The position numbers and the translations under genes were made by a program. From IMG/VR virus record IMGVR_UViG_2778261675_000005: a stretch of 34,479 nucleotides of DNA. The stretch is one strand, 5' to 3'. Positions within the stretch are counted from its first letter, which is position 1, and the number at the start of each line of letters is the position of its first letter. Below, piece by piece: positions 1-34,479 of the stretch. The notes below the pieces were generated by a model. The model worked only from the letters and a program-made list of their open reading frames with translations. It had not been told where the DNA came from and searched no databases. Source of the DNA: a virus. Lineage: Duplodnaviria > Heunggongvirae > Uroviricota > Caudoviricetes.

Positions 1-1011
1 TTATAACGTCACTCCGCCTTTTAGAGGATTCAGCGCGACGGCATTTTGCAGGTAGTCAGGCGCAAGGTGCGCATAGGCCATCGTCTGCTGAATGCTCGCA
101 TGTCCCAGAATCTGTTGCAGTGCGATTATATTGCCCCCATTCATCATGAAATGGCTTGCGAATGTATGCCGCAGGATGTGGGTTGCCTGATTGGGTGGTA
201 TATCTGGCTTCACTCTGCGTAAAATCCCGCAAAACTTCTCATAATCAACTTTGAATAATTTAGCGCTGGCCTCCTCTTTAACTTTTTTCTCCAGTTCCTC
301 AGAAATCGGCACGGTTCGCTTTTTACCGTTTTTGGTTTTCAGGAAGGTAACCCTGCAATTTGTAATCTGTGCTGGTTTTAGCGTGGCAACTTCCGTCCAT
401 CTTCCTCCAGTGCTCAGACATAAAAGTGCGACAAGTAAGTCATCACCATCCAAAACATTTAACAGTTTTTCGATTTCTGCTTTTTCCAGGAACGTCATTT
501 CAGGGTTGGCCTCCGCCAGTGGCGGCAGTCCGTGAATTGGGTGTTGCCCGGAAAATTCATCCAATTGAATTAATTTTGTGAACATGCCGGATAATCGGTA
601 CATGTCACGGTTTATCGTTGCGGCACTGATACCATCACGTAGTCGCATGGAACGATAATCCATCAAAGCTCTTTTGCTCATCCGGCTCACTGGTATATCA
701 CCTATGCCGCTGATGGTTTTGAGCAGATGATTAAACTCTTTTGTTCCATGCTCGTGGTTTTGCCCGTGATATTTCCACCAGATGTTCAGCAACTCACTCA
801 AAGTTCTGCGATCTGCTCGCTGACCTGCCCATTCTTTCTGGCTGGCGTAGGCGATTGTGTATCGCTCAAATGCTACAGCCTCAGCTTTTCTTTCAAATTT
901 CCTGCGGATGCGTTTTCCGTCGCGACCGCGAGGTCTAATGTCCACTTCATAGCGTCCATCATCGAGCTTCTTAATTGACATAAGAAAGCCCTCTGACGCT
1001 GTATTCACCAT
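1..1011 (-). CDS. int: P2-type tyrosine integrase (complete; stop codon is the first 3 bases of the window)
   Basis: 336-aa ORF; C-terminal tyrosine-recombinase motifs (HTFASHF...LGH...TMAYAHL); sits at the prophage left end next to the C repressor as in P2. Confidence 0.9.
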   Translation of the reverse strand: MVNTASEGFLMSIKKLDDGRYEVDIRPRGRDGKRIRRKFERKAEAVAFERYTIAYASQKEWAGQRADRRTLSELLNIWWKYHGQNHEHGTKEFNHLLKTISGIGDIPVSRMSKRALMDYRSMRLRDGISAATINRDMYRLSGMFTKLIQLDEFSGQHPIHGLPPLAEANPEMTFLEKAEIEKLLNVLDGDDLLVALLCLSTGGRWTEVATLKPAQITNCRVTFLKTKNGKKRTVPISEELEKKVKEEASAKLFKVDYEKFCGILRRVKPDIPPNQATHILRHTFASHFMMNGGNIIALQQILGHASIQQTMAYAHLAPDYLQNAVALNPLKGGVTL

Positions 1012-1050
1012 CTTGGTAACAAATGGTGAAAATGTAATGTTTATAGAGTG

Positions 1051-1344
1051 TTAACCAGTCTGTTTTTCGGAGTGGTCTGATTCTGTTGGTTTTTGCCCAA
1101 TGTGTGCGAGAGCCGGCGCGATCTGACCAGCTTGTGGTGACGTATCACCAGTCATTAACCAGAGCGTATATTTTTTAAATAAAGGCGTATTTGTGACTCG
1201 CATAACGATGCTGAGACCAGGGTCTTTATGCCCACTTTCGTAATTTTTGACTGTTCCTAGAGCTATCCCGCTAATTTCGCTGAATTTCGCCTGTGTTAAG
1301 CCTTCTGCTTTCCTAATCGCTTTCAGTTTTTCGAATGTCTGCAT
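1051..1344 (-). CDS. C: P2 C-type immunity repressor (small HTH protein)
   Basis: 97 aa; divergent from cox; C-terminal stretch SGQIAPALAHIGQ resembles P2 C as I recall it; helix-turn-helix-like N-terminus. Confidence 0.8.
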   Translation of the reverse strand: MQTFEKLKAIRKAEGLTQAKFSEISGIALGTVKNYESGHKDPGLSIVMRVTNTPLFKKYTLWLMTGDTSPQAGQIAPALAHIGQKPTESDHSEKQTG

Positions 1345-1496
1345 TTGACAGTAACCTATTGGTGACTTATATTCCCGTCAAAAGGTTGTGTATTGGTGAC
1401 CTTTTGAGTGTGTTAGCCAGTCCCTAGAAAGGACAGGTGCGACCTAGAAGGGACTGGATCTAATAAGGGTAACACGAAAGCAAAAAGGGCTAATCA
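1345..1496. promoter_or_regulatory. C/cox divergent promoter-operator (immunity switch) region
   Basis: Intergenic region between divergent C and cox; direct repeat TATTGGTGAC at 1357-1366 and 1391-1400; inverted repeat CAGTCCC(1428-1434)/GGGACTG(1460-1466) with CTAGAA repeated. Confidence 0.6.
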
Positions 1497-1769
1497 ATGG
1501 AAGTCAATGACTATGTGATTCAGTACCCGATTGATGCGGTACATACGGTTAAGTTTGCAGAGTTACTTGGTAAGCCAGAAACGGCTGTAGTCAAGATGGT
1601 AAAAGAGAATAAGTTGCCAGTTATTGAGCTTCGTGATCCAAGTAAGCCGAACGCTCGTGTCGGTGAGAAGTGGGTTTTCATTCCAGAGTTTAATCGCGCT
1701 GTACGAGAGGCGTTTTATAACCGACCAGTTGAACAGCGTGATGCATGGCTTTTGTGGATGGGGTTGTGA
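1497..1769 (+). CDS. cox: Cox-like excisionase / repressor of the lysogenic promoter
   Basis: 90 aa, first gene of the early operon divergent from C; ...LPVIEL...GEKWVFIP...AWLLWMGL resembles P2 Cox. Confidence 0.8.
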   Translation: MEVNDYVIQYPIDAVHTVKFAELLGKPETAVVKMVKENKLPVIELRDPSKPNARVGEKWVFIPEFNRAVREAFYNRPVEQRDAWLLWMGL

Positions 1770-1771
1770 TT

Positions 1772-1942
1772 ATGAGTGAACCGCGTTGTATTGCTCAGTT
1801 ACTGCGTAACGAAAGCCCCAGGGCGATTGACTTCACCATCACCCACGGTAAGGGGCGTAAGGGAATCATTATCCGCACCAAAAAACAGAGTCCGTTAAAA
1901 AAGGCTCTGACCTTTCTGAAAAGCCGGAGGGGCTGGAAATGA
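1772..1942 (+). CDS. small early-operon hypothetical protein (P2 orf78 position)
   Basis: ATG at 1772 immediately after cox stop; stop overlaps B start (ATGA at 1939-1942); position conserved in P2-like early operons. Confidence 0.5.
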   Translation: MSEPRCIAQLLRNESPRAIDFTITHGKGRKGIIIRTKKQSPLKKALTFLKSRRGWK

Positions 1943-2439
1943 CAGTGATGACGCTTAATCTCGTTGAAAAACAGCCAGCAGCTATGCGCCGGATAATTGG
2001 CAAGCATCTTGCCGTCCCTCGCTGGCAGGATACATGTGATTATTATAATCAGATGATGGAGCGCGAACGGCTAACGGTTTGCTTTCATGCACAGTTAAAA
2101 CAGCGTCACGCAACGATGCGTTTTGAAGAAATGAACGACGTCGAACGTGAACGACTGGTTTGTGCAATTGATGAATTGCGTGGCGCATTCTCAAAACGCC
2201 GTCAGGTTGGCGCAAGTGAGTATGCATATATTAGTTTTTTAACAGTCAGTCAGCGTCGCACTTTATTTATGCACGCACGACTGACTGAAAAAGAATTCAA
2301 CCAGCCATACTGGCGAATTAATGAAGAATCATGTTACTGGCGTGATGCTTTATTCCGTGCATTACGTGAATTATTCAGTCTGTTTGAGTATGCACCGACA
2401 ATTCTGACGTCGGTAAAACCAGAGCAATATCTGCATTAA
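1939..2439 (+). CDS. B: replication protein B (helicase-loader-like)
   Basis: 166 aa, same length and operon position as P2 gpB. Confidence 0.8.
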   Translation: MTVMTLNLVEKQPAAMRRIIGKHLAVPRWQDTCDYYNQMMERERLTVCFHAQLKQRHATMRFEEMNDVERERLVCAIDELRGAFSKRRQVGASEYAYISFLTVSQRRTLFMHARLTEKEFNQPYWRINEESCYWRDALFRALRELFSLFEYAPTILTSVKPEQYLH

Positions 2440-2502
2440 ATAATTAACCAGAGTTTTTAACGCACTTAATCGTGCGGGGCTTCTTTTTGCCTGGAGAAAG
2501 TC

Positions 2503-2727
2503 ATGCATACAGTTTCTGAAAATCAGTGCGGTAAATACGCATTACTGCTGCAACAGGCCAGAACCGAAGCACAGGCCGACGCTGCGACGCGCTTTTCTTC
2601 TCATCTTGACGCCATGATTCGCCACATCACAAAGGCGGAGTTATCCCGCGTGGAGATAGTCGAGCTGCTCAGTCAGGAGTCGGAAAAATTTCACAATATC
2701 GGATTGTCTCGCGGGGAGGTGCTTTGA
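2503..2727 (+). CDS. hypothetical early protein (P2 orf80 position)
   Basis: 74-aa ORF between B and A, codirectional, stop overlaps next start. Confidence 0.55.
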
Positions 2728-3026
2728 TGTCCTGTTCTCATTCAGTTGTATTACTGAATAACGCCTTAAAAATCGCCGTTATGAAAAATGGCGATTTGTC
2801 TCTTATTCAACTTTGTCTTGATAAAGAAAAACGCGACATAACTGAATCTGTTATCGCGATTTATCAGAATGAATTAAACCTCCTGTCTGATATGGTCAAT
2901 TTACTTGTTAAACGCGCTGTATTCCACAAGCAAATTTCCTCCGTGGATGAACTGACAAAATTAACGACAGAACTTGCCAGTTATTGCGCTGATGTATCCA
3001 GGAAACTTAACGATAAAAGGAGCTGA
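2724..3026 (+). CDS. hypothetical early protein (P2 orf81 position)
   Basis: 100-aa ORF, ATGA overlap with upstream ORF. Confidence 0.55.
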
Positions 3027-3028
3027 TA

Positions 3029-3253
3029 ATGCCGGACAACATAGATTTTATTCAGGAACAACAGGCTGAATTACTGGAGCGCCAGATTAACGCGGCAAGG
3101 GTAAAACATTGCGGTGTTTCTGCGCTGGTTTGCGAAGAGTGTGACGCGCCAATACCTGCTGCCCGTCGTGCAGCTTATCCGTCAGCCACGCGTTGTGTTT
3201 CCTGCCAGTCAGTCTTTGAAGCAAAAAACAAGCATTACCGGAGAATGGCATGA
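3029..3253 (+). CDS. TraR/DksA-family C4 zinc-finger protein (P2 orf82 position)
   Basis: 74 aa; CxxC...CxxC (CEECDAPI...RCVSCQ) typical of the phage TraR/DksA-like zinc finger. Confidence 0.7.
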   Translation: MPDNIDFIQEQQAELLERQINAARVKHCGVSALVCEECDAPIPAARRAAYPSATRCVSCQSVFEAKNKHYRRMA

Positions 3254-3525
3254 GTATTCGTATTGAAATTGGCGAACGTTATGTCGTTACCAGTGACAGC
3301 TTTCAGTTTATTCTCCACGAGAAAAAGAGAGCGGAAAGCGGTAAAAACGCCGGTCAGGAATGGCTGGCGGTGGTTGGTTATTACCCGAAATTAAGCCAGC
3401 TCGTTTCCGGCCTGATGCATCACGATATTCTGACCGGAAGCGCAAAGTCTTTTGCTGATTTAAACGCGCAGGTTGAGCAACTCAGCAAGCGTTGTTCTGA
3501 GGCTTTTGGCTCATATGGCCGTTAA
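3250..3525 (+). CDS. hypothetical early protein (P2 orf83 position)
   Basis: 91-aa ORF, ATGA overlap upstream; 3' end overlaps the probable A start. Confidence 0.55.
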   Translation: MSIRIEIGERYVVTSDSFQFILHEKKRAESGKNAGQEWLAVVGYYPKLSQLVSGLMHHDILTGSAKSFADLNAQVEQLSKRCSEAFGSYGR

Positions 3526-5800
3526 AGCCTCCGGGCGTTTTGTCCCTCCGTCAGCATTTGCCGCAGGCACCGGTAAGGCGTTTACCGGTGCTTATGCATG
3601 GAACGCGCCACGCGAGGCTGTCGGGCGCGAAAGACCTCTTACACGTGACGAGATGCGTCAGGTGCAAGGTGTTTTATCCACGATTAACCGCCTGCCTTAC
3701 TTTTTGCGCTCGCTGTTTACTTCACGCTATGACTACATACGGCGCAATAAAAGCCCGGTGCACGGGTTTTATTTCCTCACATCCACTTTTCAGCGTCGTT
3801 TATGGCCGCGCATTGAGCGTGTGAATCAGCGCCATGAAATGAACACCGACGCGTCGTTGCTGTTTCTGGCAGAGCGTGACCACTATGCGCGCCTGCCTGG
3901 AATGAATGACAAGGAGCTGAAAAAGTTTGCCGCCCGTATTTCATCGCAGCTTTTCATGATGTATGAGGAACTCAGCGATGCCTGGGTGGATGCGCATGGC
4001 GAAAAAGAATCGCTGTTTACGGATGAGGCGCAGGCTCACCTCTATGGTCATGTTGCTGGCGCTGCACGTGCTTTCAATATTTCCCCTCTCTACTGGAAAA
4101 AATACCGTAAAGGGCAGATGACCACGAGGCAGGCATATTCTGCCATTGCCCGTCTGTTTAACGATGAGTGGTGGACTCATCAGCTTAAAGGCCAGCGTAT
4201 GCGCTGGCATGAAGCGTTACTGATAGCTGTCGGGGAGGTCAATAAAGACCGTTCTCCTTATGCCAGTAAACACGCCATTCGTGATGTGCGTGCGCGCCGC
4301 CAGGCAAATCTGGAATTTCTTAAATCGTGTGACCTTGAAAACAGGGAAACCGGCGAGCGCATCGACCTTATCAGTAAGGTGATGGGCAGTATTTCTAATC
4401 CTGAAATTCGCCGGATGGAGCTGATGAACACCATTGCCGGTATTGAGCGTTACGCCGCCGCAGAGGGTGATGTGGGGATGTTTATCACGCTGACCGCGCC
4501 GTCAAAGTATCACCCGACTCGTCAGGTCAGAAAAGGCGAAAGTAAAACTGTTCAGCTTAATCACGGCTGGAACGATGAGGCATTTAATCCAAAGGATGCG
4601 CAGCGTTATCTCTGCCGCATCTGGAGCCTGATGCGCACGGCATTCAAGGATAATGATTTACAGGTCTACGGTTTGCGTGTCGTCGAGCCACACCACGACG
4701 GAACGCCGCACTGGCATATGATGCTTTTTTGTAATCCACGCCAGCGTAACCAGATTATCGAAATCATGCGTCGCTATGCGCTCAAAGAGGATGGTGACGA
4801 AAGAGGAGCCGCGCGAAACCGTTTTCAGGCAAAGCACCTTAACCGGGGCGGTGCTGCGGGATATATCGCGAAATACATTTCAAAAAATATCGACGGCTAT
4901 GCACTGGATGGTCAGCTCGATAACGATACCGGTAAGCCGCTTAAAGATACTGCCGCGGCTGTTACCGCATGGGCGTCAACGTGGCGCATCCCGCAATTTA
5001 AAACGGTTGGACTGCCGACAATGGGGGCTTACCGTGAACTACGCAAATTGCCTCGCGGCGTCAGTATTGCTGATGAGTTTGACGAACGCGTCGAGGCTGC
5101 TCGCGCTGCCGCAGACAGTGGTGATTTTGCGTTGTATATCAGCGCGCAGGGTGGGGCAAATGTCCCGCGCGATTGTCAGACTGTCAGGGTTGCCCGTAGC
5201 CCGTCGAGTGACGTTAACGAGTACGAGGAAGAAGTCGAGAGAGTGGTCGGTATTTACGCGCCGCATCTCGGCGCGCGTCATATTCATATCACCAGAACGA
5301 CGGACTGGCGCATTGTGCCGAAAGTTCCGGTCGTTGAGCCTTTGACTTTAAAAAGCGGCATCGCCGCGCCTCGGAGTCCTGTCAATAACTGTGGAAAGCT
5401 CACCGGTGGTGATACTTCGTTACCGGCTCCCACACCTTCTGAACACGCCGCAGCAGTGCTTAATCTGGTTGATGACGGTGTTATCGAATGGAATGACACG
5501 GAGGTCGTGAGGGCGCTCAGGGGGGCATTAAAACACGACCTGAGAACACCAAATCGTCAGCAAAGAAACGGAAGCCCGTTAAAACCACATGAAATTGCAC
5601 CATCGGCCAGACTGGCCCGGTCGGAAAGAATGCAAATTACCCGTATCCGCGTTGACCTTGCTCAGAACGGTATCAGGCCGCAGCGATGGGAGCTTGAGGC
5701 GCTGGCGCGTGGAGCGACCGTAAATTATGACGGTAAAAAATTCATGTATCCGGTCGCTGATGAGTGGCCGGGATTCTCAAAAGTAATGGAGTGGACATGA
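3515..5800 (+). CDS. A: replication initiation endonuclease A (rolling-circle initiator)
   Basis: Large ORF in the P2 gpA position; I place the start at the ATG at 3515 (MAVKASGRF...) rather than the track's upstream ATG at 3473, which would overlap most of the previous ORF; conserved HxH-like block (PHWHMMLF) and catalytic-tyrosine region (GYIAKYISKN) typical of rolling-circle initiators. Confidence 0.85.
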   Translation: MAVKASGRFVPPSAFAAGTGKAFTGAYAWNAPREAVGRERPLTRDEMRQVQGVLSTINRLPYFLRSLFTSRYDYIRRNKSPVHGFYFLTSTFQRRLWPRIERVNQRHEMNTDASLLFLAERDHYARLPGMNDKELKKFAARISSQLFMMYEELSDAWVDAHGEKESLFTDEAQAHLYGHVAGAARAFNISPLYWKKYRKGQMTTRQAYSAIARLFNDEWWTHQLKGQRMRWHEALLIAVGEVNKDRSPYASKHAIRDVRARRQANLEFLKSCDLENRETGERIDLISKVMGSISNPEIRRMELMNTIAGIERYAAAEGDVGMFITLTAPSKYHPTRQVRKGESKTVQLNHGWNDEAFNPKDAQRYLCRIWSLMRTAFKDNDLQVYGLRVVEPHHDGTPHWHMMLFCNPRQRNQIIEIMRRYALKEDGDERGAARNRFQAKHLNRGGAAGYIAKYISKNIDGYALDGQLDNDTGKPLKDTAAAVTAWASTWRIPQFKTVGLPTMGAYRELRKLPRGVSIADEFDERVEAARAAADSGDFALYISAQGGANVPRDCQTVRVARSPSSDVNEYEEEVERVVGIYAPHLGARHIHITRTTDWRIVPKVPVVEPLTLKSGIAAPRSPVNNCGKLTGGDTSLPAPTPSEHAAAVLNLVDDGVIEWNDTEVVRALRGALKHDLRTPNRQQRNGSPLKPHEIAPSARLARSERMQITRIRVDLAQNGIRPQRWELEALARGATVNYDGKKFMYPVADEWPGFSKVMEWT

Positions 5801-6252
5801 TGGCAAAAATTCACGAGGTAAAGCTGCACGCAAAATATTTTGACCTTGTGCTAGAAGGAAAGAAACGCGCAGAGTTTCGGAAAAATGACCGTAATTATGA
5901 GCGCGGGGACACGTTGATTTTGCATGAATGGGGGCAGGGGGTGTATACGGGGCGAAAGGTTGAAGCCCGGATAACAGATGTTACTGACCTGTCAGACTGG
6001 CTGGAAGATTATGTCTTGCTAAGTATTGAGCTGCTTAATACAGGCGCATATGAGATTGTGAACTGGAAAGAACTTAGTGAGCGTGGTCTGGTATTCAGAA
6101 TTAATCATGAAATTATGCATCAGCTCGGCCTTGCTGTCATGTATGAACCAGAGACGGGGATGTCTGGCGGGGCAATGGTTGCCACGGATGGAGCATGGAA
6201 CTATTCGGACGAACAGATTGAGTGTGCAAAGCAAAACGGGTGGCTTGGATAA
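5797..6252 (+). CDS. DUF3850/ASCH-like domain protein
   Basis: ATG at 5797 overlaps A stop (ATGA); N-terminal ~60 aa (KIHEVKLHAKYFDLVLEGKKRAEFRKNDRNYERGDTLILHEW) matches the DUF3850 fold pattern as I recall it. Confidence 0.6.
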   Translation: MMAKIHEVKLHAKYFDLVLEGKKRAEFRKNDRNYERGDTLILHEWGQGVYTGRKVEARITDVTDLSDWLEDYVLLSIELLNTGAYEIVNWKELSERGLVFRINHEIMHQLGLAVMYEPETGMSGGAMVATDGAWNYSDEQIECAKQNGWLG

Positions 6253-6458
6253 TGCACAGAATACCAGGCGAGATACCGCAACATAACACTAAAAATATCA
6301 AGCTGATGGCTATTGTTCACCGTCTACAGCAGATTATGGTCAACGAAAATCTGACGCCTGACGAGCTGGTCGGGTGTGCCGAAATAGTCCGGGATAATTA
6401 CGGGCGGCTTAATTATATCCGTCAGTCCAGAGTTGCTCCACCGTCACGCAGACTATAG
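6252..6458 (+). CDS. small hypothetical protein
   Basis: 68-aa ORF starting at an ATG overlapping the upstream stop (TAATG); no recognisable domain. Confidence 0.35.
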   Translation: MHRIPGEIPQHNTKNIKLMAIVHRLQQIMVNENLTPDELVGCAEIVRDNYGRLNYIRQSRVAPPSRRL

Positions 6459-6658
6459 AAAACGCCGTCAGTCTTGAAACTTGTTTTCAGGGCTGGCGGG
6501 GTTGAACAACGAGCATCGCGAGGCGTTAGTGGTTTTCAGTATGTGTGTTATATGTGATAGGTTGCTTCCTAACGTATTTCATGTTTCTATGGAAAAAGAC
6601 TAAAAAACATGGTAAAGAAGCAAAAAACGCATAGAATGTTGTTAAATTTATTTAGATT

Positions 6659-7786
6659 ATGGTGTATGAAATGCCACTGACTGTCTTAGAACCATTCAAA
6701 ACACAGATGATTTCCCCAGATGAATTAATCTTGGATGCTAAAAACCCAAGACTTTATAACGGGAAAAGTTTTAATGACAATGCCGACCCGCACGAACTGG
6801 TTAAGGCTCTCTCTGATACAGCTGATTTGGAGGAGTTGATTAAATCCATATCAGAGAATGGATATATGTCAATTGAACCTTTAATTGTCATGAAAAAAGG
6901 TGCCAAATATGTTGTTTTAGAGGGAAATCGTCGTTTAGCAGCGATCAAATTACTTACTGAGCCGGGTTTGGCACAAAAGTGTCGTGTTGTTGTTCCTAAA
7001 AACTTGGACGCTCGTGTTATAGATAGTTTGAAAGAAGTGGCTGTATATCTAGTAAATGATGAGTCAGAGGCTCGTTCATTTATTGGATTTAAGCATGTAA
7101 ATGGTCCACATAAGTGGGATTCTTTTGCTAAAGCGCAATTTGCATATAAATGGTTTGTAAGTGAAAGGGCAAATGGGCTTACAATAGACGATATAACAAA
7201 AAAACTCGGTGATAGTAATAATACTGTGCGTTCTATTGTTAGTGCTATGTTTGTACTTGAACAAGCAAAAAATCAGGAGGTATATGATATTCACGCTGAT
7301 CGCATGTCTCCAAAATTTTCATTTTCACACTTATATACTGCATTAAATAGGTCTGAATATAAAGACTTCTTGGGGCTCGAGAGAGATTGGAATGTTACTC
7401 TTAAAGATAACCCTGTCCCATCGCAGAATATTGATAAACTTAAAGATGTTCTTACTGGTCTTTATGGTTATAAAAAAGATAAAAGAGCTTCTTTAATTTC
7501 TTCACAGAATCCGGATTTAAAATATTTTGGCGAGGTTTTGGCTAATGAGGCCTCATACGAAGCCTTTAAGTCTGGGGTTGAAAGTCTGTCTGAATTATAT
7601 AAACAGGCCGGAGATCCACTTCAACACATCAAGGATGCTTTTCTGGAGATAAACAAGCAGCTTGATACTATATCTTCTGTTCTTGATAGAACTGATTCGT
7701 TAGATGACACAACGAAGAACTACATCGAACAATTTAAGAAAAAAGTATTGAAGGTTCAATTTCAATTGCAGAGTATTGAGGAATAA
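6659..7786 (+). CDS. ParB/Srx N-terminal-domain protein (candidate defense component)
   Basis: 375 aa, AT-rich; N-terminal 100 aa follow the ParB N-domain pattern (ILDAKNPRL ... LEELIKSISENGYMSIEPLIV ... YVVLEGNRRLAAIKLL, i.e. the GxxRxxA arginine box); C-terminal ~270 aa unassigned with a coiled-coil-like tail; alternative start at 6671. Confidence 0.7.
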   Translation: MVYEMPLTVLEPFKTQMISPDELILDAKNPRLYNGKSFNDNADPHELVKALSDTADLEELIKSISENGYMSIEPLIVMKKGAKYVVLEGNRRLAAIKLLTEPGLAQKCRVVVPKNLDARVIDSLKEVAVYLVNDESEARSFIGFKHVNGPHKWDSFAKAQFAYKWFVSERANGLTIDDITKKLGDSNNTVRSIVSAMFVLEQAKNQEVYDIHADRMSPKFSFSHLYTALNRSEYKDFLGLERDWNVTLKDNPVPSQNIDKLKDVLTGLYGYKKDKRASLISSQNPDLKYFGEVLANEASYEAFKSGVESLSELYKQAGDPLQHIKDAFLEINKQLDTISSVLDRTDSLDDTTKNYIEQFKKKVLKVQFQLQSIEE

Positions 7787-7789
7787 TAA

Positions 7790-8809
7790 ATGCAGTTGTT
7801 ACCTTATCCGGAGAGTCATCATATTCAAGTTAAATTAGATTGGCTTGAATTATCATGTTTATCGAATATTTACTTTACTGTGCGTATTTCTGAGTTAAGA
7901 AATATTCTGGAGAATTTAGATTCGTTTACATCTTCTGATATAGGTGAGGAAGATGCTGAAGTAGAGAATGAAATACAACGATTACTGGAACAATATCAGC
8001 AAAGAAAAGATATTTTGGGTGAAAGTTATCCATTTGTTTTTAATGAAGAAACACTTTGTCTTGAGTTAATGGAAGGTACATTGGAACAACTGACAGTTGA
8101 CCAACATATCTATTTATACTGCTTGTATTTTTCTCATATGTCAGCATCACGATTATTTAGTGGTTTGGAAAGTCCTACAAACCAGCAACGGGATTTATTA
8201 CAGATTGCTGCAACTATTGCTTTGGCTGGTTATGTTCAAGGCCATAGTATTTCATTCGGTTGGCCAAGACCAGATAGCTCAAGATTTTATGATGCGTTAA
8301 CTAGGGCTATTGATTTAATAGGAGAGGGCAGAGTAAAATCTCTGGCTGATGTAAATCGCTATTTACAGTCTAGGCCTCATAAAGATGCTGGTATTGATGT
8401 TATTGCATGGAAGGATAATAATCCTCGCGATATGTTTCCTGGTAATAAGCTTATTTATTTTGCACAAGTTGCTAGCGGAAATGACTGGCGCTCTAAAGCA
8501 GTAAAAGAAGACATTGCTGTTATACAAAATCACTGGTTGTCGCAAAGAATATATAGAATAATTGACGCGATTGTTATTCCATTTGATTTCGAAAGTGATG
8601 ATGAATCTATAAAAAAAGATCATATCTCTTTGATAGCCGAGGAGTTTGGAGCAGTGTTGCATAGGCTACGGTTGCCAACTTGTTTTAAGAGGGGCTTAGA
8701 GCTTTTAGTTTCTAACCCTGAGTTGCTGATAGAAAGGGGAAATGAAATAAATAATATTTCACAATATGTAATATCAACAACCGCAACGTTACAACAAGAA
8801 GCGGCCTAA
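7790..8809 (+). CDS. hypothetical protein, possible Mrr/PD-(D/E)xK-like nuclease fold (candidate defense component)
   Basis: 339 aa, AT-rich, GAGGA RBS, start 4 nt after the upstream stop (operon); segment HKDAGIDVIAWKD...KLIYFAQVASG is reminiscent of the Mrr-type restriction-endonuclease core, but the assignment is tentative. Confidence 0.55.
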   Translation: MQLLPYPESHHIQVKLDWLELSCLSNIYFTVRISELRNILENLDSFTSSDIGEEDAEVENEIQRLLEQYQQRKDILGESYPFVFNEETLCLELMEGTLEQLTVDQHIYLYCLYFSHMSASRLFSGLESPTNQQRDLLQIAATIALAGYVQGHSISFGWPRPDSSRFYDALTRAIDLIGEGRVKSLADVNRYLQSRPHKDAGIDVIAWKDNNPRDMFPGNKLIYFAQVASGNDWRSKAVKEDIAVIQNHWLSQRIYRIIDAIVIPFDFESDDESIKKDHISLIAEEFGAVLHRLRLPTCFKRGLELLVSNPELLIERGNEINNISQYVISTTATLQQEAA

Positions 8810-8818
8810 TATTAGGCC
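8803..8818. terminator. perfect 16-bp palindrome GGCCTAATATTAGGCC, probable bidirectional terminator
   Basis: Palindrome read directly; contains the stop codons of both convergent genes; T-run follows on the + strand. Confidence 0.5.
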
Positions 8819-9819
8819 GTTTTAATTGCTTTTTTTTCAATCGGAATTTTACTTTCAGATTCCAATATGTCTACAGTAAATAGTGACTCTGGCATTCTTA
8901 ATCGAGAATCAGCGATCATGAGCTCTTTTCCAACTTTAGCCTGGTTCATCACATAGCTTATCTCTACCGCTCTTGTGCCATGTTTTGAATATAACTCATG
9001 CACTAATGGATGGTCATCATAAGAAATTAGCCAGCGGTTCGCATAACCGGCTATATATTCCTTAAGCTCTCGATGCTGTATGTCATCGAAACAAAAGTTT
9101 TTAGAATAAATGTTTCTGCCCTCTTTAACATAGGGAGGGTCTAGATAAACAAAGTCATTTTCGTAATTGTCTTTGTTATCAAATCGTTTTAAAAAATCAA
9201 TACAATGTTCATTATAAACAAATATAGATTCACGCATGCTCGCTATTTTTTCGAGCTTTTTAATAAGGGTGCTTACAGTGTATCTACAATCAATTTTATA
9301 TTTTCCAGATTGGTCTAAACCACCAATTGGCCCTGCGCTTAGTACTCCAGATCTATTTGTCCTATTTAAATAAAAAACACTGAATCCGTACTCGAGTTTA
9401 GTGTACTTAGTAGGATCAGTAATACTTGACTGATAAATTCTCTTTTGTTTATGCCATTCATCGATACATGGTATATTCTGATATACCATATCTAACAGAT
9501 TGTCGGTGTTGTTAATTAATTGATCCCAAAAACAAAATAAAGCATAGTTCTTGTCATTTAAGTGGATCTCTTTGACATATCCACCCAATAGCAGTGAAAG
9601 CGATGCACCAGCGCCGCCGCAAAATGGTTCAATAAACCGTGCGCCATTTAACTTATTATGCATGAGGAAAATAGCGAGAAATGAAGCAAGCTTGTCCTTG
9701 CCACCTGGATAGCGGAATGGTGAGCTGGCTCTAGGGATGTCGTGAACCCCAAACAACTTGCGTACTGATTTTTTGCTAAGTTGTTTTATTGCTTCATGTT
9801 CAAGGATTCTCTGATCCAT
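8812..9819 (-). CDS. Dam-like (D12-class) N6-adenine DNA methyltransferase
   Basis: 335 aa; SAM-binding motifs FRYPGGK and EPFCGGAG plus catalytic DPPY; AT-rich; convergent with the upstream operon. Confidence 0.85.
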   Translation of the reverse strand: MDQRILEHEAIKQLSKKSVRKLFGVHDIPRASSPFRYPGGKDKLASFLAIFLMHNKLNGARFIEPFCGGAGASLSLLLGGYVKEIHLNDKNYALFCFWDQLINNTDNLLDMVYQNIPCIDEWHKQKRIYQSSITDPTKYTKLEYGFSVFYLNRTNRSGVLSAGPIGGLDQSGKYKIDCRYTVSTLIKKLEKIASMRESIFVYNEHCIDFLKRFDNKDNYENDFVYLDPPYVKEGRNIYSKNFCFDDIQHRELKEYIAGYANRWLISYDDHPLVHELYSKHGTRAVEISYVMNQAKVGKELMIADSRLRMPESLFTVDILESESKIPIEKKAIKTA

Positions 9820-10017
9820 GTGCCACCGTTACTATTATGAAAAATATTTCTATTATCGCATGCGTCATTGCTTCCTGCAATCAGGGTAGCGCATGTATCT
9901 ATAGCGTGCGTGGATTTGCATTTATGTTCTTTGGTCTCTAACTCTTTTGTATGGTAATCCCCAAGGGGGTTTGATTACTTAATTCAACCGCATTAAAACC
10001 GGCTCATGAAGCGGGCG

Positions 10018-10036
10018 GGCGAGGCGGGGAAAGCAC
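10018..10036. other. putative cos cohesive-end site
   Basis: GC-rich 19-mer GGCGAGGCGGGGAAAGCAC in the intergenic region just beyond Q, matching my recollection of the P2 cohesive end; not verified. Confidence 0.5.
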
Positions 10037-10184
10037 TGCGCGCTGGCGGTGGTGCTGATTTTATTTTTTCAGCGTCTGAGCGCGTCGTGATGGCGTTTAG
10101 TCGGCCTGCCGGGGCGTTGGTGTGTCTGCGGGGTGTTTTGTACAGTGGCGAACGTGTGAGGGCGTGATGACGGGGTGTAAAAAA

Positions 10185-10200
10185 GCCGCCCGCAGGCGGC
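10185..10200 (-). terminator. rho-independent terminator of the P-Q operon
   Basis: GCCGCC-CGCA-GGCGGC hairpin followed on the - strand by a T6 run, 5 bp beyond the Q stop. Confidence 0.6.
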
Positions 10201-10205
10201 GATGT

Positions 10206-11240
10206 TCAGCCGTTGTCAGTGTCCAGTGAGTAGTTTTTAAATCGGATGACCTCCTGACCGAGCCAGCCGTTTATCTCGCGGATCCTGTCCTGTAACGGGA
10301 TAAGCTCATTGCGGACAAAGACCTTTGCTACTTTCTCAATATCACCCAGCGACCCGACGTTCTCCGGCTTGCCGCCCATCAACTGAAAGGGGATGCGGTG
10401 CGCGTCCAGCAGGTCAGCGGCGCTGGCTTTTTTGATATTAAAAAAATCGTCCTTCGTTGCCACTTCACTGAGCGGGATAATTTTAATGCCGTCAGCTTTC
10501 CCCTGCGGGGCATAGAGAAACAGGTTTTTAAAGTTGTTGCGGCCTTTCGACTTCACCATGTTTTCGCGAAGCATTTCGATATCGTTGCGATCCTGCACGG
10601 CATCAGTGACGTACATGATATATCCGGCATGAGCGCCGTTTTCGTAATACTTGCGGCGGAACAGCGTGGCCGACTCATTCAGCCAGGCAGAGTTAAGGGC
10701 GCTGAGATATTCCGGCAGACCGTACAGCTCCTGATTAATATCCGGCTCCAGCAGGTGAAACACGGAGCCGGGCGCGAAAGGTGTCGGCTCGTTGAAGGAC
10801 GGCACCCACCAGTAAACATCCTCCTCCACGCCACGGCGGGTATATTTTGCCGGTGAGGTTTCCAGTCTGATGACCTTACCGGTGGTGCTGTAACGCTTTT
10901 CCAGAAACGCATTGCCGAACACCAGAAAATCCAGCACAAAGCGGCTGAAATCCTGCTGGGAAAGCCACGGATGCGGGATAAATGTCGAGGCCAGAATATT
11001 GCGTTTGACGTAAATCGGTGAGCTGTGATGCACGGCAGCACGCAGACTTTTTGCCAGCCCGGTAAAGCTGACCGGCGGCTCATACCATCTGCCGTTACTG
11101 ATGCATTCGACGTAATCCAGAATGTCACGGCGGTCGAGTACCGGCACCGGCTCGCCAAAGGTGAATGCCTCCATTTTCGGGGCGCTGGCGGTCATTGTTT
11201 TTGCCGCAGGTTGCGGTGTTTTCCCTTTTTTCTTGCTCAT
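10206..11240 (-). CDS. Q: portal protein
   Basis: 344 aa, same length and position as P2 gpQ; start overlaps P stop (ATGA). Confidence 0.9.
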   Translation of the reverse strand: MSKKKGKTPQPAAKTMTASAPKMEAFTFGEPVPVLDRRDILDYVECISNGRWYEPPVSFTGLAKSLRAAVHHSSPIYVKRNILASTFIPHPWLSQQDFSRFVLDFLVFGNAFLEKRYSTTGKVIRLETSPAKYTRRGVEEDVYWWVPSFNEPTPFAPGSVFHLLEPDINQELYGLPEYLSALNSAWLNESATLFRRKYYENGAHAGYIMYVTDAVQDRNDIEMLRENMVKSKGRNNFKNLFLYAPQGKADGIKIIPLSEVATKDDFFNIKKASAADLLDAHRIPFQLMGGKPENVGSLGDIEKVAKVFVRNELIPLQDRIREINGWLGQEVIRFKNYSLDTDNG

Positions 11241-13012
11241 CAGTAAAACTCCAGAATGGTGGATGTCAGCGGGGTGCTGATACCGGCGGTGAGTGGCTCA
11301 TTTAACAGGGCGTGCATGGTCGCCCAGGCGAGGTCGGCGTGGCTGGCTTCCTCGCTGCGGCTGGCCTCATAGGTGGCGCTGCGTCCGCTGCTGGTCATGG
11401 TCTTGCGGATAGCCATAAACGAGCTGGTGATGTCGGTGGCGCTGACGTCATATTCCAGACAGCCACGGCGGATAACGTCTTTGGCCTTGAGCACCATTGC
11501 GGTTTTCATTTCCGGCGTGTAGCGGATATCGCGCGCGGCGGGGTAGAACGAGCGCACGAGCTGGAACACGCCGACACCGAGGCCGGTGGCATCAATACCG
11601 ATGTATTCGACGTTGTATTTTTCGGTGAGTTTGCGGATGGATTCCGCCTGGGTGGCAAAGTCCATGCCTTTCCACTGGTGACGCTCAAGTATTCTGAATT
11701 TGCCACCGGCCACCACCGGCGGTGCCAGCACCACGCATCCGGCACTGTCGCCACGGTGTGACGGGTCGTAACCAATCCATACCGGGCGGGAGCCGAACGG
11801 ATTCGCGGCAAACGGCGCATAGTCTTCCCATTCTTCCAGCGTGTCGACCATGCAGCGTTGCAGCTCCTCGAACGGGAACACCGACGCCTTGTCGTCAACA
11901 AATTCACACATGAACAGGTTTTTAAAATCGTCGGCGCTGTTTTCACGTTTGAGCTGCTCAATGTCGAACAGTGTGCAGCCACCTTTCAGGGCATCTTCAA
12001 TGGTGACAATCTGCCGCCACTGGCCGTCCGCACAGAGAAGCCCTCCGGCAAGGGCGTTATGACTGACGTCGATTTCCACGCGTTCGGCGGCGCTGGCGCG
12101 TCCCCGGTTGAACAGTTCACCTGACCAGAACGGGTAGGCGTCGTGCGCCAGCGTGGACGGGGTGGAGAAATAGGTCGAGCGCAGGTGACTCTGTGAGGCC
12201 ATACCTGATGCCACCTTACGCAGTACCTGAAAATTCGGGATCCAGAAAATCTCATCGACGTACAGGTCGCCGTTATGGCTCTGCGCGGTGTTGGAGTTGG
12301 TGCCGAGAAAAATCAGTTTTGCGCCGTTATTGCCCAGGACAATCGGGTCACCGGTCAGGTCAACGTCCACCAGACGGGCAAAGGCGATGATGTATTCGCG
12401 GAACACATACGCCTGCGTTTTACTGGCCGACAGAAAAATCTGGTTATGACCGGTTTTCAGGGCGCGCAGCAGTGCCTCGCGGGAAAAATAAAACGTCGCG
12501 CCAATCTGGCGGGATTTCAGGATATCGCGGATGCGGTGCTCAAGCCCGGCGCGATACCAGTGCAACTGATAGTCGAAAGACTGCTCAAAGAAAATCTGCT
12601 CCAGCTTTTCGATGGCTTCGTCACTGAAAAAATTCTTTTTCGGTTTGCGACGCCCGCCTTTGTTGCGGTTAGCGACGTTCGGATTAAGGTCTGCCTCGTT
12701 GCCGGTCTGGCTGTAGCGGTTTACCCGTGCCAGTCGTTCAATCTGGCGTCCCAGCAGGTCAATTTCCTTGAAGTCACCGCCGGTTTTCTGCGGTTTGATG
12801 ATGAGCTGGGTCAGCCGCGCTTCCAGGCTCATTTCGACACGGCTGATGGGGGCAACGCTGTCCCAGCCGTCGCGCTGTTTCCAGCTCTGCACCGTCGGGC
12901 GTTTCATCTGCAACATGGCGGCAATCTGCGGCACGGAAAACCCCTGCCAGTACAGCAGCGCCGCCTGACGACGCGGGTCGTGTAAAAGAGTGGTGTCTGT
13001 GGTGATGGTCAT
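11240..13012 (-). CDS. P: terminase large (ATPase) subunit
   Basis: 590 aa from the ATG at 13012, preceded by GAGG at suitable spacing (the track's 600-aa start has no RBS); P2 gpP length and position. Confidence 0.9.
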   Translation of the reverse strand: MTITTDTTLLHDPRRQAALLYWQGFSVPQIAAMLQMKRPTVQSWKQRDGWDSVAPISRVEMSLEARLTQLIIKPQKTGGDFKEIDLLGRQIERLARVNRYSQTGNEADLNPNVANRNKGGRRKPKKNFFSDEAIEKLEQIFFEQSFDYQLHWYRAGLEHRIRDILKSRQIGATFYFSREALLRALKTGHNQIFLSASKTQAYVFREYIIAFARLVDVDLTGDPIVLGNNGAKLIFLGTNSNTAQSHNGDLYVDEIFWIPNFQVLRKVASGMASQSHLRSTYFSTPSTLAHDAYPFWSGELFNRGRASAAERVEIDVSHNALAGGLLCADGQWRQIVTIEDALKGGCTLFDIEQLKRENSADDFKNLFMCEFVDDKASVFPFEELQRCMVDTLEEWEDYAPFAANPFGSRPVWIGYDPSHRGDSAGCVVLAPPVVAGGKFRILERHQWKGMDFATQAESIRKLTEKYNVEYIGIDATGLGVGVFQLVRSFYPAARDIRYTPEMKTAMVLKAKDVIRRGCLEYDVSATDITSSFMAIRKTMTSSGRSATYEASRSEEASHADLAWATMHALLNEPLTAGISTPLTSTILEFY

Positions 13013-13042
13013 GAATACCTCGCCGTGATGAATACACGGCAA

Positions 13043-13185
13043 GGCTACTGAGTCGCGCCCCGCGATTCGCTAAGGTGCTGTTGTGTCAGTGATAAGCCAT
13101 CCGGGACTGATGGCGGAGGATGCGCATCGTCGGGAAACTGATGCCGACATGTGACTCCTCTAATCACTATTCAGGACTCCTGACA
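13043..13185. promoter_or_regulatory. divergent late promoter region (P operon leftward, O operon rightward)
   Basis: Intergenic region between divergent P and O; by analogy with the Ogr-activated P2 late promoters; binding site not pinpointed. Confidence 0.4.
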
Positions 13186-14040
13186 ATGGCAAAAAAAGTC
13201 TCAAAATTCTTTCGTATCGGCGTTGAGGGTGACACCTGTGACGGGCGTGTCATCAGTGCGCAGGATATTCAGGAAATGGCCGAAACCTTTGACCCGCGAG
13301 TCTATGGTTGCCGCATTAACCTGGAACATCTGCGCGGCATCCTGCCTGACGGTATTTTTAAGCGTTATGGCGATGTGGTCGAACTGAAGGCCGAAAAGAT
13401 TGACGATGATTCGGCGCTGAAAGGCAAATGGGCGCTGTTTGCGAAAATCACCCCGACCGATGACCTTATCGCGATGAACAAGGCCGCGCAGAAGGTCTAT
13501 ACCTCAATGGAAATTCAGCCGAACTTTGCCAATACAGGCAAATGTTATCTGGTGGGTCTGGCCGTCACCGATGACCCGGCAAGCCTCGGCACGGAATACC
13601 TGGAATTCTGCCGCACGGCAAAACACAACCCTCTGAACCGCTTCAAATTAAGCCCTGAAAACCTGATTTCAGTGGCAACGCCTGTTGAGCTGGAATTTGA
13701 AGACCTGCCTGAAACCGTGTTCACCGCCCTGACCGAAAAGGTGAAATCCATTTTTGGCCGCAAACAGGCCAGCGATGACGCCCGTCTGAATGACGTGCAT
13801 GAAGCGGTGACCGCTGTTGCTGAACATGTGCAGGAAAAACTGAGCGCCACTGAGCAGCGCCTCGCGGAGATGGAAACCGCCTTTTCCGCACTTAAGCAGG
13901 AGGTGACTGACAGGGCGGATGAAACCAGCCAGGCATTCACCCGCCTGAAAAACAGTCTCGACCACACCGAAAGTCTGACCCAGCAGCGCCGCAGCAAGGC
14001 CACCGGCGGTGGCGGAGACGCCCTGATGACGAACTGCTGA
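13186..14040 (+). CDS. O: capsid scaffolding protein
   Basis: 284 aa from the ATG at 13186 (MAKKVSKFF...), P2 gpO length and position. Confidence 0.85.
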   Translation: MAKKVSKFFRIGVEGDTCDGRVISAQDIQEMAETFDPRVYGCRINLEHLRGILPDGIFKRYGDVVELKAEKIDDDSALKGKWALFAKITPTDDLIAMNKAAQKVYTSMEIQPNFANTGKCYLVGLAVTDDPASLGTEYLEFCRTAKHNPLNRFKLSPENLISVATPVELEFEDLPETVFTALTEKVKSIFGRKQASDDARLNDVHEAVTAVAEHVQEKLSATEQRLAEMETAFSALKQEVTDRADETSQAFTRLKNSLDHTESLTQQRRSKATGGGGDALMTNC

Positions 14041-14098
14041 CCGGCGTCAGTCAGTCCGGGAAAACCTTCACGATTAACCCTTAATTTCAGGAACAAAT

Positions 14099-15172
14099 AT
14101 GCGCCAGGAAACCCGTTTAAAATTTAATGCCTACCTGTCCCGTGTTGCCGAACTGAACGGCATCGACGCCGGTGATGTGTCGAAAAAATTCACCGTTGAA
14201 CCGTCGGTCACCCAGACCCTGATGAACACCATGCAGGAGTCCTCTGACTTTCTGACCCGCATCAACATTGTGCCGGTCAGCGAAATGAAAGGGGAAAAAA
14301 TTGGTATCGGTGTCACCGGCCCCATTGCCAGCACCACCGACACCGCCGGTGGCACCGAGCGTCAGCCGAAGGACTTCTCGAAGCTGGCGTCCAACAAGTA
14401 CGAATGCGACCAGGTTAACTTCGATTTTTATATCCGCTACAAAACGCTGGACCTGTGGGCGCGTTATCAGGATTTCCAGCTCCGTATCCGTAATGCCATT
14501 ATCAAACGCCAGTCCCTTGATTTCATCATGGCCGGTTTTAACGGCGTGAAGCGTGCCGAAACCTCTGACCGCAGCAGCAATCCGATGCTGCAGGATGTGG
14601 CGGTCGGCTGGCTGCAGAAATACCGCAATGAAGCTCCGGCGCGCGTGATGAACAAGGTCACTGACGAGGAAGGTCGCACCACCTCTGAGGTTATCCGCGT
14701 GGGCAAGGGCGGTGATTATGCCAGCCTTGACGCACTGGTGATGGATGCGACCAATAACCTGATTGAACCGTGGTATCAGGAAGACCCTGACCTTGTGGTG
14801 ATTGTGGGACGTCAGCTACTGGCGGACAAGTATTTCCCCATCGTCAACAAGGAGCAGGACAACAGCGAAATGCTGGCCGCTGACGTCATCATCAGCCAGA
14901 AACGCATCGGTAACCTGCCGGCGGTACGCGTCCCGTACTTCCCGGCGGATGCGATGCTCATCACGAAGCTGGAAAACCTGTCCATCTACTACATGGATGA
15001 CAGCCATCGCCGCGTGATTGAGGAAAACCCGAAACTCGACCGCGTGGAGAACTACGAGTCAATGAACATTGATTACGTGGTGGAAGACTACGCCGCCGGC
15101 TGTCTGGTGGAAAAAATTAAGGTCGGTGATTTCTCCACACCGGCCAGGGCAACCGCAGAGCCGGGAGCGTAA
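14099..15172 (+). CDS. N: major capsid protein
   Basis: 357 aa, P2 gpN length and position. Confidence 0.9.
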   Translation: MRQETRLKFNAYLSRVAELNGIDAGDVSKKFTVEPSVTQTLMNTMQESSDFLTRINIVPVSEMKGEKIGIGVTGPIASTTDTAGGTERQPKDFSKLASNKYECDQVNFDFYIRYKTLDLWARYQDFQLRIRNAIIKRQSLDFIMAGFNGVKRAETSDRSSNPMLQDVAVGWLQKYRNEAPARVMNKVTDEEGRTTSEVIRVGKGGDYASLDALVMDATNNLIEPWYQEDPDLVVIVGRQLLADKYFPIVNKEQDNSEMLAADVIISQKRIGNLPAVRVPYFPADAMLITKLENLSIYYMDDSHRRVIEENPKLDRVENYESMNIDYVVEDYAAGCLVEKIKVGDFSTPARATAEPGA

Positions 15173-15175
15173 CCG

Positions 15176-15919
15176 ATGACGAGTCCCGCACAGCGCCACA
15201 TGATGCGGGTCTCGGCAGCGATGACCGCGCAGCGGGAAGCCGCCCCGCTGCGACATGCAACTGTCTATGAGCAGATGCTGGTTAAGCTCGCCGCAGACCA
15301 GCGCACACTGAAAGCGATTTATTCAAAAGAGCTGAAGGCCGCGAAAAAACGCGAACTGCTGCCGTTCTGGTTGCCGTGGGTGAACGGCGTGCTGGAGCAG
15401 GGCAAAGGCGCACAGGATGACATTCTGATGACGGTCATGCTGTGGCGTCTGGATACCGGCGATATTGCCGGTGCGCTGGAGATTGCCCGTTATGCCCTGA
15501 AGTACGGTCTGACCATGCCGGGTAAACACCGCCGCACCCCGCCGTACATGTTCACCGAGGAGGTCGCGCTTGCGGCCATGCGTGCCCACGCTGCCGGTGA
15601 GTCTGTGGATACCCGCCTGCTGACGGAGACCCTTGAACTGACTGCCGCTGCTGACATGCCTGATGAAGTGCGCGCAAAGCTGCACAAAATCACCGGTCTG
15701 TTTCTGCGTGACGGTGGTGATGCCGCCGGTGCGCTGGCGCACCTGCAACGTGCGACACAGCTCGACTGTCAGGCAGGCGTCAAAAAAGAGATTGAACGAC
15801 TGGAGCGGGAGCTGAAACCGAAGCCGGAGCCGCAGCCCAAAGCGGCCACCCGTACCCCGCGTAAGACCCGGAGCGTGACACCGGCAAAACGTGGACGCCC
15901 GAAAAAGAAAGCCAGTTAA
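15176..15919 (+). CDS. M: terminase small (endonuclease) subunit
   Basis: 247 aa, P2 gpM length and position; basic C-terminal tail. Confidence 0.85.
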   Translation: MTSPAQRHMMRVSAAMTAQREAAPLRHATVYEQMLVKLAADQRTLKAIYSKELKAAKKRELLPFWLPWVNGVLEQGKGAQDDILMTVMLWRLDTGDIAGALEIARYALKYGLTMPGKHRRTPPYMFTEEVALAAMRAHAAGESVDTRLLTETLELTAAADMPDEVRAKLHKITGLFLRDGGDAAGALAHLQRATQLDCQAGVKKEIERLERELKPKPEPQPKAATRTPRKTRSVTPAKRGRPKKKAS

Positions 15920-16018
15920 CAACCGAATGCGCCCCGCGCCAGGGCGGCACGCCGGTCAGTGAGGGTGAATCACCTGACGCTGTACCGGCGTCCACCGCCC
16001 GACTTTTCAGAGGTAGTC

Positions 16019-16528
16019 ATGATGACGCTGATTATTCCGCGAAAGGAGGCTCCCGTGTCCGGTGAGGGTACGGTGGTCATCCCGCAACCGGCAGGCGACG
16101 AGCCGGTGATTAAAAACACGTTCTTTTTTCCCGATATCGACCCGAAGCGCGTCCGGGAACGTATGCGCCTTGAGCAGACCGTCGCCCCCGCCCGTCTGCG
16201 AGAGGCCATCAAGTCAGGCATGGCGGAGACGAATGCGGAGCTGTACGAGTATCGCGAACAGAAAATTGCCGCCGGTTTTACGCGTCTGGCGGACGTCCCG
16301 GCGGACGACATCGACGGTGAAAGCATCAAAGTTTTTTACTACGAGCGCGCCGTGTGTGCGATGGCGACCGCGTCGCTTTATGAGCGTTACCGCGGCGTGG
16401 ATGCCAGTGCAAAAGACGACAAGAAGGCCGACAGCATTGACAGCACCATTGATGAACTGTGGCGGGATATGCGCTGGGCGGTGGCGCGTATCCAGGACAA
16501 GCCGCGCTGCATCGTGAGTCAAATCTGA
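16019..16528 (+). CDS. L: head completion/stabilisation protein
   Basis: 169 aa from the ATG at 16019 with upstream GAGG; P2 gpL length. Confidence 0.85.
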   Translation: MMTLIIPRKEAPVSGEGTVVIPQPAGDEPVIKNTFFFPDIDPKRVRERMRLEQTVAPARLREAIKSGMAETNAELYEYREQKIAAGFTRLADVPADDIDGESIKVFYYERAVCAMATASLYERYRGVDASAKDDKKADSIDSTIDELWRDMRWAVARIQDKPRCIVSQI

Positions 16529-16731
16529 TGAAGACCTTTGCGCTACAGGGCGACACGCTCGACGCCATTTGTGTCCGGTATTACGGGCGCACTGAGGGCG
16601 TGGTCGAGGCTGTGCTCGCCGCAAATCCGGGACTGGCTGAACTGGGGGCGGTGCTGCCACATGGCACCGCCGTCGAACTGCCCGACGTTCAGACCGCGCC
16701 CGTGGCTGAAACTGTCAATCTGTGGGAGTAA
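16528..16731 (+). CDS. X: tail protein X
   Basis: 67 aa (MKTFALQGDTLDAICVRYYGRTEG...), start overlaps L stop; P2 gpX. Confidence 0.85.
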   Translation: MKTFALQGDTLDAICVRYYGRTEGVVEAVLAANPGLAELGAVLPHGTAVELPDVQTAPVAETVNLWE

Positions 16732-16734
16732 CGC

Positions 16735-17016
16735 ATGACAGCAGAAGAAAAAAGCGTCCTGTCGCTTTTCATGATTGGGGTGCTGATTGTTGTCGGCAAG
16801 GTGCTTGCCGGTGGTGAACCTATCACCCCGCGTCTGTTTATCGGGCGCATGTTGCTCGGTGGTTTTGTCTCGATGGTTGCCGGTGTTGTTCTGGTGCAGT
16901 TTCCTGACCTGTCACTGCCTGCGGTGTGCGGCATCGGCTCCATGCTGGGTATCGCCGGTTATCAGGTGATTGAGATTGCCATTCAGCGCCGTTTTAAGGG
17001 CAGGGGGAAACCGTAA
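16735..17016 (+). CDS. Y: holin
   Basis: 93 aa with hydrophobic transmembrane segments and a charged C-terminus; P2 gpY length and position. Confidence 0.85.
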   Translation: MTAEEKSVLSLFMIGVLIVVGKVLAGGEPITPRLFIGRMLLGGFVSMVAGVVLVQFPDLSLPAVCGIGSMLGIAGYQVIEIAIQRRFKGRGKP

Positions 17017-17513
17017 TGCCGGTAATTAACACGCATCAGAATATCGCCGCCTTTCTCGACATGCTGGCCGTGTCCGAAGGGACGGCGAATCATCCGCTGA
17101 CGAAAAACCGGGGCTATGACGTGATAGTCACCGGACTGGACGGAAAGCCGGAAATTTTCACCGACTACAGTGACCACCCGTTCGCGCATGGCCGACCGGC
17201 GAAGGTGTTTAACCGTCGCGGTGAAAAATCCACGGCCTCCGGTCGCTATCAGCAGCTTTACCTGTTCTGGCCGCACTACCGCAAACAGCTTGCCCTGCCG
17301 GATTTCAGTCCGTTGTCACAGGACAGGCTCGCCATTCAGTTGATCCGCGAACGCGGTGCACTGGATGACATCCGGGCGGGACGCATTGAGCGCGCCATTT
17401 CACGCTGTCGCAATATCTGGGCGTCCCTGCCGGGTGCCGGTTACGGTCAGCGTGAGCATTCACTGGAAAAACTGGTCACCGTCTGGCGTACCGCCGGCGG
17501 CGTACCGGCTTAA
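17016..17513 (+). CDS. K: endolysin (lysozyme-like)
   Basis: 165 aa, P2 gpK length and position; start overlaps Y stop. Confidence 0.85.
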   Translation: MPVINTHQNIAAFLDMLAVSEGTANHPLTKNRGYDVIVTGLDGKPEIFTDYSDHPFAHGRPAKVFNRRGEKSTASGRYQQLYLFWPHYRKQLALPDFSPLSQDRLAIQLIRERGALDDIRAGRIERAISRCRNIWASLPGAGYGQREHSLEKLVTVWRTAGGVPA

Positions 17514-17527
17514 ACGGAGTAAACACC

Positions 17528-17953
17528 ATGAAGAAATTATCCCTTTCACTGATGCTGAACGTGTCGCTGGCGCTGATGCTGGCACTGTCCCTGATTTACC
17601 CGCAGAGCGTGGCCGTCAGTTTTGTCGCCACCTGGGCGATTCTGGCGACGGTTATCTGTGTGGTTGCCGGTGGTGTCGGCGTGTATGCCACGGAGTATGT
17701 GCTGGAACGCTACGGGCGGGAGCTGCCGCCGGAATCGCTGGCCGTGAAGATTGTCACGTCGCTGTTTTTGCAGCCGGTGCCGTGGCGCAGACGGGCGGCG
17801 GCTCTGGTGGTGATGGTGGCGACGTTTATCTCGCTGGTCGCTGCCGGGTGGATTTTTACCGCGCTGATTTATCTTGTGGCGTCGCTGTTTTTCCGGCTGA
17901 TACGTAAAGCCTGTCGTCAGCGTCTTGAGGGGCGGGAACTATGTCAAAGCTGA
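17528..17953 (+). CDS. lysA: lysis timing regulator LysA (membrane protein)
   Basis: 141 aa, strongly hydrophobic, P2 lysA position. Confidence 0.75.
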   Translation: MKKLSLSLMLNVSLALMLALSLIYPQSVAVSFVATWAILATVICVVAGGVGVYATEYVLERYGRELPPESLAVKIVTSLFLQPVPWRRRAAALVVMVATFISLVAAGWIFTALIYLVASLFFRLIRKACRQRLEGRELCQS

Positions 17954-18366
17954 TGATTGTGCTGGTCGTGTTGTTATCGCTGGCGGTGGCCGGTCTGTTT
18001 CTGGTGAAACACAAAAATGCCAGCCTGCGCGCCTCGCTGGACAGGGCGAATAACGTCGCCAGTGAACAGCAGACGACCATCACCATGCTGAAAAATCAGC
18101 TTCATGTTGCCATCACCAGGGCAGACAAAAACGAGCTGGCGCAGGTGGCACTGCGTCAGGAACTGGAGAACGCCGCGAAGCGTGAAGCACAGCGCGAGAA
18201 AACCATCACGAGGTTACTCAATGAAAACGAAGATTTTCGCCGCTGGTACGGTGCTGACCTGCCTGATGCTGTGCGCCGGTTGCACCAGCGCCCGGCCTGC
18301 GCAGACGCCAGTGATTGTCCACAACGCCTGCCCGAAAGTGAGTCTTTGCCCGATGCCGGGCAGTGA
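17941..18366 (+). CDS. lysB: i-spanin (Rz-like) LysB
   Basis: 141 aa; N-terminal transmembrane segment then a coiled-coil periplasmic region; P2 lysB position. Confidence 0.8.
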   Translation: MSKLMIVLVVLLSLAVAGLFLVKHKNASLRASLDRANNVASEQQTTITMLKNQLHVAITRADKNELAQVALRQELENAAKREAQREKTITRLLNENEDFRRWYGADLPDAVRRLHQRPACADASDCPQRLPESESLPDAGQ

Positions 18367-18511
18367 CCCGCAGAAGAACGGCGATTTAAGTGCCGATATC
18401 CGGCTGCTTGAGAACGCGCTGGCACGCTGTGCCAGCCAGGTAAAAATGATTAAACACTGTCAGGACGAAAACGATGCTCAAACCCGACAGCCTGCGCAGG
18501 GCGCTGACTGA
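18221..18511 (+). CDS. lysC: o-spanin (Rz1-like lipoprotein) LysC
   Basis: 96 aa in the +1 frame, starting inside lysB; signal peptide with lipobox (LMLCAGC); GAGG RBS before the ATG at 18221. Confidence 0.8.
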   Translation: MKTKIFAAGTVLTCLMLCAGCTSARPAQTPVIVHNACPKVSLCPMPGSDPQKNGDLSADIRLLENALARCASQVKMIKHCQDENDAQTRQPAQGAD

Positions 18512-18941
18512 TGCAGTCACGGTGCTGAAAACCAGTCCCGAGATGCTGCGGATATTCGTGGATAACGGGAGTATTGCCTCCACGCTGGCGACGTCGCTGT
18601 CATTCGAAAAGCGTTACACGCTCAATGTCATTGTGACCGACTTTACCGGTGATTTTGACCTGCTCATCGTGCCGGTGCTGGCGTGGCTGCGGGAAAATCA
18701 GCCCGACATCATGACCACCGACGAAGGCCAGAAAAAGGGCTTCACGTTTTATGCGGACATCAACAATGACAGCAGCTTTGATATCAGCATCAGCCTGATG
18801 CTGACCGAGCGCACGCTGGTCAGTGAGGTGGACGGCGCACTGCATGTGAAGAATATCCCGGAACCTCCGCCGCCGGAGCCGGTCACCCGCCCGATGGAGC
18901 TTTATATCAATGGCGAACTGGTGAGCAAGTGGGATGAATGA
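18474..18941 (+). CDS. R: tail completion protein R
   Basis: 155 aa, P2 gpR length and position. Confidence 0.85.
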   Translation: MLKPDSLRRALTDAVTVLKTSPEMLRIFVDNGSIASTLATSLSFEKRYTLNVIVTDFTGDFDLLIVPVLAWLRENQPDIMTTDEGQKKGFTFYADINNDSSFDISISLMLTERTLVSEVDGALHVKNIPEPPPPEPVTRPMELYINGELVSKWDE

Positions 18942-19386
18942 GTTTAAGCGTTTTGAAGACCGGCTGACCGGGCTGATTGAATCACTGTCACCATCAGGGC
19001 GTCGGCGACTGAGCACCGAACTGGCGAAACATCTGCGGCAGAGTCAGCAGCGCCGGGTGATGGCACAGAAAGCCCCGGACGGCACACCCTACGCACCACG
19101 CCAGCAGCAGAGCGCCAGAAAAAAGACCGGTCGTGTTAAGCGAAAAATGTTTGCGAAACTTATCACCAGTCGTTTTTTGCATATCCGCGCCAGCCCGGAA
19201 CAGGCATCAATGGAGTTTTACGGCGGAAAGTCACCGAAAATCGCCAGTGTGCATCAGTTCGGTCTGTCGGAAGAAACCCGGAAAGACGGTAAGAAAATTG
19301 ATTATCCGGCGCGTCCTCTGCTCGGCTTTACCGGTGAGGATGTGCAGATGATTGAAGAGATTATCCTGGCTCACCTTGAGCGTTAG
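18934..19386 (+). CDS. S: tail completion protein S
   Basis: 150 aa, P2 gpS length and position. Confidence 0.85.
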   Translation: MNEFKRFEDRLTGLIESLSPSGRRRLSTELAKHLRQSQQRRVMAQKAPDGTPYAPRQQQSARKKTGRVKRKMFAKLITSRFLHIRASPEQASMEFYGGKSPKIASVHQFGLSEETRKDGKKIDYPARPLLGFTGEDVQMIEEIILAHLER

Positions 19387-19416
19387 TTTTATCCAGGCAG
19401 AGGCTGATGCGCAATT

Positions 19417-19451
19417 AAACATTGAGCGGCCATGCTGGTCGCTCAATGTTT
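19417..19451. terminator. 12-bp-stem hairpin between convergent S and the membrane-protein gene
   Basis: AAACATTGAGCG ... CGCTCAATGTTT inverted repeat read directly; no strong T-run on either side. Confidence 0.45.
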
Positions 19452-19457
19452 AGAGGT

Positions 19458-20243
19458 TTATGAGTGATTTTTATTTGATGCTTTGTATTCTAAAACCTTC
19501 TTATTGGCGTAAAAGAATTTTGTATATGACAGGAATATAACCAGACCTAAAGTGAAATAGACGAGGGATAGTATTAATAATGCTTTTTTGTGACTGTTAT
19601 TGTCTTTAATCTCCTGGCTTAACCATTCGGAGTCCTCCTCGTTTAGCTGTAAGAGCTTATTGCAGGCGATCTCAGGAAGTGTGTCTTTTATAAATACGTT
19701 TTGCAGTCTCTTGCAATCGGCAAGGCTATAAGTTTTATTAAATTCAACTGCTTTATTTTTGAAGGATAAAAGAACTTTGTCACTATAAACATAGTACATC
19801 ATGTTTTTATATGGTATGCCTATGGCATCCCTTACTATAACGGATTGTTCGTTGTGTATGTAACATGCGAGGAGAATGTAAAAAATACTGGCCAGAATTA
19901 CAATTATTGTTTTAATTATGTGTGGTGGTTTTGTTATGTCACCCCAGATGCGAGTAAGGAAAAAATACGATGTTTTTAGTTTTCCATCAATCAGTCCCTG
20001 CTGTATCATTCTCACATTTTCAATGCCTGATACATTGATTCCGTTAATTATTTTAAATAGTTGAATGTCGCGCCACTCGCGGTCAAGTCTTTTTAATTTT
20101 TTGTCTGAATATCCAAAATTGAAATAATGTGCAATAAGCCTCATAAGGTTACTTTTACCAAAGCTAAAAAATGCTAATACTGCAAAGCTACAAAGGAAAA
20201 AAACGATTAGCCCCCACACATTAGTCACATTATAGCTGACCAT
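19458..20243 (-). CDS. multi-pass membrane protein, cargo gene at the P2 orf30 position
   Basis: 261 aa, very AT-rich, opposite strand to the flanking late genes; predicted transmembrane helices near residues 9-27, 112-131 and 220-240; GGAGAG RBS before the ATG. Confidence 0.7.
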   Translation of the reverse strand: MVSYNVTNVWGLIVFFLCSFAVLAFFSFGKSNLMRLIAHYFNFGYSDKKLKRLDREWRDIQLFKIINGINVSGIENVRMIQQGLIDGKLKTSYFFLTRIWGDITKPPHIIKTIIVILASIFYILLACYIHNEQSVIVRDAIGIPYKNMMYYVYSDKVLLSFKNKAVEFNKTYSLADCKRLQNVFIKDTLPEIACNKLLQLNEEDSEWLSQEIKDNNSHKKALLILSLVYFTLGLVIFLSYTKFFYANKKVLEYKASNKNHS

Positions 20244-20326
20244 TACGCTCTCCTTGAATGTTGTCTGGTAGTTCTACAAATGAATCCAGATAGCATAACT
20301 TTTATATATTGTGCAATCTCACATGC

Positions 20327-20962
20327 ATGAACACTCTCGCAAATATTCAGGAACTCGCGCGCGCACTGCGCAACATGATTCGCACCGGCATTATCGTCGA
20401 AACCGACCTTAACGCCGGTCGCTGCCGTGTGCAGACCGGCGGCATGTGCACCGACTGGCTTCAGTGGCTGACCCATCGTGCCGGACGTTCACGCACATGG
20501 TGGGCACCTTCCGTGGGGGAACAGGTGCTGATTCTGGCCGTGGGCGGTGAACTCGACACGGCGTTCGTTCTGCCGGGGATTTATTCCGGCGATAACCCTC
20601 CGCCGTCTGCGTCGGCGGATGCCCTGCACATACGTTTCCCTGACGGGGCGGTGATTGAATATGAACCCGAAACCAGTGCACTCACGGTAAGCGGAATTAA
20701 AACGGCCAGCGTGACGGCTTCTGATTCTGTTACTGCCACGGTGCCGGTGGTCATGGTGAAAGCATCAACCCGCGTCACCCTGGACACCCCGGAGGTGGTC
20801 TGCACCAACAGGCTGATTACCGGCACGCTGGAAGTGCAGAAGGGCGGGACGATGCGCGGCAACATTGAACACACCGGCGGTGAACTCTCATCAAACGGTA
20901 AGGTACTGCATACCCATAAACATCCCGGCGACAGCGGCGGCACAACCGGGAGTCCTTTATGA
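20327..20962 (+). CDS. V: baseplate spike protein
   Basis: 211 aa from the ATG at 20327, P2 gpV length and position. Confidence 0.85.
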   Translation: MNTLANIQELARALRNMIRTGIIVETDLNAGRCRVQTGGMCTDWLQWLTHRAGRSRTWWAPSVGEQVLILAVGGELDTAFVLPGIYSGDNPPPSASADALHIRFPDGAVIEYEPETSALTVSGIKTASVTASDSVTATVPVVMVKASTRVTLDTPEVVCTNRLITGTLEVQKGGTMRGNIEHTGGELSSNGKVLHTHKHPGDSGGTTGSPL

Positions 20963-21306
20963 CAGCGCGTTATCTCGGAATGAATCGCAGTGATGGCCTG
21001 ACTGTCACTGACCTTGAGCATATCAGCCAGAGTATCGGCGATATCCTGCGCACACCGGTCGGCTCACGGGTGATGCGTCGTGATTACGGCTCGTTGCTGG
21101 CATCAATGATTGACCAGCCGCAGACCCCGGCGCTTGAGTTGCAGATTAAGGTCGCCTGTTACATGGCGGTGCTGAAATGGGAACCCCGCGTCACCCTGTC
21201 ATCCGTTACCACTGAGCGCAGTTTTGACGGGCGAATGACGGTCACGTTAACCGGCCAGCACAACGACACCGGCCAGCCACTTTCATTAACCATCCCTGTG
21301 AGTTGA
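20959..21306 (+). CDS. W: baseplate wedge protein W
   Basis: 115 aa, P2 gpW length, ATGA overlap with V. Confidence 0.85.
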   Translation: MTARYLGMNRSDGLTVTDLEHISQSIGDILRTPVGSRVMRRDYGSLLASMIDQPQTPALELQIKVACYMAVLKWEPRVTLSSVTTERSFDGRMTVTLTGQHNDTGQPLSLTIPVS

Positions 21307-21310
21307 AACC

Positions 21311-22219
21311 ATGCCGATTATCGACCTGAACCAGCTACCCGCACCAGATGTGGTCGAGGAGCTGGACTTTGAAAGCATTCTCGCTGAACGCAAGGCGACA
21401 CTGATTTCCCTTTACCCGGAAGATCAGCAGGAGGCGGTCGCCCGTACCCTGACACTGGAATCTGAGCCTCTCGTCAAACTGCTGGAAGAAAATGCTTATC
21501 GTGAGCTTATCTGGCGTCAGCGTGTGAATGAGGCCGCACGGGCGGTGATGCTGGCCTGTGCCGCCGGTAATGACCTTGATGTGATTGGTGCCAATTACAA
21601 CACCACGCGCCTGACTATCACCCCGGCAGATGATTCGACCATTCCGCCGACACCGGCAGTGATGGAATCTGACACCGATTATCGTCTGCGTATTCAGCAG
21701 GCTTTTGAGGGCTTAAGCGTCGCCGGGTCAGTGGGAGCCTATCAGTATCATGGTCGCAGTGCTGACGGGCGTGTCGCGGATATTTCTGTCACCAGTCCGT
21801 CTCCTGCCTGTGTCACCATCTCTGTGCTGTCACGTGAAAATAACGGCGTCGCATCCGAAGACCTGCTGGCTGTGGTGCGTAACGCCCTTAATGGCGAGGA
21901 CGTCAGGCCGGTGGCCGACCGCGTGACCGTGCAGTCTGCCGCCATCGTTGAATACCAGATAAACGCCACGCTTTACCTTTACCCTGGTCCCGAAAGCGAA
22001 CCCATCCGCGCTGCCGCTGTGAAAAAGCTGGAAGCGTATATCACGGCACAGCACCGGCTGGGGCGCGACATCCGTCTGTCTGCCATTTATGCCGCTTTGC
22101 ATGTGGAAGGTGTGCAGCGTGTCGAACTGGCTGCACCACTGGCCGACATCGTGCTCAACAGTACGCAGGCGTCTTTCTGTACCGAATACCACGTCGTGAC
22201 CGGAGGCTCGGATGAGTGA
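21311..22219 (+). CDS. J: baseplate protein J
   Basis: 302 aa, P2 gpJ length and position. Confidence 0.85.
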   Translation: MPIIDLNQLPAPDVVEELDFESILAERKATLISLYPEDQQEAVARTLTLESEPLVKLLEENAYRELIWRQRVNEAARAVMLACAAGNDLDVIGANYNTTRLTITPADDSTIPPTPAVMESDTDYRLRIQQAFEGLSVAGSVGAYQYHGRSADGRVADISVTSPSPACVTISVLSRENNGVASEDLLAVVRNALNGEDVRPVADRVTVQSAAIVEYQINATLYLYPGPESEPIRAAAVKKLEAYITAQHRLGRDIRLSAIYAALHVEGVQRVELAAPLADIVLNSTQASFCTEYHVVTGGSDE

Positions 22220-22742
22220 TTCGCGACTGCTGCCGACCGGCTCATCACCGCTTGAGGTCGCCGCCGCAAAAGCCTGTGCGGAAATTGAAAAAACGCCGGT
22301 CAGTATTCGTGAGCTGTGGAACCCGGACACCTGTCCGGCAAATCTGCTGCCGTGGCTGGCGTGGGCGTTTTCGGTCGACAGGTGGGATGAAAAGTGGCCG
22401 GAAGCGACAAAACGCGCCGTTATCCGCGATGCGTATTTCATCCACTGTCATAAAGGCACAATAGGTGCAATCCGGCGTGTGGTGGAGCCGCTCGGCTATC
22501 TCATCAACGTGACGGAGTGGTGGGAAAACAGTGACCCGCCCGGCACCTTCCGGCTTGATATTGGTGTACTGGAAAGCGGCATCACAGAGGCAATGTATCA
22601 GGAAATGGAACGGCTGATTGCTGATGCCAAACCTGCAAGCCGCCACCTTATTGGTCTGAACATTACCCGGGACATTCCCGGCTACCTGTTTGCCGGTGGT
22701 GTGGCTTATGACGGCGATGTAATTACGGTTTACCCCGGATAA
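22212..22742 (+). CDS. I: baseplate protein I
   Basis: 176 aa, P2 gpI length and position. Confidence 0.85.
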   Translation: MSDSRLLPTGSSPLEVAAAKACAEIEKTPVSIRELWNPDTCPANLLPWLAWAFSVDRWDEKWPEATKRAVIRDAYFIHCHKGTIGAIRRVVEPLGYLINVTEWWENSDPPGTFRLDIGVLESGITEAMYQEMERLIADAKPASRHLIGLNITRDIPGYLFAGGVAYDGDVITVYPG

Positions 22743-22752
22743 GTGAGGAATA

Positions 22753-24774
22753 ATGAGCACAAAATTCAAAACCGTTATCACCACTGCCGGTGCAGCAAAG
22801 CTGGCAGCGGCAACCGCGCCGGGAGGGCGGAAGGTCAACATTACCACGATGGCCGTCGGGGATGGCGGTGGTAAATTGCCTGTCCCGGATGCCGGACAGA
22901 CCGGGCTTATCCACGAAGTCTGGCGACATGCGCTGAACAAAATCAGCCAGGACAAACGAAACAGTAATTATATTATCGCAGAGCTGGTTATTCCGCCGGA
23001 GGTGGGCGGTTTCTGGATGCGTGAGCTTGGCCTGTACGATGATGCAGGAACGTTAATTGCCGTGGCGAACATGGCCGAAAGTTATAAGCCAGCCCTTGCC
23101 GAAGGCTCAGGACGTTCGCAGACCTGCCGCATGGTCATTATCGTCAGCAGTGTGGCCTCAGTGGATCTGACCATCGACACCACAACGGTGATGGCGACGC
23201 AGGATTACGTTGATGACAAAATTGCAGAACATGAACAGTCACGACGTCACCCTGACGCCTCGCTGACCGCAAAAGGTTTTACTCAGTTAAGCAGTGCGAC
23301 CAACAGCACGTCTGAAACACTGGCTGCAACGCCGAAAGCCGTTAAGACGGTAATGGATGAAACGAACAAGAAAGCGCCATTAAACAGCCCTGCACTGACC
23401 GGAACGCCAACGACGCCAACTGCGCGACAGGGAACGAATAATACTCAGATCGCAAACACGGCTTTCGTTATGGCCGCGATTGCCGCCCTTGTAGACTCGT
23501 CGCCTGACGCACTGAATACGCTGAACGAGCTGGCGGCGGCGCTGGGCAATGACCCGAATTTTGCTACCACCATGACTAATGCGCTTGCGGGTAAGCAACC
23601 GAAAGATGCCACCCTGACGGCACTGGCGGGGCTTGCTACTGCGGCAGACAGGTTTCCGTATTTTATTGGGAATGATGTTGCCAGCCTGGCAACCCTGACA
23701 AAAGTCGGGCGGGATATTCTGGCTAAATCGACCGTTGCCGCCGTTATCGAATATCTCGGTTTACAGGAAACGGTAAACCGAGCCGGGAACGCCGTGCAAA
23801 AAAATGGCGATACCTTGTCCGGTGGACTTACTTTTGAAAACGACTCAATCCTTGCCTGGATTCGAAATACTGACTGGGCGAAGATTGGATTTAAAAATGA
23901 TGCCGATGGTGACACTGATTCATTCATGTGGTTTGAAACGGGGGATAACGGCAATGAATATTTCAAATGGAGAAGCCGCCAGAGTACTACAACAAAAGAC
24001 CTGATGAATCTTAAATGGGATGCTTTGTATGTTCTTGTCAATGCCATTGTAAATGGCGAAGTCATATCAAAATCAGCAAACGGCCTACGTATTGCTTATG
24101 GTAATTACGGATTCTTTATTCGTAATGATGGTTCAAATACATACTTCATGTTGACAAACTCCGGTGACAACATGGGGACTTATAACGGATTAAGGCCATT
24201 ATGGATTAATAACGCTACTGGCGCTGTTTCGATGGGGCGTGGCCTTAATGTTTCAGGGGAGACGCTTTCAGACCGTTTTGCTATTAACAGCAGTAATGGT
24301 ATGTGGATTCAGATGCGCGATAACAACGCTATCTTTGGGAAAAATATAGTTAACACTGATAGCGCTCAGGCTTTGCTCCGTCAGGACCATGCCGACCGCA
24401 AATTTATGATTGGCGGTCTGGGAAATAAGCAATTTGGCATCTACATGATTAATAACTCAAGGACAGCCAATGGCACCGATGGTCAGGCGTACATGGATAA
24501 TAACGGTAACTGGCTTTGTGGCTCGCAAGTTATTCCTGGCAACTATGGCAATTTTGATTCCAGATATGTGAAAGATGTTCGACTTGGGTCACAGCAATAT
24601 TATGGAGTGAACAACTGGCAAACATGGAATTTCCAGTGCCCGTCAGGTCATGTATTGTCTGGTATTAATGTTCAGGATACAGGGTCCAACTCTGCCGATA
24701 ATATAGCGGGCGTTTATTACAGACCCGTTCAAAAGTATATAAATGGCACCTGGTATAATGTAGCGAGCGTTTAA
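22753..24774 (+). CDS. H: tail fiber protein
   Basis: 673 aa; N-terminal region conserved with P2 gpH, C-terminal third AT-rich. Confidence 0.85.
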
Positions 24775-24775
24775 T

Positions 24776-25303
24776 ATGATGCACTTAAAGAACATAAAAG
24801 CGGGTAACGCTAAAACACTGGAACAGTATGAGTTAACAAAGAAACACGGAGTTATCTGGCTTTACTCTGAGGACGGAAAAAACTGGTATGAGGAAGTGAA
24901 GAACTTTCAGCCAGACACAATAAAGATTGTTTACGATGAAAATAATATTATTGTCGCTATCACCAGAGATGCTTCAACGCTTAATCCTGAAGGTTTTAGC
25001 GTTGTTGAGGTTCCTGATATTACCTCCAACCGACGTGCTGACGACTCAGGTAAATGGATGTTTAAGGATGGTGCCGTGATTAAGCGGATTTATACGGCAG
25101 ACGAACAGCAGAAACTGGCGGAATTACATAAGGCAGCTTTGCTTTCCGAAGCTGAATCCGTGATTTTGCCGCTGGAGCGCGCGGTCAGGCTGAATATGGC
25201 AACAGATGAGGAGCGTAGTCGACTGGAGGCATGGGAACGCTATAGTGTTCTGGTCAGTCGTGTGGATCCTGCAAATCCTGAATGGCCGGAAATGCCGCAA
25301 TAA
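24776..25303 (+). CDS. G: tail fiber assembly chaperone
   Basis: 175 aa immediately after H, AT-rich like the H C-terminus; P2 gpG length. Confidence 0.8.
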
Positions 25304-25338
25304 GTTGTATGAGCTCTAGTGTGGGCTTACATATCTAT

Positions 25339-25378
25339 GGCACAGAGTAAAGCCTAATCTGACAGTCCACTCTGTGCC
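25339..25378. repeat. inverted repeat (10-bp stem, 20-nt loop)
   Basis: GGCACAGAGT ... ACTCTGTGCC read directly, downstream of G; no U-tract. Confidence 0.4.
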
Positions 25379-25518
25379 AGAGGTGGGCATTGCTGATGTC
25401 ATAAAATATTATGCCAGCAGCCGTCTTAGGGGAGTGTTTACATTTCAATGATCGGGTATGATCTCGGCATGTTAATGGTTTATTACTAAATGCTTGCGCC
25501 TATCTTTATGGAGGAGTA

Positions 25519-26418
25519 ATGAGTGGTATTCGTATAACTCAGGCTATTGATAACAATCAGATTTTAGTAAATGTAAATACTTTTAATTATAGTGTTAATC
25601 CCTATCCACTCAAATGTCCTGACCCAAATTGCTCTGCTCATTTGGTGTATGTCAAAAGCCATATTCGTCGGAGTTTTAATAAAACCTTGCATATCCCCGC
25701 CTTCTTTAGACTGGAAAAAAATTTCACGCATGACAAATTATGCCAGTATGGAACTTCAGGATTGAATACAATTTATGCAAGTGATTCCAGTCATGATATC
25801 AGCCGTGCGCTTGCCACAGGTAATAATATATTCCGTATACATATACTCGATGAAGATGATATCTCTAAATTAAGCAGAAAAGCTGCAGCTATGCAGGCAA
25901 ATCCACCTTCTGATACTACAGACCGCGTTTATGTCAAGAGAGGTCGGAAAGCCCCTTATGTGAAGAACATGGATAGCTTACGGGAGATCTATGAATATGG
26001 AAAAGCTCACCCCAACAAGAGAAACAGCATAAAAATTGTTACTGGAACAAGTACTGTAACGTGGTCTGATTTTTTCTATGAAACAACGCAGTTAGAACGA
26101 TTGTCAACTTACCTCCAGAAAGTAAAAATAGCTCAGGTTGCTGTAATTATGAAAGTGCATGTGGCGAGAATCCCTATGGCGAAATTTAATTATCGACACT
26201 TCATTGAAGGTTCGCCAATGAGGATAAAAGGGGGCTTTAATATATATCCTACGATTCAATTAGGAAATGTTACTCCAAAATTATTTCCGTTGAGTAGCAT
26301 TGTCATGGTACTCGGTAAATTTACTATTCCAACAAATAGAAAAATGATAATGGATCCAATATTTGAGCGTGAAGTCAGAACCATAGTTTCTAGTGAAGAG
26401 CAAGTGCTAATTCTTTGA
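25519..26418 (+). CDS. hypothetical 299-aa protein, cargo gene at the P2 Z/fun position
   Basis: AT-rich ORF between G and FI with its own GGAGG RBS and ~215 bp AT-rich upstream region; no motif I can assign. Confidence 0.65.
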   Translation: MSGIRITQAIDNNQILVNVNTFNYSVNPYPLKCPDPNCSAHLVYVKSHIRRSFNKTLHIPAFFRLEKNFTHDKLCQYGTSGLNTIYASDSSHDISRALATGNNIFRIHILDEDDISKLSRKAAAMQANPPSDTTDRVYVKRGRKAPYVKNMDSLREIYEYGKAHPNKRNSIKIVTGTSTVTWSDFFYETTQLERLSTYLQKVKIAQVAVIMKVHVARIPMAKFNYRHFIEGSPMRIKGGFNIYPTIQLGNVTPKLFPLSSIVMVLGKFTIPTNRKMIMDPIFEREVRTIVSSEEQVLIL

Positions 26419-26611
26419 AATCAAGAGGATTTGGCTCGGATGATTATGTGCGGCTTATAACCATAACGTAATGAGCGGATTTTTCTACTGCTTTTTATCA
26501 TTTTGGTTAACTAAAACTAACCTCTGCTCCTCGCTCAAAGCAGACTGTCAGATTTGATAGCGTTTTGGCTATGTAAATTGTCAGTCGGAAAATGAGTGAG
26601 TACAAATCAGG

Positions 26612-26645
26612 ACAGGCGGGCGAATTGCCTGCCTTTTCTTTATCT
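26612..26645 (+). terminator. probable terminator after the fun-locus gene
   Basis: Imperfect GC-rich hairpin (CAGGC...GCCTG) followed by TTTTCTTT. Confidence 0.35.
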
Positions 26646-26737
26646 GTTGTTTCATCCACTGACCAGCCAGGTCAAATAGCGTCTCATGCACTGCCCAACA
26701 GAAAATAGTTGCACCCATTAACCACGGAGTTAAACGG

Positions 26738-27928
26738 ATGAGTGACTATCATCACGGCGTGCAGGTGCTGGAGATTAACGACGGCACCCGCGTCATTTCC
26801 ACCGTATCCACCGCCATTGTCGGCATGGTCTGCACGGCCAGCGATGCGGATGCGGAAATCTTCCCCCTCAATAAACCAGTGCTGATTACCAATGTGCAGA
26901 GCGCAATTGCAAAGGCCGGTAAAAAAGGCACGCTGGCGGCATCGTTGCAGGCCATCGCCGACCAGTCAAAACCGGTCACCGTTGTCGTGCGTGTGGAAGA
27001 CGGCACCGGCGACGACGAGGAAACGAAACTTGCGCAGACCGTTTCCAATATCATCGGCACCACCGACGAAAACGGTCAGTACACCGGACTGAAAGCCCTG
27101 CTGGCGGCGGAGTCGGTAACCGGTGTTAAACCGCGTATTCTCGGCGTGCCGGGGCTGGATACCAAAGAGGTGGCTGTTGCACTGGCATCAGTCTGTCAGA
27201 AGCTGCGCGCTTTCGGGTATATCAGCGCATGGGGCTGTAAAACCATTTCCGAGGTGAAAGCCTACCGCCAGAATTTCAGCCAGCGTGAGCTGATGGTCAT
27301 CTGGCCGGATTTCCTCGCATGGGATACGGTCACCAGCACCACCGCCACCGCGTATGCCACCGCCCGTGCGCTGGGTCTGCGTGCCAGAATCGACCAGGAG
27401 CAGGGCTGGCATAAAACGCTGTCCAATGTCGGGGTGAACGGTGTTACCGGCATCAGCGCATCTGTATTCTGGGATTTGCAGGAGTCCGGCACCGATGCTG
27501 ACCTGCTTAACGAGTCAGGCGTCACTACGCTGATTCGCCGCGACGGTTTCCGATTCTGGGGTAACCGTACCTGCTCTGATGACCCGCTGTTCCTCTTTGA
27601 AAACTACACCCGCACCGCGCAGGTGCTGGCCGACACGATGGCTGAGGCGCACATGTGGGCGGTGGACAAGCCCATCACCGCAACGCTGATTCGCGACATC
27701 GTTGACGGCATCAATGCCAAATTCCGTGAGCTGAAAACAAACGGCTATATCGTGGATGCGACCTGCTGGTTCAGCGAAGAATCCAACGATGCGGAAACCC
27801 TTAAGGCCGGAAAACTGTATATCGACTACGACTATACCCCGGTGCCTCCTCTTGAAAACCTGACCCTGCGCCAGCGTATTACCGATAAATACCTGGCAAA
27901 TCTGGTCACCTCGGTTAACAGCAATTAA
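26738..27928 (+). CDS. FI: tail sheath protein
   Basis: 396 aa, P2 gpFI length and position. Confidence 0.9.
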   Translation: MSDYHHGVQVLEINDGTRVISTVSTAIVGMVCTASDADAEIFPLNKPVLITNVQSAIAKAGKKGTLAASLQAIADQSKPVTVVVRVEDGTGDDEETKLAQTVSNIIGTTDENGQYTGLKALLAAESVTGVKPRILGVPGLDTKEVAVALASVCQKLRAFGYISAWGCKTISEVKAYRQNFSQRELMVIWPDFLAWDTVTSTTATAYATARALGLRARIDQEQGWHKTLSNVGVNGVTGISASVFWDLQESGTDADLLNESGVTTLIRRDGFRFWGNRTCSDDPLFLFENYTRTAQVLADTMAEAHMWAVDKPITATLIRDIVDGINAKFRELKTNGYIVDATCWFSEESNDAETLKAGKLYIDYDYTPVPPLENLTLRQRITDKYLANLVTSVNSN

Positions 27929-27940
27929 GGAGCCTGACCG

Positions 27941-28459
27941 ATGGCAATGCCGCGCAAACTCAAGTTAATGAACGTCTTTCTGAACGGCTACAGCTATCAG
28001 GGCGTTGCAAAGTCCGTCACGCTGCCAAAACTGACCCGTAAGCTCGAAAACTATCGCGGTGCGGGGATGAACGGCAGCGCACCGGTAGACCTCGGCCTTG
28101 ATGACGATGCGCTGTCAATGGAGTGGTCACTCGGTGGCTTCCCGGATTCGGTTATCTGGGAGCTTTACGCCGCAACCGGTGTGGATGCTGTGCCGATTCG
28201 TTTTGCAGGCTCTTACCAGCGTGACGATACCGGCGAAACGGTGGACGTCGAAGTGGTCATGCGTGGACGTCAGAAAGAAATCGACACCGGCGAGGGTAAA
28301 CAGGGAGAAGACACTGAGTCGAAAATCTCCGTGGTCTGCACCTATTTCCGGCTGACGATGGACGGTAAGGAGCTGGTCGAAATCGACACCATCAACATGA
28401 TTGAGAAGGTGAACGGCGTCGACCGGCTGGAGCAACACCGCCGCAATATCGGCCTGTGA
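27941..28459 (+). CDS. FII: tail tube protein
   Basis: 172 aa, P2 gpFII length and position. Confidence 0.9.
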   Translation: MAMPRKLKLMNVFLNGYSYQGVAKSVTLPKLTRKLENYRGAGMNGSAPVDLGLDDDALSMEWSLGGFPDSVIWELYAATGVDAVPIRFAGSYQRDDTGETVDVEVVMRGRQKEIDTGEGKQGEDTESKISVVCTYFRLTMDGKELVEIDTINMIEKVNGVDRLEQHRRNIGL

Positions 28460-28515
28460 TTTTCATCCGGTCAGCCAGGCTGACCGGTTAACCCTGATTC
28501 AGAAGTGAGAAAACC

Positions 28516-28791
28516 ATGAACAAAGAAAATGTGATTACCCTGGACAATCCGGTCAAGCGTGGTGAGCAGGTTATCGAACAGGTCACGCTGATGAAACCCA
28601 ATGCCGGGACGCTGCGCGGTGTCAGTCTGGCTGCGGTCGCGAACTCAGAAGTCGATGCACTGATTAAGGTGCTGCCGCGCATGACTGCACCGATGCTGAC
28701 CGAGCAGGAAGTCGCCGCACTGGAACTGCCTGACCTTGTGGCGCTGGCCGGTAAGGTGGTCGGTTTTTTGTCGCCGAACTCGGTGCAGTAA
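28516..28791 (+). CDS. E: tail assembly chaperone E
   Basis: 91 aa, P2 gpE length; slippery heptamer near the 3' end. Confidence 0.85.
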   Translation: MNKENVITLDNPVKRGEQVIEQVTLMKPNAGTLRGVSLAAVANSEVDALIKVLPRMTAPMLTEQEVAALELPDLVALAGKVVGFLSPNSVQ

Positions 28792-28943
28792 CGTTCCCGA
28801 AAAATCTCTCGGTCGATGACCTGATGGCGGATGTGGCAGTGATATTTCACTGGCCGCCATCAGAACTGTATCCCATGAGTCTGACCGAACTCATCACATG
28901 GCGCGAAAAGGCGCTCCGGCGAAGCGGAAACACGAATGAGTAA
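28516..28943 (+). CDS. tail assembly chaperone E+E' (-1 programmed frameshift product)
   Basis: Slippery T TTT TTG at 28764-28770 in the E frame; the -1 frame stays open to the TAA at 28941-28943 (~142 aa fusion), ending just inside the start of T. Confidence 0.65.
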
Positions 28944-31383
28944 CAATGTAAAATTACAGGTATTGCTCAGGGCTGTTGACCAGGCATCCCGCCCGTTTAA
29001 ATCCATCCGTACAGCGAGCAAGTCGCTGTCGGGGGATATCCGGGAAACACAAAAATCACTGCGCGAGCTGAACGGTCACGCATCCCGTATTGAGGGGTTC
29101 CGCAAGACCAGTGCACAGCTCGCCGTGACTGGTCATGCACTTGAAAAGGCGCGGCAGGAAGCCGAAGCCCTTGCCACACAGTTTAAAAATACCGAACGAC
29201 CGACCCGTGCTCAGGCGAAAGTGCTGGAATCCGCAAAGCGTGCGGCGGAGGACTTACAGGCGAAATATAACCGCCTGACGGATTCCGTTAAACGCCAGCA
29301 GCGGGAACTGGCCGTTGTGGGAATTAATACCCGCAATCTTGCACATGATGAGCAGGGACTGAAAAACCGTATCAGTGAAACCACCGCACAGCTTAACCGT
29401 CAGCGTGACGCGCTGGCGCGTGTCAGTGCACAACAGGCAAAACTTAACGCAGTCAAACAGCGTTATCAGGCAGGAAAGGAACTGGCCGGAAATATGGCCT
29501 CAGTGGGCGCTGCCGGTGTGGGGATTGCTGCTGCGGGAACGATGGCCGGAGTTAAGCTGCTGATGCCCGGTTATGAGTTTGCGCAGAAAAACTCAGAATT
29601 ACAGGCTGTGCTCGGAGTGGCAAAAGACTCCACCGAAATGGCCGCATTACGCAAACAGGCGCGCCAGCTCGGCGACAATACCGCAGCCTCGGCAGATGAT
29701 GCAGCCGGTGCGCAGATTATCATTGCGAAAGCCGGTGGGGATGTTGATGCCATTCAGGCGGCAACGCCGGTTACACTGAATATGGCGCTGGCGAACCGCC
29801 GCACGATGGAAGAAAACGCCGCCCTGCTGATGGGGATGAAATCTGCCTTTCAGCTTTCAAACGATAAGGTCGCTCATATCGGGGATGTTCTCTCCATGAC
29901 GATGAACAAAACCGCCGCCGATTTTGACGGCATGAGCGATGCGCTGACCTATGCCGCACCTGTGGCAAAAAATGCCGGTGTCAGCATTGAAGAAACCGCC
30001 GCAATGGTCGGGGCGCTGCATGATGCAAAAATCACAGGCTCAATGGCGGGGACGGGAAGCCGTGCCGTGTTAAGCCGCCTGCAGGCACCGACGGGAAAAG
30101 CATGGGATGCACTCAAAGAGCTTGGTGTGAAAACCTCAGACAGTAAGGGAAACACCCGACCAGTATTTACCATTCTGAAAGAAATGCAGGCCAGTTTTGA
30201 GAAAAACCGGCTCGGTACTGCCCAGCAGGCTGAATACATGAAAACCATTTTCGGGGAGGAGGCAAGTTCAGCCGCCGCCGTGCTGATGACTGCCGCCTCA
30301 ACCGGAAAGCTGGACAAACTGACCGCTGCGTTTAAAGCCTCAGACGGGAAAACTGCAGAGCTGGTAAATATCATGCAGGACAATCTCGGAGGTGACTTTA
30401 AGGAGTTTCAGTCCGCTTATGAGGCGGTGGGGACAGACCTGTTTGACCAGCAGGAAGGCGCACTGCGTAATCTCACGCAGACGTCCACAAAGTATGTGTT
30501 AAAACTCGACGGCTGGATCCAGAAAAACAAATCACTGGCGTCAACCATCGGCATCATTGCCGGTGGCGCACTGGCGCTTACTGGCATCATCGGTGCAATT
30601 GGTCTTGTAGCCTGGCCGGTTATCACCGGCATCAATGCCATCATCGCTGCAGCAGGCGCAATGGGGGCAATTTTCACGACGGTTGGCAGTGCCGTTATGA
30701 CGGCCATCGGGGCGATTAGCTGGCCGGTAGTGGCCGTGGTGGCCGCCATTGTCGCCGGAGCGTTACTTATCCGTAAATACTGGGAGCCTGTCAGCGCATT
30801 CTTTGGCGGTGTGGTTGAAGGGCTGAAAGCGGCATTTGCGCCGGTGGGGGAACTGTTCACGCCACTTAAGCCGCTGTTTGACTGGCTGGGTGAAAAGTTA
30901 CAGGCCGCGTGGCAGTGGTTTAAAAACCTGATTGCCCCGGTTAAAGCCACCCAGGACACCCTGAACCGTTGCCGTGACACGGGCGTCATGTTCGGGCAGG
31001 CACTGGCTGACGCGCTGATGCTGCCGCTTAATGCGTTCAACAAACTGCGCAGCGGTATTGACTGGGTACTGGAAAAACTCGGTGTTATCAACAAAGAGTC
31101 AGACACACTTGACCAGACCGCCGCAAGGACTCATGCCGCCACGTATGGCACCGGCGGTTATATTCCGGCGACCAGCTCTTATGCAGGCTATCAGGCTTAT
31201 CAGCCGGTCACGGCACCGGCTGGTCGCTCTTATGTGGACCAGAGTAAAAACGAATATCACATCAGCCTGACGGGCGGTACTGCGCCGGGGACACAGCTTG
31301 ACCGCCAGTTACAGGATGCGCTCGAAAAATACGAGCGGGATAAACGTGCGCGCGCCCGTGCCAGCATGATGCATGACGGTTAA
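28936..31383 (+). CDS. T: tail tape measure protein
   Basis: 815 aa, P2 gpT length; central hydrophobic Gly/Ala-rich segment. Confidence 0.9.
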   Translation: MSNNVKLQVLLRAVDQASRPFKSIRTASKSLSGDIRETQKSLRELNGHASRIEGFRKTSAQLAVTGHALEKARQEAEALATQFKNTERPTRAQAKVLESAKRAAEDLQAKYNRLTDSVKRQQRELAVVGINTRNLAHDEQGLKNRISETTAQLNRQRDALARVSAQQAKLNAVKQRYQAGKELAGNMASVGAAGVGIAAAGTMAGVKLLMPGYEFAQKNSELQAVLGVAKDSTEMAALRKQARQLGDNTAASADDAAGAQIIIAKAGGDVDAIQAATPVTLNMALANRRTMEENAALLMGMKSAFQLSNDKVAHIGDVLSMTMNKTAADFDGMSDALTYAAPVAKNAGVSIEETAAMVGALHDAKITGSMAGTGSRAVLSRLQAPTGKAWDALKELGVKTSDSKGNTRPVFTILKEMQASFEKNRLGTAQQAEYMKTIFGEEASSAAAVLMTAASTGKLDKLTAAFKASDGKTAELVNIMQDNLGGDFKEFQSAYEAVGTDLFDQQEGALRNLTQTSTKYVLKLDGWIQKNKSLASTIGIIAGGALALTGIIGAIGLVAWPVITGINAIIAAAGAMGAIFTTVGSAVMTAIGAISWPVVAVVAAIVAGALLIRKYWEPVSAFFGGVVEGLKAAFAPVGELFTPLKPLFDWLGEKLQAAWQWFKNLIAPVKATQDTLNRCRDTGVMFGQALADALMLPLNAFNKLRSGIDWVLEKLGVINKESDTLDQTAARTHAATYGTGGYIPATSSYAGYQAYQPVTAPAGRSYVDQSKNEYHISLTGGTAPGTQLDRQLQDALEKYERDKRARARASMMHDG

Positions 31384-31397
31384 GGAGGTGACGAAAA

Positions 31398-31877
31398 ATG
31401 ATGCTCGCGTTAGGTATGTTTGTTTTTATGCGCCAGACGTTGCCACACCAGACCATGCAGCGTGAATCTGATTATCGCTGGCCGTCAAATTCCCGTATCG
31501 GTAAACGGGATGCCTACCAGTTTCTCGGCGTTGGCGAGGAAAACATCACGCTTGCCGGTGTGCTTTATCCCGAACTGACCGGCGGAAAGCTGACGATGAC
31601 CACGCTCAGGCTGATGGCAGAGGAAGGCCGGGCGTGGCCGTTGCTGGATGGCACCGGCATGATTTACGGCATGTATGTCATCAGCAGGGTGAGTGAAACA
31701 GGGAGTATTTTCTTTGCCGACGGCACACCCCGGAAAATTGATTTTACGCTGTCACTTACCCGCGTAGATGAATCACTGGCCGCGCTTTATGGCGATATCG
31801 GTAAACAGGCGGAATCGCTCATCGGTAAGGCGGGCAGTATGGCAACTAAATTCACGGGTATGACGGGGGCGGGATAA
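31398..31877 (+). CDS. U: tail protein U
   Basis: 159 aa, P2 gpU length and position. Confidence 0.85.
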   Translation: MMLALGMFVFMRQTLPHQTMQRESDYRWPSNSRIGKRDAYQFLGVGEENITLAGVLYPELTGGKLTMTTLRLMAEEGRAWPLLDGTGMIYGMYVISRVSETGSIFFADGTPRKIDFTLSLTRVDESLAALYGDIGKQAESLIGKAGSMATKFTGMTGAG

Positions 31878-33040
31878 TGCTGGATACGCTGACATTTGAT
31901 GCAGGCAGTACGCTGACGCCGGATTACATGCTGATGCTCGACAGCAGGGATATTACCGGCAATATCAGCGACCGTCTGATGAGCATGACCCTGACGGATA
32001 ACCGGGGCTTTGAGGCTGACCAGCTTGATATTGAACTGAACGATGCCGACGGGCAGGTCGGGCTGCCGGTTCGTGGCGCTGTCCTGACGGTGTATATCGG
32101 CTGGAAAGGTTTTGCCCTGGTATGCAAAGGGAAATTTACCGTTGATGAGGTTGAACACCGGGGCGCGCCGGATGTGGTCACCATCCGTGCCCGGAGTGCA
32201 GATTTTCGCGGGACGCTCAATTCCCGCCGGGAAGGCTCATGGCATGACACCACGCTCGGTGCGATTGTTGAGGCGATAGCCTCCCGTAACAGGCTGGAAG
32301 CCAGTGTCGCTCCGTCACTGGCCGGAATTAAAATTCCGCACATCGACCAGTCGCAGGAGTCTGATGCGAAATTCCTGACCCGTCTTGCAGAACGCAACGG
32401 CGGTGAGGTCTCGGTAAAAATGGGAAAACTGTTGTTTCTCAAAGCGGGGCAGGGGGTGACATCCAGCGGTAAAAAAATCCCGCAGATTACCATCACCCGC
32501 AGCGACGGAGACCGTCATCATTTTGCGATTGCTGACCGTGGAGCCTATACCGGCGTAACGGCAAAGTGGCTTCACACCAAAGACCCGAAGCCGCAAAAGC
32601 AGAAGGTAAAACTGAAACGCAAAAAGAAAGAGAAACACCTGCGCGCACTGGAGCACCCGAAAGCAAAACCGGTCAGGCAGAAGAAAGCGCCTAAAGTACC
32701 GGAAGCGCGCGAAGGTGAATACATGGCCGGTGAGGCTGATAACGTTTTTGCCCTGACCACGGTATATGCCACGAAAGCGCAGGCCATGCGCGCCGCTCAG
32801 GCGAAGTGGGATAAACTGCAACGGGGTGTAGCGGAGTTCTCCATCAGCCTGGCTACCGGTCGGGCAGATATTTACACGGAAACACCGGTCAAAGTGTCAG
32901 GCTTTAAGCGCGTCATAGACGAGCAGGACTGGACAATCACTAAGGTGACACATTTTCTGAATAATAGCGGCTTCACGACGTCCTTAGAGCTTGAGGTCAG
33001 GCTTTCTGATGTGGAGTATGAAACAGAAGATGATGAGTGA
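31877..33040 (+). CDS. D: tail protein D (late control gene D)
   Basis: 387 aa, P2 gpD length and position. Confidence 0.85.
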   Translation: MLDTLTFDAGSTLTPDYMLMLDSRDITGNISDRLMSMTLTDNRGFEADQLDIELNDADGQVGLPVRGAVLTVYIGWKGFALVCKGKFTVDEVEHRGAPDVVTIRARSADFRGTLNSRREGSWHDTTLGAIVEAIASRNRLEASVAPSLAGIKIPHIDQSQESDAKFLTRLAERNGGEVSVKMGKLLFLKAGQGVTSSGKKIPQITITRSDGDRHHFAIADRGAYTGVTAKWLHTKDPKPQKQKVKLKRKKKEKHLRALEHPKAKPVRQKKAPKVPEAREGEYMAGEADNVFALTTVYATKAQAMRAAQAKWDKLQRGVAEFSISLATGRADIYTETPVKVSGFKRVIDEQDWTITKVTHFLNNSGFTTSLELEVRLSDVEYETEDDE

Positions 33041-33124
33041 TGTTTTTATTTTATCTGTTTGTTTTATAAGGATAAATTAACTAAAATGGCACCATCAACA
33101 AAACCGGAAGAGGTGCTCGCGATG

Positions 33125-33340
33125 TTTCATTGTCCTTTATGCCAGCATGCCGCACATGCGCGTACAAGTCGCTATATCACTGACACGACAAAAGAGCGTT
33201 ATCACCAGTGCCAGAACGTGAATTGCAGCGCCACGTTCATCACTTATGAGTCGGTACAGAGATACATCGTGAAGCCGGGAGAAGTCCACGCCGTGAGGCC
33301 GCACCCGTTGCCGTCAGGGCAGCAAATTATGTGGATGTGA
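33125..33340 (+). CDS. ogr: Ogr, zinc-finger activator of late transcription
   Basis: 72 aa from MFHCPLCQHAAHARTSRYITDTTKERYHQCQNVNCSATF...; C4 zinc finger; last phage gene before the host junction. Confidence 0.9.
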   Translation, partial: FHCPLCQHAAHARTSRYITDTTKERYHQCQNVNCSATFITYESVQRYIVKPGEVHAVRPHPLPSGQQIMWM

Positions 33341-33350
33341 TCACAAAAAT

Positions 33351-33377
33351 AGCCCCTCAGTTGAGGGGCTTTATTTA
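33351..33377 (+). terminator. rho-independent terminator after ogr
   Basis: AGCCCCTC-AGTT-GAGGGGCT hairpin followed by TTATTTAT. Confidence 0.7.
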
Positions 33378-33468
33378 TGGTCGATGTGGACGCTATGTGG
33401 ACAGTGGTTTATATAAATCCATTTATATCAGCAGGTTAGGTGATTTTTTGTGACACCATCCCTGTCTT

Positions 33469-33495
33469 CCCCCACATGATGTGGGGGTTTTTTTT
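33469..33495 (+). terminator. rho-independent terminator in the junction region
   Basis: CCCCCACAT/ATGTGGGGG hairpin followed by T8; may belong to the host upstream gene or the attachment region. Confidence 0.65.
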
Positions 33496-33576
33496 ATCCT
33501 CAATTTGCCTGCTGCTTAATGCATTGCAGATGATTTGCTTCCGTTATACTAGCGTCAGTTGATAGCGGGAGTATTT

Positions 33577-34479
33577 ATGAATCAATCTTATGGACGGCTG
33601 GTCAGTCGGGCGGCGATTGCTGCGACGGCGATGGCTTCGTTGCTATTGCTGATTAAAATTTTTGCATGGTGGTATACCGGGTCGGTGAGTATTCTCGCCG
33701 CGCTGGTGGATTCGCTGGTGGATATCGGCGCGTCGTTGACGAATTTACTGGTGGTGCGATATTCCCTGCAACCTGCCGACGATAATCACTCGTTTGGTCA
33801 CGGTAAAGCAGAGTCCCTCGCGGCGCTGGCGCAAAGTATGTTTATCTCCGGTTCGGCACTATTCCTGTTTTTGACGGGTATTCAACATCTGATATCTCCA
33901 ACACCGATGACAGATCCAGGCGTCGGGGTTATCGTGACAATTGTGGCGCTAATTTGTACGATTATCCTTGTCTCGTTTCAGCGTTGGGTGGTGCGCCGGA
34001 CGCAAAGCCAGGCGGTGCGGGCTGATATGCTACATTACCAGTCTGATGTTATGATGAACGGCGCAATTCTGCTGGCGCTGGGGTTGTCCTGGTACGGCTG
34101 GCATCGCGCCGATGCTCTGTTTGCATTGGGAATCGGCATCTATATTTTATATAGCGCGTTACGCATGGGATATGAGGCGGTACAGTCATTACTGGATCGC
34201 GCATTGCCTGATGAGGAACGGCAAGAAATTATTGATATCGTTACTTCCTGGCCGGGTGTTAGCGGCGCTCACGATCTTCGCACGCGGCAGTCAGGGCCGA
34301 CCCGCTTTATTCAGATTCATTTGGAAATGGAAGACTCTCTGCCTTTGGTTCAGGCACATATGGTGGCGGATCAGGTAGAGCAGGCTATTTTACGGCGTTT
34401 TCCGGGATCGGATGTAATTATCCATCAGGACCCCTGTTCCGTCGTACCCAGGGAGGGTAAACGGTCTATGCTTTCATAA
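33577..34479 (+). CDS. fieF: host ferrous-iron/zinc efflux transporter (cation diffusion facilitator)
   Basis: 300 aa from [10 protein letters not shown]...; multiple transmembrane helices and CDF signature; I recognise it as enterobacterial FieF (YiiP); stop is the last 3 bases of the window. Confidence 0.9.

Follow-up and report, generated by a model that had tools for sequence, protein, structure and literature searches.

The window analysed here is a 34,479-nucleotide stretch of tailed-phage DNA (Caudoviricetes; IMG/VR record IMGVR_UViG_2778261675_000005) in which the rolling-circle initiator gene A is followed by two short genes, ORF1 and ORF2, and by a structured element, E, at the edge of a variable hotspot (Table 1).

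Table 1. Features between the end of gene A and the left edge of the hotspot, in window positions
Feature	Position	Strand	Remarks
A/ORF1 junction	5788..5802	+	GGAG, tandem ATGs and A stop; from the sequence
GGAG, Shine-Dalgarno-like site	5788-5791	+	5 nt 5′ of ATG 5797
Gene A stop, TGA	5798-5800	+	Read from the sequence
ORF1, 151 aa	5797..6252	+	Two domains; full-length form of P2 orf91 (PHROG 1812)
DUF3850 / minimal ASCH (PUA-like beta-barrel)	5809..6027	+	ORF1 residues 5-77
DUF7415	6055..6237	+	ORF1 residues ~87-147; two helices, beta-hairpin, one helix; not in P2 orf91
ORF1 stop, TAA	6250-6252	+	From the sequence
ORF2, 68 aa	6252..6458	+	PSP3 gp37 / PHROG 11386 family; stop TAG 6456-6458
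Element E, 70 nt	6460..6529	+	Conserved and structured; begins directly 3′ of the ORF2 stop
E helix 1	6463-6501	+	15 pairs, loop CUUGU
E putative helix 2	6505-6527	+

Overlapping genes in the phage backbone

The two ORFs that the first-pass annotation described after A lie at the positions given, with the ATGA and TAATG overlaps present, and its proposal that the two genes are translationally coupled to A is consistent with these overlapping stop and start codons. ORF1 has two candidate starts, ATG 5797 (ATGA overlap with A) and ATG 5800 (TGATG overlap). Because the second is kept in all 57 related loci, whereas the first is frequently absent (ACATAATG, ACATCATG, ACATTATG), ATG 5800 is probably the conserved start. 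ORF2 begins at ATG 6252 with a 1-nt overlap, and this TAATG arrangement is the most frequent ORF1/ORF2 junction in Peduovirus-type loci (47 of 81 ORF2 upstream sequences). Judged from its codons, the layout can let ribosomes leaving A, and then ORF1, re-initiate at the overlapping starts.

Base composition agrees with the earlier description of a GC-balanced pair beside an AT-rich island. GC is 0.467 in ORF1, 0.478 in ORF2 and 0.53 in A, against 0.36 in the island (6531-9950), and GC3 is 0.48-0.50 for the pair compared with 0.25-0.29 for island genes. The order A-ORF1-ORF2, with the same overlaps, is constant in at least 55 Peduovirus loci in IMG/VR, so the pair is indeed kept 3′ of A in other P2-like phages. 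Since the two genes combine backbone-like GC with constant synteny, while the DNA after 6529 varies from phage to phage, they appear to be older residents than the island, as first suggested. Of 5,426 complete E. coli genomes, 345 carry the whole block, and RefSeq annotates the pair in them; the genes are ordinary and already catalogued. An E. coli O25b:H4 prophage lacks both genes, and the S56 prophage lacks ORF1 and retains only a remnant of ORF2. Neither ORF matched a PADLOC-DB 2.0 defence profile at E <= 0.01; PD-Lambda-5 A and B were matched by island genes instead, and by its sequence the pair lies outside the defence cargo.

Domains, families and relatives of the two proteins

The DUF3850-like N-terminal segment noted at first pass was recovered well above cut-off, with matches to Pfam DUF3850 (PF12961, E 5.6e-18, 65.3 bits, cut-off 22.9) and ASCH (PF04266, E 3.8e-11, 44 bits, cut-off 21.2). 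The phrog_1812 profile covers residues 2-150 on positions 1-150 of 150 (E 5.5e-82), and phrog_15982 matches residues 4-81. The AlphaFold2 model of ORF1 has a mean pLDDT of 92.5, and the DUF3850 domain adopts a PUA-like beta-barrel fold. The ASCH octapeptide, defined as G-x-K-x-x-[ETS]-x-R (PMC9599836), is intact in the translation as G21-K-K23-R-A-E26-F-R28 and is followed by the DUF3850 family motif N30-D31-R32; an alignment of 46 diverse DUF3850 proteins contains ~19 invariant columns, the octapeptide columns included. The pN/pS of this N-terminal domain is 0.24.

The remainder of ORF1, previously described as an extension of ~90 residues, instead comprises ~74 residues and is itself a Pfam domain: residues 87-129 match DUF7415 (PF24187) at E 2e-14 and 54 bits (cut-off 27). 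Its motif, W-x-ELS-x-RGL-x-x-RIN-x-EI-x-H-x-LGLA…G-x-S-x-GA…DG-x-W-x-Y, is invariant or nearly so across a 37-sequence alignment, and this half is weakly constrained within Peduovirus (pN/pS 0.62, near out-of-frame values). Sequence and profile searches of DUF7415 against the PDB returned no significant match. DUF3850 and DUF7415 occur fused in either order, as in ORF1 and in P0163 (DUF7415 then DUF3850). DUF7415 is also fused to a PF04447 dATP/dGTP pyrophosphohydrolase and, directly 5′ of A in locus L084, to the P2 Orf83-type domain DUF5405; in a T4-like Klebsiella phage, a stand-alone copy separates nrdD from nrdG. The supposed extension is evidently a separate, widely distributed domain that the first reading overlooked.

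ORF2 consists of a core that is conserved (residues 1-53) and a tail that is variable, basic (pI 10) and rich in Pro and Arg; it matches phrog_11386 over residues 1-67 on profile positions 1-68 of 69 (E 2e-40). Searches of Pfam, NCBIfam and the PDB gave no match, and some RefSeq phage records leave the gene unannotated. The first-pass annotation made conservation of this small frame a check on its reading; ORF2 is conserved, in >195 protein clusters across Enterobacteriaceae and under purifying selection, with an in-frame pN/pS of 0.157 compared with 0.91 and 1.42 in the other frames, 20 columns invariant across genera, and tail indels that keep the frame. It always lies directly 5′ of the boundary hairpin E. 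In Salmonella phage PSP3 (Eganvirus), the ORF2 homologue gp37 (81% identity over 58 residues) is likewise followed directly by E, but it is located after tumA/tumB, in the SOS operon, rather than after ORF1, comes with a Shine-Dalgarno site of its own, and stands between two direct E copies 405 nt apart. As far as such comparisons tell, ORF2 belongs to the PSP3 gp37 family as a small protein in its own right and not an obligate partner of ORF1, a point missed at first pass.

The earlier impression that P2 has nothing similar here proved mistaken. P2 carries the same gene, orf91 (NP_046796, whose annotation reads DUF3850 domain-containing protein), in the same place, with the same overlap of the A stop and the same DUF3850 domain. 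The A/orf91 DNA of P2 is ~95% identical to the window, over the first ~225 nt of ORF1, up to 6020, where the tin-old cassette begins. P2 Orf91, at 109 aa compared with 151 aa for ORF1, switches to unrelated sequence past codon ~75, beside tin/old, and therefore lacks DUF7415; ORF2 and hairpin E are also missing from P2. In P2 the tin-old cassette has replaced everything past orf91 codon ~75. In Wphi, vB_YpM_50, P22H4, 12474-type and other Peduovirus phages, by comparison, the A-ORF1-ORF2-E block is present at 93-97% DNA identity. Wphi DNA is ~95% identical to the window up to ~6530, but several 1-nt indels in its 2003 record disrupt the reading frames, giving gp91 (93 aa) and gp92 (64 aa); sequencing errors are the probable source of these indels.

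A conserved hairpin at the hotspot edge

Element E contains a hairpin with strong covariation (covariance model 96 bits). Homology among P2/186-like phages stops at its final base, 6529 (…GCGTTAG), where the variable hotspot starts, with 53 unrelated cargo junctions beyond. The covariance model located one copy in the window, none at the right edge of the cargo and none in P2. Locus L135 carries two inverted copies, apparently from a rearrangement around a transposase gene.

Several readings of E were considered. An intrinsic (Rho-independent) terminator is rejected: E lacks a U-tract, with GGUUGAACAACGAG after the stem, and a terminator scan makes no call; the true terminator of phage 186, t95b, is ~23 nt farther downstream of E. 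The one Rfam match, to RybB and in the reverse orientation, is at chance level (14.3 bits, E 7.1; gathering score 40). E resembles integron attC sites in its AAC…GTT termini and in forming an imperfect, strand-asymmetric hairpin, but these have RYYYAAC … GTTRRRY cores and conserve structure only, whereas in E the bases after GTTAG are random and the sequence is highly conserved; no IntI-type integrase was noticed among the ORFs read. A long-range AACGCC/GGCGTT helix closing the element is not supported, since on our reading of the alignments uncompensated single changes in L011, L028 and L212 break it. A second nickase cleavage site for A (HUH) at the boundary is rejected: the P2/186 ori nick regions share just the 7-mer CGCCTCG with the E complement, and this falls inside helix 2, not at the boundary.

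We offer tentatively, and regard as rather improbable, the idea that E is either a docking site where defence cassettes are swapped site-specifically in the cos-proximal P2/186-like hotspot or a new 3′-UTR RNA module. Under the first option, every cargo would be attached at the base following …GCGTTAG, and ORF2 plus E would itself be a cassette, as the tumB-E-ORF2-E arrangement of PSP3-type phages might suggest; the hotspot would then, if this is true, resemble a miniature integron in its workings, operating via a folded single strand or RNA. Under the second, E would act as an RNA processing or stability signal shielding the early or SOS operon from downstream cargo.

Proposed role of the pair and its alternatives

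Our main reading, to which we assign a probability of roughly 0.5, is that the two ORFs are accessory genes, conserved but non-essential, that close the early replication operon of a P2-like (Peduovirus) prophage at its 3′ end, with a role in nucleic-acid or nucleotide transactions. They would be non-essential because P2 lacks the DUF7415 half and ORF2, and the O25b:H4 and S56 prophages lack the genes; a preprint terms P2 orf91 'an essential protein', with data not given (10.1101/2025.08.28.672839). Our best guess for ORF1 is a nucleic acid- or nucleotide-binding accessory protein rather than a YqfB-type amidohydrolase. Produced in step with the A initiator, it would use the conserved ASCH pocket (H6, K9, G21-x-K23-x-x-E26-x-R28, N30-D31-R32, D38, E44) to bind a ligand that may be single-stranded nucleic acid, a nucleotide or a modified base. 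DUF7415, recurring beside or fused to nucleotide- or replication-related proteins, may serve as a small partner or adaptor module, and the two domains, whose fusion in either order points to a functional link, could jointly tune DNA/RNA or nucleotide metabolism of the phage at an early stage of infection. Further nucleotide or replication associations come from a stand-alone DUF3850 gene that overlaps the A start in some 186-like loci (L059) and from DUF3850 fused to ParB-CTPase folds co-encoded with ParA (10.1101/2025.10.10.680097). The acidity of ORF1 (pI 5.1) is unusual for a general nucleic-acid binder and counts against the binding proposal, as does the weak constraint on its DUF7415 half within Peduovirus. 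Outside the P2 family, DUF3850 occupies scattered accessory slots, near polynucleotide kinase in T1-like phages, near RNA ligase and Gam in a Listeria phage, between tail-tube genes in a T7-like phage and in a mycobacteriophage early operon; the slot beside A may therefore merely be a permissive operon end. The literature searched yielded no functional work, in phages, on P2 orf91, DUF3850 or DUF7415.

ORF1, and perhaps ORF2, might instead be an early anti-defence or host-takeover protein, acting for example by binding RNA or nucleotide signals or by nucleic-acid mimicry rather than in replication. ORF1 is small, acidic and early-expressed and adjoins a defence hotspot, and the 'moron'-like slots of DUF3850 in unrelated phages twice lie near RNA repair genes (polynucleotide kinase, RNA ligase). 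The ParB-CTPase survey also suggested such a role for the phage ParB-DUF3850 fusions (PNAS 2025; 10.1101/2025.10.10.680097). These proteins carry the same module as ORF1, likewise in phages and prophages, but as the C-terminal appendage of a CTP-binding fold, whereas ORF1 joins it to DUF7415 and is coupled to a rolling-circle initiator. Anti-defence is nonetheless unlikely in our view, given that ORF1 resembles no characterised anti-defence protein and is conserved whichever cargo comes next.

Catalytic roles are suggested by two characterised relatives, E. coli YqfB, an N4-acetylcytidine (ac4C) amidohydrolase, and the Zymomonas mobilis ASCH protein (ZmASCH), a single-stranded-RNA ribonuclease, which share the ASCH/PUA-like fold and octapeptide region with ORF1 but only 15% and 12% identity, respectively; ORF1 lacks the C-terminal part of these ~103-143-residue proteins. 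That ORF1 degrades or processes RNA as a single-strand-specific ribonuclease seems quite unlikely in view of this weak likeness to ZmASCH, the shortened form of ASCH that DUF3850 represents (~77 residues), and the closest structure, PDB 3IUW, a structural-genomics entry for an Enterococcus faecalis 'activating signal cointegrator' ASCH protein, which is a single 83-residue domain without DUF7415 and without assigned activity. Still more remote is a YqfB-type amidohydrolase deacylating N4-acetylcytidine or a related nucleoside in nucleotide salvage or sanitation. YqfB catalysis uses Lys21, Thr24 and Arg26 with Glu74 as the acid (PMC9599836); aligning GRKTITIR with GKKRAEFR, ORF1 retains the Lys and Arg but has Glu26 in place of the nucleophile Thr24, and its DUF3850 domain ends at about residue 79, apparently ahead of the segment bearing Glu74, with an unrelated domain thereafter. 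Least tenable is that ORF2 is a chance ORF or non-coding spacer, and/or that the pair belongs to mobile defence cargo: the missing database matches and annotations would fit, but frame-specific constraint, invariant columns, frame-keeping indels, the Shine-Dalgarno site in the PSP3-type context, the backbone-like GC of ORF2 and a cargo boundary 71 nt 3′ of its stop all argue against it.

In hotspot surveys, all DNA from gpA to gpQ is taken to hold candidate loci (Rousset et al. 2022, PMC9122126). The ORF pair should be counted as phage backbone, not defence cargo, whenever such hotspots are mined, and E fixes the left hotspot boundary with single-nucleotide precision, providing an anchor for cargo cataloguing and a lead on clean cargo swapping. 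In most P2-like phages, the genes after A are an intact P2 orf91 and a gp37-like protein, conserved and uncharacterised. The recurrent pairing of DUF3850 with DUF7415, together with the ties that link DUF7415 with MazG-like pyrophosphohydrolases, with NrdD/NrdG and with the flanks of A, offers a handle on two widespread, uncharacterised phage domains.

Overlapping genes downstream of A

The window is a Peduovirus (P2-like) prophage, best matched by E. coli OkiPb01676 (99.9%), in which ORF1 and ORF2 directly follow the rolling-circle replication initiator gene A (table). The first-pass annotation had described two ORFs with overlapping starts, and the junctions bear this out: A and ORF1 meet at GGAG-N5-ATGATG, ORF1 and ORF2 at TAATG, the most frequent ORF1/ORF2 junction among Peduovirus-type loci. 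Across 57 related loci the second ORF1 ATG is always kept and the first often missing (ACATAATG, ACATCATG, ACATTATG), so ATG 5800, which overlaps the A stop as TGATG, is probably the conserved initiator. Judged from sequence, both overlaps fit re-initiation coupling. Both proteins are 100% identical in two IMG/VR contigs.

Features of the window and of two related loci
Feature	Coordinates	Strand	Locus	Description
A stop codon	5798-5800	+	window	TGA, from sequence
ORF1	5797-6252	+	window	151 aa
ORF2	6252-6458	+	window	68 aa
E	6460-6529	+	window	conserved structured element, 70 nt, directly 3′ of ORF2 stop
ParB_N-like protein	6659-7786		window	PD-Lambda-5_A, E 7e-23
Extra 339-aa ORF	7790-8809		window	between ParB_N-like and methyltransferase genes; PHROG 14650; no Pfam/PADLOC match
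D12/Dam-type methyltransferase	8812-9819	−	window	PD-Lambda-5_B, E 5e-94
cos	10018-10036		window	P2-type cohesive-end sequence GGCGAGGCGGGGAAAGCAC
Stand-alone DUF3850 gene	744-1052		L059, 186/PSP3-like prophage	overlaps A start
P2 Orf83-type DUF5405 + DUF7415 fusion	573-1046		L084, 186/PSP3-like prophage	directly upstream of A

The DUF3850-like N-terminus proposed at first reading was recovered by Pfam (DUF3850, residues 5-77, E 5.6e-18; ASCH, same residues, E 3.8e-11), together with a C-terminal DUF7415 (residues 87-129, E 2e-14), and PHROG 1812 matches the entire protein end to end (E 5.5e-82). The ASCH octapeptide, as defined in PMC9599836, is complete (G21-K-K23-R-A-E26-F-R28), and ORF1 keeps all of the ~19 invariant, mainly charged or polar columns of 46 diverse DUF3850 proteins. 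At low divergence, pN/pS is 0.24 in the N-domain and 0.62 in the C-domain.

ORF2 found no relative in Pfam, NCBIfam or PDB searches; PHROG 11386 matches it at full length (E 2e-40). Conservation, on which the first-pass annotation had made the standing of this small ORF depend, is extensive: homologues in Escherichia, Salmonella, Citrobacter, Klebsiella, Enterobacter and Buttiauxella make up more than 195 protein clusters, with residues 1-53 strongly conserved (20 invariant columns) and a variable, Pro/Arg-rich tail carrying frame-preserving indels. Because pN/pS is 0.157 in frame, indicating purifying selection, versus 0.91 and 1.42 out of frame (pooled, 57 distinct sequences), ORF2 is, on sequence evidence, a genuine gene. 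It is not an obligate partner of ORF1, since in PSP3/186-type (Eganvirus) loci, which lack ORF1, its homologue lies after tumA/tumB and has a Shine-Dalgarno site to itself.

The pair in P2, its relatives and E. coli prophages

The observation of the pair was thus confirmed and its interpretation was right in part; what failed was the claim that P2 has nothing similar. P2 orf91, an annotated DUF3850 protein, overlaps the A stop in the same manner as ORF1. Its DNA is ~95% identical to the window up to 6020, where P2 switches to the tin-old region, so that P2 keeps only the ASCH domain followed by an unrelated tail. Similarity to the window ends at ~6290 in L-413C and ~6422 in 12474-type phages, and reaches ~6530 in most phages compared. 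In Wphi (L001, NC_005056, 4389-5030), several single-base indels relative to the window and all recent relatives split and shift the gp91/gp92 frames; the 2003 entry probably contains sequencing errors here, which makes its published calls unreliable.

The block is matched in 603 of 5,426 complete E. coli genomes, 345 of them over at least 80% of its length, and in RefSeq its genes appear as 'replication endonuclease', 'DUF3850 domain-containing protein' and 'hypothetical protein'. An E. coli O25b:H4 prophage (L230) lacks ORF1, ORF2 and E, and the S56 prophage has lost ORF1 and holds only a fragment of ORF2. A preprint terms P2 orf91 'essential', giving no data (10.1101/2025.08.28.672839); the distribution among prophages would argue against universal essentiality. 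In L230, a partial second copy of the region encoding the A C-terminus (3113-3393) follows the intact gene, which suggests that the hotspot edge has been rearranged there. Both ORFs being already catalogued members of uncharacterised families, the pair itself is ordinary.

Candidate roles for ORF1

Among 1.84 billion representative proteins searched, 5,105 relatives were detected (E <= 0.001), mostly single-domain. DUF7415 is fused to a PF04447 dATP/dGTP pyrophosphohydrolase (2 of 22 proteins scanned) and to a ClpX-type zinc finger; one protein (P0163) carries it N-terminal to DUF3850, the reverse of ORF1. It matches stand-alone proteins in many T4-like Klebsiella and Enterobacter phages, often beside nrdD; in Klebsiella phage ValerieMcCarty02 (L086, 2477-2710) the protein, annotated 'MazG-like', lies between nrdD and nrdG, the anaerobic ribonucleotide reductase genes. 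Fusion partners of DUF3850 are DUF551, HTH domains and ParB-CTPase folds, the last encoded alongside ParA (10.1101/2025.10.10.680097). No PADLOC defence profile matched ORF1 or ORF2. In phage 186, a PAPS-reductase-like gene, orf84, lies just upstream of A, and its translation is annotated as needed for that of A.

The best-supported reading is that ORF1 would be an accessory early-operon protein, its ASCH pocket binding single-stranded nucleic acid, a nucleotide or a modified base, and DUF7415 serving as a putative partner or adaptor domain linked to nucleotide and replication functions. Its main rival, an anti-defence or takeover protein, draws on the small size, acidity (pI 5.1) and predicted early expression of ORF1, and on the scattered accessory slots that DUF3850 genes occupy in unrelated phages. 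An RNase resembling ZmASCH is possible, and a YqfB-like amidohydrolase is unlikely because Glu26 of ORF1 stands where YqfB has its nucleophile, Thr24.

Element E at the left edge of the hotspot

Element E occurs in 68 phage records, all P2/186-like (Peduoviridae), unannotated in most records listed, and is conserved in Peduovirus and Eganvirus loci alike; no Rfam family matches it. As + strand RNA it folds at −32.7 kcal/mol (z −3.3; 0/200 shuffles equally good), versus −14.3 kcal/mol (z 0.13) for the − strand, which folds poorly because many pairs are G-U wobbles. Among 41 distinct sequences, including phage 186 and representatives of Citrobacter, Enterobacter and Trabulsiella species, the 15 pairs of helix 1 are 97% paired and covary strongly, eight varying on both sides; slid controls are 25-46% paired, and none of 500 shuffles reached four of five whole-structure measures, two reaching the fifth. 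The putative second helix (AAC..C-GA-GC-NNN-GC-GA-G..GUU) shows G-U changes on one side only, and its tandem G-A pairs become Watson-Crick in L021 and PSP3 copy 1. An intrinsic terminator was rejected, as E has no U-run; phage 186 has t95b ~23 nt further on.

E begins a few nucleotides past the stop of the last gene, be it ORF2, tumB, orf97, a 66-aa ORF or A. A single copy is present in the window and none in P2; in PSP3-type phages, ORF2 lies between two direct copies spaced 405 nt apart. In L135 (3860-6307), an inverted tumA-tumB-E pair surrounds a 406-aa transposase-like gene; the arrangement seems to stem from rearrangement at an insertion sequence rather than from E itself.

Beyond E lies an AT-rich island (6659-9819, GC 0.36) resembling the PD-Lambda-5 defence system, and the position of cos delimits the cargo to about 6530-9900, between E and the TGCAT-rich cos flank; in cargo-less phages a terminator lies between E and cos, ~210 nt away. 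P2/186-like homology stops precisely at the last base of E; the right boundary, close to cos, is less sharp. In the 219 copies, the sequence downstream of …TTAG (30 nt) sorts into 53 unrelated classes, and no base is favoured even at its first position. This sharp left edge, shared among phages, suggests either site-specific cargo exchange at E or a strongly constrained operon-end RNA module, and it is E, beside the ORF pair, that merits follow-up.

Follow-up and report, generated by a model that had tools for sequence, protein, structure and literature searches.

In this P2-like prophage, the AT-rich DNA between replication gene A and cos is a genuine, widely conserved cassette that resembles restriction-modification (R-M) systems. 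It consists of a ParB/KorB-like gene (orf1), a partner gene (orf2) and a DNA methylase gene, and sequence comparison identifies it as a sister form of the anti-phage system PD-λ-5: the methylases of both belong to one clade, and their ParB N-domains are of one kind.

The cargo island and its genes

Within the window, i.e., the whole 34,479-nucleotide stretch of DNA that was analyzed, the GC content was 0.33-0.37 across positions 6501-9500 versus 0.51-0.58 on both flanks. Backbone homology to E. coli P2-like prophages carrying other cargo ended at ~6422-6530 and restarted at ~9981-9987. The homology breaks thus bracket ~6531-9980, close to the 6459-9960 given in the preliminary description, which had reported about 3.5 kb of AT-rich DNA between gene A and cos. 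The cargo is ~3.45 kb long and is filled by three long open reading frames, and our calls agree with the earlier account of orf1 and orf2 in tandem and a third, convergent gene, as well as of the hotspot location (Table 1). Among 5426 complete E. coli genomes, 20 carried the island, as two alleles with 100% and 83% DNA identity.

Table 1. Coordinates of the island, its genes and its surroundings in the window.
Feature	Position	Strand	Remarks
P2 gpA-like replication endonuclease	3473-5800		Left-hand context of the island
AT-rich cargo island in the P2 A-to-cos hotspot	6531..9980	.	Borders approximate; from GC content and backbone homology
orf1, ParB/KorB-like protein	6659-7786	+	375 aa; RefSeq start 6671, 371 aa
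orf2, unannotated partner	7790-8809	+	339 aa; starts 3 nt past the orf1 stop
Palindromic hairpin over both convergent stop codons	8798..8823	.	Candidate bidirectional terminator, by consensus scan only
D12-class (Dam-like) N6-adenine DNA methyltransferase	8812-9819	-	335 aa; DPPY motif; PD-Lambda-5_B family
P2 cos site, right edge of the hotspot	10018..10036	.	GGCGAGGCGGGGAAAGCAC, read directly; we take it to be the P2 cohesive end
Portal and terminase genes	10206-13042		Context right of cos

The N-terminal part of orf1 is a predicted ParB/Srx NTP-binding domain (~aa 15-135) with an invariant NPR at residues 29-31 and an invariant E88-G-N-R-R92. The middle of the protein (~aa 155-240) is an HTH-type DNA-binding region, and the C-terminal part (~aa 255-375) is helical. 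Both a ParB N-domain with a GxRR Box II and an HTH domain are present, and the fold is similar to those of ParB and KorB. No HEPN match was found in Pfam. The ParB/Srx domain, which had been proposed earlier for the first gene of the operon, was recovered as a weak match to Pfam ParB_N (E = 5e-4; 20.5 bits, below the gathering threshold of 26.3). This subthreshold score counts against a restriction reading of the island, as does a Box II that reads GNRR rather than GERR and makes NTP hydrolysis by orf1 no more than putative.

The partner protein, orf2, had zero matches in Pfam, NCBIfam, PADLOC and the sequences of the PDB, and all 42 members of its family had none in Pfam at E values up to 5; its sequence matches were limited to PHROG families without known function. 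Structurally, its N-terminal part is winged-helix-like and its C-terminal part (~aa 130-339) has a predicted restriction-endonuclease-like fold, an assignment with support at the fold level only. Foldseek found nothing significant in the PDB. The invariant residues of the family are D199, D203, Q226-x-A228-S229, W233 and K236, among which the acidic/polar cluster D199, D203, Q226, S229 and K236 is kept unchanged across phyla. The "possible nuclease core" of the preliminary description stands at the fold level only and is weaker than had been implied.

The third gene encodes the Dam-like N6-adenine methyltransferase anticipated from the sequence, as seen from its match to PF02086 (E = 2e-22) and its DPPY motif. 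It is convergent with orf2, with stop codons 2 nt apart. In the consensus scan, the hairpin at this junction reads on the + strand as a stem of 11 pairs with a T-run after it, and on the - strand as a stem of 7 pairs. A promoter scan returned as many promoter-like sites as expected from shuffled sequence, and operator- or parS-like repeats sought in both intergenic regions were just short ones at chance level.

Conservation of the three-gene arrangement

We compared 66 loci from at least eight phyla, 64 of which could be evaluated for the gene upstream of orf2 and 63 for the methylase. In every one of the 64, the gene directly upstream of the orf2 homolog was an orf1 homolog of the same orientation, and the two often overlapped. 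The orf1-orf2 pairing is obligate, and the loci that show it include ones from Proteobacteria, Acidobacteria, Verrucomicrobia, Spirochaetes, Chloroflexi, Actinobacteria, Cyanobacteria and Myxococcota. The orf2 family itself comprises ~2,500 clusters at 50% identity, spread over many phyla.

A DNA methylase adjoined the pair in 61 of the 63 evaluable loci, in prophage and non-prophage contexts. It was of the D12 family (PF02086) in most loci and of the N6_N4 family (PF01555) in 10, and it was either co-directional, often overlapping the orf2 stop, or convergent. Loci of the two kinds were interleaved on the orf2 tree. The presence of two unrelated methylase families in one slot is an R-M signature, since it indicates that a methylase is needed, whichever its family. 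The preliminary description had left open whether the island is a modification-protected restriction-like system, and the linkage to two unrelated families, inside and outside prophages, favors this alternative.

The cassette is also independent of prophages. It occurs as an isolated three-gene insert between housekeeping genes at three loci (L001, L004 and L005), and in a Vibrio P2-like prophage it occupies another site, between int and cI. Joint decay is seen at two further loci, L037 and L034, where orf2 is broken into fragments and so is the methylase.

The L011/L012 lineage retains the orf1-orf2 pair, every invariant residue included, but no methylase adjoins it, which sits poorly with a strict R-M logic, barring a methylase that works in trans. 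Another locus, L031, retains a methylase remnant. We considered that the nuclease might be inactivated in methylase-less loci, as R-M logic would lead one to expect, and rejected this, as the orf2 residues of L012 and L031 are not mutated.

Relation to PD-λ-5 and other known systems

PD-λ-5 is a validated system that gives broad anti-phage protection (Vassallo 2022, PMC9519451). In ECOR7 it consists of a ParB/HEPN protein (RCQ13837.1) and a methyltransferase (RCQ13838.1); its cloning required an mrr-deleted host, and it was termed a compacted "RM+Abi" system (PMC9519451). The island methylase is a full-length match to the PADLOC profile PD-Lambda-5_B (PDLC04018; E = 4.6e-94, aa 31-315, profile positions 4-281 of 291) and is 44% identical to that of Marinobacter phage AS1, which adjoins a PD-Lambda-5_A homolog. 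The N-domain of orf1 is of the PD-λ-5 subtype with the LEGNRR motif, but it covers only positions 5-161 of the 466-position PD-Lambda-5_A profile (157 positions), and by BLASTP its identity to full-length PD-Lambda-5_A (31% over 156 aa) ends at residue 161. Both forms are carried by P2-like prophages or other phages. They are physically joined in a cyanobacterial locus, L039, where orf1, orf2, a full-length PD-Lambda-5_A (E = 4e-135; L039:2542-3909, profile positions 6-464 of 466) and PD-Lambda-5_B stand in one row.

The differences concern the effector. PD-λ-5 has two genes, whereas the island has three, the middle one being orf2. PD-Lambda-5_A is a protein of ~450-500 aa with a fused C-terminal HEPN effector; the island lacks HEPN, and past residue ~165 orf1 continues with KorB-like HTH and helical regions. 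Its putative effector is instead the separate protein with the restriction-endonuclease-like fold, which is absent from PADLOC. A distant BLASTN search of E. coli genomes with the methylase gene, seeking canonical PD-λ-5 loci, returned the same 20 islands only. Our literature search found the three-gene form described nowhere and no published mechanism of PD-λ-5. The module had been called undescribed: this holds for the three-gene form, but not for the methylase, a full-length PD-Lambda-5_B, or for the orf1 N-domain, which is of the PD-Lambda-5_A type. Confident matches of both operon proteins to a named system, which would have spoken against the preliminary description, were not obtained: orf1 covers PD-Lambda-5_A only in part, and orf2 has no Pfam, NCBIfam or PADLOC match.

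The cassette also resembles Type II R-M systems with wHTH and PD-(D/E)xK domains (e.g., SdaI). These too are compact mobile cassettes, and here a solitary D12 or N6_N4 methylase adjoins a ~340-aa protein, with the DPPY-motif methylase of the island lying beside orf2 as the candidate R gene. The best structural matches of orf2 are Type II restriction enzymes. Unlike those systems, however, orf2 always has a conserved ~375-aa ParB-type NTPase-like protein directly upstream, it lacks the (D/E)xK lysine, and no Type II family profile matches it. As in Type III Res/Mod, McrBC and GmrSD/SspE, a nuclease is predicted to be paired with a nucleotide-binding, DNA-handling module, but the three island proteins contain no helicase, AAA+ or P-loop domain of the kind found in Type I/III systems and McrBC. 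In GmrSD, BrxU and SspE, a ParB-superfamily N-domain serves as sensor or switch (PMC12065111, PMC12373910). We rejected a GmrSD/DUF262 Type IV assignment because Pfam detected no DUF262, HNH or DUF1524, the motif is EGNRR and not DGQQR, and the island has its own methylase; unlike Type IV enzymes, this implies attack on unmodified DNA. Finally, orf1 aligned with positions 59-354 of PDC-M38A (E = 8e-21), through the ParB N-domain and middle region, from the PADLOC candidate system PDC-M38. The PDC-M38A profile has 715 positions, roughly double the length of orf1, and its C-terminal half finds no match in orf2. No mention of PDC-M38, an unvalidated candidate, was found in our literature search.

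Proposed mechanism and alternatives

Taken together, these data suggest that the three genes of the island probably make up a restriction system with methylation as its protection, which the prophage carries as cargo to defend the lysogen. The Dam-like methylase would mark target sites in host and prophage DNA. With a gap of only 3 nt, orf1 and orf2 would be translated together and form one restriction complex, in which orf1 would recognize or load onto unmethylated DNA, with nucleotide binding as the switch, and orf2 would supply DNA cleavage. The ParB N-domain that is coupled to a fused HEPN in PD-λ-5 would here be coupled to a separate DNA nuclease. What the comparisons show is the gene layout, the folds, the conserved motifs, the obligate pairing, the linkage to a methylase and the PD-λ-5 homology; from these we infer the unmethylated DNA target, the catalysis by orf2, the NTP binding or hydrolysis by orf1 and the complex between the two proteins.

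More tentatively, and with rather less confidence than in restriction as such, we suggest that the cassette may represent a distinct class of nucleotide-dependent restriction enzyme, in which a ParB/KorB-type NTP-gated clamp replaces the helicase of Type I/III enzymes or the AAA+ GTPase of McrBC. After loading at an unmethylated site, such a clamp would slide along the DNA and license a partner PD-(D/E)xK-like nuclease, and PD-λ-5 would combine the same sensor with an RNase. The ParB fold has so far been understood chiefly in chromosome segregation. If the restriction reading is correct, the cassette would be a compact model for a ParB-fold nucleotide switch in self/non-self DNA discrimination, and the orf2 family and its obligate ParB-like partner would gain a function. 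The survey label "PD-λ-5" would then take in effectors built in two ways, as a fused RNase or as a DNA nuclease of its own, with a single methylase clade and a single sensor domain common to both. The cassette would also be a barrier to phage therapy and transformation in carrier strains of E. coli, Salmonella, Klebsiella, Serratia and Vibrio.

An abortive-infection-like role, of the kind suggested for the HEPN arm of PD-λ-5, is unlikely, though it survives best among the alternatives. Here, orf1-orf2 would sense infection, e.g., through unmethylated replicating DNA, and degrade DNA indiscriminately, killing or arresting the cell instead of cutting the invader selectively, with the methylase setting no more than the self/non-self threshold. 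The ParB N-domain of the homologous PD-Lambda-5_A is fused to HEPN, which is typical of Abi effectors, and the survival of the L011/L012 lineage with no adjoining methylase is easier to understand if the nuclease is latent until triggered. However, the 61/63 methylase linkage, which includes the clean chromosomal three-gene inserts, fits classical R-M; the coexistence of the pair with a HEPN protein in L039 suggests separate jobs for the two arms; and no infection-sensing domain is evident.

Slightly less likely again is a reversal of roles, in which orf1 cuts or nicks DNA through its ParB/Srx domain, an activity reported for some ParB-superfamily proteins, and orf2 is a catalytically dead DNA-recognition or adaptor subunit. 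It is difficult to see why a purely structural subunit would keep D199, D203, Q226, S229 and K236 invariant, as orf2 does, and ParB N-domains are mostly NTP switches rather than nucleases (PMC12704722).

The other alternative raised in the preliminary description, a ParB-domain defense operon plus a separate methyltransferase, is improbable. It would make the island two unrelated cargos, an orphan phage methylase with an anti-restriction or epigenetic role and a methylase-independent operon. The methylase of the window is indeed convergent and has its own promoter region, orphan Dam-like methylases are frequent in phages, and PADLOC also scores this one as a generic Type II or orphan MTase. 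Yet a methylase adjoins the pair in 61/63 loci, non-phage chromosomal ones among them; it often runs in the same direction and overlaps the orf2 stop, and its place is taken by members of two unrelated families.

Least probable is that orf1 is a ParB-type partition or silencing protein of the prophage with incidental neighbors, as its ParB/KorB-like fold and the NCBI label "ParB/RepB/Spo0J family partition protein" on some alleles might suggest; we rejected this because orf1 scored 27.7 bits against the cutoff of 58.45 of the curated partition model TIGR00180 and no ParA-like gene lies between gpA and portal (5764-10206 of the window), while P2 integrates and does not need a partition system, and orf1 keeps its fixed pairing with orf2 and the methylase across phyla without partition logic.

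Prophage setting and extent of the cargo

The window is a P2-like prophage. The preliminary description had placed an AT-rich three-gene island between replication gene A and cos, and the GC trough, the ORFs and the limits of homology all bore this out. GC content was 0.33-0.37 across 6501-9500 compared to 0.51-0.58 in both flanks, and the match to E. coli P2-like prophages with other cargo was lost at ~6422-6530 and came back at ~9981-9987. From the points where backbone homology stops and restarts, the cargo measures ~3.45 kb. The three-gene feature is real and not a chance ORF cluster. The cos-portal flank was found in 2163 of 5426 complete E. coli genomes and the island cargo in only 20, as two alleles with 100% and ~83% DNA identity.

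Because the ASCH/DUF3850 gene is common to P2-like prophages with other cargo, we counted it as prophage backbone. A 2025 survey (PMC12704722) reports DUF3850 among the domains frequently fused to ParB-CTPase folds of phages; the window protein is unfused and encoded two genes upstream of the ParB-like gene.

A second AT-rich patch (GC 0.36-0.38) holds one ORF directly 3′ of the tail-fibre assembly gene. In P2 this is the Z/fun position, named as the second defence hotspot of that phage by Vassallo 2022 (PMC9519451). A third (GC ~0.35), within the morphogenesis region, holds two abutting ORFs, and none of these three ORFs had a Pfam or PADLOC match. In position, the third patch resembles P2 orf30, which lies between the genes for tail completion and for the baseplate, and it is possibly further cargo.

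Features of the prophage and its cargo (positions in the window)
Feature	Position	Strand	Remark
Integrase	1-1011	-	
HTH repressor	1051-1344	-	
gpA-like replication endonuclease	3473-5800		
ASCH/DUF3850 + DUF7415 protein	5764-6252	+	just 3′ of gpA
orf1	6659-7786	+	375 aa; ORF in GC trough
orf2	7790-8809	+	339 aa; start 3 nt past orf1 stop
Palindromic hairpin	8798-8823		perfect core, GGCCTAATATTAGGCC; overlaps both convergent stop codons
Methylase	8812-9819	-	335 aa; convergent; stop 2 nt from orf2 stop
P2 cos sequence	10018-10036		
Portal and terminase genes	10206-13042		
ORF, third AT-rich patch	19458-20243	-	261 aa
ORF, third AT-rich patch	20243-20476	-	77 aa
Tail-fibre assembly gene	24776-25303		Caudo_TAP
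ORF, second AT-rich patch	25519-26418	+	299 aa

Proteins encoded by the cargo

The N-terminal ~150 residues of orf1, the ParB/KorB-like protein, matched the PADLOC PD-Lambda-5_A (ParB/HEPN) models (best E 7e-23), over profile positions 5-161 of 466 only. Residues 55-362 matched the first half of the candidate PADLOC model PDC-M38A, and the Pfam ParB_N and TIGR00180 scores were both under the curated cutoffs. An AlphaFold model built from 40 homologues (pLDDT 87), the invariant residues of the homologue alignment, including N29-P-R31 and E88-G-N-R-R92, and the alignment of the latter with GERRLRA, the phosphate-binding Box II motif in H. pylori ParB, together point to the predicted layout of a whole ParB/KorB-type protein, with an NTP-binding domain, an HTH region and C-terminal helices. 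A ParB/HEPN fusion was rejected in view of this layout.

Its partner, orf2, gave zero matches in Pfam, NCBIfam, PADLOC and PDB sequences. Scanning the whole set of 42 family members at a permissive threshold did not change this, and PADLOC v2 has no model for orf2. The structure model is confident (pLDDT 93, pTM 0.91), and its N-terminal part matches winged-helix proteins. A Foldseek search of the PDB with orf2 gave no significant match. The pattern K-D199-x-G-I-D203-V-I-A-W ... Q226-V-A-S-G-x-x-W233-x-x-K236 was unchanged from enterobacteria to actinobacteria and cyanobacteria. It resembles the D...(E/Q)xK motifs of Mrr-type enzymes, yet an invariant alanine stands at the place of the motif lysine, and we therefore call orf2 restriction-endonuclease-like, with putative catalysis. 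An exhaustive profile search found 2474 family clusters at 50% identity, 309 of them at E up to 1e-30; the best 150 were all stand-alone proteins of ~330-365 aa.

The product of the third gene is an N6-adenine methyltransferase of the D12 class (PF02086, E 2e-22) that carries a DPPY motif. It matched PADLOC PD-Lambda-5_B across its full length (E 4.6e-94). Its nearest phage relative (44% identity), in Marinobacter phage AS1, adjoins a 486-aa PD-Lambda-5_A homologue. In Vibrio phage 10N.286.54.E5_PE002 (4381-7837 of that locus), a methylase with 39% identity to the window enzyme converges on the gene for a 459-aa protein that is related to neither orf1 nor PD-Lambda-5_A, and P-loop NTPase and HerA-like genes follow; this row may be another effector set with the same methylase clade.

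Distribution of the cassette and its relation to PD-λ-5

We compared 66 loci with an orf2 relative (6 from homologue look-ups, 35 from a one-genome-per-species scan, 24 viral contigs and the window). An orf1 homologue lay directly upstream on the same strand in 64/64 loci having upstream sequence, in hosts from the alpha-, beta- and gamma-Proteobacteria, Acidobacteria, Verrucomicrobia, Spirochaetes, Chloroflexi, Actinobacteria, Cyanobacteria and Myxococcota. A DNA methylase adjoined the pair in 61 of the 63 evaluable loci, D12 in most and an unrelated N6_N4 enzyme (PF01555) in ten; the two kinds were intermixed on the orf2 tree, and the methylase was co-directional in some loci and convergent in others. 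Several cassettes were bare three-gene inserts flanked by housekeeping genes, and a Vibrio campbellii P2-like prophage carried the same three genes at another site, between int and cI. Two loci had both orf2 and methylase fragmented. One lineage of Methylococcaceae MAGs (L011/L012) kept an intact orf1-orf2 with all invariant residues and had lost the methylase; homology to the sister locus L040 ended exactly at the orf2 end, where an amidohydrolase gene followed. Strict R-M logic leaves this pair unexplained. The family as a whole is widely distributed and has no annotation; the architecture is unusual and open to testing.

PD-λ-5 from ECOR7, a validated system of two genes (a ParB/HEPN protein and a methyltransferase), protected broadly over the tested phage panel, and its cloning needed an mrr-deleted host; it was presented there as a compacted "RM+Abi" system (Vassallo et al., PMC9519451). 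The window methylase and the orf1 ParB N-domain are homologous to its components, and the gene pair of phage AS1 and the cyanobacterial row given below further tie the window to this family. Since the window cassette has three genes and lacks a HEPN domain, it is not PD-λ-5 as defined, nor is it a plain Type II system, because it has an obligate ParB-like partner and a non-canonical motif. An uncultured cyanobacterium (CASBQM010000290.1, 269-4823 of the locus) carried the row orf1, orf2, PD-Lambda-5_A (full-length, 455 aa, E 4e-135) and PD-Lambda-5_B, unique among the 66 loci. This looks like an uncompacted "RM+Abi" arrangement and a candidate source of both compact forms; if it is ancestral-type, PD-λ-5 would be the Abi arm plus methylase and the window cassette the RM arm plus methylase. 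Our literature search found no published description of the three-gene form, which is known from sequence and predicted structure, its closest relative PD-λ-5 being already validated. It is best filed within an R-M-like, PD-λ-5-related group.

A putative restriction complex and its alternatives

The anatomy, folds, motifs, co-occurrence and homology to a validated system are probably best read as a methylase working with a restriction complex. The methylase would mark self DNA, and orf1 and orf2 would form a complex directed against unmarked DNA. In this complex orf1 would bind DNA as an NTP-gated sensor or switch, and orf2 would be the nuclease. We write "NTP" without choosing a nucleotide, since the preference of ParB-fold proteins is not readable from sequence (PMC12704722). 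That the restriction enzyme is driven by a ParB-type clamp is a tentative suggestion. An Abi-like nuclease that cuts indiscriminately is unlikely, and an exchange of roles, in which the ParB domain would be the nuclease and orf2 an adaptor, also seems improbable. We consider it very doubtful that the genes are two unrelated cargos, and a partition function can be set aside as highly implausible. The hairpin between the putative restriction operon and the methylase gene could be a bidirectional terminator or a protein-binding site.

Follow-up and report, generated by a model that had tools for sequence, protein, structure and literature searches.

Gene B, the subject of this analysis, lies in a 34,479-nt stretch of viral DNA (the window) whose gene content is that of a P2-like prophage. 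Its product had been proposed in a first-pass annotation to contain a Mrr-like PD-(D/E)xK core, together with an assay that implied methyl-directed cutting. The locus thus raises the question of whether B encodes a nuclease, with which partners it would act, and whether modified or unmodified DNA would be its target.

The cassette and its setting

Gene A, gene B, and a DNA methyltransferase gene form a low-GC island between the orf91-like gene and the portal gene (Table 1). The GC content from 6500 to 9900 is 34 to 37% versus 51 to 58% in the prophage core flanks, with a sharp boundary, which points to acquired cargo. It occupies the variable hotspot of the P2-like prophage, between the replication and portal genes; the portal-adjacent variable region is a P2 defence hotspot according to Vassallo et al. 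The same cassette is present in identical form in 12 of 5426 complete E. coli genomes, and a variant with ~83 to 85% identity was found in 8 more. RefSeq names the products "ParB N-terminal domain-containing protein" (A), "hypothetical protein" (B, WP_001176391.1), and "DNA adenine methylase."

Table 1. Positions in the window of the cassette genes, their neighbours, and the features of gene B discussed in the text
Feature	Position	Strand	Remarks
gpA-type replication endonuclease gene	3473..5800		
DUF3850/ASCH (+ DUF7415) orf91-like gene	5764..6252		
Small ORF between orf91 and gene A	6252-6458		RefSeq hypothetical protein WP_000554777.1, 68 aa
Gene A	6659..7786	+	375 aa; ParB/Srx fold, HTH-like middle, helical C-terminus
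GAGGA Shine-Dalgarno for B	7778..7782	+	Inside gene A near its 3' end; 7 nt from the ATG of B; read from sequence
Gene B	7790..8809	+	339 aa, ATG start
Conserved block 1 of B, residues 131-165 (RDLLQ...SFGWPRPD)	8180..8284	+	Helix 131-149 and strand 152-155, which may be the first helix and strand of the core
Putative active-site block of B, residues 198-236	8381..8497	+	From conservation and predicted secondary structure
K198-D199	8381-8386	+	
D203	8396-8398	+	Directly before strand 204-209
Q226	8465-8467	+	On strand 220-227
K236	8495-8497	+	Just before helix 238-249
Palindromic hairpin, GGCCTAATATTAGGCC core	8798..8823	both	Terminator-like; spans the convergent stops of B and the methyltransferase gene
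D12 methyltransferase gene	8812..9819	-	335 aa; convergent with A-B
Portal gene	10206..11240	-	
Terminase gene	11240..13042	-	

The stop codon of gene A (TAA, 7784-7786) is followed by a second TAA (7787-7789) and then directly by the ATG of B at 7790, leaving a spacing of 3 nt. Together with the GAGGA ribosome-binding site, this bears out the earlier description of B as following closely behind A. At distant loci the A-B junction consists of a 3-nt gap, an ATGA overlap, or overlaps of 10 to 11 nt, and such tight junctions are consistent with translational coupling. At its other end, the stop codons of B and the methyltransferase gene, with 2 nt between them, fall within a perfect 16-bp palindrome (GGCCTAATATTAGGCC), which in a terminator scan scored as an intrinsic terminator on both the plus strand (8798-8823) and the minus strand (8819-8802). 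Directly after the portal gene there is a strong GC-rich hairpin with a T-run (10185-10200, minus strand). As this terminator-type hairpin follows the portal gene, the methyltransferase gene probably has its own promoter within 9820-10185.

Phages Wphi (L009, 96-3266) and vB_EcoM-12474III (L010, 3480-6516) carry an A-like gene, a B-like gene, and a C5 methyltransferase gene, with A adjoining the portal gene. In the window cassette (6659-9819) it is orf91 that lies next to A, i.e., the cassette is inverted relative to the same flanks, implying that the hotspot received independent insertions. Yersinia phage L-413C (L007) has a lone, shorter A-like gene (207-1199, 330 aa) at the genome end beside orf91, and neither B nor a methyltransferase gene is found beside it in that record; this A-like gene may be left over from the cassette. 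In the window, the ParB-like gene A is closely preceded by the orf91-like DUF3850/ASCH gene, and a 2025 survey reported that ParB-CTPase-DUF3850 fusions are enriched in phages. Since the two genes are separate here and orf91 belongs to the core P2 genes of the flank, their adjacency may be a coincidence.

Family, putative active site, and predicted fold of gene B

A word-indexed search returned 245 homologues of B, all of ~335 to 340 aa and all named "hypothetical," while an exhaustive profile search gave 2451 representative clusters (50% identity) at E ≤ 1e-3, of which 307 reached E ≤ 1e-30. The best-scoring 150 of the 2451 clusters are standalone proteins, mostly of 320 to 365 aa, the shorter ones matching the profile in part only. 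The family ranges over Enterobacterales, Vibrio, Aeromonas, Pseudomonas phages, and many metagenomes, and only three plasmid records, all large (1.0 to 2.1 Mb), carry B. In PHROGs, B corresponds to phrog_14650, of unknown function; it has no match in Pfam, NCBIfam, or PADLOC, and 38 diverse family members gave no Pfam match even at E ≤ 10. A tblastn search of B against phage records returned nothing at E ≤ 1e-5, and the remote phage homologues were reached only by synteny and then by hhalign. From these comparisons, B is a real gene under selection. The central motif singled out in the first-pass annotation (HKDAGIDVIAWKD ... KLIYFAQVASG) is present at residues 197 to 209 and 220 to 230 and, given the number of homologues and clusters, is not a chance resemblance.

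Within and around this motif, D199, D203, Q226, and K236 are invariant in 254 of 254 aligned homologues, as are P81 and Y108 elsewhere in the protein. D203 corresponds to the Asp at the N terminus of the second core strand in PD-(D/E)xK nucleases; the third core strand, where (D/E)xK would be expected, has Q226-V-A228. The canonical Lys site, position 228, is Ala in 251 of the 254 sequences, Gly in the other 3, and never Lys, so the earlier remark that the final lysine is not in its expected place holds across the family. The D...QxA...K pattern is also kept in remote P2-like phage homologues at 16 to 21% identity, as in those of HQ103 ("GDAGFD...GQCGAQ..W.SK") and Pseudomonas phage D14A ("GDGGID...AQCACS..WSRK"). 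Judged by these alignments, the putative site of B, D...Q-x-A...K, unites the Gln variant seen in Mrr with a lysine displaced to the second core helix. The same displacement has been described in Pa4535 (PDB 1y0k), where the lysine has migrated onto the second core helix to give the motif PD-EXX-K; the function of 1y0k is unknown, and, set beside the Q226-x-A228...K236 of B by motif, its value as a precedent is limited to active-site geometry. If the reading is correct, D...QxA...K would be a further natural instance of catalytic-lysine migration, useful for spotting cryptic nucleases.

An AlphaFold2 model of B built from a 35-sequence alignment (pLDDT 93.4, pTM 0.92) contains the alpha-beta-beta-beta-alpha-beta core of the PD-(D/E)xK superfamily. 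Its top fold match is a Mrr_cat representative, and FokI, N.BspD6I, HindIII, MspJI, Shedu SduA, LlaBIII, SdaI, PaqCI, NgoMIV, Can2, Hjc, and HamA, all of the restriction-endonuclease fold, are among the further matches. Interleaved with these are the winged-helix proteins ORC2, SarR, SmtB, CapW, and BrxR. No match at E ≤ 0.001 was obtained by Foldseek of the model against the PDB, and the sole match of the B profile to PDB sequences was a spurious coiled-coil. The predicted fold is restriction-endonuclease-like, in line with the earlier proposal of a nuclease core. The model suggests a probable layout of a winged helix (~residues 10 to 95), a helical linker, and a PD-(D/E)xK-like nuclease domain.

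The two most conserved blocks of B, with the lowest mean entropy, are residues 131 to 165 and 198 to 236. R134, Q138, S155, F156, G157, P159, and R160 are invariant in alignment A1. There are two candidates for the first core helix: helix 131-149, with R134, D135, and Q138, which directly precedes a strand, and helix 166-177, which hhalign pairs with the "RFE" helix of Mrr.

This pattern of conservation bears on whether B cuts at all. B might instead be a catalytically dead recognition or specificity subunit with a nuclease fold, cleavage being performed by A, since some proteins of the ParB/Srx superfamily are reported to nick DNA themselves. We regard this as unlikely because D199, D203, Q226, and K236 would not stay at 100% in the 254 homologues, and be kept in the remote ones, if the site were dead, and because conservation in B is highest in two blocks that coincide exactly with the core elements of the nuclease.

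The relationship to Mrr was the other part of the original proposal. In hhalign comparisons of the B profile with E. coli Mrr and with a 24-sequence Mrr_cat profile, the motifs aligned in the expected register, with E values of 0.03 to 0.04 and probabilities of 1 to 2%; the Mrr profile was shallow, consisting only of matches at 69 to 96% identity, and did not retrieve 1y88 from PDB sequences (the link of 1y88 to Mrr_cat being taken from the literature). Neither B nor the 38 members yielded a significant profile match to Mrr_cat (PF04471). E. coli Mrr has the motif GDGGIDG...VQAK; in B the Asp and Gln of D...QxK are invariant, but the Lys is replaced by Ala, and the invariant Lys lies 8 residues further on. 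The proposed nuclease core is supported by fold and motif, while the Mrr-type label is not supported, given the hhalign E values and the missing Pfam match.

A ParB-like partner and exchangeable methyltransferases

We compared the gene neighbourhoods of B at 35 loci, comprising the window, six metagenome/genome contigs, four phage records, and 24 IMG/VR contigs. At 33 of the 33 loci with upstream sequence, the gene directly preceding B, and often overlapping it, is a ParB-like A gene; at 33 of the 33 with downstream sequence, the gene directly following B encodes a DNA methyltransferase. The methyltransferase of the window is of the D12 class (Dam-like, N6-adenine; Pfam PF02086, E 2e-22). D12/PF02086 enzymes are also encoded at L002, L003, L005, L006, and L034, N6_N4/PF01555 enzymes at L001 and L004, and C5-cytosine enzymes in phages HQ103, Wphi, vB_EcoM-12474III, and D14A. 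The methyltransferase gene is convergent with A-B in the P2-like phages and co-directional in the six metagenome/genome contigs. At these 35 loci, a predicted nuclease gene is accordingly found in stable linkage with an exchangeable methyltransferase gene, as in restriction-modification systems generally. Such linkage to methyltransferases of three classes is a signature of restriction-modification and indicates restriction of unmodified DNA rather than methyl-directed cutting in the manner of Mrr.

The gene neighbourhoods also argue against the most direct alternative, in which B would be a methyl-directed type IV nuclease of the Mrr kind and the methyltransferase would have another purpose, such as shielding the prophage from host restriction. 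The top fold match and the GID...Q motif, together with the probable winged-helix-plus-nuclease layout, do recall Mrr. However, Mrr is solitary, acting on modified DNA with no cognate methyltransferase, whereas B is invariably found beside a methyltransferase gene and the gene for a ParB-like partner; the methyltransferases that adjoin it belong to three unrelated classes and are co-directional with it in chromosomal loci, and a methyl-directed enzyme would attack the DNA of its own host. With membership of the Mrr family lacking sequence support as well, we consider this alternative highly improbable, and the methyl-directed cutting implied by the assay of the first-pass annotation is not supported.

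The comparative evidence makes it fairly likely, in our judgement, that B is the subunit that cleaves DNA in a restriction-modification cassette of three genes, encoding the ParB-like A, the nuclease B, and the methyltransferase. This would probably be a previously undescribed restriction-modification system whose restriction module consists of two proteins and is ParB-linked, a conclusion that we consider computationally well founded. We found no description of the A-B-methyltransferase triad in the literature under PD-lambda-5, ParB plus restriction, Wphi orf96/98, PDC-M38, or P2 hotspot. If confirmed, the reading would give a function to a large unannotated family and add to the defence catalogue a three-gene restriction-modification architecture that PADLOC 2.0 misses.

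Gene A is more conserved than B (40 to 50% versus ~30% identity at comparable depth). In GmrSD, SspE, Menshen, and Dpd, domains of the ParB superfamily sense modification or act as activators, and one also partners a phage thymine dioxygenase. In many ParB-fold proteins the arginine of box II is required for nucleotide binding. A has the invariant motifs NPR (residues 29 to 31) and EGNRR (residues 88 to 92), which are the counterparts of ParB boxes I and II. The canonical ParB box III, "ENxQR," was not seen in the alignment of A, making nucleotide hydrolysis by A uncertain.

Residues 55 to 362 of A align with positions 59 to 354 of PDC-M38A, a PADLOC candidate model of 715 positions (E 8e-21). 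The length of this model is close to that of A plus B (714 aa), yet B does not match it; we found no mention of PDC-M38 in the literature.

Relationship to PD-lambda-5 and a possible mode of action

The closest characterized relative is PD-lambda-5, a validated two-gene prophage defence system that protects E. coli against many phages (Vassallo et al. 2022). Like the window cassette, it occurs in prophages and combines a ParB-like N-terminal domain (A residues 16 to 164 match the PD-Lambda-5_A profiles, E 7e-23) with essentially the same D12 methyltransferase, that of the window matching PD-Lambda-5_B with an E of 4.6e-94 over positions 4 to 281 of 291. In contrast, PD-Lambda-5_A is a single protein of 450 to 500 aa whose C-terminal half is reported as HEPN, a later survey listing PD-lambda-5 among HEPN-containing systems; A matches only positions ~5 to 161 of the 466-position profile. 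PD-lambda-5 has two genes and lacks B, whereas the window has three, with B represented by no PADLOC model. The window cassette is thus a sister architecture of PD-lambda-5, in which the HEPN half is replaced by the helical tail of A and a separate nuclease-fold B. As the effector half of PD-lambda-5 is reported as HEPN, B sits where the effector would be expected.

Marinobacter phage AS1 encodes a genuine PD-lambda-5 pair (gp27/gp26), AS1_27 matching the PD-Lambda-5_A profiles over almost their full length. The C-terminal half of AS1_27, representing that of PD-Lambda-5_A, has no similarity to the C terminus of A or to B. The possibility that PD-Lambda-5_A is a fusion of A and B was rejected, the hhalign probability being 0.1% both for AS1_27 and for a split gene in a Vibrio phage.

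Restriction-modification systems can act as addiction modules, and the cassette might accordingly be mainly an addiction or abortive-infection module, with B a toxin-like nuclease that is restrained by methylation or by A and set free on host DNA upon infection or prophage loss. That the cassette is mobile, low-GC cargo fits such a role, and the authors of PD-lambda-5 describe that system as a compacted "RM+Abi." The HEPN half of PD-lambda-5, a plausible source of the Abi label, is nevertheless absent here, and nothing in A or B suggests an infection sensor beyond DNA binding; we consider a primarily addictive or abortive role quite improbable.

Under the preferred restriction-modification reading, the methyltransferase would mark host and prophage DNA, while A and B, made from one translationally coupled transcript, would together form a restriction enzyme against unmodified incoming DNA. 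A would serve as a DNA-binding, possibly NTP-binding, sensor or activator that licenses the cutting of unmodified DNA, and B would be the cutter. Catalysis would be supplied by D203, Q226, and K236 of B, with D199 as a further invariant acid, and its variable N-terminal domain would probably add sequence contacts.

LlaJI couples a DNA-binding NTPase-type subunit and a separate nuclease subunit to methyltransferases. The same division into two subunits is found in McrBC and in split GmrS/GmrD, and A-B resembles all three systems in this respect. A is not, however, an AAA+ GTPase as in McrBC-type systems, nor does it match DUF262, the family of GmrS, a ParB-superfamily member that detects DNA modification; and GmrD has an HNH/His-Me nuclease, in contrast to the PD-(D/E)xK type predicted for B.

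More tentatively, A-B may represent a new kind of restriction enzyme, in which a ParB/Srx nucleotide switch (CTP or ATP) replaces the helicase or AAA+ motors of type I, type III, and McrBC-like enzymes. A would then load onto unmethylated DNA, or slide along it, to license a PD-(D/E)xK subunit with a relocated lysine, the ParB-like module being a portable sensor for different effectors (B here, HEPN in PD-lambda-5). If the preferred restriction-modification reading is right, the ParB-like module of PD-lambda-5 would pair with alternative effectors, and the role of the ParB/Srx fold in immunity could be studied with the cassette in a tractable E. coli/P2 setting.

The split gene mentioned above is from Vibrio phage ValB1MD-2 (L013, 2950-4499), in which PD-Lambda-5_A is divided into adjacent ORFs of 252 and 265 aa that match positions 4 to 238 and 250 to 502 of PDLC03995, representing either a natural split or a frameshift.

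Follow-up and report, generated by a model that had tools for sequence, protein, structure and literature searches.

An adenine methyltransferase of a P2-like Escherichia coli prophage as the probable protective partner of a three-gene, restriction-modification-like defence cassette

The 34,479-nt window analyzed here, that is, the whole stretch of DNA, is a P2-like E. coli prophage. On its minus strand, at positions 8812–9819, it encodes a D12-class (alpha-type) N6-adenine DNA methyltransferase which is probably the protective partner in a three-gene, restriction-modification (R-M)-like defence cassette located in the P2 hotspot; we put the probability of this reading at about 0.7. The evidence that carries it is a conserved linkage of a methyltransferase to a putative DNA-targeting module across lineages, found in 41 of 44 loci and involving three methylase families. 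Two possibilities had been left side by side in the initial annotation, namely that the enzyme protects DNA from the neighbouring nuclease-like genes, or that it is independent cargo with an anti-restriction or epigenetic role. The co-occurrence data support the former, with a methylase gene or its remnant directly following the gene pair in those 41 loci, and disfavour the latter.

The ORF at 8812–9819 starts with ATG and codes for 335 aa. Its translation contains PFRYPGGK (residues 34–41), EPFCGGAG (63–70) and DPPY (227–230), so that the three motifs from which a D12-class N6-adenine methyltransferase had initially been recognized are indeed present, and AdoMet-binding motif I (FxGxG) lies before catalytic motif IV (DPPY), which is the motif order of the alpha class. 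The Pfam profile PF02086 (MethyltransfD12) matched with an E-value of 2.1e-22 and 80.5 bits (cut-off 22) over profile positions 1–248 of 253. Among the PADLOC models, the best match was PD-Lambda-5_B (E 4.6e-94; residues 31–315 on profile positions 4–281 of 291), while MTase_II, the REBASE-derived set of Type II methyltransferase models, gave 1e-77 and the models for orphan methyltransferases matched more weakly (E 1.7e-19). The gene product also matched an adenine methyltransferase of known structure (PDB 7m6b, E 2.9e-20), and homologues reach up to 88% identity. In a 100% identical RefSeq record, an E. coli chromosome, the same coordinates are annotated as 'DNA adenine methylase' (WP_000372780.1). 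The PF02086 and PD-Lambda-5_B E-values, together with these close homologues, exclude a chance match. The enzyme is not an orthologue of Dam, the GATC methylase, because it scored 70.4 bits against TIGR00571, for which the curated cut-off is 114.85; the earlier description as 'Dam-like' therefore holds for fold and class, but not for orthology. Judged by its sequence, the product is a genuine alpha-class m6A methyltransferase that is Dam-like in fold and class only, and it looks intact, with PF02086 aligned over nearly its full profile and both motif I and DPPY kept.

As noted at the outset, the gene lies on the opposite strand to a ParB-domain operon and converges on it. This operon consists of two plus-strand genes, one for a ParB/Srx-fold protein of 375 aa (6659–7786; the RefSeq start at 6671 gives 371 aa) and one for a protein of 339 aa (7790–8809). 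The stop codons of the methyltransferase and 339-aa genes are separated by 2 bp, and both are covered by an inverted repeat with an 11-bp stem and a 4-nt loop, which a terminator scan detected on both strands at 8798–8823. This hairpin looks like a two-strand terminator and probably keeps the two units of transcription apart.

The 375-aa protein is laid out as a ParB N-domain, a helical middle part and a long helical C-terminus. The N-domain has the fold expected for ParB, including the motifs of Box I (NPR) and Box II (GxRR). Two points weigh against the role proposed below: the Box III position, judged by eye, reads IGFKH versus ENLQR in the CTPases, and the score against PF02195 was under the Pfam cut-off. 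The protein resembles KorB and pNOB8 ParB-N. The PADLOC profile PDC-M38A (715 positions) aligns with most of it and not with the 339-aa protein; a literature search for PDC-M38 found no mention. Identity as a partition ParB (ParABS) was tried and rejected, as TIGR00180 gave 27.7 bits against a cut-off of 58.45 and there is no ParA gene: neither the annotated loci examined nor the annotated E. coli record has a ParA-like gene beside the ParB/339-aa pair. We propose that the protein serves the restriction module as a sensor or licensing subunit that binds NTP. Many non-canonical ParB-fold proteins bind NTP (PMC12704722).

The 339-aa protein has a winged-helix-like N-terminal part and a C-terminal core resembling restriction endonucleases (PD-(D/E)xK-like) with the non-canonical motif D...QxA...K, and it is proposed as the nuclease subunit. 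Comparison at the sequence level detected no relation to any known restriction endonuclease family. Searches of Pfam, NCBIfam and PADLOC gave no match, even when E-values as high as 10 were admitted and the domains were searched separately, and in PHROGs it falls only in a family of unknown function. A Foldseek search of its structural model against the PDB returned no significant match, and a tblastn search against 50,697 deposited phage genomes returned none at all. The family, which has no model in Pfam, NCBIfam or PADLOC, comprises about 2500 clusters (at 50% identity) at E ≤1e-3, of which 1341 remain at E ≤1e-10. In the best 150 of the 2500 clusters the proteins are stand-alone and about 330–360 aa long, save for shorter fragments, and no Rosetta-stone fusions between ParB and 339-aa proteins were found among them.

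The initial annotation had suggested comparing the co-occurrence of the three genes in other genomes, and this comparison was carried out by searching species-representative genomes, one for each species, with a 339-aa family profile. ORFs were called in the resulting 46 loci and scored with profiles for the three proteins, with Pfam identity confirmed on examples; two loci were cut by contig ends, leaving 44 informative ones. The loci come from Proteobacteria, Acidobacteria, Actinobacteria, Spirochaetes, Cyanobacteria, Gemmatimonadetes, Verrucomicrobia and other phyla. In each locus that extends upstream of the 339-aa gene, that gene is preceded by a ParB-like gene, and a methylase gene or its remnant accompanies the pair in 41 of the 44. 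In 26 loci this is a D12 methylase gene or remnant directly downstream, either co-directional or convergent (in one of the loci, L057, one gene lies between the 339-aa gene and the D12 methylase), and in 15 it is a co-directional gene or remnant of the N6_N4 type (PF01555). The gene junctions are tight, typically with a 4-bp overlap, and many of the methylase genes overlap the 339-aa gene or converge with it, their ends overlapping. The same gene pattern was seen in six further loci from metagenomes and a Vibrio prophage. The trees of the ParB and 339-aa proteins agree broadly, and the type of methylase is clade-specific, implying several methylase replacements, and the pairwise identities of the ParB protein, the 339-aa protein and the methylase correlate with r = 0.88–0.92. 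That the two-gene module is kept while the methylase family (D12, N6_N4 or C5) interchanges is the signature of an R-M system.

These data also bear on the possibility that the enzyme is an orphan cargo methylase, shielding phage DNA or acting as an epigenetic regulator, and that the ParB operon is an unrelated, partition- or KorB-like neighbour. Solitary D12 methylases borne by phages are common, the enzyme does match the PADLOC orphan models (albeit more weakly) and it forms a transcription unit of its own on the opposite strand; the likeness of the ParB protein to KorB and pNOB8 ParB-N, and the few loci that keep the ParB pair without a methylase, point in the same direction. However, the adjacency in 41 of 44 loci, where three methylase families have been swapped across distant phyla and in non-prophage contexts too, is not what this reading predicts, nor are the co-varying identities of the three proteins, the missing ParA gene and a partner that looks like a restriction endonuclease in fold. 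Moreover, the longest contigs with methylase orthologues (66–88% identity) coincide in size with those of the ParB and 339-aa clusters. Since the conserved two-gene module recruits some methylase whatever its family, we regard an orphan cargo methylase as highly improbable.

Some loci depart from the pattern. Three of the 44 (L015, L018 and L019, all from Methylococcaceae MAGs) have no adjacent methylase and intact-looking ParB and 339-aa genes, and the methylase is degraded or fragmentary in three of the 41 methylase-bearing loci (L039, L046 and L055). In L046, a Rhodobacter MAG, the D12 gene is decayed and the restriction genes beside it are apparently intact. L015, L018, L019 and L046 are surprising, because a toxic restriction enzyme should die out without its methylase unless it is covered from elsewhere; they could be explained by inactivating point mutations, by errors in the assembly of the MAGs or by a methylase encoded at another place in the genome. 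In L031, L050 and L056, the restriction genes are decayed and the methylase is intact, and in L039 and L055 both have decayed together. Such decay, like the presence of a compact three-gene unit on a mobile element, would be consistent with an addiction or stabilisation module, in which the prophage is kept by post-segregational killing and defence is a by-product. Many family members are chromosomal with no mobile element visible, however, and L046 and L019 contradict strict addiction, so that we consider this explanation very unlikely, although it is compatible with defence and sequence alone cannot separate the two.

The genomic position of the cassette fits a defence role. The prophage backbone in the window includes the integrase (1–1011), the gpA replication endonuclease (3473–5800) and the portal and terminase genes (10206–13042), with the tail-fibre genes beyond. 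The three cassette genes lie in a cargo island of about 35% GC at approximately 6530–9970, between gpA/orf91 and cos/portal, and the GC fraction along the window accordingly changes from 0.53 to 0.35 at the island and then to 0.55 (backbone about 55%). A plus-strand sequence at 10018–10036, GGCGAGGCGGGGAAAGCAC, which occurs once in the window as an exact match and lies about 200 bp 5' of the start codon of the methylase gene, is presumably the 19-nt cohesive end (cos) of P2; it is part of the context and outside the cassette. Other E. coli P2 prophages matched about 7% of the region 6400–10100, in two pieces that correspond to the island flanks only. Of 5426 complete E. coli genomes, 20 contained the full island, 12 at ≥99.8% identity and eight at 82.7%, and all 20 carry the same three genes. 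The hotspot between gpA and portal adjoins cos; in P2 it is occupied by old and tin, and in relatives of P2 by many defence systems (PMC9122126; PMC9519451). Hence, the defence reading is favoured, as the cassette occupies a hotspot validated for defence and the nearest named system, PD-lambda-5, is itself a validated defence system.

Directly upstream of the cassette, on the plus strand at 5764–6252, is a gene for a P2 orf91-like protein with DUF3850/ASCH and DUF7415 domains. Fusions of ParB-CTPase and DUF3850 are enriched in phages (PMC12704722), and the location of a DUF3850 gene beside a ParB-fold gene is for this reason maybe not accidental. However, this gene belongs to the conserved P2 backbone and is found in L-413C and vB_EcoM-12474III too.

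A sister cassette with a different methylase occupies the same P2 hotspot in phage vB_EcoM-12474III (L061, 3980–7016), where a ParB homologue and a homologue of the 339-aa protein are accompanied by a convergent C5 methylase (PF00145). This phage cassette was detected only by searching with the ParB protein and by comparing profiles. In hhalign, its ParB protein aligned with the present one over the full length (probability 99.9, E 3.6e-33), and its middle protein gave a probability of 96.9 and an E-value of 1.3e-10 against the 339-aa protein, the active-site motif D-G-x-D...GQ...W..K being conserved. The C5 cassette (vB_EcoM-12474II-V, Wphi gp98 region) is like the present one in hotspot, three-gene architecture and convergent methylase, but it differs in having a cytosine methylase, a ParB protein of only about 28% identity and a middle protein that is seen only by profile comparison. 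The cassette thus occurs in the P2 defence hotspot of E. coli in two versions: of the 5426 complete genomes, 20 carry the D12 form and 140 carry the C5 form, which is full-length in 36. The C5 cassette is also present in Wphi, L-413C and HQ103, lies in inverted orientation in the hotspot, and is carried by the E. coli O145:H28 outbreak strains RM13514 and RM12581; the best PADLOC model for its methylase is Druantia DruM (E 2.8e-111). In their hotspot catalogue (2022, Table S5A), Rousset et al. list the present cassette once and have a recurrent entry 'DNA_methylase + hypothetical + ParBc', which appears to be the C5 sister cassette; in the available part of the main text of that paper, neither entry is discussed. 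A literature search for a characterised ParB–restriction endonuclease–methylase system and for the three RefSeq accessions gave only one catalogue line, in the same table (Rousset et al., Table S5A).

Next to these close relatives, the nearest named system is PD-lambda-5 ('ParB/HEPN, methyltransferase'), a validated defence system that its authors describe as RM-like and as a compacted RM+Abi system (Vassallo et al. 2022, PMC9519451). Below 66% identity, the nearest relatives of the present methylase (45–52%) are 321-aa enzymes of lambdoid prophages, each of which matches PD-Lambda-5_B and adjoins a 519-aa protein matching PD-Lambda-5_A. The present ParB protein matches PD-Lambda-5_A with an E-value of 7e-23, but over residues 16–164 only, its N-terminal third, and is 28% identical to the 519-aa homologue; the 339-aa protein was found to have nothing in common with the 519-aa A protein. 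The two systems are alike in that both are prophage-borne and combine a partner containing a homologous ParB N-domain with a D12 methylase; the methylases belong to one clade, the present enzyme being 45–48% identical to those encoded beside PD-Lambda-5_A genes in lambdoid prophages. PD-lambda-5, however, has two genes, and its A component is a single ParB/HEPN polypeptide of about 450–520 aa, whereas the present cassette has three genes, a 375-aa ParB protein that lacks HEPN and differs in its helical C-terminus, and an extra restriction-endonuclease-like protein of 339 aa for which there is no PADLOC model. The genes are also convergent here and co-directional in the lambdoid PD-lambda-5-like examples. 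Assignment to a full PD-lambda-5 was rejected, given three genes instead of two and no full-length match to PD-Lambda-5_A. In the lambdoid prophages of E. coli and Salmonella (L008–L013), the PD-lambda-5-like pairs are located between the Q antiterminator and the lysis genes, and those of E. coli (L008–L010) have a second methylase gene of the N6_N4 type nearby, which is split into two ORFs in L010.

Two of the loci combine the gene pair with a complete PD-Lambda-5_A. In L057 the order is ParB, 339-aa protein, PD-Lambda-5_A (2542–3909, full-length, E 4e-135) and D12 methylase, and in L028 it is ParB, 339-aa protein and N6_N4 methylase, followed by a convergent full-length PD-Lambda-5_A (7112–9121, E 1e-209). 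Since each of these loci has one methylase, they suggest a modular family in which a single methyl mark is shared by a DNase-like arm, an RNase arm or both, and such four-gene loci may represent the uncompacted 'RM+Abi' ancestor of PD-lambda-5. The ParB N-domain is common to all versions, and we therefore propose it as the reader of, or actor on, unmodified DNA. PD-lambda-5 defends without a homologue of the 339-aa protein, so the logic between methylase and partner may differ from that of classical restriction.

In line with this, the cassette could be a PD-lambda-5-type 'RM+Abi' system, in which the ParB N-domain reads methylation and triggers an effector (the 339-aa protein, or a fused HEPN RNase in PD-lambda-5), with abortive infection as a possible outcome. 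The ParB N-domain in common with PD-Lambda-5_A, PD-Lambda-5_B as the best model for the methylase, the sharing of one methylase in L057 and L028, and the description of PD-lambda-5 by its own authors all argue for this. A search of the ParB and 339-aa proteins for a HEPN domain or RNase signature found none, however, and the effector resembles DNA endonucleases; it also weighs against this reading that PD-Lambda-5_A matches no more than the first third of the ParB protein and that the 339-aa protein has no PADLOC model. This explanation overlaps with the R-M-like defence cassette that we prefer, differing mainly in the outcome and in the sensing subunit, and in its own right we consider it unlikely.

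The preferred R-M-like reading invites comparison with other known systems. Type II R-M systems with convergent R and M genes are similar in their separate, adjacent and convergent genes, in the match to MTase_II, in the exchange of the methylase family while the R module is kept, and in a size that fits a phage hotspot. They differ in that the restriction module here is always two genes, one of which encodes a ParB/Srx NTPase fold, and a possible NTP requirement would place the cassette outside Type II. In GmrSD, a ParB/Srx-fold nucleotide-binding domain is paired with a DNA endonuclease in anti-phage restriction. The same combination is described for the GmrSD, BrxU and SspE-type enzymes as a group (DUF262; PMC12839542). 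These are single polypeptides with an HNH/DUF1524 nuclease that depend on modification (Type IV) and lack a cognate methylase, whereas in the present cassette the corresponding functions are split between two polypeptides, the core is PD-(D/E)xK-like and a methylase is obligatorily linked. Taken together, the cassette appears to be an unnamed relative of PD-lambda-5 and Type II R-M, and the literature searched holds no functional study of it.

In the mechanism that we propose, the methylase would use AdoMet to mark adenines of host and prophage DNA at some motif, and the convergent two-gene operon would act as the restriction module. The ParB/Srx-fold subunit would probably bind NTP and engage unmodified DNA, presumably in a complex with its winged-helix and restriction-endonuclease-like 339-aa partner, which would probably cut it. 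Incoming DNA without the mark would be attacked and methylated self DNA would be spared, while the hairpin at 8798–8823 would separate the converging transcription and thereby limit interference. As a tentative generalisation, in which we have clearly less confidence, the ParB/339-aa pair might define a large restriction class, spread over many bacterial phyla, in which a nucleotide-gated sensor or clamp of the ParB-CTPase fold licenses a divergent PD-(D/E)xK nuclease. A HEPN RNase arm would take that place in PD-lambda-5, one methyl mark would gate either arm, and m6A, m4C/m6A and m5C methylases would be interchangeable.

The methylase alone is an ordinary enzyme, and the interest lies in the system that it marks, which consists of a ParB-fold protein and a widespread family without any model. 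With the current PADLOC models, the cassette would be called a partial PD-lambda-5 at best, or missed. If the proposed reading is correct, it would represent a new R-M architecture and give the ParB-CTPase fold a concrete role in immunity, and PD-lambda-5 would become explicable as half of a larger modular system.

Two further low-GC patches were observed in the window. The first (about 37% GC) contains a plus-strand ORF of 299 aa at 25519–26418, directly 3' of the tail-fibre assembly gene, for which Pfam and PADLOC searches gave no match. Its location corresponds to the Z/fun position of P2, which is a second defence hotspot (PMC9519451), and the ORF is a candidate for a second cargo or defence gene. 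The second patch (about 39% GC) contains an ORF of 261 aa at 19458–20243 on the minus strand, opposite to the tail and baseplate genes amid which it lies; this ORF likewise gave no match in Pfam or PADLOC searches. Its position presumably resembles that of P2 orf30.
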